This document shows, in pieces, positions 1 through 52,348 of a stretch of 52,348 nucleotides of DNA; within the stretch, counting starts at the first letter, position 1, and each line of letters opens with the position of its first letter. The notes below the pieces were generated by a model, which searched no databases, had not been told where the DNA came from, and saw only the letters and a list, made by a program, of their open reading frames with translations. This stretch comes from an uncultured Chlamydiae bacterium. Lineage in GTDB: Bacteria; Chlamydiota; Chlamydiia; Chlamydiales; Parachlamydiaceae. A program made the translations under genes and the position numbers. The stretch covers positions 1-52,348 of the forward strand of contig CAWHMU010000004.1 in NCBI GenBank assembly GCA_963830365.1, given 5' to 3'.

Positions 1-1311
<1,311 letters not shown>

Positions 1312-1767
1312 TAAGGACAAAGTGGTCAATATGACTACTTAGGTTGGGCAGCTTTATGAGCAAACACATTGTCTTTCTATCATTGTCAAGATTCTTGACA
1401 GGCAAATGAATCAAGATCCAAATGCAACGCGCTCAAGTCGAATTGAGTGCGTTGCGTAACCTGGAGACAGCCTTTAACAGCTGTTTCCGGGTTATTAGCG
1501 TAAGAAAATATGTAAAGTGTAATTAATGACGTGCTTAGCACGTCACAGCAAGCGTCCGCCGGACTAAAATCTGGCGGCGCAAATGTCACTGACAGAAATC
1601 GACGCTTGAGGAAAATCTTCATCTTTCCGGCAATCTAACCGTTGCCGGAACAAAATCAAATGGCGTAAAATTAAGTAGCGATACTTAACAGCGACTATGT
1701 CACGTTAAGTGGCTAAGGTCGCTGAAATAATCGAGGCTCAATTACAGCTTGTAACTAAATAATTTTT

Positions 1768-4715
<2,948 letters not shown>

Positions 4716-4915
4716 CCTTTTTTTAAGGTTGAAGGACAAATATATAGACCAAGTCCGGACACCGCAGCGCAAGCTGGAAAGTTGTGGTCGCAAAAATACA
4801 AGAAATCACAAGTTGTAAGAAATGTCGCGAAGCCATCTGATGGATGGAGAACTTCAAGCGTCGTTTTTTGCAAGTGACAGCGCTTAATTTGACTTGATTC
4901 ATTTGCCAACTTTTT

Positions 4916-5031
4916 GCTTGGTGACAATAGAGAGGGGGAAATACCTGATCCCATTCCGAACTCAGAAGTCAAGCCGCTCATCGCCGATGGTACTGCACAC
5001 AAGAGTGTGGGAGAGTAGGTCGTCGCCAAGC
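4916..5031 (+). rRNA. rrf: 5S rRNA
   Basis: GATCCCATTCCGAACTCAGAAGTCAAGC, GCCGATGGTACTGC, GAGAGTAGG; terminal stem GCTTGGTGAC/GTCGCCAAGC. Confidence 0.97.
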
Positions 5032-5043
5032 TTTTTATTCCGT

Positions 5044-5078
5044 GCCCTAGCTGCTAACGCAGCTAGGGCCTTTTTTTT
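5044..5078 (+). terminator. rRNA operon rho-independent terminator
   Basis: GCCCTAGCTGC-TAAC-GCAGCTAGGGC followed by C and T8. Confidence 0.9.
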
Positions 5079-5114
5079 GCCTCATCGTTTTTATCATCAA
5101 AATACTTTTGCCCA

Positions 5115-5292
5115 CGCAGCGCGTTTGGAGTGCGCAACTCCTGTTGCGCTTTTCGTTTCCTAAAGGCCTTTTAGGCAGTCGGAACGGCCGTTTCAGGAAA
5201 GGAAGTTCATGCGTTTTTATGTTTCCGCGTGGTTTAGAAGTCTTTATGACATGAAAAGCGCAACAGGAGTTGCGCACTCCAAACGCGCTGCG
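5115..5292. repeat. REP-like inverted doublet (family A), ~51-bp arms, ~76-bp spacer
   Basis: CGCAGCGCGTTTGGAGTGCGCAACTCCTGTTGCGCTTTTC...GAAAAGCGCAACAGGAGTTGCGCACTCCAAACGCGCTGCG. Confidence 0.9.
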
Positions 5293-5482
5293 CAGTTTCT
5301 AAACGTATTGATAGATTTACTTTCTGATGTGAGAACTGAAGTAAGCCAAATCTCAAAGTGTGATTCATCCTTCATCTTTCATCTGTTTTTCATGGCGCTT
5401 TATACAATCTTAATGCTCATCTGCTATAATTGTCGATATACTTAGAATGTTTTGATGGTTTAACAATAAATAAAATAAGGTT

Positions 5483-6091
5483 GTGAGAAATATGGTTATT
5501 CAAAACGCTACCAATCAAACTTTGTCACCAGCGCCAATTATTAATGTTCCTGTGAACAAATCCGACCAAAATCCAGGCCCCAATAAAGGTATACCAACCT
5601 TCGCAGAACTGGTAACAGCGATACCAATAAAGGCACGCTTATTAGGCGCAGGATTAGCAGTTGTGGCGGTGAATGCATATTATGCCATGAAGCCAGAAGT
5701 TGTAGAATACACAAAATGTGAAAAGACATGCCAAGTAGCTCGAGGTTTCTTTGACTACTGTGCAATAGCAGCAAGTGCACTGGTTATTGCTGTGCAAGTG
5801 GTGGAAAAACCAGCACGCGCTATACCAATGAGCATATTAACGCTGGCTTTTGGTGCCTTATATACATTGTCGAATACGCTAGAAGCTGTTATGCCTAAAG
5901 AGGGAGTTCAATCGTACATAGCAGTAGGATTGCAAGTTCCTGTATGTCTGGGAGTCCTGTATGGCGCATCCCTAATTTCCGCTAAAGTAGAAAAAGCCGT
6001 TGAAGGTTTAGGGAAAGGAAAACCAGCGGCAAGCATCGTAGCAGAACAAGCTAATGCCGATGGTGCTGTACAAAAGAGTGTAGAAGAGTAG
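5483..6091 (+). CDS. hypothetical membrane protein (about 4 hydrophobic segments, Inc-like); C-terminus encoded by a duplicated 5S fragment
   Basis: 202-aa ORF (GTG 5483 or ATG 5492), AT-rich upstream region, several hydrophobic helices. Confidence 0.75.
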   Translation: MRNMVIQNATNQTLSPAPIINVPVNKSDQNPGPNKGIPTFAELVTAIPIKARLLGAGLAVVAVNAYYAMKPEVVEYTKCEKTCQVARGFFDYCAIAASALVIAVQVVEKPARAIPMSILTLAFGALYTLSNTLEAVMPKEGVQSYIAVGLQVPVCLGVLYGASLISAKVEKAVEGLGKGKPAASIVAEQANADGAVQKSVEE

Positions 6092-6116
6092 GTCGTCGCC
6101 AAGCTTTTTATTCTAG

Positions 6117-6151
6117 GCCCTAGCTGCTAACGCAGCTAGGGCCTTTTTTTT
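6117..6151 (+). terminator. duplicated rRNA terminator now ending ORF 5483-6091
   Basis: Same hairpin and T run as 5044-5078. Confidence 0.85.
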
Positions 6152-6188
6152 GCCTCATCGTTTTTATCATCAAAATACTTTTTGCTTA

Positions 6189-6363
6189 CGCAGCGCGTTT
6201 GGAGTGCGCAACTCCTGTTGCGCTTTTCGTTTCATAAAGGCCTCGTAACCAAAAGAAAGACCGTATGCTAACTGGACTTGCGTTAACTAAAGCATTTTCA
6301 GGCTTAAAGGATCTTTATGAAACGAAAAGCGCAACAGGAGTTGCGCACTCCAAACGCGTTGCG
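6189..6363. repeat. REP-like inverted doublet (family A), second copy
   Basis: Arms nearly identical to 5115-5292; ~73-bp spacer strongly diverged. Confidence 0.9.
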
Positions 6364-6783
6364 CAGTTTATAAACGCGCTGCTAGATTTACTTTCTGCTA
6401 ATACAGCTAGGACCTTTTTTGCTTGCACGAAGAAGGACGAAGCGGACGAGGCGGACAACATCAGAAATCAGGGTGGGCAATCGGATTGGCATGATCGCCC
6501 TTCTGATCCCTTTCCCGTTCCATTCCACCGCTATTTTGTAATGTTTTCCGGGATTCTTATTTCCTAATGATCTTATTGACGCTGGAAGTTTACAAAAAAA
6601 TATACATAAAATTAGCGTAGATCTTATAATAGTAGATGTGGTTGTGTTTTATTAATAAATAAATGATTTTTAGCATAAACTTAATAAATGTTCATTAGCC
6701 ATCAGATAGCGTTGGAGCCTTTATGCCTGGTAATATTCATTTTGAAAGGGTTTTCTATAAAGCGAAAACTAACGATGTTAGGA

Positions 6784-6904
6784 AAAGGTGTCAGGCTTGG
6801 CATTTGGAGATTTTTACGCTTAAACATCTTGCCATCAATATTCTAAGTGTCAAATCTCCAAATGCCAAGCCTGACACCTTTATGACACCTTTATGACATC
6901 TTTA
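6784..6904. repeat. perfect 30-bp inverted repeat plus 3x 11-bp tandem (TGACACCTTTA)
   Basis: AAAGGTGTCAGGCTTGGCATTTGGAGATTT (6784-6813) / AAATCTCCAAATGCCAAGCCTGACACCTTT (6852-6881). Confidence 0.9.
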
Positions 6905-6913
6905 TTACGTTAG

Positions 6914-7052
6914 TATACCAGCATCTATCCATATGGACATAGCCAAAGCCCCGGGTTGAACGAACGAAAATGACCCAATATTATATATTTTCGTTCAACC
7001 GCAGGAATTTTGACACAGTCCATAGGGGGATTTTAAACGAGATGCTGGTATA
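6914..7052. repeat. imperfect multi-segment palindrome
   Basis: TATACCAGCATCT/AGATGCTGGTATA, TATGGAC/GTCCATA, GGTTGAACG..GAAAAT/ATTTTCGTTCAACC. Confidence 0.75.
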
Positions 7053-7364
7053 TAGGGCAGCGTTTTGGCTGTCTCAAACCTTTGATGAATTATCCATGCA
7101 ACCTGATCACTACGGCTTTTTTTGTTTTATCTGATTATCTAGAAACGGCCATTGCCTCTGCAAAATCTTGAGCACTTTTTCGCACGCTCAACAGCCGTTT
7201 TTAGGATTATTAATTACTTGTTGAATACTTCATGTCGATCTCTCCATTTTAAGGCATTTCCCAGACTTTATTTTTCAGAAGGTTCTCCATAATGAATTGA
7301 GAATGGCTAATGCAGCCAAAAGCGGAATTTTCTGAAATGTAGCGGCAAGATTGTAATTGTGTAA

Positions 7365-7393
7365 TTGACAAAAGTTTATTTATTATGTAGAAT
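7365..7393 (+). promoter_or_regulatory. sigma66/sigma70-type promoter for ORF 7462
   Basis: TTGACA-17 nt-TAGAAT. Confidence 0.7.
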
Positions 7394-7461
7394 GTGTTAT
7401 TACTGTAGTTGCTTATTTTGAATTACGTGTTAAACAGTTTATTTTAATTGAGATTATTATT

Positions 7462-8169
7462 ATGTCATCTTCAACAGGTGTTGTGAGTGCATCGTCAGCT
7501 TGGTTAATATCTTTGGATACTTCACTTCATCCCTCGATGGCACCCTCGCCAGCGCCACAATTGAGCGGGCAGGCTTCTCTTCAAGTAACTCCGGGCGGAA
7601 CACCGCCAGATTATACTCCTGTGCCAAGTCCCGTTCGCGAGGGGAAAAGCCATTTTTTTGAAGGATTGGACTCTCTGCCATTGCCGCCTGCTGAGGGAGC
7701 CGGAGTACAGCTTCGACCGGTTGATACGAGCTCTAATCACCCAGCGCAGCAGGCCTCGTCATTATCCGCAAATGAAGAAATCCAGCATGTAACAGCGACT
7801 TTACAGGATGATACGGAATCGTTGTACTCTGTACTGCTTGTATCGCCGGGAAGAGTTGCCGAGACAGAAGCGGTCCGCAGCCGAGAGCCTAGCAGTTCTT
7901 GCTGGGGAAGATGTTGGAAGCGCATATTAGTTCCCGCGCTCATTGGCATCCCTTTAAGTGCGATTGGATTGAATTACTGGATAAACGATTGCGCTGATTC
8001 CAATGGCGAATTTTGCCTGACAGGAAAAGTTTGCGCATCTATCGGTTTAGCATTGACAGCGCCGCTTGGCCTTTATGCTTTGGCGCGTTTAGGGATATGT
8101 GCGGCTGAAAGGTGTTGCATGAGAGCGGATGATCTAGATGACCCGGGGCAGCCGTATCAAATCCAATAG
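7462..8169 (+). CDS. hypothetical protein, Ser/Pro-rich N-terminus with C-terminal bilobed hydrophobic domain (Inc-like)
   Basis: 235-aa ORF, consensus promoter upstream, two TM segments with a short Cys-containing loop. Confidence 0.75.
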   Translation: MSSSTGVVSASSAWLISLDTSLHPSMAPSPAPQLSGQASLQVTPGGTPPDYTPVPSPVREGKSHFFEGLDSLPLPPAEGAGVQLRPVDTSSNHPAQQASSLSANEEIQHVTATLQDDTESLYSVLLVSPGRVAETEAVRSREPSSSCWGRCWKRILVPALIGIPLSAIGLNYWINDCADSNGEFCLTGKVCASIGLALTAPLGLYALARLGICAAERCCMRADDLDDPGQPYQIQ

Positions 8170-8309
8170 AATAGGCAGGTCGTTGGTTGTGATTGAGCAT
8201 AATGCGGTGGGGTGTCTATGGTCGACAGAGATATGGAAAATCCCCTTTAGCCGCCGCCTCACATTGGCGCCGATTGGCATGGTCACTCCGCTATCACCGG
8301 TGTCAGGGA

Positions 8310-8600
8310 ACTGGGACGGATGTAGCGCCATTAAAGACAGATCAGGTGATATTCACGCTCGTGGCACCTGGGGAGGCAATGGCATTTGGATTGACGTTGG
8401 CAATCTTAGGCAAAAGAGCAAAAGTGCATGCATTGCCAAGCCAAGCTGCTGTAGCGGCAACCTGATAGTACATGAAAAAAACATAGCAAGTTGTCGGCAC
8501 ACGGCTGCGGAGTGGCCGCAATCGCCGTGTCTGCATTGACAGTATATCCGAGAGCCATTGTATTAGCTAATATGATCGCTACAGTAGTGGCAAAAGATGT
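8310..8600 (-). pseudogene. degraded IPT/TIG-repeat gene remnant
   Basis: Fragments in two frames: ALGYTVNADTAIAAT and FALLPKIANVNPNAIASPGATSVNIT*SVFNGATSV, resembling IPT repeats of 22877-26752. Confidence 0.55.
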
Positions 8601-8662
8601 ATTCAGATTTCGGCAATATTCAGCCTTCATCCTTCATATTTCATCTTTCTGCTGATGCCGGC

Positions 8663-10663
8663 TTATTCCTCGTAATCGTCGTCATCGTCATCCTCTTCCT
8701 CAAAGTCCTCGTCGAGATCTTCTTCGATGACGAGTGGCGCTTTGAGGGGCTTGCTGGCCTGACGGCGGGCGACGCCTTTAGGCGAAGGTTGGACGGGGAC
8801 GAGGTCCACCCAGATGGGCGAGCTCCAGGCCATATGTCCATCTTCCTGTGTCACGCGCAGGTAGTAGTAGACAAAGGGAGGCTTTTTATCTTTGGCATCG
8901 ATGACGACTTTTTCCAGCGGCGTCATATCGTCATAGGTGAAGTTCATCCAATAGTTGTCGATGTCTTCAAAAGTTTTGATGACCTTGCCGTTGCGGATGA
9001 TTTCGACTTTTACAATATTAGCGGTACAGGCGACATAACCGGATATATGGCGGTTGATGCGCAGGCCGTGTTTGACGCCTGTCGTCGTTTCGCTGCCCAT
9101 CGGCAGGCCGGCCAGGTAGAGGCCGAGGATGATTCTTTCGCCGGTGGTGGCATAGCAGCTGCGGTTGTATAGCGCTTCAGCCAATGCCGTGCGGGTGTGC
9201 TCGGCGGCGATAATCGCGGTAAAGCCTGGCGTGTATTGGATCTGGTCGCCTTCAAAGAAGTCGGCATAGATGCCGCGGTCGTCCAGGCCGCCTGCGACAA
9301 AGCCAAAGCGGCAGTTGTGCTGCAGGGCCTTTTGGATGGCGCCTTCCGGGGCTTCGGCGATACCGGATTTGCCTTGGGCTGCAATCGGGATGGTATTGCC
9401 GTCTTTTTTGGTGCATTCTGAAGAACCCCAGGCATTGTAGATTTCAACCACGCGTTCAAAGTCGGGATCGAAATGTTTGAAGTCGAATTCAAAGCCCTTG
9501 CCCATGGTGAAGCTGGGGATGGATATCATTTCTTTCGGTGAGAAGCTTTTATAAATTTTTTGCAGCGAGGAGTATTTAGGATCCTTCTTGCGCAGGATTT
9601 GCTTGCTGTCTTTGGTATACAGGATCTGGCGAATGCCTTCTTCGCCCTTGCTTCCAACCCACTGGAAGCCCAGATAGGAGGTGAAGCGATCGGCTTCGTC
9701 AAATTCTACTACGTTTTGCGTGATGAGCTTCCAGGTTTCGTTAGGGGTCTCTACCTGGTTTTCAAAAGGTGAGACGGCATAGAAGTTGGCGGCTTTGTCA
9801 TCGCGGAAATGGCGCAGGCAGTTTTCGATATTTTCTGTCGAATCGATCCGTTCTGATTCGCCGTGCAGCAGCCCCCAAAAAAGATGGCGGGTATTTTCGG
9901 CAAAGCACATCACCGGCGCTGATCTGAAAACTTCTTTGGTTTTCGTATTCAGCAATTGGATGGTGTAAACGCCCGGTTCGTTGAAATAGAGGTTCGGCAG
10001 GGCGATAAAGCCAGTTTCCGGCACGAAGAGTTTCCAGCTAAGGTTTTCGCGCAGATGTTCGTGGGACAGTTCTACGAGAGTTTCTGGGGGAGCGGTATTG
10101 GTAAGGTTGCCATATTCATCTTCGAAGCGCACAATGACATCAAAGCGTTTGTTGCGTGTGACAAAAGAGGGAGATAAGACCCTGATATTGGCGAGCGTGC
10201 TGCCGCGGATGTCTAGCGTAAAAACTTCAGGCTCTTCATATAGTCCTTTGCCTTTGGGATCAATATACAGATTGAAGGCGCGCCGTCTTTGGGCCGAAGC
10301 CTGGGCTTTGGTGCCATGTTTACGGGCATCTTTTGCCGCTCCCACCACAATCGTGAAGGTGCTGCCGGCTTCGAGTTTGCTGGTCAGTACAAATTCAAAA
10401 GAGGGTACATAGCTATCGGGTGATTCGACTTCTTTGGCCGGGAGGATTTTGCCATTGTCGAGTTCAGCGTAAATGACGTTGCTGGTTTTTTTAAGGTTGG
10501 CAGTCGGCAGTTGCCAGTCGATATCGCGGCCCTTGCTTTGCAGGTCGAATTTAAGTTTGGCCCCTTTAGCTAAATCAATACTGGGCGTGTAAACGAATCT
10601 CCATGTATTAACTTCTCCGGCAAAGGCGACACTTGGTTCACAATAGCATATTGATCGACGCAT
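8663..10663 (-). CDS. DUF3604-type (PHP-like) conserved chlamydial protein, CT425-like
   Basis: MRRSICYCEP start, WGLLHGESE, VEIYNAWGSSE, YYYLRVTQEDGHMAWSSPIW; acidic tail; synteny. Confidence 0.85.
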   Translation of the reverse strand: MRRSICYCEPSVAFAGEVNTWRFVYTPSIDLAKGAKLKFDLQSKGRDIDWQLPTANLKKTSNVIYAELDNGKILPAKEVESPDSYVPSFEFVLTSKLEAGSTFTIVVGAAKDARKHGTKAQASAQRRRAFNLYIDPKGKGLYEEPEVFTLDIRGSTLANIRVLSPSFVTRNKRFDVIVRFEDEYGNLTNTAPPETLVELSHEHLRENLSWKLFVPETGFIALPNLYFNEPGVYTIQLLNTKTKEVFRSAPVMCFAENTRHLFWGLLHGESERIDSTENIENCLRHFRDDKAANFYAVSPFENQVETPNETWKLITQNVVEFDEADRFTSYLGFQWVGSKGEEGIRQILYTKDSKQILRKKDPKYSSLQKIYKSFSPKEMISIPSFTMGKGFEFDFKHFDPDFERVVEIYNAWGSSECTKKDGNTIPIAAQGKSGIAEAPEGAIQKALQHNCRFGFVAGGLDDRGIYADFFEGDQIQYTPGFTAIIAAEHTRTALAEALYNRSCYATTGERIILGLYLAGLPMGSETTTGVKHGLRINRHISGYVACTANIVKVEIIRNGKVIKTFEDIDNYWMNFTYDDMTPLEKVVIDAKDKKPPFVYYYLRVTQEDGHMAWSSPIWVDLVPVQPSPKGVARRQASKPLKAPLVIEEDLDEDFEEEDDDDDDYEE

Positions 10664-10756
10664 GAAAGAGCACTCCATTTGATATGGCAATCAGTTTGCC
10701 CGATAGGATAATATTAACGCAAGTTGCTAATAGAGACTACAGCAAATTCGAGCCAA

Positions 10757-10920
10757 AAAAATCACCACAGAGGCACAGAGACACAGAGAAATATCGGAGA
10801 TCATTAATGATCCGAAGCGCAGCTGAGGGGCACTACCTAACCAATTTTTTCAAGTTGATGCATTTAGCTGCTCTCTGTTTCTCTGTGTTTCTGTGTTTCT
10901 GTGCCTCTGTGGTAAATTTT
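10757..10920. repeat. inverted doublet family B (CACCACAGAGGCACAGAGACACAGAG)
   Basis: Left arm 10757-10791, complementary right arm ending CTGTGCCTCTGTGGTAAATTTT. Confidence 0.9.
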
Positions 10921-10945
10921 TACTTTTATGTCTGGCAAGTTGCAT

Positions 10946-12505
10946 TTATACGGCATATTCGGTGATGCGCTTTTCGCGGATCACCGTGACTTTGATTTTG
11001 CCGGGATAGTTGAGTTCGTTTTCGATGCGTTTTGTCAAATCCCTGGCTAAGGTGAGGACGCCATCGTCATCCACTTCGTCAGGCAATACGACGACGCGTA
11101 CTTCGCGTCCGGCCTGCATGGCATAGGCCTTTTCAACGCCCGGAAATTCACAGGCCAGATCTTCTAGACGTTTCAGTCTTTTCACATATTCATCTACGGC
11201 TTCGCAGCGGGCCCCTTGGCGCGAGGCGGAAATGGCATCGGCGGCACTGCACAGGGAGCCTTCGACGGTGGTGGGTTCTATTTCGGCATGGTGGCAGCCT
11301 ATGCCATTGGCAACTTCCTTGCTTTCGCCGTACTTGAGGGCAAGGTCATGACCGATGATGGCGTGGGTGCCTTCCATTTCATGTGAGACGGCTTTGCCCA
11401 TATCATGCAGCAGGCCGATGCGTTTGGCCATGCGGCTATCAAGGCCAAGTTCAGCTGCCATCATGCCCATGAGATGGGAAACTTCCAGCGAGTGGTCCAG
11501 AATGTTCTGGCCATAGCTAAAACGAAATTTCAGCTTGCCAAGCAGCGTTATCAGTTCCGGATGCAGGTTGATGGCGCCGGCCCGCAAGGCGGCATCTTCG
11601 CCATATTTCTTGATAAGTTTTTGAATGTTTTGTTGGGCTTTGGCGACAGCTTCTTCAATGCTGGTGGGGTGGATGCGTCCATCCTGGATAAGGTCTGCCA
11701 GGGCCATTTTGGCAATATGCATACGGACAGGGTCAAAGCCTGATAGTACCACAGCCCCTGGGGTGTCATCGATGATACAGCTGATGCCTGTGGCCCGCTC
11801 AAGAGCGCGGATGTTGCGTCCTTCGCGTCCGATGATGCGTCCTTTCATCTCTTCATTAGGGATGGCAACGGTGTTTACCGTGGCCTCAGATACGCAGGAT
11901 ACGGCCATTCTATTGATGGCGGTGACAATCAGGCGGCGGGCTTCATGTTCGGATTCTTCTTTAGCCTCTTTTATGGTGCGTCGGATGAGGTTGGCGGCAT
12001 CGTGTTTGACTTCATGTGTAATTTGCTGAAGGAGTTGGTGTTTTGCTTCGCTGGAGCTGAGTCCGGCGGTTTGTTCCAGCTTAGTTAACAACTTGGCTTG
12101 GTATTCGATGGCCAATTTCTTTTCCTGGTCCAGCTGGGTTTTGCGGGCGATTAAGACAGCTTCGCGCTTTTCGATATCGAAAAGCTTCTTTTGTACCAGA
12201 TTCATGCGGCTTTCGATTTTGTCTTCGCGTTGTTTGAGGCGGTCTTCTTCGCGTTGAAGTTTGCGGCGTTCCGCTTGCCAGAACAGTTCAAACTCGCGTT
12301 GCTGCTCAAGTTGCTGCTGGCGCAGGGAGAGATCGACGCTTTTTTTCTTTGCTTCGCCTTCGGCTTCGGCTTTGGAGATGAGCTCTGCAGCCAGGTGCTT
12401 GAAATGGGTGAGCTTGAGGCGCTGCAAAATCCAAAGGATGATGGCGCCGAAGATGGCGCTGATGAGAAGGGCGCTGATTAAAGGAATGAGGTCTTCTAAT
12501 GGCAT
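10946..12505 (-). CDS. rny: ribonuclease Y
   Basis: N-terminal TM, coiled coil, KH (KGRIIGREGRNIRA), HD (GLLHDMGKA), AMQAGREVRV. Confidence 0.97.
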   Translation of the reverse strand: MPLEDLIPLISALLISAIFGAIILWILQRLKLTHFKHLAAELISKAEAEGEAKKKSVDLSLRQQQLEQQREFELFWQAERRKLQREEDRLKQREDKIESRMNLVQKKLFDIEKREAVLIARKTQLDQEKKLAIEYQAKLLTKLEQTAGLSSSEAKHQLLQQITHEVKHDAANLIRRTIKEAKEESEHEARRLIVTAINRMAVSCVSEATVNTVAIPNEEMKGRIIGREGRNIRALERATGISCIIDDTPGAVVLSGFDPVRMHIAKMALADLIQDGRIHPTSIEEAVAKAQQNIQKLIKKYGEDAALRAGAINLHPELITLLGKLKFRFSYGQNILDHSLEVSHLMGMMAAELGLDSRMAKRIGLLHDMGKAVSHEMEGTHAIIGHDLALKYGESKEVANGIGCHHAEIEPTTVEGSLCSAADAISASRQGARCEAVDEYVKRLKRLEDLACEFPGVEKAYAMQAGREVRVVVLPDEVDDDGVLTLARDLTKRIENELNYPGKIKVTVIREKRITEYAV

Positions 12506-12518
12506 GCGTATGACTCGC

Positions 12519-13913
12519 TTACTTGTCTTTATCTTTTTTGACAGTTTTATTTATTTCTTTATGCTTACTATGCAGTGGCTTGATGCGTACCTTTTCGACG
12601 AAGCGTTCGTTGGAATTAAGGACTTCCAATTCGAATTCGTCCTGATGGATGACAAAGCCTTTTGAAGGGATGGTGCCGGCGCAGTGGAAGATATAGCCGC
12701 CGATGGTATCGTAATCACCCTCCTGAGGAAATTTAAGTTCCAGCAGTTCCTCGGCATCAAAGATATTAAGGCGGGCGTCGACGATCCAACTGCCGTCCGG
12801 CTGGATTACATGTAGAGCCTCTTGGTCGTCGTATTCATCGGCAATATCGCCGACAATTTCTTCCAATATATCTTCGATAGTGACAATGCCTTCAGTGCCG
12901 CCGTATTCATCCACTACGATTGCCAAGTGCACCTGTTTCTTGCGAAACTCCTGCAGCAAGTTTGATATTCTTTTTGTTTCAGGAGTATAGAGAACGCTTT
13001 TTTGAATGGTTTCTATGGGAGCTTCCAAGATACTGGTATCATTGCCTTTGGCTTCGTATTCGCGAAATTTAGTCAGGATGTCTTTATACATCAGCACGCC
13101 AACGATCTCGTCCACAGTATTGCGATAGATGGGTGTGCGGCTATATCCTTCCGCCGCCAGCAGGTTGGCGGCCTCTTTGATCGAGGTGTTGGCCGGCAAG
13201 CAGAATATATTCACGCGCGGCACCATCACCTCACGTGCAATGCGCTGGTCAAATGACAATACAGACTCGATAATCTTTTTGTCGTGCCGGTTGATGCCAG
13301 GGCTTAATTGGGCGCCCTGGATGATGTCAATGATCTCCTGTTTTGCCTGTGCCTCAGGCTCATGCAGGTGATCGAAATAGATTGTGCGTGAAAACGACTG
13401 TGAAATTTTAAGGAATAGAAAGGTGAGGGGGAATGCCAGCAGCATGAATATTGAGGAGAACGGTGTGCAGAACTGCATGACTTTCTCTGGTACGCGCAAA
13501 CCCAAAATGCGGGGTAGATATTCGCCGATGACAAAGGAGAGCAGCAAGAGGGCCAGGCTGGACAAAATGATCCAGAAAAGTGTGAAGTCGTAAATTTGCG
13601 GCATCGCCGTCAAAGGCAACCCCTGTTTGTGCTGGAATAGTGGTGTCGCTAAAAGAAAAATTACGGCTGAGGCCACATAGCAGTAGCGGGTAACGTTTTG
13701 CGCACATACCGTGGCAAAAAACAAGCCTTCATATTCGTGCTCGGGGAAAAAATGCAAATGGAAGGGGCGATAAAAGAAGCCCTTGCCTGTGCCAATGATC
13801 TGATTTTTGGAATCGCGTCTGTGGATGCGGCGAAAGGCACTTGTCATAGCTGTCAGAAAAAATGTGCCAATCAGGAAGAAAATCATTAAAACGAAACTAA
13901 TGATCAGAAACAA
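12519..13913 (-). CDS. hemolysin/CorC-family CNNM-CBS-transporter-associated protein
   Basis: GEYLPR, AREVMVPR, GYSRTPIY, HLAIVVDEYGGTEGIVTIEDILEEIVGDI; TTG start with GAGGAGG RBS. Confidence 0.92.
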   Translation of the reverse strand: MFLIISFVLMIFFLIGTFFLTAMTSAFRRIHRRDSKNQIIGTGKGFFYRPFHLHFFPEHEYEGLFFATVCAQNVTRYCYVASAVIFLLATPLFQHKQGLPLTAMPQIYDFTLFWIILSSLALLLLSFVIGEYLPRILGLRVPEKVMQFCTPFSSIFMLLAFPLTFLFLKISQSFSRTIYFDHLHEPEAQAKQEIIDIIQGAQLSPGINRHDKKIIESVLSFDQRIAREVMVPRVNIFCLPANTSIKEAANLLAAEGYSRTPIYRNTVDEIVGVLMYKDILTKFREYEAKGNDTSILEAPIETIQKSVLYTPETKRISNLLQEFRKKQVHLAIVVDEYGGTEGIVTIEDILEEIVGDIADEYDDQEALHVIQPDGSWIVDARLNIFDAEELLELKFPQEGDYDTIGGYIFHCAGTIPSKGFVIHQDEFELEVLNSNERFVEKVRIKPLHSKHKEINKTVKKDKDK

Positions 13914-14039
13914 GCAGCCTCCTCATGATAGCTACACAACTTAAACCGCGCTGAAGCGCGAAGCTTGTACGTCTATCGTGTGTTTTTTGTTCTTTTCTTA
14001 TACCATATCCCGCTTTTTAGTGGAGAACGCAAACGAAGA

Positions 14040-14471
14040 AATTTTGTAGCTAATCACTTCATTGCGATTTTCTTGCGCCTTACGACGGCAAGAAAGCGCA
14101 CTGATGCGAACAGGGCGATAAAAAATCTAAACAGCCGGGATGTGGAAACTTTAGTTAGCCGTGAATACGGCGGAAGCGTGTCGCTGCGGGTATGAACCAT
14201 TGAAAAGTTCATCAGATATATGTCGCCGTGGCTATGGCGACAGTGCGCTTGAAACTTTGCCGCCGTTGTTGCTTGATGTCATCGACGTTGATAACCACAG
14301 GCTTACGCCTTTTGGTTATCTGTTTCCGCCGAATTCACGGCTAACTTAAACCGCCTGAACTTGGATGTGTCGATGGACGAAATTAAAAAAAAAACAGCCC
14401 AATGTATACCGTTCGGATTTCATGCTGCCGCAAGGCGAGAAAACCTTGGGAAAAAATTTAGTTGCGAAATT
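14040..14471. repeat. nested inverted repeat with inner family C doublet (14151-14346)
   Basis: Inner AGTTAGCCGTGAATACGGCGGAA/TTCCGCCGAATTCACGGCTAACT; outer imperfect AATTTTGTAGCTAA/TTAGTTGCGAAATT and TTTTCTTGCGCCTT/AAGGCGAGAAAA. Confidence 0.75.
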
Positions 14472-14496
14472 CTAATAAAAGTTAAGAAACGTCGGT

Positions 14497-14946
14497 TTAA
14501 GGCTGTAGCCAGAGTTTTTTCTTGTCAATATATTCAAGATAGCGTTTTTCAGCATCCCGCATTTCTTGCCGATCATCATCGTCGATATCGTCATAGCCCA
14601 GCAGATGCAGGAGGCCGTGGATTACATATAAAGATGTTTCTTTGTAAATATCCCCACCGTGCACCTCTACATAATCCTTGGCTGTGGCGGGACAAACAAA
14701 AACATCACCCATGACGCGGTAGCCTGTGGCATCGGCATCATCCATAGGGAAAGAGATGCAATCGGTGGTGGTGGGGTCGTTAAAAAACTGCTGGTGCAGT
14801 GCGCAAATGGCGGGAGTATCTATGAAGTGGATGGAAACTTCGTCATATTTTACATCAGCCTGGGTCATAAAACCCTTAATCAAGGCCTTGATCGATTTGT
14901 CGGAAAGGGGTAGATCTGTTTGATCTTGATTTATTTGTATATCCAT
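14497..14946 (-). CDS. ybeY: rRNA maturation endoribonuclease YbeY
   Basis: TDCISFP, GDVFVCP, HGLLHLLGYDD; start reassigned to MDIQINQ. Confidence 0.95.
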   Translation of the reverse strand: MDIQINQDQTDLPLSDKSIKALIKGFMTQADVKYDEVSIHFIDTPAICALHQQFFNDPTTTDCISFPMDDADATGYRVMGDVFVCPATAKDYVEVHGGDIYKETSLYVIHGLLHLLGYDDIDDDDRQEMRDAEKRYLEYIDKKKLWLQP

Positions 14947-15194
14947 AAAATGTTCTATTTTTTTGCAGGTATATCCAGGATGGTGGTCGTTCGGGAAGTT
15001 TGTACGAAAAAATTCAACCCAAACAGGCAGCCTAAGTAGCGCGGAGGGCAACTGACGTGCAACAAAACACAAGCACATCGACGAAGTGGGTGAAACAAAA
15101 ACAGCCCAGGGCCATAGCCCTGGGAACAATGGTATCAATCACACAGCATCCACGGAGTGAGTGTTGTGATCGTATCCGGATGGGAAAGCGGCAA

Positions 15195-15353
15195 TTATGC
15201 GAGTATGGGAGTCTTTGGTAACCCTTTTACGCTTTTGGCCTGAGGATCCCAACGGTCCAATTTCTTAAGCACGTCTATCCGCTCAAAGCGCTTGAGAACG
15301 TTGCGTTTTTTTGTACCTTTATTTGCTTTGCCAAAGCTTGTGTGTCTAGACAT
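15195..15353 (-). CDS. PVC small basic protein (TIGR04137 / CT421.2-like), 52 aa, absent from ORF track
   Basis: MSRHTSFGKANKGTKKRNVLKRFERIDVLKKLDRW...GLPKTPILA; position upstream of ybeY. Confidence 0.93.
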   Translation of the reverse strand: MSRHTSFGKANKGTKKRNVLKRFERIDVLKKLDRWDPQAKSVKGLPKTPILA

Positions 15354-15429
15354 AAGTCACAACCTTTTAATATTCAATTGATGTCGGAAATTTTTTATTC
15401 GCGCTGGCAAAAGAGACAGCGCCGGTAGA

Positions 15430-15603
15430 TTATTTAATTTTTGGAATAAAAGCTGTGCCTGCCAGATCACCCTGAACGGCGTTGCCATGTTCCTTATAGC
15501 CCTTTGGCAAATTATCGCGCAAGGCTCCAGTCTTAGGGGAGGGGGCGCGATTTTTACGCGGTGAGCGTGCTCTTCTTTCTTCTTGTTTTGCAATGCGTAC
15601 CAT
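15430..15603 (-). CDS. small basic protein CT421.1-like, 57 aa, absent from ORF track
   Basis: MVRIAKQEERRARSPRKNR...AFIPKIK; AGGAG RBS; synteny with chlamydial CT421.1-CT421.2. Confidence 0.8.
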   Translation of the reverse strand: MVRIAKQEERRARSPRKNRAPSPKTGALRDNLPKGYKEHGNAVQGDLAGTAFIPKIK

Positions 15604-15961
15604 AGTAGATTCACTCCTGAAATTCTTTGTAAGACACTATACCTTTGTCGCAGCTATTGTTGCAAGAGTTTTGTTGTGTTATCTTTTTTCTTTGTCCGGC
15701 GGCTGATTTTCTTTTTCGGTGTCTTTTTTTGTTTTCTTGGCTTTTTCGGGTGGTTTTAGACTAAATGGCTTTGGCTGTGGCAAGTTACTGTTGATGCGTT
15801 CAATATCGGGCGTTTGATACACAAATTTTGGAAAGTCATGAAATAATGGGCTTTGAATCGGATTCATCTCTATCACCATAAAGTTAATTACTTTATGGTT
15901 GTATTATAACATATTTAGCATATAATAATCTTTTAATTGTTTTGTGCATTCAAGGGGTGAT

Positions 15962-17506
15962 ATGCGGGGGCCGGTTTATAAAGATAGTCTTGGTCGTTGC
16001 GATGCGCCATCCATGCTTTATGACACCATCCGCAATCCACGCGCCCCCTATATCCCGCCACCGCCAATTGTTTCACCAGACACCATTGAATCCACCCAGC
16101 AGCGCATGAATCGCGAGGTGTTGGAGCGCTTTAAGGGCACAGGCATGCGCCTGCCGCATGATTCTTTTGTGGCGGTGGTAAATATCGGTAAATATCTTTT
16201 TTTGGCCATCATGCTGCCGCCCTATCTTTGCCTCTATGGCATTCCACGCTGGCTGATCGTCATGGCGCTGCCGCAAATGTTTTTGTTTGTTAAAAGCCAG
16301 GCTATGCATATCGGTCGTTTTGTGCAGGAGCTGGCCAAAAGCTTGACCGATCTTATGAAAGGTCTGATTGAGCAGATGATCGGCAACTCGCTTAAAATGA
16401 TGGGACAAAACGCCAAGCATCTGTGGCGGCATCTGGCGGCAGGCTTCAATAAAATTGCCGGCAAAATAGGCACATGGGGTGGTCAAAGCTTGCATCGCTT
16501 GTATGAACTGGCAGAAACAATTCAGCAGGCGTGCCTAAAGCCGTTGAAAAAAATGTATACAAAAAGCGCCGGTGCGTTGCGCAAAGCCGCGGCATGGGGA
16601 CAAGCCAAAAGCGCGCAAATAGCCCTGGCATCCCGGCAAAGCGCTATAGCTGTGCTGCACGTCATCAATAAGAGCATGATCGTGCCCGCCGGCAAGTTCA
16701 TACAAGCGCCGCTCGCTCAGATGCATGCAGTTTCTAAAAATGCCGTGCTCAGGTTTGGTAAAACGGTGACAAGCCTCGCTAAGACAGTTAAGAAAGTCTA
16801 CGATCCCCTCATTAATAGCATCCAAGCGGCGATTAAGCAGGTCGTGGACTATCGCAGACTTGCCTGGCAGTCCTTCATCCAGCCGCCGCTGACGTGGGCG
16901 GGGCAAAAAGTTGCGGCCGCCAGTTCATCCTTTGGCAAGTCTTGCCTAAGCATGGCCGCCTCGGTAACCGCCGCCACGCGTCCGCTGCGCGATAAGATCG
17001 GCGCTTTTATCGCTCCGAAGATTGCTCTGGTCGCTCAGGTGCTAACATACTTGCCAACGGCGGCCATCCAGGCGGTCTATTGGATGTGGCAGCAGATACC
17101 GCCGCCGCTAAAGACGAGTTTGTATAAGCGCTTTGCTGACGCGCGCCGTCGCGGACGCTCCTTTAAAAGTTTTGCGCGGAATTTCGGCACTCGATTTAGC
17201 TACTGCGCCCGCATCATCGACACCACGGTAATCCAGCATGGACGCCTGTTTTGGCAATGGTTTCTGGAGTTTATCGCCGCAGCAAAAAAATGGCTGCGAC
17301 AGCAACTGGTAGACTTGCCGCAAAATATTAGGCGTGGCCTGATCAGCCTCTGGCATTACACTAAATATCTTTCCAAACGCCTGTTATTAGGTACGCGCCT
17401 CACCATTGCCTGGTTGTGGGTGCTGTGCAAGTTAGGTATGGAGCTTGTGCGCGAGCTGAGTAGTGAAATTTCCGGCTGGAGCTCCTTCAATTCCCGAAAA
17501 TTCTAA
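15962..17506 (+). CDS. hypothetical protein, long basic amphipathic helical protein with terminal hydrophobic segments
   Basis: 514-aa ORF, GGGGTGA RBS; no recognised motif. Confidence 0.75.
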   Translation: MRGPVYKDSLGRCDAPSMLYDTIRNPRAPYIPPPPIVSPDTIESTQQRMNREVLERFKGTGMRLPHDSFVAVVNIGKYLFLAIMLPPYLCLYGIPRWLIVMALPQMFLFVKSQAMHIGRFVQELAKSLTDLMKGLIEQMIGNSLKMMGQNAKHLWRHLAAGFNKIAGKIGTWGGQSLHRLYELAETIQQACLKPLKKMYTKSAGALRKAAAWGQAKSAQIALASRQSAIAVLHVINKSMIVPAGKFIQAPLAQMHAVSKNAVLRFGKTVTSLAKTVKKVYDPLINSIQAAIKQVVDYRRLAWQSFIQPPLTWAGQKVAAASSSFGKSCLSMAASVTAATRPLRDKIGAFIAPKIALVAQVLTYLPTAAIQAVYWMWQQIPPPLKTSLYKRFADARRRGRSFKSFARNFGTRFSYCARIIDTTVIQHGRLFWQWFLEFIAAAKKWLRQQLVDLPQNIRRGLISLWHYTKYLSKRLLLGTRLTIAWLWVLCKLGMELVRELSSEISGWSSFNSRKF

Positions 17507-17583
17507 CGCTAGACTTGTCGTGCAGGCTAAAGTCTGCGCCACATTATGCGATGGCAATGCCGCCAAGGCCCAATGGAAATGTG

Positions 17584-17739
17584 CTAGCTAGCTGTCCAAG
17601 TATCAACGAAGATGCCAAGGCTGGCCACCAGCGCCAATACTGCCATGACGGTGTTGGGAACCAATAAGCTGGGGATGGTGGCGGACAGGCCAACTAACAA
17701 CAGATACAGGCATAGGGCAGTGTAGCCGATTTTTCGCAT
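17584..17739 (-). CDS. small two-helix membrane protein, 51 aa, absent from ORF track
   Basis: MRKIGYTALCLYLLLVGLSATIPSLLVPNTVMAVLALVASLGIFVDTWTAS; AGGA RBS; follows the GT gene. Confidence 0.6.
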   Translation of the reverse strand: MRKIGYTALCLYLLLVGLSATIPSLLVPNTVMAVLALVASLGIFVDTWTAS

Positions 17740-17764
17740 AATTATTTCCTATCTCGATTATTTC

Positions 17765-18685
17765 TTATCTCAATGATATGGCATCGGTTTTTTGTAGTTC
17801 TTGAAGACGCGGGATAAACTGCAAGATATCGGTATTTCGGATTTGATTGGCCACTTGGTTGCGTTTGATGCAGGCAGCTTCGCGTTTGTTGTCGCCCCAT
17901 TTTTCATAGCGTGCCAATTTTCGTTCATAGAAGAAGTCTTCATCCCTGGACCAGTAGTGGTGGATGCAGATGATATCTGCTTTGACAGGACGTGCGTGGT
18001 GGAATTTCCAAAGGAAGAGGTTTTTATCGGGATCGACACTGTAGCTCCATGGATAGTAGACGACGGTATGGGGGTCGGTGCAATATTTGACGGATTCTGG
18101 GCGCACGATGCTTTTGCAGTAGGTGTTCATTTCGTCATCGACAGGGGCTTGCTGCAGCAGCTTTTCAATGAGATAGGCGCTTTTGGGGATGCGTTGCACA
18201 TTCGATGTGCCAAAAACCTGCCAATTGACTAAGATGCCGCTGCAGCTTTCATAATCTTTTAGCCAATCTGTGAGGCTCAAAGCTTGCTTTGGTACTAGAA
18301 ACTCATCGGTATCCAATATGGCCAGCCATTTGGTTTGTCCGCTGGCAAGGGCTAAACCATGCCGGTAGGCTGCGGCCTGGATTTTTGTCCAATCGGCCTC
18401 GCTGCCCCACTGGCTTTCATAGGGCCAGTCGTAAAGCTCTACGATACCCGCCGCAACATAGGGTTGCAACACCTCTATGTACTTGTCGGAACTTAGATTA
18501 TTATACAAATAAAAATGTTCCACGCCTACCGTGCGGTGAAAATCGATCCATTCTTTTAGAAAGCGATCTTCATTTTGGAAGATGGCCAGGATGGAAAGTT
18601 TGTGCGGGTGGTCATGCTTTGTCCATACCACAATTGCCGAGCAGGCAAGCAAGCCGAAGATAAGGCACGGCAGAAGTCTTTTCAT
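17765..18685 (-). CDS. glycosyltransferase (GT92 / GT2-like)
   Basis: AIFQNEDRFLKEWIDFH, GVEHFYLYNN, WLAILDTDEFL, KSIVRP; N-terminal anchor. Confidence 0.88.
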   Translation of the reverse strand: MKRLLPCLIFGLLACSAIVVWTKHDHPHKLSILAIFQNEDRFLKEWIDFHRTVGVEHFYLYNNLSSDKYIEVLQPYVAAGIVELYDWPYESQWGSEADWTKIQAAAYRHGLALASGQTKWLAILDTDEFLVPKQALSLTDWLKDYESCSGILVNWQVFGTSNVQRIPKSAYLIEKLLQQAPVDDEMNTYCKSIVRPESVKYCTDPHTVVYYPWSYSVDPDKNLFLWKFHHARPVKADIICIHHYWSRDEDFFYERKLARYEKWGDNKREAACIKRNQVANQIRNTDILQFIPRLQELQKTDAISLR

Positions 18686-18707
18686 AACGATCTCAAAAAA
18701 GTTAAGA

Positions 18708-19133
18708 TTAAGTCTCTTCGATGTGATAGCCTGCAGTTCGGTAGGCGGCTTGGCGCTTGCGCGAAAGCTCTTCCTTGGCAGGGTGCGTGAGGTCTAGCAA
18801 ATCATAAATGATATGAAAATCTTTGGCATTAACCGGCACATCTGCGCATAGATTCACAAACGTTGTGGCCTGGTTGATATTGGCGCTTGATGTCGTGATG
18901 GCCACGCGCTCTTTGACCAGTCCTTCGGCAATCACATGCGGCGTAAAACTATCTTCAGGCATGCGCCACAGAAGATGATCGATATAGACCGCGGCCTCGG
19001 CGTTGGGGACCGCGATGAGTACATTTTCTTTGTGGTAAAAATGGTCATGTACGACGGCACATAGCCTTTGCAGCTTGGTGGTGTTATCGGTGACGCGTAG
19101 GAAAATGACTTGCGGGTTGTGGCTGTGATTCAT
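18708..19133 (-). CDS. holC: DNA polymerase III chi subunit
   Basis: IDHLLW..EDSFTPH, SRKRQAAYRTAGY. Confidence 0.85.
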   Translation of the reverse strand: MNHSHNPQVIFLRVTDNTTKLQRLCAVVHDHFYHKENVLIAVPNAEAAVYIDHLLWRMPEDSFTPHVIAEGLVKERVAITTSSANINQATTFVNLCADVPVNAKDFHIIYDLLDLTHPAKEELSRKRQAAYRTAGYHIEET

Positions 19134-19140
19134 TGATAGG

Positions 19141-19806
19141 CTATTCCTTTAAACTATCCCTGGCAGGCAGCAGGGAATTGGCGCTTTGAAATCCGGGGGA
19201 CATGATACCGCATGAGACGATGAATTTCAAGGCGTCTTCCACCGCCATGTCGACGAGCACCACATCGGCATATTTATAGGTCAGCATGAAGCCGAATGTC
19301 GGATTGGGAGCGCCGGGCACAAAGACGGATACGATATCGCAAGGCAGGCGCGACTTTTGTTCCTGGGTCATCAGGGCAATGGTATGGGCTTTGCTATTTG
19401 GAAACGGCACGATGACGACTTGGGAGAAGGCGTTGCCGCTGGAATCGAAAATTGTGTTCACCACATCTTGAAACATTTTATATAAGTGATTGACAAAAGG
19501 GATTTTTGTAATGGCATAGCCGCCGAAACGAAACAACGTCGCCAGCAGCACTTGTTGTCCTAAAAATCCGATGCCCAACAAGAAAACAACCAACAGGATG
19601 AATACCAATAGCTTGCTGCATAAATACAGCACCTGCGCTGCGGAAAAAAACAAAAGGGGTTTATTCAAGATGTTGTAGTAATTTAATACCGCTTCAACAC
19701 CGCCTTGAAAAGGGTCGGTAAGGAAGTTGAAGGTCCACAGAAATATCAGCAAAGTAAGTGTGAACGGCAGTAACAAGATCAAGCCCGTCAGGAAATTTTT
19801 TTTCAT
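19141..19806 (-). CDS. DUF502 membrane protein (paralog 2)
   Basis: FLTGLILLLP, KIPFVNHLY, VFVPGAPNPTFGF, VEDALKFIVSCG. Confidence 0.9.
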   Translation of the reverse strand: MKKNFLTGLILLLPFTLTLLIFLWTFNFLTDPFQGGVEAVLNYYNILNKPLLFFSAAQVLYLCSKLLVFILLVVFLLGIGFLGQQVLLATLFRFGGYAITKIPFVNHLYKMFQDVVNTIFDSSGNAFSQVVIVPFPNSKAHTIALMTQEQKSRLPCDIVSVFVPGAPNPTFGFMLTYKYADVVLVDMAVEDALKFIVSCGIMSPGFQSANSLLPARDSLKE

Positions 19807-19818
19807 AGCAGTCGCTTC

Positions 19819-20520
19819 CTAGCTGGGCCGGACTATGCCGGGCTGATTCATCAAATTCAATTTCTGCAGCAATTCTGCTGCCGATCCTGCCGGGATGGGA
19901 GACGAAATCATGCCGCAGGAGATGACATATTTCAGGGCATCTTCAACCTTCATCTCCAGATACACCAGATCTTTTTTTTCAAACATGACCAAAAATCCCG
20001 ATGTCGGATTCGGCGTCGTCGGCACAAATACAGCAATGAGCCGATCTCCACCCTGTTTTATCGGTGGCAGGTCGTCTTTGGTGATCAAGCCGATAGCAAA
20101 CGTATCGGGCGTTGGAAAGGGGATCATCACGACTTGTTTGAATGAATTGGTATTGCTGGTGAATAAGGTGTTGATGACATCCTGACAGGTTTTATATACA
20201 GACCTGATGAAAGGGATGCGATGCAGCAGGCGATCCCATAGGTTTATGAGGTAGTTGACGAAAAACCACCGGGCCAGCCATCCCAGCCCGACAGTAAAAA
20301 GGAAGAAAAGGGCTATCACAATCAACTGGCTTAGATACTTTTGAATTTGCTGCGCACTTAAAAATATAAAGCCGTTTTCCAGCAAATGATAACGGCTGAA
20401 GACCACCTTGACAGCGTCAACAAAAGGTTCGGTTAGCATGTTGAAGATAAAGACAAGAATGAACAGGGTCAAAACCAAAGGCAGCGTCAGCACAAGTCCT
20501 GTGATCAAATATTTTTTCAT
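19819..20520 (-). CDS. DUF502 membrane protein (CT421-like)
   Basis: RIPFIRSVYK, VFVPTTPNPTSGF, VEDALKYVISCG. Confidence 0.92.
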   Translation of the reverse strand: MKKYLITGLVLTLPLVLTLFILVFIFNMLTEPFVDAVKVVFSRYHLLENGFIFLSAQQIQKYLSQLIVIALFFLFTVGLGWLARWFFVNYLINLWDRLLHRIPFIRSVYKTCQDVINTLFTSNTNSFKQVVMIPFPTPDTFAIGLITKDDLPPIKQGGDRLIAVFVPTTPNPTSGFLVMFEKKDLVYLEMKVEDALKYVISCGMISSPIPAGSAAELLQKLNLMNQPGIVRPS

Positions 20521-21083
20521 AAGTTACCCTAGAGCGTTGCTGCTATCGTAGCGCGTCGCGAGATAAAATGCTATCTCATATCTAGCCACCTTACTTGCCG
20601 GGGAATTTCACTTTGAATAGCGTATAATTATTGCTATAGATTGATGAAATTTGTGAGGTGTCAAATAGAGCCAGAAATTTGGCAAGGGCAAGGCTGGAAT
20701 CGAGATCTGTAGGATTCTAGCGATTACATTTTGGGTAGTGGGAAGCGCGCTTGCTAGCGCCACCGCGCGCAGACTGGTTCCCTGCCAAAATGCGACCGCA
20801 CTTCAAGTTGTAGCCAGCATCATTGCAGCGGTGACATGGATGATACATAATCTTACCCGTGGAGTTTGCCTGCCGGAGGATTTACTACACTAGGAAATTC
20901 TGGACATGCAAAGCCATATTTGGGAAGCGTTGATGTTTGAGATACGCATTGAACGATCCTCTTCGGAACAGGGCTTATTTTCAGGAATTGCCATCGCTTG
21001 ACCCAGCATCACGATGTAAAGGGCAGCACTGTTGCGTCATCGGCCAGTCGATGCTGTAAATTTATGTATCTCGGAAATTTCAG

Positions 21084-22784
21084 TCATCTCTGCAACTCCA
21101 GGATCCCTTGGGCTATATTATAGCCTATGATGAGAGCCGAGGACGTCGTAGCGCCGTCCATGATATCAGGGCCGATGGAATTATCGGCTACGAACAGGCT
21201 ATTTACGCCATATACCCGTCCATATTCATCGACGACGCCACCTTGATTCAAGGGGGCCATGCGCGCCATACCCATGTAGTTGTGGATGCCTCCATAGAGG
21301 TTGATCTGGTTGCGGATGAATTGCTTCAGCTGGACGGTATCATCGATGATCTCATCAGATAGTCCTACCGGTAAAAATCCCTGGCTGATGAGATAATTCA
21401 TGGCTGGTTGGACATAGGACTTAAAGGCGCGCACCATTAGGTCCATATCGGCCGGCTCGCTAAAGATATCGAGGGTAGACTGCGGAGGTTGCTGAGGATC
21501 AGAGCTTTGGATTTGCACGATGCCGCTGCTTTGCGGTTTTAGCGGGATAATGCTCATGGCTAGCGTGTTTGGCAGGAAATCATATGTTATTATTTCGATG
21601 GCGCGAGTGTTTTTATCGGCATCGGCAGCCGGATCCGGCAGCCAAGCGACCATCTGGGCATAGGCATTGGGGTCGTTTGACGGTTTGGTCATGACATGAG
21701 CGGGTTTCTCGAAGAGCACGACCATATTGGCATGCTCTTTTACTTGCATACCTACATTGGGATTGTCAAATTTTAGAGGGATTTTATATAAAGCGAGCAG
21801 TTCTTTTGGGCCGATTCCAGACTGCTGTAGCAGTGTGCAGCTATTAATGCCTGAGCAAAGGATGACGCCTTTTTTTGCGTAGGCTTTTATTGTCATTCCA
21901 TCCTTTAAGAATTCGACGCCGCTGGCGGTATTTTTATTCCATAACACCCTCAATGCGGTCGAGCTTGTAAGCAGAAGCAGCTGCCGTTTAGCAACGCCGA
22001 TGCCATTGGCTCTCACAACTGTATCATTCAAGAAGGCGGTAGCGGTACTGACTCGGTATTGGCCTTGGAATCCGCTTTGGAAATATTGGATGTAGGGGCT
22101 GACACCGATCGGCGTGGCAGGGTCGTTGTAGTCGATAAGGAAGGGCACGTTGGCGGCGGCTGCCAGAGCGCCAGAAAGCGACACTGCCAGCAGAGTGGGC
22201 TTCGCCGGGGCTTGGCGGATGTCTAACAATCCACTCCTGTTATGAGCGCTAGGATTGAAAAACCCCGGAATGCCGTCGAATTTTTCCATCGATTTAGCGA
22301 TCGTAAGCATGTTTTCGGCAGACCAGCGGGGTCCAGCAATTTGTTCCCAGCTGTCATACAGCTGATTTGTCCCGCGGCAGTAAAATAAAGCGTTGATGGA
22401 TGATTCTCCACCCAGCAGACGTCCTGTTGTCCAATCCGTATCGCGTGCATTGAGTGCAGGCTCGCCGATGGTGTTCCCGGGCCAGAAGTATTCGGGATTA
22501 TTTTCATAACCCACAAGTGGGGCGTTGATTGAGAGTTGGATGTCGGGATCTGTGTTGTGGTTTTTGCCGGCTTCAAGCGCCAGGACGGAAGTCTTCATAT
22601 CATCGGTGAGCCTTTTAGCTACCACAGAGCCGGCAGCGCCAACGCCGATAACGATATAATCGGCATGGTAGGCGCTGCCTTGATGATGTTTTTTGTTTTT
22701 GTTGCCGGCAGCAGCAGTGGACGGAAGTAATTGGCAGGCAAAGCTGAAAAAAGCAAAGAGAATATGTAATTTATGAACAATCAT
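21084..22784 (-). CDS. secreted GMC-family FAD oxidoreductase
   Basis: DYIVIGVGAAG, GRLLGGESSIN, LQQSGIG, HNYMGMARM, GVVDEYGRVYGVNSLFVAD; signal peptide. Confidence 0.92.
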   Translation of the reverse strand: MIVHKLHILFAFFSFACQLLPSTAAAGNKNKKHHQGSAYHADYIVIGVGAAGSVVAKRLTDDMKTSVLALEAGKNHNTDPDIQLSINAPLVGYENNPEYFWPGNTIGEPALNARDTDWTTGRLLGGESSINALFYCRGTNQLYDSWEQIAGPRWSAENMLTIAKSMEKFDGIPGFFNPSAHNRSGLLDIRQAPAKPTLLAVSLSGALAAAANVPFLIDYNDPATPIGVSPYIQYFQSGFQGQYRVSTATAFLNDTVVRANGIGVAKRQLLLLTSSTALRVLWNKNTASGVEFLKDGMTIKAYAKKGVILCSGINSCTLLQQSGIGPKELLALYKIPLKFDNPNVGMQVKEHANMVVLFEKPAHVMTKPSNDPNAYAQMVAWLPDPAADADKNTRAIEIITYDFLPNTLAMSIIPLKPQSSGIVQIQSSDPQQPPQSTLDIFSEPADMDLMVRAFKSYVQPAMNYLISQGFLPVGLSDEIIDDTVQLKQFIRNQINLYGGIHNYMGMARMAPLNQGGVVDEYGRVYGVNSLFVADNSIGPDIMDGATTSSALIIGYNIAQGILELQR

Positions 22785-22876
22785 TTGTCCTCGCTACTCT
22801 TTAAGTTTATAAATAAAGTCCCTTGCTTTAAGGGAATACCTACATTGGTATTATCAAGGCATGCATTGCTGCGCAT

Positions 22877-25800
22877 CTATTGGCACCAGCTGGGTGTGAT
22901 GGTGACCGTATTGGTAAACGGCGTCTGGGCATTGATGATAAATGTTTTCAATGTATCGGCATAGGTGCCTTGTGTCACTCCCATAATGCCGACATTGACC
23001 ACCTCTTGCTGGGCGGCATCGACCACTTGAATGATGTTTAGTATCGTCTGTCCTGTCGCATCCTTGGTCGTTGCCACCGCTGCCGGACTGACAGGCGGCG
23101 AGACAAAGGTGTACAGGTCGAAAGGCGGATTGGCAGGTGACGTGCCGTAAGTGGCCGTCACGTGAACATCTACCGTGCCGGCAGACTGCAAGGAGGAGAC
23201 GGCCGTTATCTGCGTGTCGGAATCCAAATTGAAACTTGCCGCCGGAAGAGTGCCGAAGAGCACTGAGGTTGCTCCCGTAAAATAAATCCCGGTGATGACA
23301 ACCGTGGTGCCACCAACCGTGGTCCCACTATTCGGGCTGACATTTGTCACAGCAGCAATTGGAAAAGTATAGATAAATTGATCGGCAGGCACTATGGCCG
23401 ATGTGCCAACAGGATTAGTAACAGTGATATCGACTGTGCCGGCGACAGGATTCGGCGGTGATGTCACTGTCATCAAACTATCATTGGTGATGGTATTGAT
23501 TGTGCCAGGGATGCCGCCGAAAGCCACGGCTGTGGCGACACTATAGCCCGCGCCGGTTAAGGTCACAACAGTGCCACCCAAAGTCACTCCGGTATTCGGA
23601 CTGACATTTGTAACGGCAGGCGTATTATTATAGGTATATTGATCAAAAGGCGGATTCGGCCCCGATGTGCTGTTTGCATTCGTCACCGTCACACTGACGG
23701 GGCCAAAGGCATGCGCCGGCGTATTCACGGTCAGCTGTGTGGCGCTAATAATCGAGATGCCGGTGCCAGCAAAGCCGCCAAAGTCAACGGCATTCGCAGA
23801 GAGAAATCCCGTTCCTGTAATAGTTACAGGAGTACCCCCAACAACCGAACCTGAAGATGGACTCAGGCCGGTAATGGTAGGCTGCCCCTCATAGGTGTAT
23901 TGATCGGAAGGCGGATTTGTCAGTGATGTGCCGACAGCGTTGGTCACCGTGACATCGACTGTGCCTGCGGCATGCGCCGGCGCATTGACCGTGATGACAG
24001 TGCCTAAGGAGTTGATAGTAGCAGACGTGATCGCCACCACTGAAGCGCCGAAGTTGACAGCCGTGGCGCCGCCAAAACCTGTGCCTGTGACGGTGACCGC
24101 TGTGCCGCCGGCCGTTGTGCCCGCAGCTGGACTGACAGCATTCACTACGGGCAAGCCGAAGGTGAACAGGTCGGCACTTGATGTGGCCGATGTGCCCACG
24201 GCATTGGTCACCGTGACATCGACTGTGCCTGCGGCATGCGCCGGCGAGTTGACCGTGATGACGGTGCCTGTGGCGTTAATATTGGCAGAGGTGATCGCCA
24301 CCACTGAAGCACCGAAGTTTACCGCCGTCGCACCGCCAAGGCTTGTGCCTGTGACGGTGACCACTGTGCCGCCACCGACCACGCCGGCACCTGGACTAAC
24401 AGCAGTCACTACCGGCGCGCCGAAGGTGAACAGGTCGGCACTCGATGTGGCCGATGTGCCCACGGCATTGGTCACCGTGACATCGACTGTGCCTGCGGCA
24501 TGCGCCGGCGAGTTGACCGTGATGACGGTGCCTGTGGCGTTAATATTGGCAGAGGTGATCGCCACTACCGAAGCGCCGAAGTTGACCGCCGTGGCGCCGC
24601 CAAGACCTGTGCCAGTGACGGTGACCGCTGTGCCGCCACCGACCACGCCGGCACCTGGACTAACCGCAGTCACTACCGGCGAGCCGAAGGTGAACAGATC
24701 GGCGCTCGATGTGGCCGATGTGCCCACGGCATTGGTCACCGTGACATCGACCGAGCCTGCGGCATGCGCCGGCGAGTTGACCGTGATGACGGTGCCTGAG
24801 GCGTTAATATTAGCAGAGGTGATCGCCACCACCGAAGCGCCGAAGTTGACCGCCGTGGCGCCGCCAAGGCTTGTGCCTGTGACGGTGACCGCTGTGCCGC
24901 CACCGACCACGCCAGCGCCCGGACTAATAGCAGTCACTACCGGCGAGCCGAAGGTGAACAGATCGGCACTCGATGTGGCCGATGTGCCCACGGCATTGGT
25001 CACCGTGACATCGACCGTGCCTGCGGCATGCGCCGGCGAGTTGACCGTGATGACGGTGCCTGAGGTGTTAATATTGGCAGAGGTGATCGCCACCACTGAA
25101 GCGCCGAAGTTGACCGCCGTGGCACCGCCAAGGCCTGTACCTGTGACAGTAACCGCTGTGCCGCCACCGACCACGCCAGCGCCCGGACTGACAGCAGTCA
25201 CTACCGGCGAGCCGAAGGTGAAAAGGTCAGCACTCGTCTGAAGCGATGTGCCGAGAGGAGATGTTACAGTGATATGGACTGAAGCAGGTTCGATGCCTTG
25301 CGCCGGCGAGACGGCGCTAATCGAAGTGTCGGAGTTCACGATAAAGCTGGCTGCATTGGTAGTACCGAACTTTACGCTCGTGGCGCCTGTAAAGTCCGTG
25401 CCCACGATGGCCACCGCTGTGCCGCCACCGACCACGCCGGCACCAGGCGAAACCGAGGTGATGACAGGCAGCACAGGTATACCATATGATGCCTGGAAGA
25501 GGCTTGGCGGTACATCATCTCTTCTCCAAGAGTTGATGGCATCGCCGTTATCATTCACCACCATACTGGTATAAAATAAATTTGTAGTCACGGCGGGAGT
25601 CATGGCGACGGCAGTAGACCACGTTGTACTACCAAATGGCAATTTAGCTGCCATAATTTTTTCATTTGAACCATTCCAACTTGCGGAAGCGATTCCCGAA
25701 CCATCCACGTCCACGGATACGGCAGGGTTAATACCTCTGGCAGGTCCCAAATTGCCCGTTGCAGTCCAGTTTGGTCCACCACCTAAAGCTAGTGTAGCCC

Positions 25801-26752
25801 CTACAAAATTATTAGCAGGAGTTAGATAAGCAGCCACGGCATTACCGCTGGGATCTAACGCTACATCGGGAAGATAACCATTACCGAGATCCGTGGTTGC
25901 TATCCATAAAGTACCTGAGACAGTGTCAGCAAGGGTCGCTCCATGAACGATGAAATTCTGTTGCCAGGTGGCGATAGCATTGCCGGCAGTGGAACCCATG
26001 TCGATGCTAAAGTTATTAAAACTCGCTGACAGTGAGGATGAAACAGGAGCGTTCGACCATGTGCCTAAGCCGACATCATACTTCACGCCGTTAAGTCCAA
26101 TGACCCCTAAACCATCTTGCCACATAACAATAGCATTTCCGGCAGCATCTCCAGCAATTCTTGGACTGTTTATGCCACCCCCAGACCAAATGGTAGTTGG
26201 AGCTGACCATACAAATGTATTTACTGGTAGAGTTATTGCTATAAGAAAGTTTGTCCCTGTATTTAAGAAAGCAGCGAGAGCATTGCCGCTGGCATCCACA
26301 GTGACGCTAGAATATGCTGCACCTGCTATACCGGTATTGGTCGACGACCATGTTGCAGAGCCAAAAGCCAGCGTAAAGGCTTTCACAACGTTTGGACTGG
26401 TCTCCCAAAAAATAACAACGGCATTACCGGCAGGGTCTACAGCTAAATCTATACTTTGTATCGTATTTCCGGGAGGAGCCGTGTAAGCAGTATTCGTATT
26501 TGTCCAGATTTTAGTGACGTTGTTAAACGTCGCTGCTCTAAGTTCTTTGGGTGAAGTGTTTTGCACCCAAACTGCAACCGCATTGCCTGCAGTATCCGAC
26601 TTTATTAAAAAAAGATTGCCGTATGGATCACTTGCGAGCGTGTCGGCAGGTGATGACCAGCTCGACCAGTCGGTGGCGGCTTGCAGCCCGGAGTTAGAAC
26701 AAAAAAGGAAGACGCACAGAAGAATTTTTGCTAGATGCTTTACGATATTCAT
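22877..26752 (-). CDS. large secreted/surface protein: N-terminal beta-propeller-like repeats plus 9 IPT/TIG domains
   Basis: Signal peptide; repeated (V/A)D.xGNA.A.W motifs; PVVTAVSP..G...GGTAVTVTG...GTVDVTVTN units. Confidence 0.92.
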   Translation of the reverse strand: MNIVKHLAKILLCVFLFCSNSGLQAATDWSSWSSPADTLASDPYGNLFLIKSDTAGNAVAVWVQNTSPKELRAATFNNVTKIWTNTNTAYTAPPGNTIQSIDLAVDPAGNAVVIFWETSPNVVKAFTLAFGSATWSSTNTGIAGAAYSSVTVDASGNALAAFLNTGTNFLIAITLPVNTFVWSAPTTIWSGGGINSPRIAGDAAGNAIVMWQDGLGVIGLNGVKYDVGLGTWSNAPVSSSLSASFNNFSIDMGSTAGNAIATWQQNFIVHGATLADTVSGTLWIATTDLGNGYLPDVALDPSGNAVAAYLTPANNFVGATLALGGGPNWTATGNLGPARGINPAVSVDVDGSGIASASWNGSNEKIMAAKLPFGSTTWSTAVAMTPAVTTNLFYTSMVVNDNGDAINSWRRDDVPPSLFQASYGIPVLPVITSVSPGAGVVGGGTAVAIVGTDFTGATSVKFGTTNAASFIVNSDTSISAVSPAQGIEPASVHITVTSPLGTSLQTSADLFTFGSPVVTAVSPGAGVVGGGTAVTVTGTGLGGATAVNFGASVVAITSANINTSGTVITVNSPAHAAGTVDVTVTNAVGTSATSSADLFTFGSPVVTAISPGAGVVGGGTAVTVTGTSLGGATAVNFGASVVAITSANINASGTVITVNSPAHAAGSVDVTVTNAVGTSATSSADLFTFGSPVVTAVSPGAGVVGGGTAVTVTGTGLGGATAVNFGASVVAITSANINATGTVITVNSPAHAAGTVDVTVTNAVGTSATSSADLFTFGAPVVTAVSPGAGVVGGGTVVTVTGTSLGGATAVNFGASVVAITSANINATGTVITVNSPAHAAGTVDVTVTNAVGTSATSSADLFTFGLPVVNAVSPAAGTTAGGTAVTVTGTGFGGATAVNFGASVVAITSATINSLGTVITVNAPAHAAGTVDVTVTNAVGTSLTNPPSDQYTYEGQPTITGLSPSSGSVVGGTPVTITGTGFLSANAVDFGGFAGTGISIISATQLTVNTPAHAFGPVSVTVTNANSTSGPNPPFDQYTYNNTPAVTNVSPNTGVTLGGTVVTLTGAGYSVATAVAFGGIPGTINTITNDSLMTVTSPPNPVAGTVDITVTNPVGTSAIVPADQFIYTFPIAAVTNVSPNSGTTVGGTTVVITGIYFTGATSVLFGTLPAASFNLDSDTQITAVSSLQSAGTVDVHVTATYGTSPANPPFDLYTFVSPPVSPAAVATTKDATGQTILNIIQVVDAAQQEVVNVGIMGVTQGTYADTLKTFIINAQTPFTNTVTITPSWCQ
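23900..25225 (-). repeat. intragenic tandem repeat, 264-bp (88-aa) unit, about 5 near-identical copies
   Basis: GCCGAAGGTGAA recurs at 24155, 24419, 24683, 24947, 25211. Confidence 0.95.
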
Positions 26753-27048
26753 CGAATCAGATCCTAAGTTAAAATATTGTGAAAACGGCATTTGTGCGTT
26801 CATTCCAAGGGTAGGCAGCTAGACGAGTAGCTGGTATAGCTCTTTCCAAGCCACTATATTTATAAATAGATTTATAGATCTTTTTTTTAAAAAAAAGAAG
26901 AAAAATATGGTTCATGTGAAAAATTGGGGGCTGGCTCTCTGAGCACAGCTCCCTGAGTGGCTCTCATTAACAACAAGATAACTAGGTGCTATAGCTAAAA
27001 ACGGTTGATCTCAAATAGCTTTTTTCTATTTCTTCTTAGCCTGATCCA

Positions 27049-27247
27049 GATCCACAAAATGCCAAGCACTAGAAATCGTTAGCCCTTAAGCACATCTAAG
27101 CCATCACTTTTGCATTTTGCATATTCGGCCCGTCGAATTTTATCAATAGTGTCATTAAGCAATTTACTGACGTAAAACCTATCAAAAATGATAGGCTTTA
27201 ATAGACTTTGTGTGAGGTGAGATTTCGTATCATTGGCATTGTGTATC
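27049..27247. repeat. ~200-nt imperfect long hairpin between divergent genes
   Basis: CACAAAATGCCAA..GAAATC / GATTTC..TTGGCATTGTG and AAGCCATCACTTTT / AAAATGATAGGCTT. Confidence 0.5.
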
Positions 27248-27447
27248 GTCTAATAGATGATTGTGCTTTATAGTGGGACGAAAGTTTTCCAAAAAGTACG
27301 ATATAATGCCGAATCCGTCAATTAAGTTAAGTGATGTTAGTGCTGTTTTGTTGTGATTATTAACAAAAAACAATTATAATTGTATTAATTGCAAAGGTTG
27401 TGGAGTTTGCTGTTAAATCAATTAAATGGTTGGCCGAGGAGAGTATT

Positions 27448-30348
27448 ATGAGCTTAATATCGGATAACAAAGGTGTTCCAGTAGACTATGCGATGATTGA
27501 AGGTATCCAAGGACCTAGTGATAAACCTGTTGAAACGAACGGCGTAAAAAAGCCCAGGGTTTTTGGTACTAAAAGCGCTTGGCGCATGCTTATTATGGAT
27601 AAAGCCGGCGCAACCCAGCAAGTAGCGATTAAACTGGGGAAGGATGGGGCCTTGTTTCCGACGAAGGCAGACGCCATCAAAGCCGGTGGCAATAGCTGGA
27701 ATTTTACCGTCGTCAAAGTAGGTTATAAAGACAAAGACGGAAAGCTTGTGACAGGTTATGTAAGAGTTAATGACTACAGCTTAGATCGCCTTGACATCAA
27801 AGCAAGTGAGGTAAGAAGCGCGATAAAAAAAAATCGGGTAGAAGCGCTGATAAATTCGAAAGTAAGTGATGTATTAAAAGAACCCATTTCTGCACAAAAG
27901 CAACCACGGCCACTTAAATCGGCATTAAAAAAAGCAGAAAAAAAACCTTCACAAAGCAGAAGTGTTTCATTTAATGAGCGAGTTGAATTTGATGACAAAA
28001 CGACAAAAGCTACAAAGGGTTTAACTGCACCCGTAAAGCCTATCGACAAGGGGGGGGCAGAGACTCCTGTCCGTAGCAAGCTGATCGTTTCGCCATCACC
28101 GACAACGACGGGGACAAGCATGACACCTGCTGGCAGGCGGTCGTTGACCGCTTCAGAAGCTAAGGCGGCAGCATCTTTTATTAATATAGTTGCAGCTAAT
28201 CTGCGTGTCTTTACAGAAGAGGAGCGTGGGGATTTGTTCGATATTTATATGAAACACGACATCGGTACCCCTGGGACGCAGCTAACGACTGCATTTCTTG
28301 ATGACGTGCGGGGTTTTCTAAATACAATCCCCGAAGAAAGAAAAGATGAGATTTTAAGCCAATTAGAGGGCGCTAGTAAGGCAAAGAGACCTGAAGTCGA
28401 GGTAACACTAGTTACACAAAGAGGGCTTATTGAGGTGGCCAGTGAGCTGGCGGATGCATTTATAGGTATCCCCGATAATGAATTTGAAGGGAATATTAGC
28501 AAGGCAGACGATAAGTTCATTAAAGATTTAGCCAAAAAGTGGACTCGTGATCCCGCCTCCTTGAAACTGGATGATGGCATTAGGCCAGAGCTAAAAAATA
28601 TTGCCGCGAAATTAGAGAAGATGGTTGAGGCCAAAAAAAATCGAATTATGGCCCATGCCGAATTGAAAAAGAGTCCATTGACCGAAAAAGAGGTTGAGGG
28701 GGTAAAAGGTCAACAGCAGTTAGCGAGAAATATTACGAAGGATAAGGAGATCAGAGCCGGATTGGTGAAGTTGCTGGACGCTATTATCGATGATAGCAAA
28801 GGTGTCAAAGGGCTTGGGGATGCCAAAGCTCTTGCCAGCTGGCAAGCGGTGAAAGCCGGCGTGCAGGCGCAAACACCGGGCCGCTTCTTAACTGACAAGG
28901 ATGTTAAGGACTACCTAAAACTAATCGAAGCAAAGCTTGGCGATCAGCTTGCAGGCATGCCAAAGATTAAGGTTTACCTACGCAATGTATCAGAATTGCT
29001 GAGTCCTGAAGTGAAACAGGGAAAGGTGCACTATGCATTTACAAAAGAGCAGATCAGAAAACAAACCGCAGACGTCCTGCATGAACGGGCGCTAAGCGGA
29101 TTAATGTCGCTGCTAGATGAGACCTTAAAGCCGGAGGCTAGTGGAGATCAAAAGGCGTTAAAAGCATTTAGGCACTCTCTGAATCAGGGGGTTGGGTATA
29201 CGGGCGACCTTAATAGATTTGAAAATCTTTACGCAAAAGTCAGGCATAAGACGCCAATTTCAGATGCGGAAATATTAGAACTAACAAAGCTCCTTGAAAA
29301 GGGGCTAACCCAAGGAATTTCGTTTTTGGGGACAGGAGCTTTTAAAACACCAACGCAAGAGTTAAAAGATGATATAAAAACTTTAATCGGAGAGGTACGT
29401 GCTGATATCAGATTAAAGGAATCGGTAAATAAAACATCGACAGCAATTGTTTTGCCAAAAGGTATGAAAGCTGAAGTAGAAGCCAGACTGCGTACAAAGG
29501 AAGCTGTAAACATTCTTCATCACGAGGCCGTTAGCAAGTTAGGGAAGCTTTTAGATGCCGCTGATAAAACTTCCAGAATAGGGGATGGTTATTCCTTAGT
29601 GCAAGCGCTTGAAAGAAGTAAGAACAACTACGGGCTGATGGTGTTTAAACAGATTCGGGATAAAATTGAGCAGGGAGACCCTGTTGCCGAAGATGCAATC
29701 AAGGAGGCTCTAACAGTTATTGAACGAGGCATGACAGCTCCTTTGAATGCAATTATGGCAGAGCCTGAGCATCCTATGCCGTTTAAAATCGATGTCGGTA
29801 TCAATGAAATAAAAGAGCTGCTGGCAGCCAAACAGAATCCCGATGTCGATAAAGTTCTGGCAAGACAGCAGCGTATGGATGCCATCCAACAGGGCGGTGT
29901 CGAAAGGAAGACAAGCAGAGGGAAAGTAATAGCTGATGAACCAGTAGCTAAACTTGTGGCGGCCCGCGCTGAGAAACTGGCCGCTGCAGACAAAAAGGGC
30001 AAAGACATTTTACAGAATGGAAAACTTATTGTTGGTTATGTCAGAGGCTTCCGCGGCAATTTGTTGAAGCCAGGTTCGGGTGTGAAGGATTTCTTTGAAA
30101 GCAATATCGTGGCGGCGGATTATGAGAGGATGCAAGAACTCGCTAATAAAGCTTCTGAGTCTGAAATTACGCTAGACGATGTTGAGGAATTGAAAGGTTA
30201 TCTGGAAGGTGTTCTCGCAGGCTGGCTTGAGAAGCGAGAGCGTAAGGGTTTTCCAAAAGACGGAAGTGAAAAGGCTGCCGCCATAATCAAACGTTACTTT
30301 AACCATTTGAGTGAGCTGCTTGCGAAAAGAGAAGAACTTACAAAATAA
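27448..30348 (+). CDS. large Lys/Glu-rich helical hypothetical protein, candidate secreted effector
   Basis: 966 aa, GAGGAG RBS, no TM or Sec signal, KSALKK and RSVSF motifs, degenerate internal helical repeats. Confidence 0.85.
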   Translation: MSLISDNKGVPVDYAMIEGIQGPSDKPVETNGVKKPRVFGTKSAWRMLIMDKAGATQQVAIKLGKDGALFPTKADAIKAGGNSWNFTVVKVGYKDKDGKLVTGYVRVNDYSLDRLDIKASEVRSAIKKNRVEALINSKVSDVLKEPISAQKQPRPLKSALKKAEKKPSQSRSVSFNERVEFDDKTTKATKGLTAPVKPIDKGGAETPVRSKLIVSPSPTTTGTSMTPAGRRSLTASEAKAAASFINIVAANLRVFTEEERGDLFDIYMKHDIGTPGTQLTTAFLDDVRGFLNTIPEERKDEILSQLEGASKAKRPEVEVTLVTQRGLIEVASELADAFIGIPDNEFEGNISKADDKFIKDLAKKWTRDPASLKLDDGIRPELKNIAAKLEKMVEAKKNRIMAHAELKKSPLTEKEVEGVKGQQQLARNITKDKEIRAGLVKLLDAIIDDSKGVKGLGDAKALASWQAVKAGVQAQTPGRFLTDKDVKDYLKLIEAKLGDQLAGMPKIKVYLRNVSELLSPEVKQGKVHYAFTKEQIRKQTADVLHERALSGLMSLLDETLKPEASGDQKALKAFRHSLNQGVGYTGDLNRFENLYAKVRHKTPISDAEILELTKLLEKGLTQGISFLGTGAFKTPTQELKDDIKTLIGEVRADIRLKESVNKTSTAIVLPKGMKAEVEARLRTKEAVNILHHEAVSKLGKLLDAADKTSRIGDGYSLVQALERSKNNYGLMVFKQIRDKIEQGDPVAEDAIKEALTVIERGMTAPLNAIMAEPEHPMPFKIDVGINEIKELLAAKQNPDVDKVLARQQRMDAIQQGGVERKTSRGKVIADEPVAKLVAARAEKLAAADKKGKDILQNGKLIVGYVRGFRGNLLKPGSGVKDFFESNIVAADYERMQELANKASESEITLDDVEELKGYLEGVLAGWLEKRERKGFPKDGSEKAAAIIKRYFNHLSELLAKREELTK

Positions 30349-30351
30349 GAA

Positions 30352-30386
30352 AAGGCCTTAGCTGCCTGGTTGCTAAGGCCGTTTTT
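30352..30386 (+). terminator. intrinsic terminator
   Basis: GGCCTTAGC-loop-GCTAAGGCC then GTTTTT. Confidence 0.7.
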
Positions 30387-30403
30387 CTGGCCGACGCGAA
30401 AAA

Positions 30404-30658
30404 GGACGAAGCGGACTACCTGCTATTTCTGTCGTGCCCGCATGGGCATCGTTTCCCTCTTTAGGATATGATGATTATATCTATGGTTGATGCAAGCCAA
30501 GGAATTATCTCGCCCCCTCGGGGCTGAATTGTTTTTGGATTGTGACCCACGGTGTGCGCCTTTGGCGCTTACACCGTGGGCTACAAATAGGGTCGCTCCC
30601 AAGGGGCTCAACAACAGATACATAACAACTTTTAGTGTCAGTGTGGTCCGCTTCGTCC
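30404..30658. repeat. nested REP-like element
   Basis: Outer GGACGAAGCGGAC/GTCCGCTTCGTCC; inner GCCCCCTCGGGGC, CCCACGGT..ACCGTGGG, GCTCCCAAGGGGC hairpins; outer motif also at 6435. Confidence 0.7.
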
Positions 30659-30692
30659 GCTGTCGCTGTCTGCTCAGTCCGCTTGGTCCATG

Positions 30693-32291
30693 TTAATTCA
30701 GCGGTTCGGCATCGGCCAGGATCTTTTCGACATAGGCCACCCACTCGGCGGCATAGCTGGCGCTGCTGTCGAGCTGGACGGCTCTTTGGAAGGAGAGCAG
30801 GGCGGCTTTATTGTCGCCCAGCTGATGCTGGCAAAGGGCGATATTATACACCAGGCCGAATTGTTCGCCGGTATAAAGCAGCGCTTGCTGGTAATATTTG
30901 AGGGCTTCATCGAAGCGTTTTATGGCATGGAAAAACATGCCGATATCAGCTAGCACACATTTGGTTTGGGGCATGCAGTAGTAGTTGGCGGCCAGGCGTG
31001 GCATGTTTTTGGCCATGAATGCCAACGTTTCGCTATCAGCTCCTGGCACAAGGGAAATGATGCGGTCGGTTAATTTCAAATAGATATGGGGATCCCAGAG
31101 GGCAAATTCCATATAGGCGGCGATGGCGCTTAAGTCATAGCTGTCGATATGGTCGCTGATATGGCGATGTAGAGTGAAATAGTCCGATGGGCTCAGTCTT
31201 TCGACCTTGTCTTCGATGGCAGCGCAGGTCTGGCCAAGATCAGAAAGTTTAAAGCCGCTTGAAAATACGGCCGTGCGAATGCCTTTACGGGGCGTATGGA
31301 GAAAGGCCTCGCCGCCGCTAGCATTAAAATATTGTCCAATGGCGTGAAAGTTTACCATCATGGAGAAGCTTTTGTGGAAGGTAACCGATGGATGGCCGAG
31401 CTTGTCGAGAGACTCAAGTTTGGTATAACCCTTATCGGTGGAGATGATCAGCAGCCGGTTGTTGGAAAGCTTTTCAAGGAATTTAATGGCCTTGAATGAT
31501 CCTATCGGAAACAGGAAACTGGTAGAGTGCAGCTTTTGCTTATACTCATCCAGAATGGTGTCTAGATGTGGATCGCCATAATAGGCGTCATGGATTTCCT
31601 GTAAGCTGTAATCGACCGAGATTTTCTCCATATCGATGGGGTGGCCATCTTGCATGTTGTGCTCATGGGTAGAAAGACCGATGAGCAGTTCATACAGTTT
31701 GCCTTCCTGCACCGTAAATGAATCGTGCGAAATGGTATCGAAAATGTAGTTGGCGAAAGCTGTCAGCGGGTTGACCAAGATTTCGGGGCTGAGGGTGATA
31801 TTCTGACGGATGAGGGTGAGAGGTTGGTCAACTTCCATGTCGTAAACGGCAAAATCGATCAATCCTGCCTCAACGTAAGGTTTTAGCACAGGATGCGTTT
31901 GCCAGTATTCGATATTGTGCATCGTGAAGTCGCTCATGATATAACAGAACTTGATATCATCGAGACCGCGCAGCTTCAAGGATTCCAGCAGTGATTTGAC
32001 AACATAATAGCTGAAGCGGCCGGAGCCCGTGCCGAGTTCCATGATGTAAAAAGGGTGCTTATTGGCATCAGGATGCTGCTTGATCCAATCCTGCATGAAT
32101 GCCAGCACGATCTGGGCGTAGCTATCAGCAATATAGGGGTTGCTGGTGATGTAGAAGGGCACTTGGCTGACCCAGGCATTGATGCCTTCTTTGTCGAAGT
32201 ACTCGCGCTGCATGCGCCAAAGTGCCGATTGGGAAAATCTTTTGTGTGGTTCGATGGTTATTTTTTGTTCGCTTGTGCTGTCTGGTCCCAC
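30693..32291 (-). CDS. SAM-dependent methyltransferase (MidA/NDUFAF7-like fold) with C-terminal TPR
   Basis: FYIMELGTGSGRF, ANYIFD, ISTDKG; TPR GLVYNIALCQHQLGDNKAALLSFQRAVQLD. Confidence 0.82.
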   Translation of the reverse strand: MGPDSTSEQKITIEPHKRFSQSALWRMQREYFDKEGINAWVSQVPFYITSNPYIADSYAQIVLAFMQDWIKQHPDANKHPFYIMELGTGSGRFSYYVVKSLLESLKLRGLDDIKFCYIMSDFTMHNIEYWQTHPVLKPYVEAGLIDFAVYDMEVDQPLTLIRQNITLSPEILVNPLTAFANYIFDTISHDSFTVQEGKLYELLIGLSTHEHNMQDGHPIDMEKISVDYSLQEIHDAYYGDPHLDTILDEYKQKLHSTSFLFPIGSFKAIKFLEKLSNNRLLIISTDKGYTKLESLDKLGHPSVTFHKSFSMMVNFHAIGQYFNASGGEAFLHTPRKGIRTAVFSSGFKLSDLGQTCAAIEDKVERLSPSDYFTLHRHISDHIDSYDLSAIAAYMEFALWDPHIYLKLTDRIISLVPGADSETLAFMAKNMPRLAANYYCMPQTKCVLADIGMFFHAIKRFDEALKYYQQALLYTGEQFGLVYNIALCQHQLGDNKAALLSFQRAVQLDSSASYAAEWVAYVEKILADAEPLN

Positions 32292-32363
32292 AGAGGCTCC
32301 CTTTTTTGGAAAGCTGAAATATGAAAAATGAAGTCTGAAGCTTGCGGAAAGCTTTCAGCATTG

Positions 32364-32870
32364 TTATTTTCTAGCGCGGCGGTTGATGCCGGCTTTGAAA
32401 AAGCCGCCTTCGGCGAGGTCGTTTAAGTGCTCATCGGCACGGCGTTTTTCTTCTAATGTGACTTTTAGCAAGTCGGCGGCCTGTTGTAAGTCGAGCTCTT
32501 TAGCGAAGGTTTTGGCAGTGCCGTAGCGAGCGATGAGGTAATGCGCGATGCATTGGACGGCAGCAATCAGTGCGGCATCCTTTACGGCATCAGTATGACC
32601 GGCTTTGAGGATCTCTTGGCTTTCGCTGATGAGGCCGTGCATGGCGGCACTGTTATAGCCATCGGTATGTATATTTAGGCCGGAAAAGATTTGTTGCAGG
32701 CGTTTGAGGTGATGCTTGGTTTCGTCGAGATGCTCTGCCAGAGCTTCGCGCAGCTCTTGTGACGAGGCGGCATTAGTTAATGCCGGTAGGGCTGCGATGA
32801 GTTGGCTTTCTGCGTTAAAGAGGTCTTGCAGCTGTTCAATAAATAATTTATTAAAAGCTTCTTTGCTCAT
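32364..32870 (-). CDS. ferritin-like YciF/DUF892 protein
   Basis: LQDLFNAESQL..ALP, HLDETKHHLKRL, DAALIAAVQ..HY.IARYGT. Confidence 0.9.
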   Translation of the reverse strand: MSKEAFNKLFIEQLQDLFNAESQLIAALPALTNAASSQELREALAEHLDETKHHLKRLQQIFSGLNIHTDGYNSAAMHGLISESQEILKAGHTDAVKDAALIAAVQCIAHYLIARYGTAKTFAKELDLQQAADLLKVTLEEKRRADEHLNDLAEGGFFKAGINRRARK

Positions 32871-32980
32871 AAATGCCTCGTTAGTATTTTCTGTCTTCTA
32901 ACACATAAATAACATAGGGTGCTTTTGCTGTAAATTTATTGTTTTTCGGAAGAACCTTTTTTTAACGGTGGTAAAACGTG

Positions 32981-34240
32981 CTAGTATTTCTTCATGAAGA
33001 TAGGGCCGGCGGTATTCATGACGGCCTTGAGGGACCACCAGCTGAAGCGTTGTTTTAGCGACAGATGTGCGCTATAGACGCTCATGTATTCTTGCTGGCC
33101 GGCGGCTCTGCGGATTTTTTTGTAGAAGGAAGCGCCGGCGCTCTGGTGGAAGGTATTGTGATTTTTGGCGGCTTCCAGCAGCAATAGTGTCGATAATAGC
33201 CGATAGATGCGGTTTTTGTCGGCATGGGATTTGTCATAGCCGAAGAAGGGGCACATGAAGATATGGTTGCGGGTATGGTAGCCGACGATGCCATCGATGA
33301 CCCCATTTTTGCGCAACGCTTTGATTTTTAGAAAACCTTGTTCAATCATCAGCTTGATGAAGTTCATATTTAGTTGGGGGTTGAGATGGGAGTGGTGTTC
33401 GAGGGAGACGGTCTTATACAGGCTCAAAATGCGGTCGTAGTCATTGGACGTCAGCTGTTTGGTTTCGATGACTTCATAATCTTTGTCGTTCCATAATCTG
33501 AGATCGCTTTTGATGATGCGGGTATTAAAGAGGGCTTGGTCTTTGGTATTGGTGAGATAGATCTGGCGGCTGGCGATGCGTTCGAAGCCGCACATTTTCA
33601 GGCTGCTTTGCAAGGGAGAGTTGGTTTTGGCATTCAGTGAGCGGAAGGCGATGGCATATTGTGGAAACTCCTCTTTCAGGAAGGCGGTGATGCAGCCTAT
33701 CTGCTGCGTCGTTAAGGTCTTGGGATATAAATCGGTAGAAAGCAGCCAATGGTTTACATAGACAATCTGATTGATGTCGCCCTGTTTGAGCAGCTTGCCA
33801 AAGCCTATGAGCATCTTTTCGGCGGCTTTGCGCAGCATTGGGCTTTTGATGACAAAGAGCGATTCCAAGGCTAGGGATATATAGTGGGCATAAGGGGAGC
33901 AGACATAGGCATTGGCATAATCGTTTTTGACGATAAGAAGCGGGATGATGTGGCTATCGACTTGCAGCACGCGCAGGTCTGCATCGATATTGTCGATAAA
34001 GTACTTGGTGCCTTGTTTGATAAGCGGCACTAGATAGCGCTTGGCAAAGCGGGCTTCTTCGGTATCTGGCCAGGGCAATAAGTTGATATTGGCTGCATCG
34101 TAAAGTTTAAGCGCGATTGGCTGCACGTCATCATTGATCTGATCAGGGATGAACCTGTCGGTCAGTTGGTATTCTAGGAATGTGCTTTGTTGCCTCTCTA
34201 ATGAGCCTTTTACATCGAGATCAAGCGTTGAATTTGTCAC
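32981..34240 (-). CDS. GNAT-like (FemAB-type fold) hypothetical enzyme
   Basis: YVCSPYAHY, VNHWLLSTDLYP, FRSLN, ASRQIY, PFFGYD, HQSAGASFYKKIRRA. Confidence 0.7.
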   Translation of the reverse strand: MTNSTLDLDVKGSLERQQSTFLEYQLTDRFIPDQINDDVQPIALKLYDAANINLLPWPDTEEARFAKRYLVPLIKQGTKYFIDNIDADLRVLQVDSHIIPLLIVKNDYANAYVCSPYAHYISLALESLFVIKSPMLRKAAEKMLIGFGKLLKQGDINQIVYVNHWLLSTDLYPKTLTTQQIGCITAFLKEEFPQYAIAFRSLNAKTNSPLQSSLKMCGFERIASRQIYLTNTKDQALFNTRIIKSDLRLWNDKDYEVIETKQLTSNDYDRILSLYKTVSLEHHSHLNPQLNMNFIKLMIEQGFLKIKALRKNGVIDGIVGYHTRNHIFMCPFFGYDKSHADKNRIYRLLSTLLLLEAAKNHNTFHQSAGASFYKKIRRAAGQQEYMSVYSAHLSLKQRFSWWSLKAVMNTAGPIFMKKY

Positions 34241-34249
34241 TTTAAGCCC

Positions 34250-35185
34250 CTAAAATCGATAGATTAGTTGTAAATCAACTCCATAGAGTTGCACTGTTGT
34301 CTTGATATAGTCGAAGGGGTAGTTTTCCCGTCCGCCATAGCGGCGGAATTCATAAAAGGGCATCAGAGCCAGTTGAATCAGACCGCCGACTAGCGGCCGG
34401 CAATAGCTAAGAGGCAACTCTATGCGATATTGGAGGCATTCGCCGATTAAAAGATCGTCGGCATGAGGATCGGGCTCTGGATCATCTTTCACAGAACATT
34501 TGGCATTGTGGTAGGGGATTTTAAAGCGGCCATTTAAGCCGATACTGAAATTGCAGTTAAGGTTGGCGCTGAAGAGGAATCCGTAGGAGATATAGGGGAA
34601 TTCGGTGACGAATTTTAACAGCATCGGTGAGGGGTGTTTAAATTTATTGGTTTCGCGGAAATATCCGCCGCCGCCAAAGGGTGTTAAGGATAGGAAGGGG
34701 AAGTATTTATATTGGATGGTGTAGCCTAAGTTGCCTTCAATGAGCTCTTCGGTCCAGCGTGATTTGATTTTGTCGTCACTGCTTGTCTTGCCGCTAATAA
34801 TGCCGCTGGTGTAGGATGCGAGCACCCCCAGATAGAATTTATTGCGCTTGATACGATCAAAAGATGCCCGCACGCCACAAAGCATCCCGCTTTGATGGGT
34901 TCCACCCTGGCGTTTTCTGGTCAGGTACGAGAATTCGGGAGCGATGGTTAGCAGGCTGTCGCGGAAGCAGGGGTTTCTGCTTGGATATGCTGTTTCGCAG
35001 GCACATGCTACTGCACAGGGCTGTGCTAGTGCACATGGCTCTGCTAGTGCACATGGCTCTGCTAGTGCACAGGTATCTGATATGGCACAAACGCTAGGGT
35101 TGTCGGCCTGGATATTTTCTGCTGTCAAGCACAACGCTAGCAGGGTAGAGAGTAATGAGTATTTTTGCAGGTTGTTCATTTTCAC
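34250..35185 (-). CDS. outer-membrane beta-barrel protein with Cys-rich N-terminal repeats
   Basis: Signal peptide, alternating beta-strand pattern, C-terminal GVDLQLIYRF. Confidence 0.75.
   Translation of the reverse strand: MKMNNLQKYSLLSTLLALCLTAENIQADNPSVCAISDTCALAEPCALAEPCALAQPCAVACACETAYPSRNPCFRDSLLTIAPEFSYLTRKRQGGTHQSGMLCGVRASFDRIKRNKFYLGVLASYTSGIISGKTSSDDKIKSRWTEELIEGNLGYTIQYKYFPFLSLTPFGGGGYFRETNKFKHPSPMLLKFVTEFPYISYGFLFSANLNCNFSIGLNGRFKIPYHNAKCSVKDDPEPDPHADDLLIGECLQYRIELPLSYCRPLVGGLIQLALMPFYEFRRYGGRENYPFDYIKTTVQLYGVDLQLIYRF
35012..35073 (-). repeat. 18-bp coding tandem repeat (CALAEP) x3+
   Basis: TGCACATGGCTCTGCTAG-type units at 35012, 35030, 35048, 35066. Confidence 0.92.
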
Positions 35186-35350
35186 TTCCTAAAATTCACT
35201 TCCTAATGCAGGAGCGATCTCTGCCTGTTGTCATTGCTAAAAAGAAGAATCTAAACTGTAAGGAAGTATATTGTAAACGAAATTTCGTTGAAAGGATTCA
35301 CCAAATTGGGTATGAGTTTTGATTTCAACATCGAAATGAAAGGAAGCAAA

Positions 35351-36127
35351 ATGAAGCAGGTAACAAAAGTTTGGTTGCAGCGCATGCTGGGCATCACTGT
35401 CTTTACCCCATTATGTGTGTTTGGCCAAAGTGAACAGATCGTGCTCGAAAGCTCCGTTGGCGAAAGCTATGTGCTTGAAGTTCAGTCGGATGATTCTTTC
35501 CGCTCCGTTTTACACCTGATCAACCAATCCCTTAGCATAGTTGAATCGCACGAGGCAGAAACACGTGCTTTTGATTCATCCCGGCTGTATGCCTATGCAG
35601 CCACACCGCAGGGCTTTCGCATGCAGATGACTGATGAAGGGGTGATTTCAGTGAAGTCGCTGATGAAAAAACAAAATGATGGCGGCACCAGAGATTATTA
35701 TTCGGCATTGACGGATCAGGAAAAAACTGACATCGGCTATATCGTCAGGGTGCTGTCCAATGATTCGTTGATTAAGATCAAACAGAATGAATCTTCATTA
35801 AAGAAGGCCGGCGACCGTGTAGATAATGTGCATCCATTCCAGTTTCTTTTTTGCATCTTTAGTAATGAGGAACTTAAAGTCGGCATCCGCAATATCCAGG
35901 GCAGAAGCTGGGTGGGCAAAGGCTTTATGGAAGGTATTACGACGAGCCTGAGTAAAGAAAGTAAAGTCAGCAATGTATTGCCCTATGTCAGCGATTTTGC
36001 CGGTCGCTTAAATATCGATGTTAATGCTATACTACCAGCATTGCAAGCGGGGCAATGGGAGAAATTTGTCGATATCCTAATCAAGATTGTCCCTCGTACA
36101 GGCAACAGCGGACGCTATGACATGTAA
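35351..36127 (+). CDS. hypothetical exported protein
   Basis: AAGGA RBS, signal-like N-terminus, helical C-terminal domain (AGDRVDNVHPFQFL). Confidence 0.75.
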   Translation: MKQVTKVWLQRMLGITVFTPLCVFGQSEQIVLESSVGESYVLEVQSDDSFRSVLHLINQSLSIVESHEAETRAFDSSRLYAYAATPQGFRMQMTDEGVISVKSLMKKQNDGGTRDYYSALTDQEKTDIGYIVRVLSNDSLIKIKQNESSLKKAGDRVDNVHPFQFLFCIFSNEELKVGIRNIQGRSWVGKGFMEGITTSLSKESKVSNVLPYVSDFAGRLNIDVNAILPALQAGQWEKFVDILIKIVPRTGNSGRYDM

Positions 36128-36155
36128 TAACATCTTTATACACTGAGTTGACAAT

Positions 36156-36470
36156 ATGGGCTGGACCTATCTAGTTATTGCCGGTTTCCTTGAAATTGGA
36201 TTTACCACATTTTTGAAACTTACCGAAGGTTTTACAAAAATTATTCCGACGGTCATTTTTCTGATATTTTCGATGCTGAGTTTCTGGTGTCTTAACCGCG
36301 CCATCGTGCATATTCCTTTAGGTGTAGCCTATGCGGTATGGACGGGCATCGGTGCAGCGGGTACTGCATGTGTGGGATTATATATGTTTGAAGATCAGAT
36401 GAGTGTGTGGCAGATCTTTTTCTTATGCAATCTGATTGGATCAATCGTCGGGCTGAAGGTGCTGGCTTAA
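36156..36470 (+). CDS. SMR/DMT-family efflux transporter (Gdx/SugE-like)
   Basis: W.YLVIAGFLE, TEGFTK, IPLGVAYAVWTGIGAAGT. Confidence 0.9.
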   Translation: MGWTYLVIAGFLEIGFTTFLKLTEGFTKIIPTVIFLIFSMLSFWCLNRAIVHIPLGVAYAVWTGIGAAGTACVGLYMFEDQMSVWQIFFLCNLIGSIVGLKVLA

Positions 36471-36490
36471 ACTGAGTGGTTATGTAAAAA

Positions 36491-36805
36491 ATCACCACCG
36501 AGGCACAGAGACAAAGAGAAGCAAGCAGCAAAAGCGTGCGATCAGTAAATCAATAAATAGTTGTTATTCACTTAAATATATTCAAATTATCTCTGTGTGG
36601 TCGTGCCTCTGCGTCTCTGCGTTGAAATGTTCTTCTGCCATGCATCAATGCAAAACAACTTGGCTCATTGCACCTAGCAGAGGCCTGTGAATGCGCTTTA
36701 ACGCAGAGACGCAACGAGTCAGAGAGTTATAAGAAATTATTGCATGCGGTTCAAGTTAGGTGATGGATTTGGCTGGTGGTAGTTTCTCTGTGCCTCTGTG
36801 GTGAA
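36491..36805. repeat. family B doublet with internal related arms (AACGCAGAGACGCA)
   Basis: TCACCACCGAGGCACAGAGA ... CTCTGCGTCTCTGCGTT ... AACGCAGAGACGCA ... TCTCTGTGCCTCTGTGGTGA. Confidence 0.85.
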
Positions 36806-36890
36806 CTTTTACTTGCCCGTTGCTGTGCAAAACTTCAGTCATCGCGGCAACCTTGTGTAAAAACCACGTTTGTGATATGCTTTTTGCACG

Positions 36891-37538
36891 ATGAACGAGC
36901 TTCTTTTTTTTATTCAAACATTATTGATCGTTGGATTTTCGCTGGCTGCACTAAAGCTTGGCAAAGCAGCTTTGACGGCATGGGTGGCAATCCAGGCGCT
37001 GATTGCCAATCTATTTGTGCTTAAGCAGATAACCTTATTGGGATATAACGTCACGGCAAGCGACGCCTTTGCTATTGGCAGCCTGCTGGGTCTTAATTTT
37101 CTGCAGGAATATGTTGATAGGGAAGCGGCACGCAAAGCCACTTGGATTTGCTTTTTTTTCATGCTATTCTTCGTTTTCGTCTCGCAATTGCATCTGCTAT
37201 ACCAGCCAAGCGCTTACGACACCACGCAAAAGGCTTTTGTCGAGATCTTATCTCCATCGCCGCGCTTGCTCATTGCCTCGATGAGCGTTTTTTTTGTCGT
37301 ACAGCAGATTGATATCAATTTCTTTGCATTTCTGAAAAATAAATTTCCACAAATGCACTTTGCCTTCCGTGCCGGCATCGCCCTTGTCCTATCTCAGTTT
37401 CTAGATACGGTGCTGTTTAGTTTTGCCGGCTTGTATGGACTTGTGGCTTCGGTGACCGATATCATCATTATCAGCTTTGCAGTAAAGCTGGTAGCCATTT
37501 TTTGTTTTATTCCCTTTATGAAGTGGGCAAAGATATGA
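36891..37538 (+). CDS. yhhQ: queuosine precursor transporter (YhhQ/Vut_1)
   Basis: ANLFVLKQI, PSPRLLIAS, SQFLDTVLFSF; ATGA-coupled to tgt. Confidence 0.88.
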   Translation: MNELLFFIQTLLIVGFSLAALKLGKAALTAWVAIQALIANLFVLKQITLLGYNVTASDAFAIGSLLGLNFLQEYVDREAARKATWICFFFMLFFVFVSQLHLLYQPSAYDTTQKAFVEILSPSPRLLIASMSVFFVVQQIDINFFAFLKNKFPQMHFAFRAGIALVLSQFLDTVLFSFAGLYGLVASVTDIIIISFAVKLVAIFCFIPFMKWAKI

Positions 37539-38665
37539 ATTCCTTCCGTTTTGAGCTTATCCATCGTTCCAAGAAATCACGCGCCCGGGTAGGCAGGATA
37601 CACACGCCGCACGGTATCATTGATACGCCGAATTTTGTGGCCGTCGGTACCAACGGGACGGTCAAGGCGCTCGACAATGAGATGTTGCATGATATTGGCC
37701 TGCAACTGATGTTTTGCAATACCTACCACCTGTTACTGCAGCCAGGGACGGAGGTGGTGAGAAAGGCCGGGGGGTTGCATCAATTCATCAACCGCAAGCT
37801 GCCTATCATCACCGACTCCGGCGGCTTTCAGGTTTTTAGCCTGGCTTACGGTTCTGTGGCCGATGAACTGAAAAGCCGTGGCACGAAAAAGCAGGGGGGG
37901 TCGGTCCTTAAAATAACCGAAGAAGGGGTGCTGTTCCGTTCATATCGCGACGGGTCGAAGGTCATGCTCACGCCGGAGAGTTCTATCGATGCCCAGAAAG
38001 ATCTTGGTGCCGATATTATCATTCCGCTGGATGAACTGCCCCCGTATCATATTTCTCAAAAAGATTTAAAGACATCGCTGGCGCGTACGCATCGCTGGGA
38101 GAAGCGCTCGTTAGAACAGCATTTAAAAAACCCGCAAGGACAGGCGATGTATGCCGTCATTCATGGTGGCATTGACTTGGAAATGCGCAAATCCAGCTGC
38201 CAGCATCTGACGGAGCTTGACTTTGATGGTTATTCTATCGGTGGCAGTATGGGTAAGACCAAAGACGAAATGCATGAGCTATTGGCTTTTACGCTGCCGC
38301 TCTTGCCGGAGGAAAAACCCAACCACTTGCTGGGTATCGGTGATCTGGCTTCAATAGATAGATGCATTCCGTTCGGTATTGATACTTTTGATAGTTCCTA
38401 TCCCACGCGCGCGGCGCGGCATGGCATTGTCTTCACGGCTGAGGGGGCTGTGAACATTACCAAAGCTGAAAATGCGACTAAATTTGCTTCCATTGAAAAA
38501 AATTGCGGGTGTCCGACCTGCAGCAAATTCACGATGGCCTACCTGCACCACCTCTTCAAAGCGCATGAGATGACAGGTATGAGTTTGGCAACGGCGCACA
38601 ATTTGTATTATATGATCCAGCTGATGCAAAAATATCGCGAACAGATTATGGAAGATCGCATCTAG
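37535..38665 (+). CDS. tgt: tRNA-guanine transglycosylase
   Basis: TPHG.IDTP, CNTYHL, TDSGGFQVFSL, DTFDS..PTR.ARHG, CxCxxC...H zinc site. Confidence 0.97.
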   Translation: MNSFRFELIHRSKKSRARVGRIHTPHGIIDTPNFVAVGTNGTVKALDNEMLHDIGLQLMFCNTYHLLLQPGTEVVRKAGGLHQFINRKLPIITDSGGFQVFSLAYGSVADELKSRGTKKQGGSVLKITEEGVLFRSYRDGSKVMLTPESSIDAQKDLGADIIIPLDELPPYHISQKDLKTSLARTHRWEKRSLEQHLKNPQGQAMYAVIHGGIDLEMRKSSCQHLTELDFDGYSIGGSMGKTKDEMHELLAFTLPLLPEEKPNHLLGIGDLASIDRCIPFGIDTFDSSYPTRAARHGIVFTAEGAVNITKAENATKFASIEKNCGCPTCSKFTMAYLHHLFKAHEMTGMSLATAHNLYYMIQLMQKYREQIMEDRI

Positions 38666-39833
38666 TCTTCAGAGGCTCGCCATTCCAGTCGTGGTCGAAA
38701 GTGAAGGCCGAAGAAATGGGCAGTTGATATTTGCGGCTGTTTTTCCAGATGGCGGCAAAGACCATCGGTTCAAAGAGGAATGGCTTCATATCGTTTGACC
38801 TGAAGACGACATCTTTAGTGGAAAATAAAGTCTTAAAGAATTTGATCAGGTTGTTATTCTGGATAGCGGATTTTCTCCATCCATATAGCAGCATGCCGGT
38901 GGCAATTTGCTGTGAGGCGTTGGGTTTGGGGAATATCGGAGCCGTGTTCGTTTTGAAAAAAGCCCTGTCAAGACGGGCTTCGTTGGTGAAGAGAAGCAGT
39001 CCGCTGGTGGCGCGCGGATTACATTCGATGGCATATAATTTGTCGTCTGCCGACTGGATGAAGTCAAAAGCGATTTGCCCGGTGTAGTTGATTTTCCGAA
39101 CAAAGTTTTCAATCCATTGATAGATGGCGTTGTGTTCGATATTCTTGAATATCAAGCATGAATTGCCATCGATGGCAAAGTTTACGGGGTAAGTGCCATG
39201 GGCGTGAATGGTGCCTGCATGGCAGATGCTATACGTACAGAATTTTTTGCCTTCAAGCCACTCTTGGGCGATCCATGGGTTGTGCGGTTCCACCTCGAAA
39301 TCTACGACAGTTTTTTTGGGATAGACCTTAATGAGGGTTTGTGAAGCCCGCGAATAGCAGGCTTTTAGCGCAAAAGGCTTGGTGAAGGATAAATTGGCTA
39401 AATCTTGGGGAGTCTTCACCAGGGCGGCCTGGAGCGCGTCGATGCCTAATTCCTCAAGCTTGCAGTGGAAGCTCCATTTATTGTGCAGCTGTTCATAAAG
39501 CTCGAAGGAGGGACAGAAGAGTTGACAGTGCGCTGGAAAGCGGTGGTGGGCATGGGCCAGCTGGGTTGTTTCTTCATAAATCGGCAGCAGGAAATCAATT
39601 TCTTCTTTTTCTACGATAGCGACTAAGCCGTCAATATATCCTTCGGCATCAAAGCGCGGACTTGGCAAATGAAAGCACTTTGAAATGGTATTGGAAAAGC
39701 GCGTGACATGATATTCCATCGAATCGGCGATGAATATTTTATGACCTGCCGCATGCAGTTGTCTGGCCAATTCCAGCGCCAGGAAGGAGCGCGCAAAGGT
39801 GATCAATATTTTCTTAGGTGACTGAGCTTTCAT
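38646..39833 (-). CDS. ATP-grasp domain enzyme
   Basis: LITFARSFLALELAR, LHNKW, K..YSR, WIAQEWL.G, GQIAFDFI, IECNPRATSG. Confidence 0.85.
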   Translation of the reverse strand: MKAQSPKKILITFARSFLALELARQLHAAGHKIFIADSMEYHVTRFSNTISKCFHLPSPRFDAEGYIDGLVAIVEKEEIDFLLPIYEETTQLAHAHHRFPAHCQLFCPSFELYEQLHNKWSFHCKLEELGIDALQAALVKTPQDLANLSFTKPFALKACYSRASQTLIKVYPKKTVVDFEVEPHNPWIAQEWLEGKKFCTYSICHAGTIHAHGTYPVNFAIDGNSCLIFKNIEHNAIYQWIENFVRKINYTGQIAFDFIQSADDKLYAIECNPRATSGLLLFTNEARLDRAFFKTNTAPIFPKPNASQQIATGMLLYGWRKSAIQNNNLIKFFKTLFSTKDVVFRSNDMKPFLFEPMVFAAIWKNSRKYQLPISSAFTFDHDWNGEPLKTRCDLP

Positions 39834-39985
39834 TATGGATTTTTTTGGTTAGTCGTTTGCAAAACATAAGCATTGTACCCCTTTCAAAGCTCATGTTTCA
39901 ATAAAAATTGAAGGATGATGCTAGATTTTTTTCCATATTCCTTATAATATCCTTTATTTCAGATGACCATTCAAGAGGATTTCTT

Positions 39986-40723
39986 ATGAATATGTTATTA
40001 ATCGGTTTGTGCCTATATGTCAGTTCCATGGCAGCGCTTGCGCTGGCACAAGACACCCTTGCCAAAACCACCCAGAAAGTCGTTATCCTTTTGGGGCCGC
40101 CGGGATCTGGCAAGGGCACGCAGGCTGTGCGCTTGACAAAGGAACTGGGCATCCCCCATATCTCAACCGGCGATCTTTTCCGCGAAAATATCAGTAAAGA
40201 TACAGCGCTTGGCCAGCGGGCTAAAACGTTTATGAATGCCGGCAAGCTCGTTCCCGATGAGGTCGTACTGGATATGCTTTTTGACAGGGTGGCGCGGCCC
40301 GATTGTGCTAAAGGCTATCTATTAGACGGCTTTCCACGTACGTTGCCCCAAGCCGAAGCTTTTGAAAAGCATCTCGCGCCTGGTACAGAAGTTGTCGTCA
40401 TTGACCTCGAAGTAGCTGATGATATCATTGTAAAAAGGGTGGCAGGCCGTCTGACATGTCAGAAATGTGGACATATCCATAACTTATATTTCTCGCCGCC
40501 ACTAAAAGAAGGTTTCTGTGATAAATGTGCTGGTGAGCTTATCCAGCGAGCCGACGATAAGCCTGAGGTCGTGCAGGAGCGCCTGCGCGTCTATCATACC
40601 CAGACGAAGCCCTTGGTCGAGTATTACGCGAAAAAGGGGCTGCTGCAACGCTTCGACGGTACCAAATCGCCGGATGAGATATTTAAAGAAGTGATGGCTA
40701 AATTGAAGGAAACAAAGAAATAA
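39986..40723 (+). CDS. adk: adenylate kinase with Zn-lid and N-terminal signal-peptide-like extension
   Basis: GPPGSGKGTQA, HISTGDLFR, LLDGFPRT, CQKC..CDKC, QRADD; GAGGA RBS before ATG 39986. Confidence 0.95.
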   Translation: MNMLLIGLCLYVSSMAALALAQDTLAKTTQKVVILLGPPGSGKGTQAVRLTKELGIPHISTGDLFRENISKDTALGQRAKTFMNAGKLVPDEVVLDMLFDRVARPDCAKGYLLDGFPRTLPQAEAFEKHLAPGTEVVVIDLEVADDIIVKRVAGRLTCQKCGHIHNLYFSPPLKEGFCDKCAGELIQRADDKPEVVQERLRVYHTQTKPLVEYYAKKGLLQRFDGTKSPDEIFKEVMAKLKETKK

Positions 40724-40789
40724 CGTGGTCATCCAACAAGCGCCCGTGCAGAATTGCATGCGCTGATATTCAATGCAAAGCAAAAGGAA

Positions 40790-41004
40790 GGCAATTCACC
40801 ACAGGGGCACAGAGATAAAGAGAAGCAAGCAGCAAACAAAACAGGATGGCAGGATAGACAGGATAAACACAACCAAAGGAATGAAAACTTCGTCCGGGAT
40901 CATGCATGGAGTTTGATACTCTTTGGCAGTGTTTATCCTGTCTATCCGGCTGCTCATGTTTTTGCTTGCTTCTCTGTGTCTCTGTGTCTCTGTGGTGAAT
41001 TGCC
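40790..41004. repeat. long nested inverted repeat (family B outer arms, CAGGATAGACAGGATA inner arms)
   Basis: GGCAATTCACCACAG...GATAGACAGGATAAACAC / GTGTTTATCCTGTCTATC...CTGTGGTGAATTGCC. Confidence 0.92.
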
Positions 41005-42102
41005 GCCTGGGTATTTGTCGATATAGTCTTTAAGGGCTTTTTTTGAATAAATGCCGGCTTTTTTCAGGTCGTGCAGGGTCGCAAGTCCGAGGCCTTCCAG
41101 ATGTTTGTTGGTGGCGATGAAGAGCTGTTCGCGCTCGGCTTGCTGCTCCAGTGGTTTGTTTTCGAGGCTTATGTCGAGTTGTTTTTTATGCGCAATATTG
41201 GGCAATAGGCCGATGTCGCGGTAGTCGCCGATATACCAGATGCCGAATTTGACGATGGCTTCGATGGCAGGCGTCTCATCCGCCATAGGGGTGGACTGTC
41301 CGCTGGCATTGGTATCAGCAAAGATGCTGTTGAGTCTTGATTCCAGCACAGCAAATAAACCGGTGGCAGGCAGTGTCTCGGTCTTTGTTAAGCCACCATC
41401 ATGTGCGATGACTCTTTGATAATGTTCTTTGAGCTCGCTTATTTGATCGATAAGGTCTAGCCTTAAGGTGTTCCAGGCTATCGCTAGCGAGCAATTGGCG
41501 AGCTTGACAAAGCGCAAGCCTTCTTCAATAAGGTTATTGATGCTTTTAAGGATGGTTTCGATGGCTATCTGTCCAATCTCATCTAAAGAAAGAGCTGCTA
41601 ATTCCTTATTCAGTAATGACAATTTAGCACGATAAGGTGTTAAATTTATCGTCAACTCTTGAGCAACCAATGTCAAATGATGCTGCAGCGCTTCAGTGAG
41701 CGCTTCCTTTTTAAGTGTAAGCTGCTGCTCGGATGAAATAGTCATCAGTAGTTCGGAAAAAACGGCATGGGGCATGCCGACGAACAGGGGAGGGAGTTTG
41801 TCCAAGAGGGAAGGTTCTTTAGAAACATAAGAAAGTATTTGAATGTTTTGCATGAGTGAAAGCGCTGCACCGGCAGCCTCTAGTTGGGTGCGTTCGGTAA
41901 GGCCGCTGATGGCGGCGGCAAGCTTTTCTTTCCAGTGAGTATCGTCATATTTGCTTGTTGCTGCCGGCAAAACGGCAGCAATCTGTTCTGGTGTCAGCTT
42001 GTTGATCTCACGCATCCACTGTTGTGATGTCCAGTGATGCACCTCTTGCCACAATTCTTCAGTGGAAAGGGCATTAAGCTGTGAAGTTCGCATCTGTTCC
42101 AT
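40954..42102 (-). CDS. hypothetical helical protein; last ~16 aa encoded by a repeat arm
   Basis: 382-aa ORF with AAGGTG RBS; EAIVKFGIWYIGDYRDIGLLP, LGLATLHDLKKAGIYSK. Confidence 0.8.
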   Translation of the reverse strand: MEQMRTSQLNALSTEELWQEVHHWTSQQWMREINKLTPEQIAAVLPAATSKYDDTHWKEKLAAAISGLTERTQLEAAGAALSLMQNIQILSYVSKEPSLLDKLPPLFVGMPHAVFSELLMTISSEQQLTLKKEALTEALQHHLTLVAQELTINLTPYRAKLSLLNKELAALSLDEIGQIAIETILKSINNLIEEGLRFVKLANCSLAIAWNTLRLDLIDQISELKEHYQRVIAHDGGLTKTETLPATGLFAVLESRLNSIFADTNASGQSTPMADETPAIEAIVKFGIWYIGDYRDIGLLPNIAHKKQLDISLENKPLEQQAEREQLFIATNKHLEGLGLATLHDLKKAGIYSKKALKDYIDKYPGGNSPQRHRDTEKQAKT

Positions 42103-42194
42103 GTGACACCTTTTATTTTAAATATAAGGTATTTGCCTTTTTCCCGCACCCCTCTTTATGTAGTAATTAAAATTATGATTTATGACTATATTTT

Positions 42195-42782
42195 TCAGCT
42201 ATGTGTGGCTGCTTTTATGTAGGTCCAATTTGCATAGATGTATTCAGTTCCCGAAAAGATCGTGTAGGCAGCGGCAAGGCTGGCTATTATCGTACTGTAT
42301 GTATGCAGCATTTCTGTGGAAAGATATCCCAGGGAATGGGGGATCATCAGTCCTAAAATCGCAAAGGCTGCTACTGCCTGTGCGATGGTTTTGATCTTAC
42401 CACTGATGCGTGCTGCTAAGCTTAGGCCTTTCAAAGCACAAATGGTGCGCAGCGTGCTGATGATAGAATCGCGGTAAAGGAAAATAAAGACCACTGGTAA
42501 TGGCAGTCGAACGGGATCTAGGGTAAATGTAAGGAATACCGATATATGCACCAGACTGTCTGTCATGGGATCGAGGAGTTTGCCAAGATTAGTCACCTGG
42601 CTGAATTTACGGGCAAGATGACCGTCCAAGATGTCTGAAATTGCCGAAAATGTTAACAGGATTAACAAAACACATGGCAGCAGCGTGTTGGAAATCCCAA
42701 GGGTGTCGTGCTCGAGGTAGATTAACAAAAAAAGAGGGCTTATTAGCAGACGCGTAAAGGTGAGGTAGTTAGCAATATTCAC
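42195..42782 (-). CDS. pgsA: CDP-diacylglycerol--glycerol-3-phosphate phosphatidyltransferase
   Basis: NYLTFTR, SDILDGHLARK..VTNLGKLLDPMTD, GKIKT; follows glgA as in Chlamydia. Confidence 0.93.
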   Translation of the reverse strand: MNIANYLTFTRLLISPLFLLIYLEHDTLGISNTLLPCVLLILLTFSAISDILDGHLARKFSQVTNLGKLLDPMTDSLVHISVFLTFTLDPVRLPLPVVFIFLYRDSIISTLRTICALKGLSLAARISGKIKTIAQAVAAFAILGLMIPHSLGYLSTEMLHTYSTIIASLAAAYTIFSGTEYIYANWTYIKAATHS

Positions 42783-42791
42783 AAAAGGTCC

Positions 42792-44303
42792 TTAGGTGGG
42801 ATGTGTGTGATCGATCAGTTTTTTATAAATCTCCAGATATTCATTGGCAGGCAGATTCCAGCTGAAATCGATATTCATGCCATTAATCATCAGTTTGCGC
42901 CACTTATCAGGATCATGGAACCAGCAATCGATAGCGCGCGCCAAGGCAGATTCGACACCGACATTATCAGGAAAGTCAAACGTATAGCCATTGGTTTGAG
43001 CAAAAGGCTTGTCTGAATAGTCGACATCAAAAATGGTGTCTGCCAAGCCGCCTGTTTTACGTACGATAGGGATGGCTCCATATTTAAGGGCGATCATTTG
43101 TGTCAGGCCGCAAGGTTCGAAAATCGATGGTACAATAAACATATCTGAGGCGGCAAAAATCATATGTGCCGTCTGCTCGTGATGATGCAGCGTCAGGCTG
43201 ACATCGGAGTGGTTGGCGTACTGGTTTTTAAGGGCATGGAATTCGGCATTGATAGCCGGGATAGGGCTGCTGCCGAGCAGGACGAATTGGCCGCCGCGAG
43301 CAAGAGTGTATTTGAGCGAATGTTTTATCATCTCGATGCCTTTTTGCGGCACAAGCCGCGTGATGCATCCCACAATGGGTTTGTGGTCTTCGGAAAGGAA
43401 AAGCTGTTCGCGCAACATCTTTTTAACATAGGCTTTTTGGTCGATGGTATTGCGGTCTTTCTTATTGGTTGGCATTTCGCGCGCGGAATAGTGCACCGGC
43501 AGATAGCGGTCTACTTCCGGATTCCAATAGGAGTAGTCGATGCCATTGAGAATGCCGCTGAATTTATGCTGGTATTTAACGAAGATCTTATCCAGGCCAC
43601 GGCCGCCGATGGGTGTTTTTACTTCTTTGGCATAATTAGGGGATACGGTCGTCACATAATCGGCATAGACGATGGCGCCTTGCATCAGATTGATCGATTT
43701 TGGGTTTTGGGGATCCTGTAATTTTTCCGGGTTCAGCAGGGCTGCGCCATTAAGTCCGATACGATCAAGATCGCTGCTGCTGCATTTACCTTGATATTCG
43801 ACATTATGAATGGTGAAGACTAGTTTTGGGCGCGCATAGCCGAGGGGTTTGTACATTTCGTAATAGAGGGGAGCGATGACGGCTGTTTGCCAATCGTGCA
43901 GATGGATGATATCGGGCTGCAATTGCTTTTTAAATAAAAATTCCATCGCCGTGCGGCAGAAATAGAGGTAGCGTTCGATATCATCTTCGCAGCCATAGAA
44001 ACAGCCGCGGTTGAAGAAATGGCGCGGATGATGAGGGTCGATGAAATATACCTTGATATTTTCGACCCAGCCTACCCAGACGGTATTGTGATGCCATTCG
44101 CCTTCGTAAAAGGACATGAGGTCTATATAGTCGATGCTTAGATCGCGGATCTCATTCGTATCCATGCAATCATATTTAGGAATGATGATATCGACATCAA
44201 GTCCTTTCCATGACTGCTCACGAGAAAGTCCGAGCAAAACATCAGCCAGGCCGCCGACCTTTGCTAAAGGAGCGAGTTCTGAGGCGATATGTATGATATG
44301 CAT
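42792..44303 (-). CDS. glgA: glycogen synthase
   Basis: ASELAPLAKVGGLADV, IHLHDWQT, FTIHN, GILNGID, PSIFEPCGLTQM. Confidence 0.97.
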   Translation of the reverse strand: MHIIHIASELAPLAKVGGLADVLLGLSREQSWKGLDVDIIIPKYDCMDTNEIRDLSIDYIDLMSFYEGEWHHNTVWVGWVENIKVYFIDPHHPRHFFNRGCFYGCEDDIERYLYFCRTAMEFLFKKQLQPDIIHLHDWQTAVIAPLYYEMYKPLGYARPKLVFTIHNVEYQGKCSSSDLDRIGLNGAALLNPEKLQDPQNPKSINLMQGAIVYADYVTTVSPNYAKEVKTPIGGRGLDKIFVKYQHKFSGILNGIDYSYWNPEVDRYLPVHYSAREMPTNKKDRNTIDQKAYVKKMLREQLFLSEDHKPIVGCITRLVPQKGIEMIKHSLKYTLARGGQFVLLGSSPIPAINAEFHALKNQYANHSDVSLTLHHHEQTAHMIFAASDMFIVPSIFEPCGLTQMIALKYGAIPIVRKTGGLADTIFDVDYSDKPFAQTNGYTFDFPDNVGVESALARAIDCWFHDPDKWRKLMINGMNIDFSWNLPANEYLEIYKKLIDHTHPT

Positions 44304-44507
44304 GCAAACACCTTATAAGCGTTTTAAAGGTATGGTTCATTTTTTTTTGATGATACATAAAATTCAGATGATAATCGAGAAAAAGAAGAAGAAAAATAAC
44401 ATCATTTTAGGATGGTTGGGCTAAAAAACCGCCATAAAAAAAAGAGTAGTGGTTTTATGCCCATGAACCCGCTGATCCAGCATGCTGGTATTTTTTTCAT
44501 GAGTGTC

Positions 44508-44593
44508 ATACTACGCGCGGCTAGGCTGTGGGTATTTCAACCGCGGGAGCTTTCGCGTAGCCGAAATGTGCAAAACCTAACCGCGCGTAGTAT
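44508..44593. repeat. 18-bp inverted repeat hairpin
   Basis: ATACTACGCGCGGCTAGG / CCTAACCGCGCGTAGTAT. Confidence 0.75.
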
Positions 44594-44740
44594 AACTGCT
44601 TTTGATCCTGCCCATTTTCGTATGCGACCATCCTAATATGGCCTGAATTTTGTGGGAATTTGCCGTTTTTGAAGGCCTAATAAATCTATTCAATTACAAA
44701 ACCTCTACTCAAAAGTATATGAAGAAACAATGTATTTGCT

Positions 44741-45284
44741 GGCTCATCACACAAATGAGTACCTCGCCTTATGTAAATTAATCGAGGTCGTTGCAAATAA
44801 TGCATCATAAAAATCCGCAAATTGCATGTTCGCTCCTGTGAAGGTAGGATTTAAGCCAGTACTGCCATATAAGCGACAGGGCGCAAGCCATGAGAACATT
44901 TTTAAAGCCTCGCTAGAGGCGGAAGCATGTAGCCACATGCGTCAGCGTGTGGTTATCGCGTGTTTAGAAACAAAGCCGTTAATACGGCGACAGCAATGAC
45001 TAAAGGATATTATATGGTGTAATAATCGCATTTAATTCAACTTCCCTCGAAGTTGCTGTCGCCGTATTCACGGCTCACTTTTTGCTACATTTCATTCTAT
45101 AGGTTGACACCTATGGCTACATGCTTCCGCCTCTATCGAGGCTAACTAGACCTTCTGTGCTAGAATGTCGATTTGTTTCAAAGAGAACTTTACAAATATA
45201 TTGTTAATTCTCGTTTTTCAACCAGCCATTATTGAGTCTTTTTAACGAATCCTCTCGGACAGGTACGCGATTGTGCGATGAACC
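44741..45284 (+). mobile_element. ~545-bp triple-nested inverted-repeat element, copy A
   Basis: 24-bp TIRs (left one degenerate), 30-bp middle IR, 23-bp inner IR; near-identical to copy B. Confidence 0.8.
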
Positions 45285-45289
45285 TTTTT

Positions 45290-45834
45290 GGTTCATCGCA
45301 CAATCGCGTACCTCGCCTTATGTAAATTAATCGAGGTCGTTGCAAATAATGCATCATAAAAATCCACAAATTGCATGTTCGCTCCTGTGAAGGTAGGAGT
45401 TGAGCCAGTACTGCCATATAAGCGACAGGGCGCAAGCCATGAGAACATTTTTAAAGCCTCGATAGAGGCGGAAGCATGTAGCCACATGCGTCAGCGTGTG
45501 GTCATCACATGTTTAGAAACAAAGCCGTGAATACGGCGACAGCAATGACTAAAGGATATTATATGGTGTAATAATCGCATTTAATTCAACCTCCCTCGAA
45601 GTTGCTGTCGCCGTATTCACGGCTCACTTTTTGCTACATTTCATTCCATAGGTTGACACCTATGGCTACATGCTTCCGCCTCTATCGAGGCTAACTAGAT
45701 CTTCTGTGCTAGAATGTCGATTTGTTTCAAAGAGAACCCCACAAATATATTGTTAATTCTCGTTTTCCAACCAGCCATTAATTAAGTCTTTTTAACGAAT
45801 CCTCTCAGACAGGTACGCGATTGTGCGATGAACC
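45290..45834 (+). mobile_element. ~545-bp triple-nested inverted-repeat element, copy B
   Basis: Perfect TIR GGTTCATCGCACAATCGCGTACCT/AGGTACGCGATTGTGCGATGAACC; middle IR 45455-45484/45663-45692; inner IR 45523-45545/45602-45624. Confidence 0.85.
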
Positions 45835-46673
45835 GTTTTTTTTATAATTTTTTTGTGCGTATGAACCGTTTTATTGCATGTTGTCCTTTTTTAAGCTGCT
45901 GTTGGCCGCAATCCTCTCTTCAGGAAATACCAGCACAGGCTGACGTTTCTGAGACTCTGCAAACTATACCTAGACCGGCAAAAACCAAAAGTGATGATTC
46001 AGCTGATGAGTGTTTAAGAGATACTGGTTCACCTCAGCAGTCCCCGCCATCTTTAACGCGTAGTTGCTTGCCCAATACCATCTCTGACGAATCATGCTTG
46101 AGCATTCAGACTCAAGAAAGCAAATCATCGATGCAGGTTGACAGGTCTTTAGCATTAAAGCCATCAGCTTGCCAGGCTCTTATGTCAAGCGATCGCCCTG
46201 TTAACAGCAACAGTAACCCCGCAAACCTGTCTCCCAAACTCAATACATCAAGTATAAAAGTCCATCCAAGCCATAGGCCCCGACTTAAATATGTTTGGTC
46301 GACGTGTCCAACCGAAATCGATTCCCGTTCTTTTAGAAGCACCCATGAGCTTGGATCGGAAAGCCAGCTTCCCGATCAAAAAGGTGCAGCAGTTTGCGGT
46401 TGGCTGAATCGCGGAAATGGTATACTGGCTCTTCTACAAAATTATCGTAAAGTTCCACTGCCGATTGATGAGGGTGGTGAATTCGATAATTCCACAGCTA
46501 GCAAGACGCTGGATTTGAAACAAGCTGACAAGCAGCTGCCACGGAGCGACCCCGCAATCTCCTGCACCGATTTGGCCACCAGCTCCTTAACGTCACTTGA
46601 CAGCAAGATGATATTGCCTTCAGATGACAGGCAATCCAACCATTCTAATATAGATGCTGATAACGCGAATTAG
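45828..46673 (+). CDS. Ser-rich, likely disordered hypothetical protein
   Basis: 281-aa ORF; first ATG lies in the element TIR; no recognised domain. Confidence 0.55.
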   Translation: MNRFFYNFFVRMNRFIACCPFLSCCWPQSSLQEIPAQADVSETLQTIPRPAKTKSDDSADECLRDTGSPQQSPPSLTRSCLPNTISDESCLSIQTQESKSSMQVDRSLALKPSACQALMSSDRPVNSNSNPANLSPKLNTSSIKVHPSHRPRLKYVWSTCPTEIDSRSFRSTHELGSESQLPDQKGAAVCGWLNRGNGILALLQNYRKVPLPIDEGGEFDNSTASKTLDLKQADKQLPRSDPAISCTDLATSSLTSLDSKMILPSDDRQSNHSNIDADNAN

Positions 46674-46775
46674 GATGTCGATTTTATTTTTTGCGTTTTA
46701 AAGCTATTTTGTTTACAATCATTCCATTAATACTATGATATATTGTCAAATTGCGATTCGGAACATGAGAAAAGT

Positions 46776-47774
46776 ATGAAAAGAGACATTCAGGCGCGAA
46801 TTATTGCATTGGGAGTCAATCTGCCACAGCGTATTTTGACAAATCAAGATTTGGAGAAAATTGTCGATACCACCGATGAATGGATAACCTCGCGCACAGG
46901 CATCAAAGAGCGCAGGATTGCTGCGGCCGATGAATTCACGTCGACGATGGGGACAGCCGCGGCCAAAGAAGCCCTTGCTAAAGCCGGCCTGACAGTCAAC
47001 GATATCGATTTTATCCTGCTGGCCACATTGACCCCTGACTATATCGCCAACAATACCGCCGCCCTGGTGCAGGCACAACTGGGCGCGCCAAACATCCCTG
47101 CCGTAGATATCCAGGCGGCCTGTTCGGGTTTTATTTACGCCCTTTCCATGGCCAAGGCTTTTGTTGAATCGGGCATGTATCACCACGTGTTGGTGGTGGC
47201 ATCTGAGAAGATGAGCACTTATGTGGATTATGCCGATCGCGGTACAAGTATCTTATTCGGCGATGGGGCAGCTGCGGCCATCGTCTGTGCCGAAGGGGAG
47301 GGGTTGTCTATCGATGGCGTGTCGCTGGGTGCCGACGGGGAGTATGCCGAAATCGTCTATATTCCGGCCGGCGGAGTGCGCCGGCCGTCCACCAACGAAA
47401 CGATCGAGACCAAGCAGCATTGCTTCAAGATGCAGGGTAAAGAAGTCTTTAAGCAGGCCGTAAGGTGTATGAATGCGGCCGCCAAAGAATGCATGGCGAA
47501 ACTGAATTTAACCGATGCCGACATCAGTTGGATTGTGCCTCATCAGGCAAACTTACGCATCATTGATGCTGTGGCCAAAAATTTTAATATTGCTGCTGAG
47601 CGGGTGTATAAGACGGTCCATAAATATGGCAACACCTCGGCCTCCAGTATCCCGCTTGCGCTCGATGAAATGATGGCCGCCCATACCTTAGCGCAAGGGG
47701 AGCGCATTTTGCTGGTGGCTTTTGGGGCTGGCTTGACATGGGGCGCGGCTGTTTTGACAAAAGTAATGAAATAA
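46776..47774 (+). CDS. fabH: 3-oxoacyl-ACP synthase III
   Basis: WITSRTGIKERR, AACSGF, ILFGDGA, PHQAN, GNTSASSIP, AFGAGLTWG. Confidence 0.97.
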   Translation: MKRDIQARIIALGVNLPQRILTNQDLEKIVDTTDEWITSRTGIKERRIAAADEFTSTMGTAAAKEALAKAGLTVNDIDFILLATLTPDYIANNTAALVQAQLGAPNIPAVDIQAACSGFIYALSMAKAFVESGMYHHVLVVASEKMSTYVDYADRGTSILFGDGAAAAIVCAEGEGLSIDGVSLGADGEYAEIVYIPAGGVRRPSTNETIETKQHCFKMQGKEVFKQAVRCMNAAAKECMAKLNLTDADISWIVPHQANLRIIDAVAKNFNIAAERVYKTVHKYGNTSASSIPLALDEMMAAHTLAQGERILLVAFGAGLTWGAAVLTKVMK

Positions 47775-47790
47775 TATCGATGAGGTGATG

Positions 47791-48750
47791 ATGTCGCAAA
47801 AGTCTAAAATTGCCTTTATATTCCCTGGCCAGGGTGTCCAGTATCCGGGGATGGCCAAAGACTTCTTCGATCATTATGCCATTGCCAGGCAGACGTTTGA
47901 AGAAGCCGATGAGCATTTGCATCGCAAACTGTCTGTTATTGCCTTCGAAGGGCCGGATAAGATCCTTACCGAAACAAAAAATAGCCAACTGGCCATCTAT
48001 ATTGCCAGCGTGGCGGTTTGGCGCGTGATAAACCAGCTATTTCCTGAGCTTGTACCAAACACCTGTGCAGGCTTGAGTCTTGGCGAATATACTGCCCTGA
48101 CGGTATCTGGACGACTATCATTTGAAGATGGACTTAGCCTGGTGGGGCAACGCGGGCAGTTCATGAATGACGCTTGCGAAGCTAAGTCTGGTACGATGGC
48201 GGTCGTCTTGGGGCTTGACGCCGACATGGTAGAAAAGTTGGTAGCGGAAGTCAACCTTCCTGACGACCTATGGGCAGCAAATTTCAACTGTCCAGGACAG
48301 GTAGTACTTTCCGGCACGCTGCGCGGCATTGAAGCCGGCAGTGCCGCGGCCAAAGCCAAGGGGGCCAAGCGAGTGATTATGTTGCAAGTGCATGGCGCCT
48401 TTCATAGCGGTTTGATGCAGCAGGCGGAAGAGCGTTTGGCTCCCTATATTGAAGAAGTGCCGCTTAAAGAAAATGGCTGTGAAATTATCATGAATGTGAC
48501 TGGCGTTCCAGCGCAGGATATAGCTGAAATTCGGCACAACCTAATCAAACAGGTCACGCATGCAGTGCGATGGGAGCAAGGCGTGCGCCATATGATGCAT
48601 GAGGGCATAGATTTGTTTCTTGAGCTTGGCTGTGGCAGCACGTTGGCAGGTTTTAACAAGCGCATTGGTGTGATGTCCCCTACCATAAGTATTGAGACGA
48701 TAAACGATATCAGCGCCTTAGAAGATTTATTGAAGAAGGAGAAAGCATGA
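47791..48750 (+). CDS. fabD: malonyl-CoA:ACP transacylase
   Basis: FPGQG.Q, GLSLGEY, ANFNCPGQVV.SG, GAFHS. Confidence 0.97.
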   Translation: MSQKSKIAFIFPGQGVQYPGMAKDFFDHYAIARQTFEEADEHLHRKLSVIAFEGPDKILTETKNSQLAIYIASVAVWRVINQLFPELVPNTCAGLSLGEYTALTVSGRLSFEDGLSLVGQRGQFMNDACEAKSGTMAVVLGLDADMVEKLVAEVNLPDDLWAANFNCPGQVVLSGTLRGIEAGSAAAKAKGAKRVIMLQVHGAFHSGLMQQAEERLAPYIEEVPLKENGCEIIMNVTGVPAQDIAEIRHNLIKQVTHAVRWEQGVRHMMHEGIDLFLELGCGSTLAGFNKRIGVMSPTISIETINDISALEDLLKKEKA

Positions 48751-49499
48751 ACGAGTTGCTAAAAGGACAAACAGCCATTGTCACAGGTGGCACAGCCGGC
48801 ATCGGCACCGCCATTGCCAGACAATTTGCTACGCAAGGGGCTTATGTGGCCATTTTCGGCACCAACAGCGTGCGCGGGGAACAGGTGGTGGCCGAACTTA
48901 CCGCTCTGCCGCATAGTGCCGGCGCAGCCTTTTACCAGGTCAATGTGGCAAATCTGCAGGACGTTGAGCAAGCTATAAAAAAAATTCAGGAAGAACGTGG
49001 CAATGTCGATATCCTTGTGAACAATGCCGGGATCACGCGTGATCAGCTGCTGATGAAAATGACCGAGGAAGATTGGGATAATGTCATGGCTGTGAATGTC
49101 AAGTCCTGCTATAATACTTGTCGAGTCTTGGTGCGCGCTTTTCTTAGAGCCAAAAAAGGTAAAATAATCAATATGAGTTCTGTCATTGGCTTGACAGGAA
49201 ATGCCGGACAGGTGAATTATGCAGCTTCAAAGGCTGCGATTATTGGCTTGACAAAAGCGTTGGCAAAAGAAGTGGCCGCACGCAATATCCAAGTCAATTG
49301 CATCGCACCTGGATTCATTATCACTCCCATGACCGATGGGATGACGGAAGAACAAAAAAAAGCCACCATGGAGCAAATTCCAATGGGGCGGATGGGAACG
49401 CCGGATGAAATTGCTAAAACGGCCCTGTTTTTGGCAAGTTCGTGGTCCGATTACATCACCGGCCAAGTGATTACTGTTGATGGCGGTATGGTGATGTAA
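48747..49499 (+). CDS. fabG: 3-oxoacyl-ACP reductase
   Basis: [33 protein letters not shown]. Confidence 0.97.
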
Positions 49500-49551
49500 G
49501 CAAACCACCGGAAAAAAAATTAATTTAATATTAACGCAAAAGGGAAAATGT

Positions 49552-49791
49552 ATGGCAGTTGAACAAGAAGTAATCGACATCGTTGTCGAGCAACTGGGTG
49601 TAGATAAAGAAGATGTAAGCTTAACGAAGTCCTTCGTTGAAGATCTTAACGCGGACTCTCTTGATCTAACCGAACTAATCATGACTCTCGAAGAGCGTTT
49701 CGGTTGTGAAATTTCAGAAGAAGAAGCCGAAAAATTGCGTACTGTAGGCGATGTCGTCTCCTACATCGAAAAGGTGAAAAGCGCTTCTTAA
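49552..49791 (+). CDS. acpP: acyl carrier protein
   Basis: [14 protein letters not shown]. Confidence 0.98.
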
Positions 49792-49837
49792 TTGACCATG
49801 CCGGCCTCTGGCTGGCGGTCTAAATATGTCCTTTATG

Positions 49838-49875
49838 AAAACGCCTGCTTTGGTCACAAAGCAGGCGTTTTTTTT
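49838..49875 (+). terminator. bidirectional intrinsic terminator after acpP
   Basis: AAAACGCCTGCTTTG-GTCA-CAAAGCAGGCGTTTTTTTT. Confidence 0.88.
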
Positions 49876-50026
49876 CATAAGCCTATATTCGGTTTATCCG
49901 ATAAAGCCGGACCTTTGGCAGGTGAAAATAGCAAGTCTTCAGATTTTGGTGAGCCTTAATTATCGGGACGTAGTGAACTGTAAGAAGTATATCCTGACTG
50001 CCCGGCTTTATCCTGTTCTTTTATTT

Positions 50027-50554
50027 GGTTCATCGCACAAATCGAGTACCTATCCGATGATGATTCGTCAAAAAGCCCTAGTAATTGATGGTTGAAATAC
50101 GAGAAGTGATGATCTATTTGTAATGTTCTCTTTGAAACAAATCGACATTCTAGCACAGAAGGTCTAGTTAGCCTCGATAGAGGCGGAAGCATGTAGCCAT
50201 AGGTGTCAACCTATGGAATAAAATGTAGTATAAAGAGAGCCGTGAATACGGCGACAGCAATTTCGATGGAAGCTGAATTAGATGCAATTATTATAGTATA
50301 TACTATCCTTTAGTCATTGCTGCCGCCGTATTCACGGCTTTGTTTCTAAACATGCGATGACCACACGCTGACGCATGTGGCTACATGTTTCCGCCTCTAT
50401 CGTGGCTGTAAAAATGTTCTCATGGCTTGTGCCCTATCTCTTGTATGACAGTGCCAACTCAAATCCTTCCTTCACAGGATCGAACGCGCAATTTGCCATT
50501 ATGTATGATTTATTTAACATCCTCCATTAGTTTACATATGGGGAGGTACGCGAT
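50027..50554 (-). mobile_element. ~545-bp nested element, copy C (inverted; right TIR cut by ISAs1)
   Basis: Reverse-complement match to copies A/B with conserved arms and diverged loops; ends AGGTACGCGAT|CAGGGC. Confidence 0.82.
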
Positions 50555-52348
50555 CAGGGCTTTTTCATTAAAGAAATTTAACACCAAAAATTCCACTCAC
50601 AGCCAGCTCTAAGGCGATTTCGCCATTTTTATTCTCATATATCTAGCCTAATACATAAAAAAACAATTGACTTTATTTATCACGTATATTACAAGGTGTT
50701 TTAAATAAATATATGGTCTAATATGTCGATGAATCTGGTAGATCTACATCTAAACTGGGGTGCATTTACCTCTAAGGGCAAGAAGTATGTCTCCTATAGC
50801 CTTGCTAGATCCATTTGGACAAACGGCTCATGCCGGAAAGAAATCGTACTTAAATTGGGTAAACTCACTAATGAGGAAGTCGTATTCTGGCGTCAGACGC
50901 TGAAAGACGCAAAAAAACGGCGCAAGGCAATTTCTCAGACAGCCCCTAATCCTTCAGGTGACTCCAGTCCTTCACTTGTCGAAGCTAATAAGTTGACAGC
51001 GAATTCTCAGGATCCCGATACTGGAGATCTTCAAATTGCTACGGGGGATTTTGAGGGCGAAAACATGTCAGTAAGAAAGAAATTCATCTACGACGAACAC
51101 GATCAAAATGTCGATATTCACTCTTACGAGGATGCTGTAAAACATGCTTTTGCGGACGTTCAGGATCCGCGCGTCGCAGATAATCTGCAATATCCATTCT
51201 ATGGACTTCTGCTAACGATTCTGGCGGGTATTCTTGCAGGCGCAAAGTCCATCAGTGGTATTTACGAGTATGGAAAGGAAAAAGCTGCCATGTTATGCCC
51301 TTTACTTAATCTCGAACGACACCCTTCCTATACCGCCTTTTGGTGGATCCTGACGCGAACAAACCCTGAAATCTTGAACCAGGCATTCATTAAATGGATT
51401 AAGTTGGTGGCTGACACCTTGGGCGGCACTGAGAAAAAAATCTCTATCGACGGGAAAACTCTGAGAGGTGCCAAAAAGGATCTTGTTCATTACGTGAGCG
51501 GATACGAGTCTGGAAGTGGGCTTCTGCTTGGTCAAGTGAAAACAGAGGAAAAATCCAATGAGATCACGGCAATTCCAGAGTTGCTAAAGGTAATCGATGT
51601 CAAGGATGCGACGGTCACAATTGATGCGATGGGGTGCCAAAAAGGCATTGTAAATGACATCAGGGAGCGCGGAGGGCATTATGTGATTGCCTTAAAAGGA
51701 AACCAAGACACTCTACATGCTGAGGCCCAGAATTTTTTTGATCAAGCCAGAGCAGCTGATTATAAGGGGGCTAAGTGTAAAAAGTATGAAGCGACCAATG
51801 AAGGACACGGCAGGCTAGAGAAGCGAGAGGTGACAATCACCAAAAATCTCAATTGGCTGGATTGTCGAAGTGATTGGCGGGATCTTAAGATGCTGATAGA
51901 AGTGAAATCCACTAGGACGATCAAGGGTAAATCTACAGAAGAACTTCGCTACTACATTTCCAGCAAGGATATGACTGCGAAGATGGCGAACAGCACTGTT
52001 CGCTCACACTGGGGGATTGAGAATAATCTTCATTGGGTTTTAGATGTGTTATTCGGTGATGATATCTCCCGGGCCAATACTGGCCATGCAGCGGAGAATC
52101 TAGGTCTCTTTAGACGGATGGCCTATTGCATTTTAAAACAGGAAACAGTGCAAGGACGCGGTTTGGCATCAAAACAACGCAAGGCAATGTGGAATGATCA
52201 CTATGTGCTTGAACTGTTAAACAAGTTTATCAAGGAAGTGAGCAGCGGGAGCGAGGTTTACCAGCTCGAGTAGACGACTGCCGGCCTAGAGCATCAAGCG
52301 CAGCTTGTACCCGCAGGGGCGGCATGAAGAGTGTAAAGTATTTTTAAT
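50555..52348 (+). mobile_element. ISAs1-family insertion sequence (right end cut by window)
   Basis: Left end CAGGGCTTTTTCATTAAAGAAATTTAACAC; last 18 nt of window match its reverse complement at 14/18. Confidence 0.88.
50723..52273 (+). CDS. ISAs1-family transposase with ~114-aa N-terminal extension
   Basis: DPR, IDGKTLRG, EKSNEITAIPELL, TIDAMGCQK, ALKGNQ, HGRLEKR, RSHWGIENNLHWVLDV. Confidence 0.95.
   Translation: MSMNLVDLHLNWGAFTSKGKKYVSYSLARSIWTNGSCRKEIVLKLGKLTNEEVVFWRQTLKDAKKRRKAISQTAPNPSGDSSPSLVEANKLTANSQDPDTGDLQIATGDFEGENMSVRKKFIYDEHDQNVDIHSYEDAVKHAFADVQDPRVADNLQYPFYGLLLTILAGILAGAKSISGIYEYGKEKAAMLCPLLNLERHPSYTAFWWILTRTNPEILNQAFIKWIKLVADTLGGTEKKISIDGKTLRGAKKDLVHYVSGYESGSGLLLGQVKTEEKSNEITAIPELLKVIDVKDATVTIDAMGCQKGIVNDIRERGGHYVIALKGNQDTLHAEAQNFFDQARAADYKGAKCKKYEATNEGHGRLEKREVTITKNLNWLDCRSDWRDLKMLIEVKSTRTIKGKSTEELRYYISSKDMTAKMANSTVRSHWGIENNLHWVLDVLFGDDISRANTGHAAENLGLFRRMAYCILKQETVQGRGLASKQRKAMWNDHYVLELLNKFIKEVSSGSEVYQLE

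Follow-up and report, generated by a model that had tools for sequence, protein, structure and literature searches.

A predicted membrane-protein ORF that ends in a partial duplicate of an rRNA operon tail in an environmental chlamydia

Organization of the locus

The window, that is, the whole stretch of 52,348 nucleotides analysed here, is contig C4 of the genome of an environmental chlamydia (G000; a 2.73 Mb draft in 48 contigs, 82% complete), and begins inside a 16S-23S-5S rRNA operon as recognized with Rfam. The assignment to the environmental chlamydiae follows from a gene close by, whose nearest relatives carry the labels Chlamydiae or Parachlamydiaceae. The operon ends with an intact 5S rRNA gene on the plus strand (4917..5031; RF00001, 94.6 bits), which is 100% identical to the 5S of the second operon (C3:3862-3976). 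It is followed by an intrinsic terminator-like hairpin with a T tract, detected by a terminator scan (5044..5079, plus strand), and by an inverted repeat of the REPIN type, composed of two inverted REP arms around a variable loop (5115..5292, strand not applicable), the tail of which runs on to about 5342, as in the copies on contigs C7 and C16. A sigma-70-like promoter with an extended -10 element is suggested at 5401..5430 (plus strand) by a consensus match only (10/12), the scan background being 12 promoter-like sites found versus 5.4 in shuffled sequences. Downstream lies an orphan ORF of 199 aa (5492..6091, plus strand), gene-like by its codon score and predicted from hydropathy to encode a membrane protein.

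The end of this ORF overlaps a 5S remnant, recognized by alignment and profile HMM, that corresponds to 5S nt 67-115 (6056..6104, plus strand). Positions 6056-6088 of the remnant encode the last 11 residues, the TAG stop codon at 6089-6091 corresponds to 5S nt 100-102, and 6092-6104 are non-coding. A second copy of the terminator, identified by terminator scan and folding, is found 24 nt 3' of the stop codon (6115..6152, plus strand), with a 3-nt change that extends its stem from 11 to 13 pairs. The second REPIN copy, recognized as an inverted repeat and by its arm matches, occupies 6189..6397 (inverted REP pair 6189-6363, strand not applicable); it has a different loop, and its tail ends early, at a CTG that it has in common with a degenerate copy of the terminator, the third. 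Of this third copy the 3' half is present (6395..6422, plus strand); it folds weakly (-3.5 kcal/mol) and is absent from the list returned by the terminator scan. A second dispersed repeat, of the GCGGACGA type and with 27 matches in the genome, follows at 6433..6460 (plus strand) and also lies behind both 5S terminators on C3.

The operon-tail duplicate

The sequence-only reading of this DNA had proposed that 4983-5326 is duplicated downstream, and our alignment confirms this, with 83% identity to 6056-6397 over 350 columns. The duplicate holds 5S nt 67-115, the terminator and the REPIN repeat, and consists of two conserved blocks flanking one divergent loop of 70 nt. Identity amounts to 31/36 in the coding part of the remnant, 22/22 in the 5S end plus U-run, 36/39 in the terminator, 33/36 in the spacer, 40/40 and 39/40 in the REP arms, 29/34 in the tail and 38/76 in the REPIN loop. 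The two peptide readings given earlier, ADGTAHKSVGE for the 5S and ADGAVQKSVEE for the copy, each followed by a stop, are correct, with five changes of which four are non-synonymous; the 22 identical nucleotides after the stop codon and the third partial terminator (88% over 26 nt) were found as well. That the ORF reads into the copy also holds, but the start codon assigned to it (GTG 5483) does not: ATG 5492 is the likely start, giving 199 aa as in the matching database entry.

A whole decayed 5S had been suspected further upstream, for which we obtained no support. The 66-nt 5' half of the 5S aligns to the ORF no better than expected by chance (shuffle p = 0.39), 189/498 other ORF windows scoring as high, and the proposed RF00001 scan, run over 5400-7500, gave no Rfam 5S match with an E value of 10 or less. 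By alignment, nt 67 is the first 5S nucleotide in the copy, and a chlamydial 5S profile HMM built from 36 distinct chlamydial 5S genes extends this start to nt 64 (position 6053); the profile covers nt 64-115 only, and copy 2 has no full-length 5S family match. For the approximately 20 nt adjoining the junction the signal is borderline with cheap gaps, where its score is reached by 5 and 7 of 169 control windows; with standard gaps, 49/169 reach it.

A draft of 48 contigs with 82% completeness could in principle contain an artefactual join of two rRNA operon copies. However, the two copies are unlike at many positions, as are their loops, while a mis-joined repeat would be identical; the flank of the other operon, on C3, has neither the spacer nor the REPIN; and the frame of the ORF is kept across the junction. 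The divergence of the copies and the different C3 flank thus make mis-assembly extremely unlikely. Both REPIN copies carry private tail changes relative to the copies on C7 and C16, which indicates that the duplication is not brand new.

REPINs and other dispersed repeats

The REP arms have 26 matches on ten contigs of the genome. Among six elements compared, the loops are 43-77% alike and most arms 76-100% alike, and the sections of PMC3337134 cited here describe the same loop-variable, arm-conserved inverted REP pattern for REPINs. Two inverted REPs, a variable spacer, dispersed copies and a REP-associated tyrosine transposase (RAYT) in the genome were all found, the transposase lying beside a REP on C47 (NF047646, 83.3 bits versus a cut-off of 80). 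The likeness to the REPIN/RAYT systems in these sections (PMC3337134) concerns the inverted REP pairs at 5115-5292 and 6189-6363 with their variable spacer, and hence an element carried along in the duplication rather than the fusion of 5S and protein. At G000:C47:40800-42400, the RAYT is flanked by the REP family of the window locus; a Pfam scan of a short RAYT fragment gave nothing. Related REP arms occur in the genomes G009, G014, G018, G020 and G024.

The window contains two more families of dispersed inverted repeats, at 6784-6881 and about 6930-7050, with copies on C20, C41, C42, C44, C45 and other contigs; in one of these families the 30-nt arms are perfect. The ORF at 6970-7134 was considered as a transposase remnant, which a Pfam scan did not support, as it gave nothing. 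An ISAs1-family transposase (50723-52273, plus strand; NF033564) is located at the contig end.

The orphan ORF and its predicted product

With a codon model trained on 136 low-GC long ORFs of this genome, the ORF at 5492-6091 scores 0.105 per codon versus an in-frame mean of 0.074, and 0/680 off-frame slices score as high. Hydropathy analysis places hydrophobic segments at about residues 39-66, 81-108, 108-133 and 138-167. The N-terminus is uncharged or of low charge and rich in S, T, P, N and Q; the first 30 residues are 67% S/T/P/N/Q/I and 7% charged. Such an N-terminal composition is linked to secretion signals, and the product is probably a secreted orphan membrane protein.

Among 5.8 billion proteins and 1.84 billion representatives, the search for homologs returned only the protein itself. 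None was found among longer proteins, which is weak evidence, and 396 candidates in metagenome contigs yielded 0 confirmed homologs. The protein matches no Pfam or NCBIfam family, and the ESM Atlas gave only low-score unnamed clusters (0.83 and 0.76). Weak matches in 7/72 family genomes (E 0.007-0.08) were taken as chance, as the four that still aligned on re-test scored low and two of them look, by eye, like FabH and Nif3-type enzymes. A single-sequence structure model is of low confidence (pLDDT 47), and in it the 5S-derived tail is a coil with a pLDDT below 50, which says little.

The ORF resembles the Inc proteins of PMC3290821, as far as the cited sections describe them, in its orphan sequence, its long lobed hydrophobic region and its low-charge N-terminus. 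The criterion given there is a hydrophobic region at least 40 residues long, or a pair of segments joined by a short loop. In the ORF the second and third segments adjoin, the first and fourth lie to either side, and the third peaks at only 1.37. In contrast to the Inc proteins of these sections, the product would have four hydrophobic segments of moderate strength; its layout is Inc-like. A second orphan ORF in the window (7462-8169, plus strand) combines a long N-terminus rich in S and P with two hydrophobic segments that adjoin each other (151-215); its profile is more clearly Inc-like, and it has a paralog on C23 (38% over 135 aa).

Recurrence of spaced 5S copies in the genome and family

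The other operon of the same genome shows a comparable layout (G000:C3:3862-5500). There, a 326-aa ORF that matches GNAT weakly lies between the 5S with its terminator and a second 5S with a second terminator. The ORF stops 10 nt before the second 5S, which is full-length, 95% identical and has its own terminator; all six differences lie in the 5' part of this 5S, and in the terminator stem, changes on one side are paired with changes on the other. The N-terminal 150 residues of the C3 ORF resemble the N-terminus of the window ORF 27400-30348 (36%). An orphan 5S with its own terminator, 86% identical to the operon copies, is located at G000:C33:41321-41443. About 220 nt upstream of it lies a 204-aa ORF whose Cys/His pattern looks RING-like by eye and whose C-terminal half is hydrophobic.

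We searched 73 family genomes, 55 of which gave a 5S hit, and counted second copies within 8 kb. In 5/55 of them (G000, G006, G189, G415 and G419), another 5S-like copy outside any full operon was present on the same strand; related genomes are not independent cases in this count, and draft assemblies are frequently broken at rRNA genes. The layout of 5S, terminator, 1-4.5 kb of DNA and second 5S was found in the other operon of G000 and, among the other family genomes in which a 5S was hit, in 4/54. At least two 5S hits were seen at 9/80 loci of relatives (two neighbouring complete operons, and seven extra copies in six genomes, the gene-free tandem arrays of G027 and G374 included), which is not a rate, as the 80 loci were partly picked for earlier multiple hits. 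An order-wide 5S survey (about two candidates per genome, without G117) was kept out of these counts.

The seven spaced copies start at +67, 0, +37, -5, about +1 to +14, -7 and -734 relative to 5S nt 1, as measured against the operon of G000, with spacer similarity possibly under-counted in distant genomes. The copy starting at -734 includes a 23S fragment, and one copy in G006 also lacks its 5' part. ORFs lie between the copies in six of the seven cases, G189 having none of 90 aa or more. When 13 extra copies were checked, an ORF of 100 aa or more ended inside one, the window copy, and 10 and 72 nt before the copy in two others.

Several other arrangements were recorded. G006:C195 holds three 5S-terminator copies, of which two are decayed. 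Between the copies lie five orphan ORFs that look effector-like, one having a phosphatase-like HCxAGxGRS motif. On G415:C459, a 5S and terminator precede a 309-aa ORF, a 333-nt 23S fragment, a spacer and a second 5S that is 93% identical, and the duplicated operon tail has an internal deletion. Gene-free tandem arrays of 5S plus terminator occur on G027:C7 and G027:C3, with at least five copies in G027:C7, where the decayed copies share an insertion of about 12 nt, and on G374:C51, where two identical copies lie 238 nt apart.

Origin of the duplicate

The duplicate, the in-frame read-in, the gene-like codon usage, the intact terminator copy and the recurring layout are direct observations. They are best explained if the ORF ends in a partial duplicate of the operon tail that arose by non-site-specific recombination, with the 5S-derived tail as a neutral passenger and the terminator as the part that is used, an account we consider probable. 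Under this account, a block of 5S, terminator and REPIN would have been duplicated, leaving two copies that flank the orphan membrane-protein gene. The second copy was probably once a full 5S directly behind the gene, as on C3. A deletion may then have taken the old stop codon together with 5S nt 1-63/66; this is somewhat the likelier of two routes, the other, a duplication junction that fell inside the gene, being only a little less probable. The gene could survive either event, as the 5S frame offers a TAG after 11 codons and the terminator follows 24 nt on. A later deletion at the 3-nt CTG microhomology would have brought REPIN copy 2 up against a terminator copy from an earlier event, of which half was left, and the remnant, released from the constraint on rRNA, would have drifted mostly toward A/T.

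This order of events is inferred, given that the ORF has no homolog and that 0/58 loci around the neighbouring DUF3604 gene in relatives carry a 5S within the flanks covered. A scan of metagenomes for the terminator-spacer motif likewise gave 0 matches. The earlier proposal that a tandem 5S copy decayed and was overprinted by protein sequence comes closer to the data, since full or near-full second copies recur behind genes. The 5' half is nevertheless better explained, judging from the alignments, as deleted or never copied than as overprinted, no significant trace of it being left.

The same reading had also offered a gene islet integrated at the 5S. In that case an integrase would have rebuilt the gene on the left and left its 3' part on the right, in the manner of tRNA-targeting islands. 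The topology does fit the tRNA 3'-fragment duplications of PMC9897764, in whose cited sections an intact gene stands on the left and a 3' fragment on the right with cargo between; here too an intact target gene is found at one end and a 3' fragment at the other, and the cargo is an orphan of low GC content (44% versus a median of 51%). Unlike the islands in those sections (PMC9897764), the target here is an rRNA gene, the repeat measures 340 nt, the site has no integrase in its vicinity and the starts vary within the family. The genome, at 82% completeness, has three PF00589 tyrosine-recombinase matches, on C33, C36 and C5, none of them near the site, and no window ORF among those of 150 aa or more looks integrase-like by eye. 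The repeat extends about 270 nt beyond the terminator and includes a REPIN that is absent behind the C3 5S, and the seven spaced copies, starting anywhere from -734 to +67, show no short constant crossover core. The variable starts, the one 23S fragment, the lack of a nearby integrase and the 340-nt repeat therefore favour non-site-specific recombination over an islet bounded by attL and attR, and we regard integrase-mediated insertion as quite unlikely. An integrase fragment at G000:C5:6742-6921, integron-type by eye, lies near a contig end and is followed by stop codons.

It is improbable that this duplication and the subsequent deletion were set off by a RAYT working on the REPIN hairpin. 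An intact-looking RAYT is present in the genome, a REPIN is found in both copies with one junction inside the REPIN tail, and tandem REPIN arrangements are described in the cited sections of PMC3337134; the C3 duplication, however, has no such REPIN, 130 nt separate the left junction from the REP arm, and the family-wide pattern does not need this trigger.

For non-site-specific recombination, one feature calls for comment. Several second copies begin within a few nucleotides of the mature 5' end of the 5S (within about 5 nt on C3 and in G419, for which the genome's own operon could be used as reference), a pattern not expected from random breakpoints alone; a neutral spacer that has decayed may explain it. 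We consider it rather unlikely that, in Parachlamydiaceae-like chlamydiae, 5S plus terminator serves repeatedly as an integrase-free anchor that brackets new effector-like genes at operon ends and terminates them, by a boundary-specific or RNA-templated route, and that, at this locus, the rRNA-derived C-terminus is selected.

The 5S-derived C-terminus

At the DNA level, the 5S-derived piece supplies the stop codon and the predicted C-terminus of the ORF. The sequence-only reading had called this C-terminus recruited; its 5S origin stands, but recruitment by selection is not supported, the share of non-synonymous changes matching chance. Four of the five changes in the tail are non-synonymous, as are 73 of the 96 possible single changes (76%). 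All five lie on copy 2, and 4/5 are toward A or T. A stop codon is also quickly reached in 5S sequence, as 44/115 junction positions lead to one inside the 5S.

A selected, functional C-terminus, such as a charged tail exposed to the host cytosol, would be a case of exaptation. The reading frame, which has remained open, agrees with this, and so does the somewhat higher rate of change in the coding remnant relative to the adjoining non-coding block (5/36 versus 6/151; Fisher p = 0.039). The enrichment is no longer significant against both non-coding blocks (p = 0.087) or against the next 22 nt (p = 0.15), and we explain it by constraint on, or conversion of, the terminator and REP arms; the loop (38/76) and tail (29/34) of the element are less alike. 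The chance-level non-synonymous share and the A/T bias of the changes also speak against selection, while the coil in the structure model is little informative. Exaptation therefore seems unlikely; five changes are too few to decide on selection, and their pattern looks neutral and is likely so.

The remnant might instead matter as RNA, either as a 5S loop E/helix IV arm in the mRNA that binds protein or has a stabilising effect, or as part of a small RNA between the terminators. We hold this to be very unlikely. The remnant does begin near the base of the loop E/helix IV arm, and the same hairpin is still predicted; its folding energy is, however, -5.5 versus -9.3 kcal/mol, and 84% of 3000 random variants with five changes fold as well or better, by which comparison a preserved RNA fold was rejected. 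Two of the changes fall on positions that we take to form a loop E pair, which counts against an RNA role, as does the negative Rfam 5S scan. The cited sections of PMC8144298 report small RNAs between dual rrn terminators in E. coli, which would favour such a role. Rfam matches to miRNA and sRNA families were rejected, as all were under the gathering scores and due to hairpins.

Significance and comparison with known systems

The locus is likely a duplication scar at a variable operon end, and the tail a neutral by-product of duplications that recur at the operon ends of this family, with the terminator probably the useful part of the duplicate. It offers a clean bacterial case of rRNA-gene sequence that has become codons in a real-looking gene, and a single neutral tail of 11 residues is in itself a curiosity. 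More useful is the family pattern, in which operon ends repeatedly duplicate 5S and terminator around orphan, effector-like genes, and which suggests a testable route of effector gain and turnover. Annotators should also be cautious with partial 5S calls and rRNA-like protein tails.

In the open-access literature searched, no bacterial gene with codons derived in this way from an rRNA gene, and none ending in a 5S remnant, was found. Gene turnover at rRNA operon ends is known from the 5S-nqrF region of Chlamydia (PMC3932018), where variable DNA is found as it is here, and SAR11 likewise has a variable rRNA-operon region, HVR2, between 23S and 5S (PMC2217521). In the cited sections of both reports (PMC3932018, PMC2217521), gene turnover and recombination go together with genes for membrane or surface proteins. 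Francisella, like the genome studied here, has additional 5S copies, described as orphan 5S (PMC3479022). Unlike at our locus, the cited sections on Chlamydia, SAR11 and Francisella describe neither 5S-terminator copies that repeat and decay among genes nor an ORF whose end lies within a 5S remnant. Repeated terminators at an operon end are shared with rrA, rrB and rrF of E. coli (PMC8144298, cited sections), although here a protein gene with a promoter-like site lies between the terminators and the inserts are not conserved across operons.

The closest parallel in kind is T-urf13 of maize mitochondria (PMC3339608); the cited sections of PMC3925788 give no account of how T-urf13 arose. In the cited sections, T-urf13 encodes a proven, active protein that is mostly derived from rrn26, whereas the window ORF is bacterial, is known from its sequence and owes 11 of its 199 residues to the 5S. 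In both, recombination has produced a membrane-protein ORF, predicted in our case, that reads rRNA-gene-derived DNA as protein, and the window ORF holds such rRNA-gene-derived codons up to its stop.

Follow-up and report, generated by a model that had tools for sequence, protein, structure and literature searches.

The analysis concerned a non-coding unit of about 545 bp, built of inverted repeats within inverted repeats, that recurs in a 52,348-nt stretch of DNA (the window) from an uncultured Chlamydiae bacterium of the Parachlamydiaceae, and asked which mobile system the unit belongs to and what copies it. Very probably it is a gene-less element with ISL3-type ends and, as cargo, a doublet of Y1 transposase-type arms, likely copied by an ISL3 transposase. 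This reading is built on the ends of the unit, target duplications, intact ISL3 partners, free doublets, loci of relatives with the order arm-gene-arm, and the joint divergence of shell and cargo. From these we infer that the unit is mobile and that its cargo may have a use. ISL3 MITEs and REP-like doublets are each of a known kind and their combination is a variant, in which one selfish element likely spreads by being carried within another of a different kind.

Copies in the window

A preliminary description of the window reported three related units, A and B in tandem with a T5 spacer and C inverted, and all three were recovered, at 44741-45284, 45290-45834 and 50027-50554. The features are:

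44741..45284, + strand: copy A of the composite MITE, 544 bp
44741..44764, + strand: first TIR of A, ISL3-type, sharing 22/24 nt with the TIR of the autonomous 1327-bp ISL3 element
44906..45143, + strand: cargo of A, a doublet of three-hairpin arms, 238 bp
45261..45284, - strand: second TIR of A
45285..45289, no strand: spacer of 5 nt (T5) where the TIRs of A and B abut, facing outward
45290..45834, + strand: copy B, 545 bp
45290..45313, + strand: first TIR of B, a perfect 24-bp pair with 45811-45834
45314..45454, + strand: left shell interior of B, first ~45 nt ISL3-like, remainder filler
45455..45545, + strand: left arm of B, with hairpin 1 (45455-45469), linker, GTAG (45478-45481), 20-nt hairpin 2 (45482-45501), spacer, hairpin 3 (45523-45537) and tail
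45546..45601, no strand: central spacer of B, the position of the Y1 transposase gene in relatives (L036)
45602..45692, - strand: right arm of B, inverted counterpart of the left, GTAG hairpin at 45646-45669
45693..45810, + strand: right shell interior of B, homologue of the corresponding part of the G013 composite, likeness to the ISL3 left end weak
45811..45834, - strand: second TIR of B
50027..50554, - strand: copy C, inverted, third subfamily, one TIR without its outer 13 nt
50170..50407, - strand: doublet cargo of C
14157..14342, no strand: doublet of the same family in free, decayed form, without ISL3 TIRs

The nested inverted pairs of 24, 30 and 23 bp given in that description are all perfect in B, but the TIR arms of A agree at only 19/24 positions, and one TIR of C is reduced to 11/24 nt. 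The window copies are without a clean target duplication (2 mismatches in A, 3 in B, and C is truncated), and neither A nor B contains an ORF of at least 80 aa. The suggested folding check gave -124 kcal/mol for B, far beyond chance (z -13.6, 0/100 shuffles as low).

Copy B is 99.6% identical to C27:36582 and C3:27605 on other contigs, the nearest siblings of A are C31:38055 (97.6%, partial) and C34:21899 (97.4%), and C is closest to C21:47341 (97.7%). A tandem duplication or assembly artefact was considered as the origin of A/B and rejected, as the two are 95.8% alike and have closer siblings elsewhere; because they belong to different subfamilies, this is no collapsed duplicate. Of nine contigs from one DNA run, which contained 0.06 of the words, none spans A/B. 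A second 5-nt end-to-end junction is present in this genome at C6:5656/5662, giving two abutted-end junctions in total.

The three-hairpin arm and its Y1 genes

The middle and inner repeats, described earlier as separate layers, form a single arm of about 90 nt with three hairpins, which leaves two layers in the unit, and an inverted pair of these arms makes the 238-bp doublet. The additional hairpin, 20 nt long and GTAG-footed, sits between the middle and inner hairpins and was missing from the original inventory. An inner hairpin lies 54-57 nt downstream of 133/170 outer-arm motifs, and a GTAG hairpin lies upstream of 108/117 inner hairpins. Both halves of 14157-14342, part of a region (14151-14346) previously taken for a lone inner arm, proved by alignment to be complete but decayed arms, together forming a free doublet. 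Free doublets also exist in extragenic DNA and, counting partial pieces, 67/126 doublet loci have no adjoining sequence of the 545-bp unit's shell. In an unrooted cargo tree the free doublets fall on long branches among the shell-borne ones, a pattern that does not give the order of events. Arm arrays were found at C18:1-1366 and on G013 C94; the 67-bp array on C18 was considered as a CRISPR and rejected, its units being near-identical arms with no unique spacers.

The proposal that doublets were inserted into each other's loops, so that the unit would be three separate inverted-repeat elements, is very improbable. The geometry is nested, and this genome does contain a genuine case of loop-targeted nesting, in which a different element inserts in the 4-nt loop of hairpin 1. 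However, the middle and inner hairpins keep a fixed spacing in free doublets, in relatives, and in gene-flanking arms, and no unit was found with the middle pair around a cleanly empty interior; the single cargo-less shell (n=1) retains hairpin remnants and looks like a deletion. The proposal is also contradicted by locus L036 of a relative, in which two inverted arms of the doublet family, each with all three hairpins, have a Y1 gene placed precisely between them.

The same arms adjoin Y1 genes at L042, L053 (a broken gene), L109 and L112. The Y1 protein of L036 has 154 aa. The cognate proteins are about 150 aa long, end in a short C-terminal tail, and carry DH[IV]H, WQ and YxxNQxxHH; the sequence recorded for the cognate protein at the last motif is YIQNQHEHH, and its match is to the IS200 model, not the RAYT model. 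By motifs rather than by the original authors' profiles, they appear TnpA-Y1 subclass 1.2-like, agreeing in motifs and size with the published marks (DH[IV]H, WQ, YxxxQxxHH, ~148 aa, short C-terminal domain; PMC6006769). That subclass is described, in the main text of its source (Quentin et al. 2018, PMC6006769), as mostly from Cyanobacteria and Bacteroidetes and as lacking both REP and typical terminal structures. In contrast, inverted arms bracketed 13/20 such genes here, against 4/197 control loci, in a sample drawn for the relatives mostly from nine genomes picked for having the doublet, and with a test that missed L112, where an arm is clear upstream of the gene. The arms would be natural substrates for a Y1 subclass published as REP-less.

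The suggested search for a Y1 tnpA gene flanked by the same arms succeeded in relatives (L036 and others) but not in this assembly, where none of the 9 Y1 matches lies beside these arms and tblastn detected no such gene; the assembly is 82% complete and may lack it. The genome has four other subclass 1.2-like loci, and the arm sequences of its resident Y1 genes differ from those of the unit.

Like the REP/REPIN/BIME elements associated with RAYT (TnpA-REP, class 2), as described in PMC6006769, PMC3733652 and PMC8266576, the arms have a hairpin foot GTAG, which fits the REP tetranucleotide GT[AG]G, occur in extragenic DNA as inverted doublets and as tandem arrays, and flank a Y1 HUH gene. They differ in that an arm comprises three hairpins over about 90 nt, in that the foot, GTAG in this genome and most relatives, is ATAG or TTAG at L036, L042 and L053, and in that most intact doublet copies ride in a DDE-type MITE. 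The partner gene is also unlike RAYT, being IS200-like with YxxNQxxHH and not YxxxNP.

Across 10 arms the three hairpins are 95% paired, and 6/18 pairs have changed on both sides. These compensatory changes and the strong fold, together with inner hairpins that are terminator-like on both strands (4 sites vs 1.6 expected), would suit a structured non-coding RNA, or a regulatory element, that the host retains. This explanation is nevertheless improbable: Rfam at gathering thresholds matched only rRNAs, no promoter-like site was found inside A or B, the copies are dispersed and have target duplications, and single-stranded DNA hairpins predict the covariation equally well.

The ISL3 shell and the probable movement of the unit

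Rather than the three copies first noted, dozens are present genome-wide, with 31 matches spanning at least 70% of the unit and 21 near-complete copies. TIR ends number 339, against 0 in a shuffled genome, and an 8-bp duplication flanks 82/190 candidate end pairs (69 exact), compared with 0.9% (0.3% exact) when ends are paired at random. The target duplications proposed as a check were found, with at most one mismatch, at 12 full copies of 537-547 bp of the 545-bp family. In 27 copies the distances of shell and cargo are correlated (Mantel r 0.82 on the left side and 0.37 on the right), and the 8-bp duplications and this joint divergence support the earlier view that the composite moves, as far as its sequence can indicate, as one non-autonomous unit. 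At high identity the full unit occurs in no relative searched, a set that included no other genome of the genus, and a homologous composite is present in another genus. The host itself is chlamydial, the named relatives of its FabD being Parachlamydiaceae.

The earlier link to REP/REPIN and Y1 enzymes holds for the core, whose arms flank Y1 genes in relatives, but not for the outer ends, which are those of a DDE element of the ISL3 family. Judged by its shared TIRs, 8-bp duplications, absence of genes, and multiple dispersed copies, the outer layer is an ISL3-type MITE. Five elements of 1327-1328 bp have the same TIR type and 8-bp duplications and encode an ISL3 transposase (401 aa; domains DDE_Tnp_ISL3, HTH and Zn-ribbon in the 1327-bp element), and of 22 ISL3 domain matches 12 span the full length and have no stops. 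Counting against the main reading, the TIR of B agrees with that of the nearest autonomous ISL3 at only 19/24 nt, the copies in the window have no clean duplication, and the non-coding DNA of this genome abounds in inverted repeats in any case. The left end of the unit resembles the right end of ISL3, at the 3' end of the transposase gene (0/500 shuffles as good), while the rest of the left interior of B is filler, missing from the 446-bp and G013 variants. The right shell interior matched the ISL3 left end no better than 73/500 shuffles (9/300 in the other test), and one swapped control in the shell-likeness test outscored all 300 of its own shuffles; in a sibling 531-bp family the likeness is clear at both ends (0/500 each).

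The unit shares with the ISL3-family MITEs described from Microcystis aeruginosa (187 nt; PMC11448079) and in association with ISMac21 (PMC3852290) a non-coding sequence, GG-starting TIRs in common with resident ISL3 elements, 8-nt direct repeats, and a stem-loop fold. Unlike in these, the interior consists of a module that can be recognised as belonging to another system, the Y1 arms, and that is also found free. Nearly every ISL3 MITE family in this genome has a different such module, whereas the cited parts of those accounts describe no cargo of this kind.

Over 21 copies, substitutions amount to 0.15 per site in stems, 0.29 in loops, and 0.6-1.05 in spacers and shell, the rate in cargo stems being 4-7 times lower than in the latter two. 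Such conservation inside the shell, and the four other subclass 1.2-like loci, could suggest that a Y1 or RAYT enzyme moves the whole 545-bp unit via its hairpins, but there is only a very slim chance of this. The copy boundaries are TIRs with 8-bp duplications, and IS200/IS605 enzymes make no target duplications; MITEs derived from IS200/IS605 have terminal hairpins, no TIRs and no duplication. The arms of the resident Y1 genes differ, as noted, and an ISL3 TIR was found in 0/39 Y1 loci, a result that also led to rejection of a whole Y1 gene as passenger between ISL3 ends. Since the Y1 gene is absent from the assembly and 42/47 full-length doublets lie inside ISL3 shells (40 in that of the 545-bp unit and 2 in another), the ISL3 transposase is the likely current mover.

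The composite could have arisen when (i) an arm-gene-arm locus lost its gene, leaving a doublet, and (ii) the doublet was inserted into a mini-shell or ISL3 copy, whose transposase gene was lost. (iii) The ISL3 transposase would now work on the TIRs by copy-out-paste-in, with the abutted 5-nt A/B junction as a by-product of one end attacking beside another. For IS1411, the abutted-end spacing is reportedly exactly 5 bp. The abutment of ends across a few bases, at A/B and C6, is like that of ISL3 copy-out-paste-in intermediates (PMC7986276, PMC3812183), although here it is represented by two junctions only. (iv) Least certain, with slightly less than an even chance, shells with a fold-back doublet may have been favoured, folding or length aiding the pairing of ends or lowering the harm of insertion.

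Fold-back cargo in other ISL3 elements

Among 70 duplication-bounded small ISL3 elements, an internal inverted repeat of at least 29 bits is present in 66 and of at least 40 bits in 59. The cargo is made up of arms belonging to different Y1 or GxxExxY genes, in about ten shell-cargo combinations. In the neighbouring 239- and 498-bp families the cargo matches the flanks of subclass 2.1-like genes of this genome, so that these siblings, and not the 545-bp unit, resemble the TIRtrons/TIRYT elements of subclass 2.1 (Di Nocera et al. 2013, PMC3733652).

Step (iv) has a rival that leaves the anatomy unchanged and comes close to being an even bet, namely that the cargo is a pure passenger, doublets being so common that any shell longer than the minimum contains one, with the stems kept by hairpin-templated repair or gene conversion and not by selection. 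Inverted repeats of at least 40 bits are common in background non-coding windows (13/150 at 150 nt, 33/150 at 250 nt, 63/150 at 450 nt), most arms of several cargo families lie outside ISL3 zones (76/84, 150/212, 35/38), empty shells of 69-136 bp make up 5/14 elements in relatives, and MITEs of other end types in this genome also bear palindromes. Set against this are the 59/70 and 66/70 frequencies across about ten combinations, the finding of only one short empty shell in this genome, and the loops, which are also more conserved than the spacers (0.29 vs 0.6-1.05 per site).

The broader proposal, that ISL3 MITEs are general vehicles for REP-like doublets, with fold-back cargo aiding the transposition or persistence of the shell and Y1 or GxxExxY doublets multiplying without their own enzyme, is tentative and less likely than not. 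If true, it would mean that unrelated mobile systems are partners in both directions, and REP/REPIN would have a second means of spread, driven by a DDE enzyme. Literature searches, whose scope excluded most subscription journals, found REP doublets nowhere described as cargo of ISL3 MITEs, and returned no relevant description of GxxExxY genes with repeats. The multiplication of REP-like repeats in vivo is described as still poorly understood (PMC8266576), and hitch-hiking on a DDE MITE would be a concrete route. The unit also offers an easy assay for whether an internal fold-back helps ISL3 transposition.

Units A, B and C and their ISL3-type shell

Three gene-less units of about 545 bp were described in the window (contig C4), each with an outer, ISL3-type shell around a 238-bp cargo:
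44741-45284, copy A
45290-45834, copy B
50027-50554, copy C, inverted

The units, the T5 spacer between A and B and the nested inverted pairs were all found as the preliminary description had reported them, but its count of three copies was too low, as the family has 31 matches genome-wide at at least 70% unit coverage and at least 78% identity. The 24-bp outer terminal inverted repeats (TIRs) are present, although the arms of A match at 19 of 24 positions and one TIR of C has lost 13 nt. Folding z-scores were -13.6 for B and -14.8 for its core. The closest siblings elsewhere in the assembly match A at 97.4-97.6%, B at 99.6% and C at 97.7%, compared with 95.8% between A and B. Because all three have closer siblings elsewhere than A has to B, a collapsed repeat or a local duplication was rejected as the source of the tandem.

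Ends of this TIR type number 339 in the assembly and 0 in a shuffled genome, and the TIR pattern was found in 16 of 72 other genomes of the family. Among 190 candidate inward-facing end pairs, 82 are bounded by an 8-bp duplication with no more than one mismatch (exact in 69), compared with 0.9% and 0.3%, respectively, on random flank pairing; these duplications are 80% A+T. The window copies are poor examples, with 2 mismatches in A and 3 in B. The transposase encoded by each of five paired elements of 1327-1328 bp has the full set of three ISL3 Pfam domains (401 aa in four, start-shortened in one). ISL3 domain matches in the assembly total 22, of which 12 are full length without stops, and represent two intact types and a third, broken one.

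The first 45 nt inward of the left TIR resemble the right end of an ISL3 element (0 of 500 shuffles), and the left interior of A reads LHKARYSFV against LHKVRYSFAR in ISL3, part of this overlapping the TIR. The unit works like an ISL3 MITE and has the defining features tested, except that the subterminal likeness to ISL3 ends, seen on the left, was not significant for the right shell interior in the shuffle tests, where one swapped control exceeded all its shuffles. Four outward-facing end pairs lie within 40 nt of each other, with spacers of 5 (A/B), 5 (C6:5656/5662), 9 and 35 nt. The end-to-end spacing of IS1411 is 5 bp. In ISL3 circles the ends abut with few bases between them, according to a review (PMC7986276), and ISL3 MITEs as such have been published (PMC11448079, PMC3852290).

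Three-hairpin arms and Y1 transposase genes

The core is made of two arms, one per half, each consisting of a hairpin, linker, GTAG, 20-nt hairpin, spacer and hairpin. The inner hairpin lies 54-57 nt beyond 133 of 170 outer motifs (leaving out the C18 array), with the GTAG hairpin upstream of it in 108 of 117; the arm spacing is fixed. When ten arms, from this assembly and from relatives, were aligned, pairing held in 95% of cells, compared with 28-53% in slid controls, and 6 of 18 pairs were altered on both sides; the structure was taken from B, which favours it. In 21 near-complete 545-family copies, parsimony counts, which ignore recombination, gave 0.15 changes per site in stems, 0.29 in loops and 0.6-1.05 in spacers and shell interiors; restricted to G/C sites, the contrast was 7 changes in 51 versus 136 in 131. 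Self-repair or gene conversion could produce such slow stem change and so mimic selection. Tandem arrays of 67-70-bp arm units occupy two contig starts, C18:1-1366 and, in the relative G013, C94:1-900 (L107), where a short piece of the start of the cognate Y1 gene comes next.

Of 60 other genomes searched, 9 had matches to the core of the unit, and almost every hit was limited to that core. At L036, in another genus of the same family, two inverted arms enclose a 154-aa Y1 (HUH) transposase gene that lies exactly where the unit has its central spacer, and arms and Y1 genes are also linked at L042, L053 (gene broken), L109 and L112. The arm-linked proteins carry the motifs that Quentin et al. 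(PMC6006769) give for subclass 1.2, a subclass listed without REPs in the available part of that study. Inverted arms accompany 13 of 20 subclass 1.2-type genes versus 4 of 197 control ORFs, most of the 20 coming from nine genomes chosen for carrying the doublet. None of the 9 Y1 matches in the assembly, which is 82% complete, has 545-cargo arms. The cargo works like a REPIN but is not filed as a REPIN proper, since it fails the class 2 RAYT test. At C45:169640-170425 (L004), repeated three-hairpin arms bracket a 291-aa ORF with two tandem Y1 domains, possibly a fused Y1 dimer.

Association of shell and cargo

Among 47 full-length doublets, 40 adjoin a 545 shell and 7 do not, 2 of the latter lying in a different ISL3 shell; with fragments included, 67 of 126 doublet loci are without adjoining 545-shell sequence. 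Mean likeness is 79% for free doublets (n=5) and 93% for shell-borne ones; in 27 copies, distances between shells are correlated with those between cargoes (r 0.82 and 0.37). The composite thus appears to move as one. In G013, from another genus, a 385-bp element shares its TIR type and cargo family with the 545 unit, has homologous shell junctions and is bounded by a near-exact 8-bp duplication; the composite is therefore old or has passed from one genus to another. No order of events emerges from the cargo tree.

Anatomy, duplications, ISL3 partners, an arm-gene-arm source and shell-cargo co-divergence are matters of observation. The course of events that we infer, and consider probable as a whole, is that an arm-gene-arm locus would have lost its Y1 gene to leave a doublet, which would have been captured in an ISL3 shell and spread as a composite by the ISL3 transposase. 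Searches of literature available in part turned up no description of ISL3 elements that systematically carry REP-like doublets.

A second element (C1:1-1463; about 30 ends genome-wide, derivatives of 168-590 bp) encodes a 387-aa DDE transposase, IS1182/IS5-like at scores below all cut-offs. It targets 4-nt loops of REP-like hairpins, with an apparent 4-bp duplication read from the flanks. At C34:3952-5086 a derivative of about 590 bp, itself carrying another Y1-type doublet, lies inside hairpin 1 of a 545-family copy. This locus has four layers; real loop nesting does occur outside the window units.

Other shells, other cargoes and the window neighbourhood

About ten shell-cargo combinations occur in the assembly. 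An internal inverted repeat of at least 29 bits is present in 66 of the 70 ISL3 elements that are under 900 bp and bounded by duplications, and one of at least 40 bits in 59. These copies are not independent, and the background is high, as 9%, 22% and 42% of non-coding windows of 150, 250 and 450 nt (150 per length) reach 40 bits. Cargoes of the 531-, 488- and 341-bp elements correspond to arms belonging to other subclass 1.2-like genes, the 239/498 cargo matches flanks of subclass 2.1-like genes, and the 209/210/551 cargo, like a second 498 module, corresponds to repeats that surround two GxxExxY (PF13366) genes; the 410-bp cargo had 0 matches among the loci tested. With several cargo types the majority of arms are found away from ISL3 zones, so that a shell is one home among others.

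Fourteen small TIR-bounded elements of relatives, a subset defined by TIR position with some G013 members picked for overlap with cargo matches, include five empty ones (69-136 bp), and 8 of the 9 of at least 220 bp hold a doublet. A cargo that helps its ISL3 shell has somewhat less than an even chance of being correct, and one that merely rides in it is just as plausible. In the relative G023, a single shell occurs in three lengths (L076, L100, L101), empty at 136 bp and, at 239 and 333 bp, carrying central palindromes in the same position, so that nature provides a series on which the role of the cargo could be tested.

Families of 301, 310 and 383 bp (e.g. C25:12382, C15:17224) are new MITEs that consist of a 209-bp MITE plus an ISL3 left end and are spreading with their own duplications; they demonstrate end-to-end capture. 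Four ISL3 MITEs with intact 8-bp duplications (C46:71190-73543, C29:8711-11111, C42:67789-70007, C31:38055-40320) contain a group II intron RT, an IS110 transposase or an IS1634 transposase, the IS110 guest having been scanned in C29, to which C42 is nearly identical. GxxExxY nuclease genes, a family present in 55 of 73 genomes of the host family, are bracketed by inverted repeats at 21 of 28 scored loci (including C45:196155-196493 and C42:127062-127412, L114 and L115, and L136-L164) versus 4 of 197 control ORFs, and both genes of this assembly lie within long doublet arrays.

The assembly comprises 2.73 Mb in 48 contigs, and its FabD is 64-66% identical to its named relatives, which are Parachlamydiaceae. 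A and B are flanked by a glycogen/starch synthase-like gene and an ORF of unknown identity; C sits between a fabH-fabD-fabG-acp cluster (before) and an ISAs1 transposase (after). A 92-bp inverted-repeat element (44505-44596) adjoins A, and its TA-bounded relatives, possibly of IS630 type, disrupt 545-family copies at C48 and C16. Free inverted doublets of families other than the 545 cargo also occur in the window:
5115-5292, doublet
6189-6363, doublet
6784-6881, doublet resembling subclass 2.1-type arms
10756-10921, doublet resembling GxxExxY-type arms
36484-36812, doublet resembling GxxExxY-type arms
40790-41004, doublet resembling GxxExxY-type arms

A 16S-23S-5S rRNA operon occupies the contig start (1-5031), and 22877-26803 (minus strand) carries 264-bp tandem repeats within a 1308-aa protein that matches the choice-of-anchor Z repeat model.
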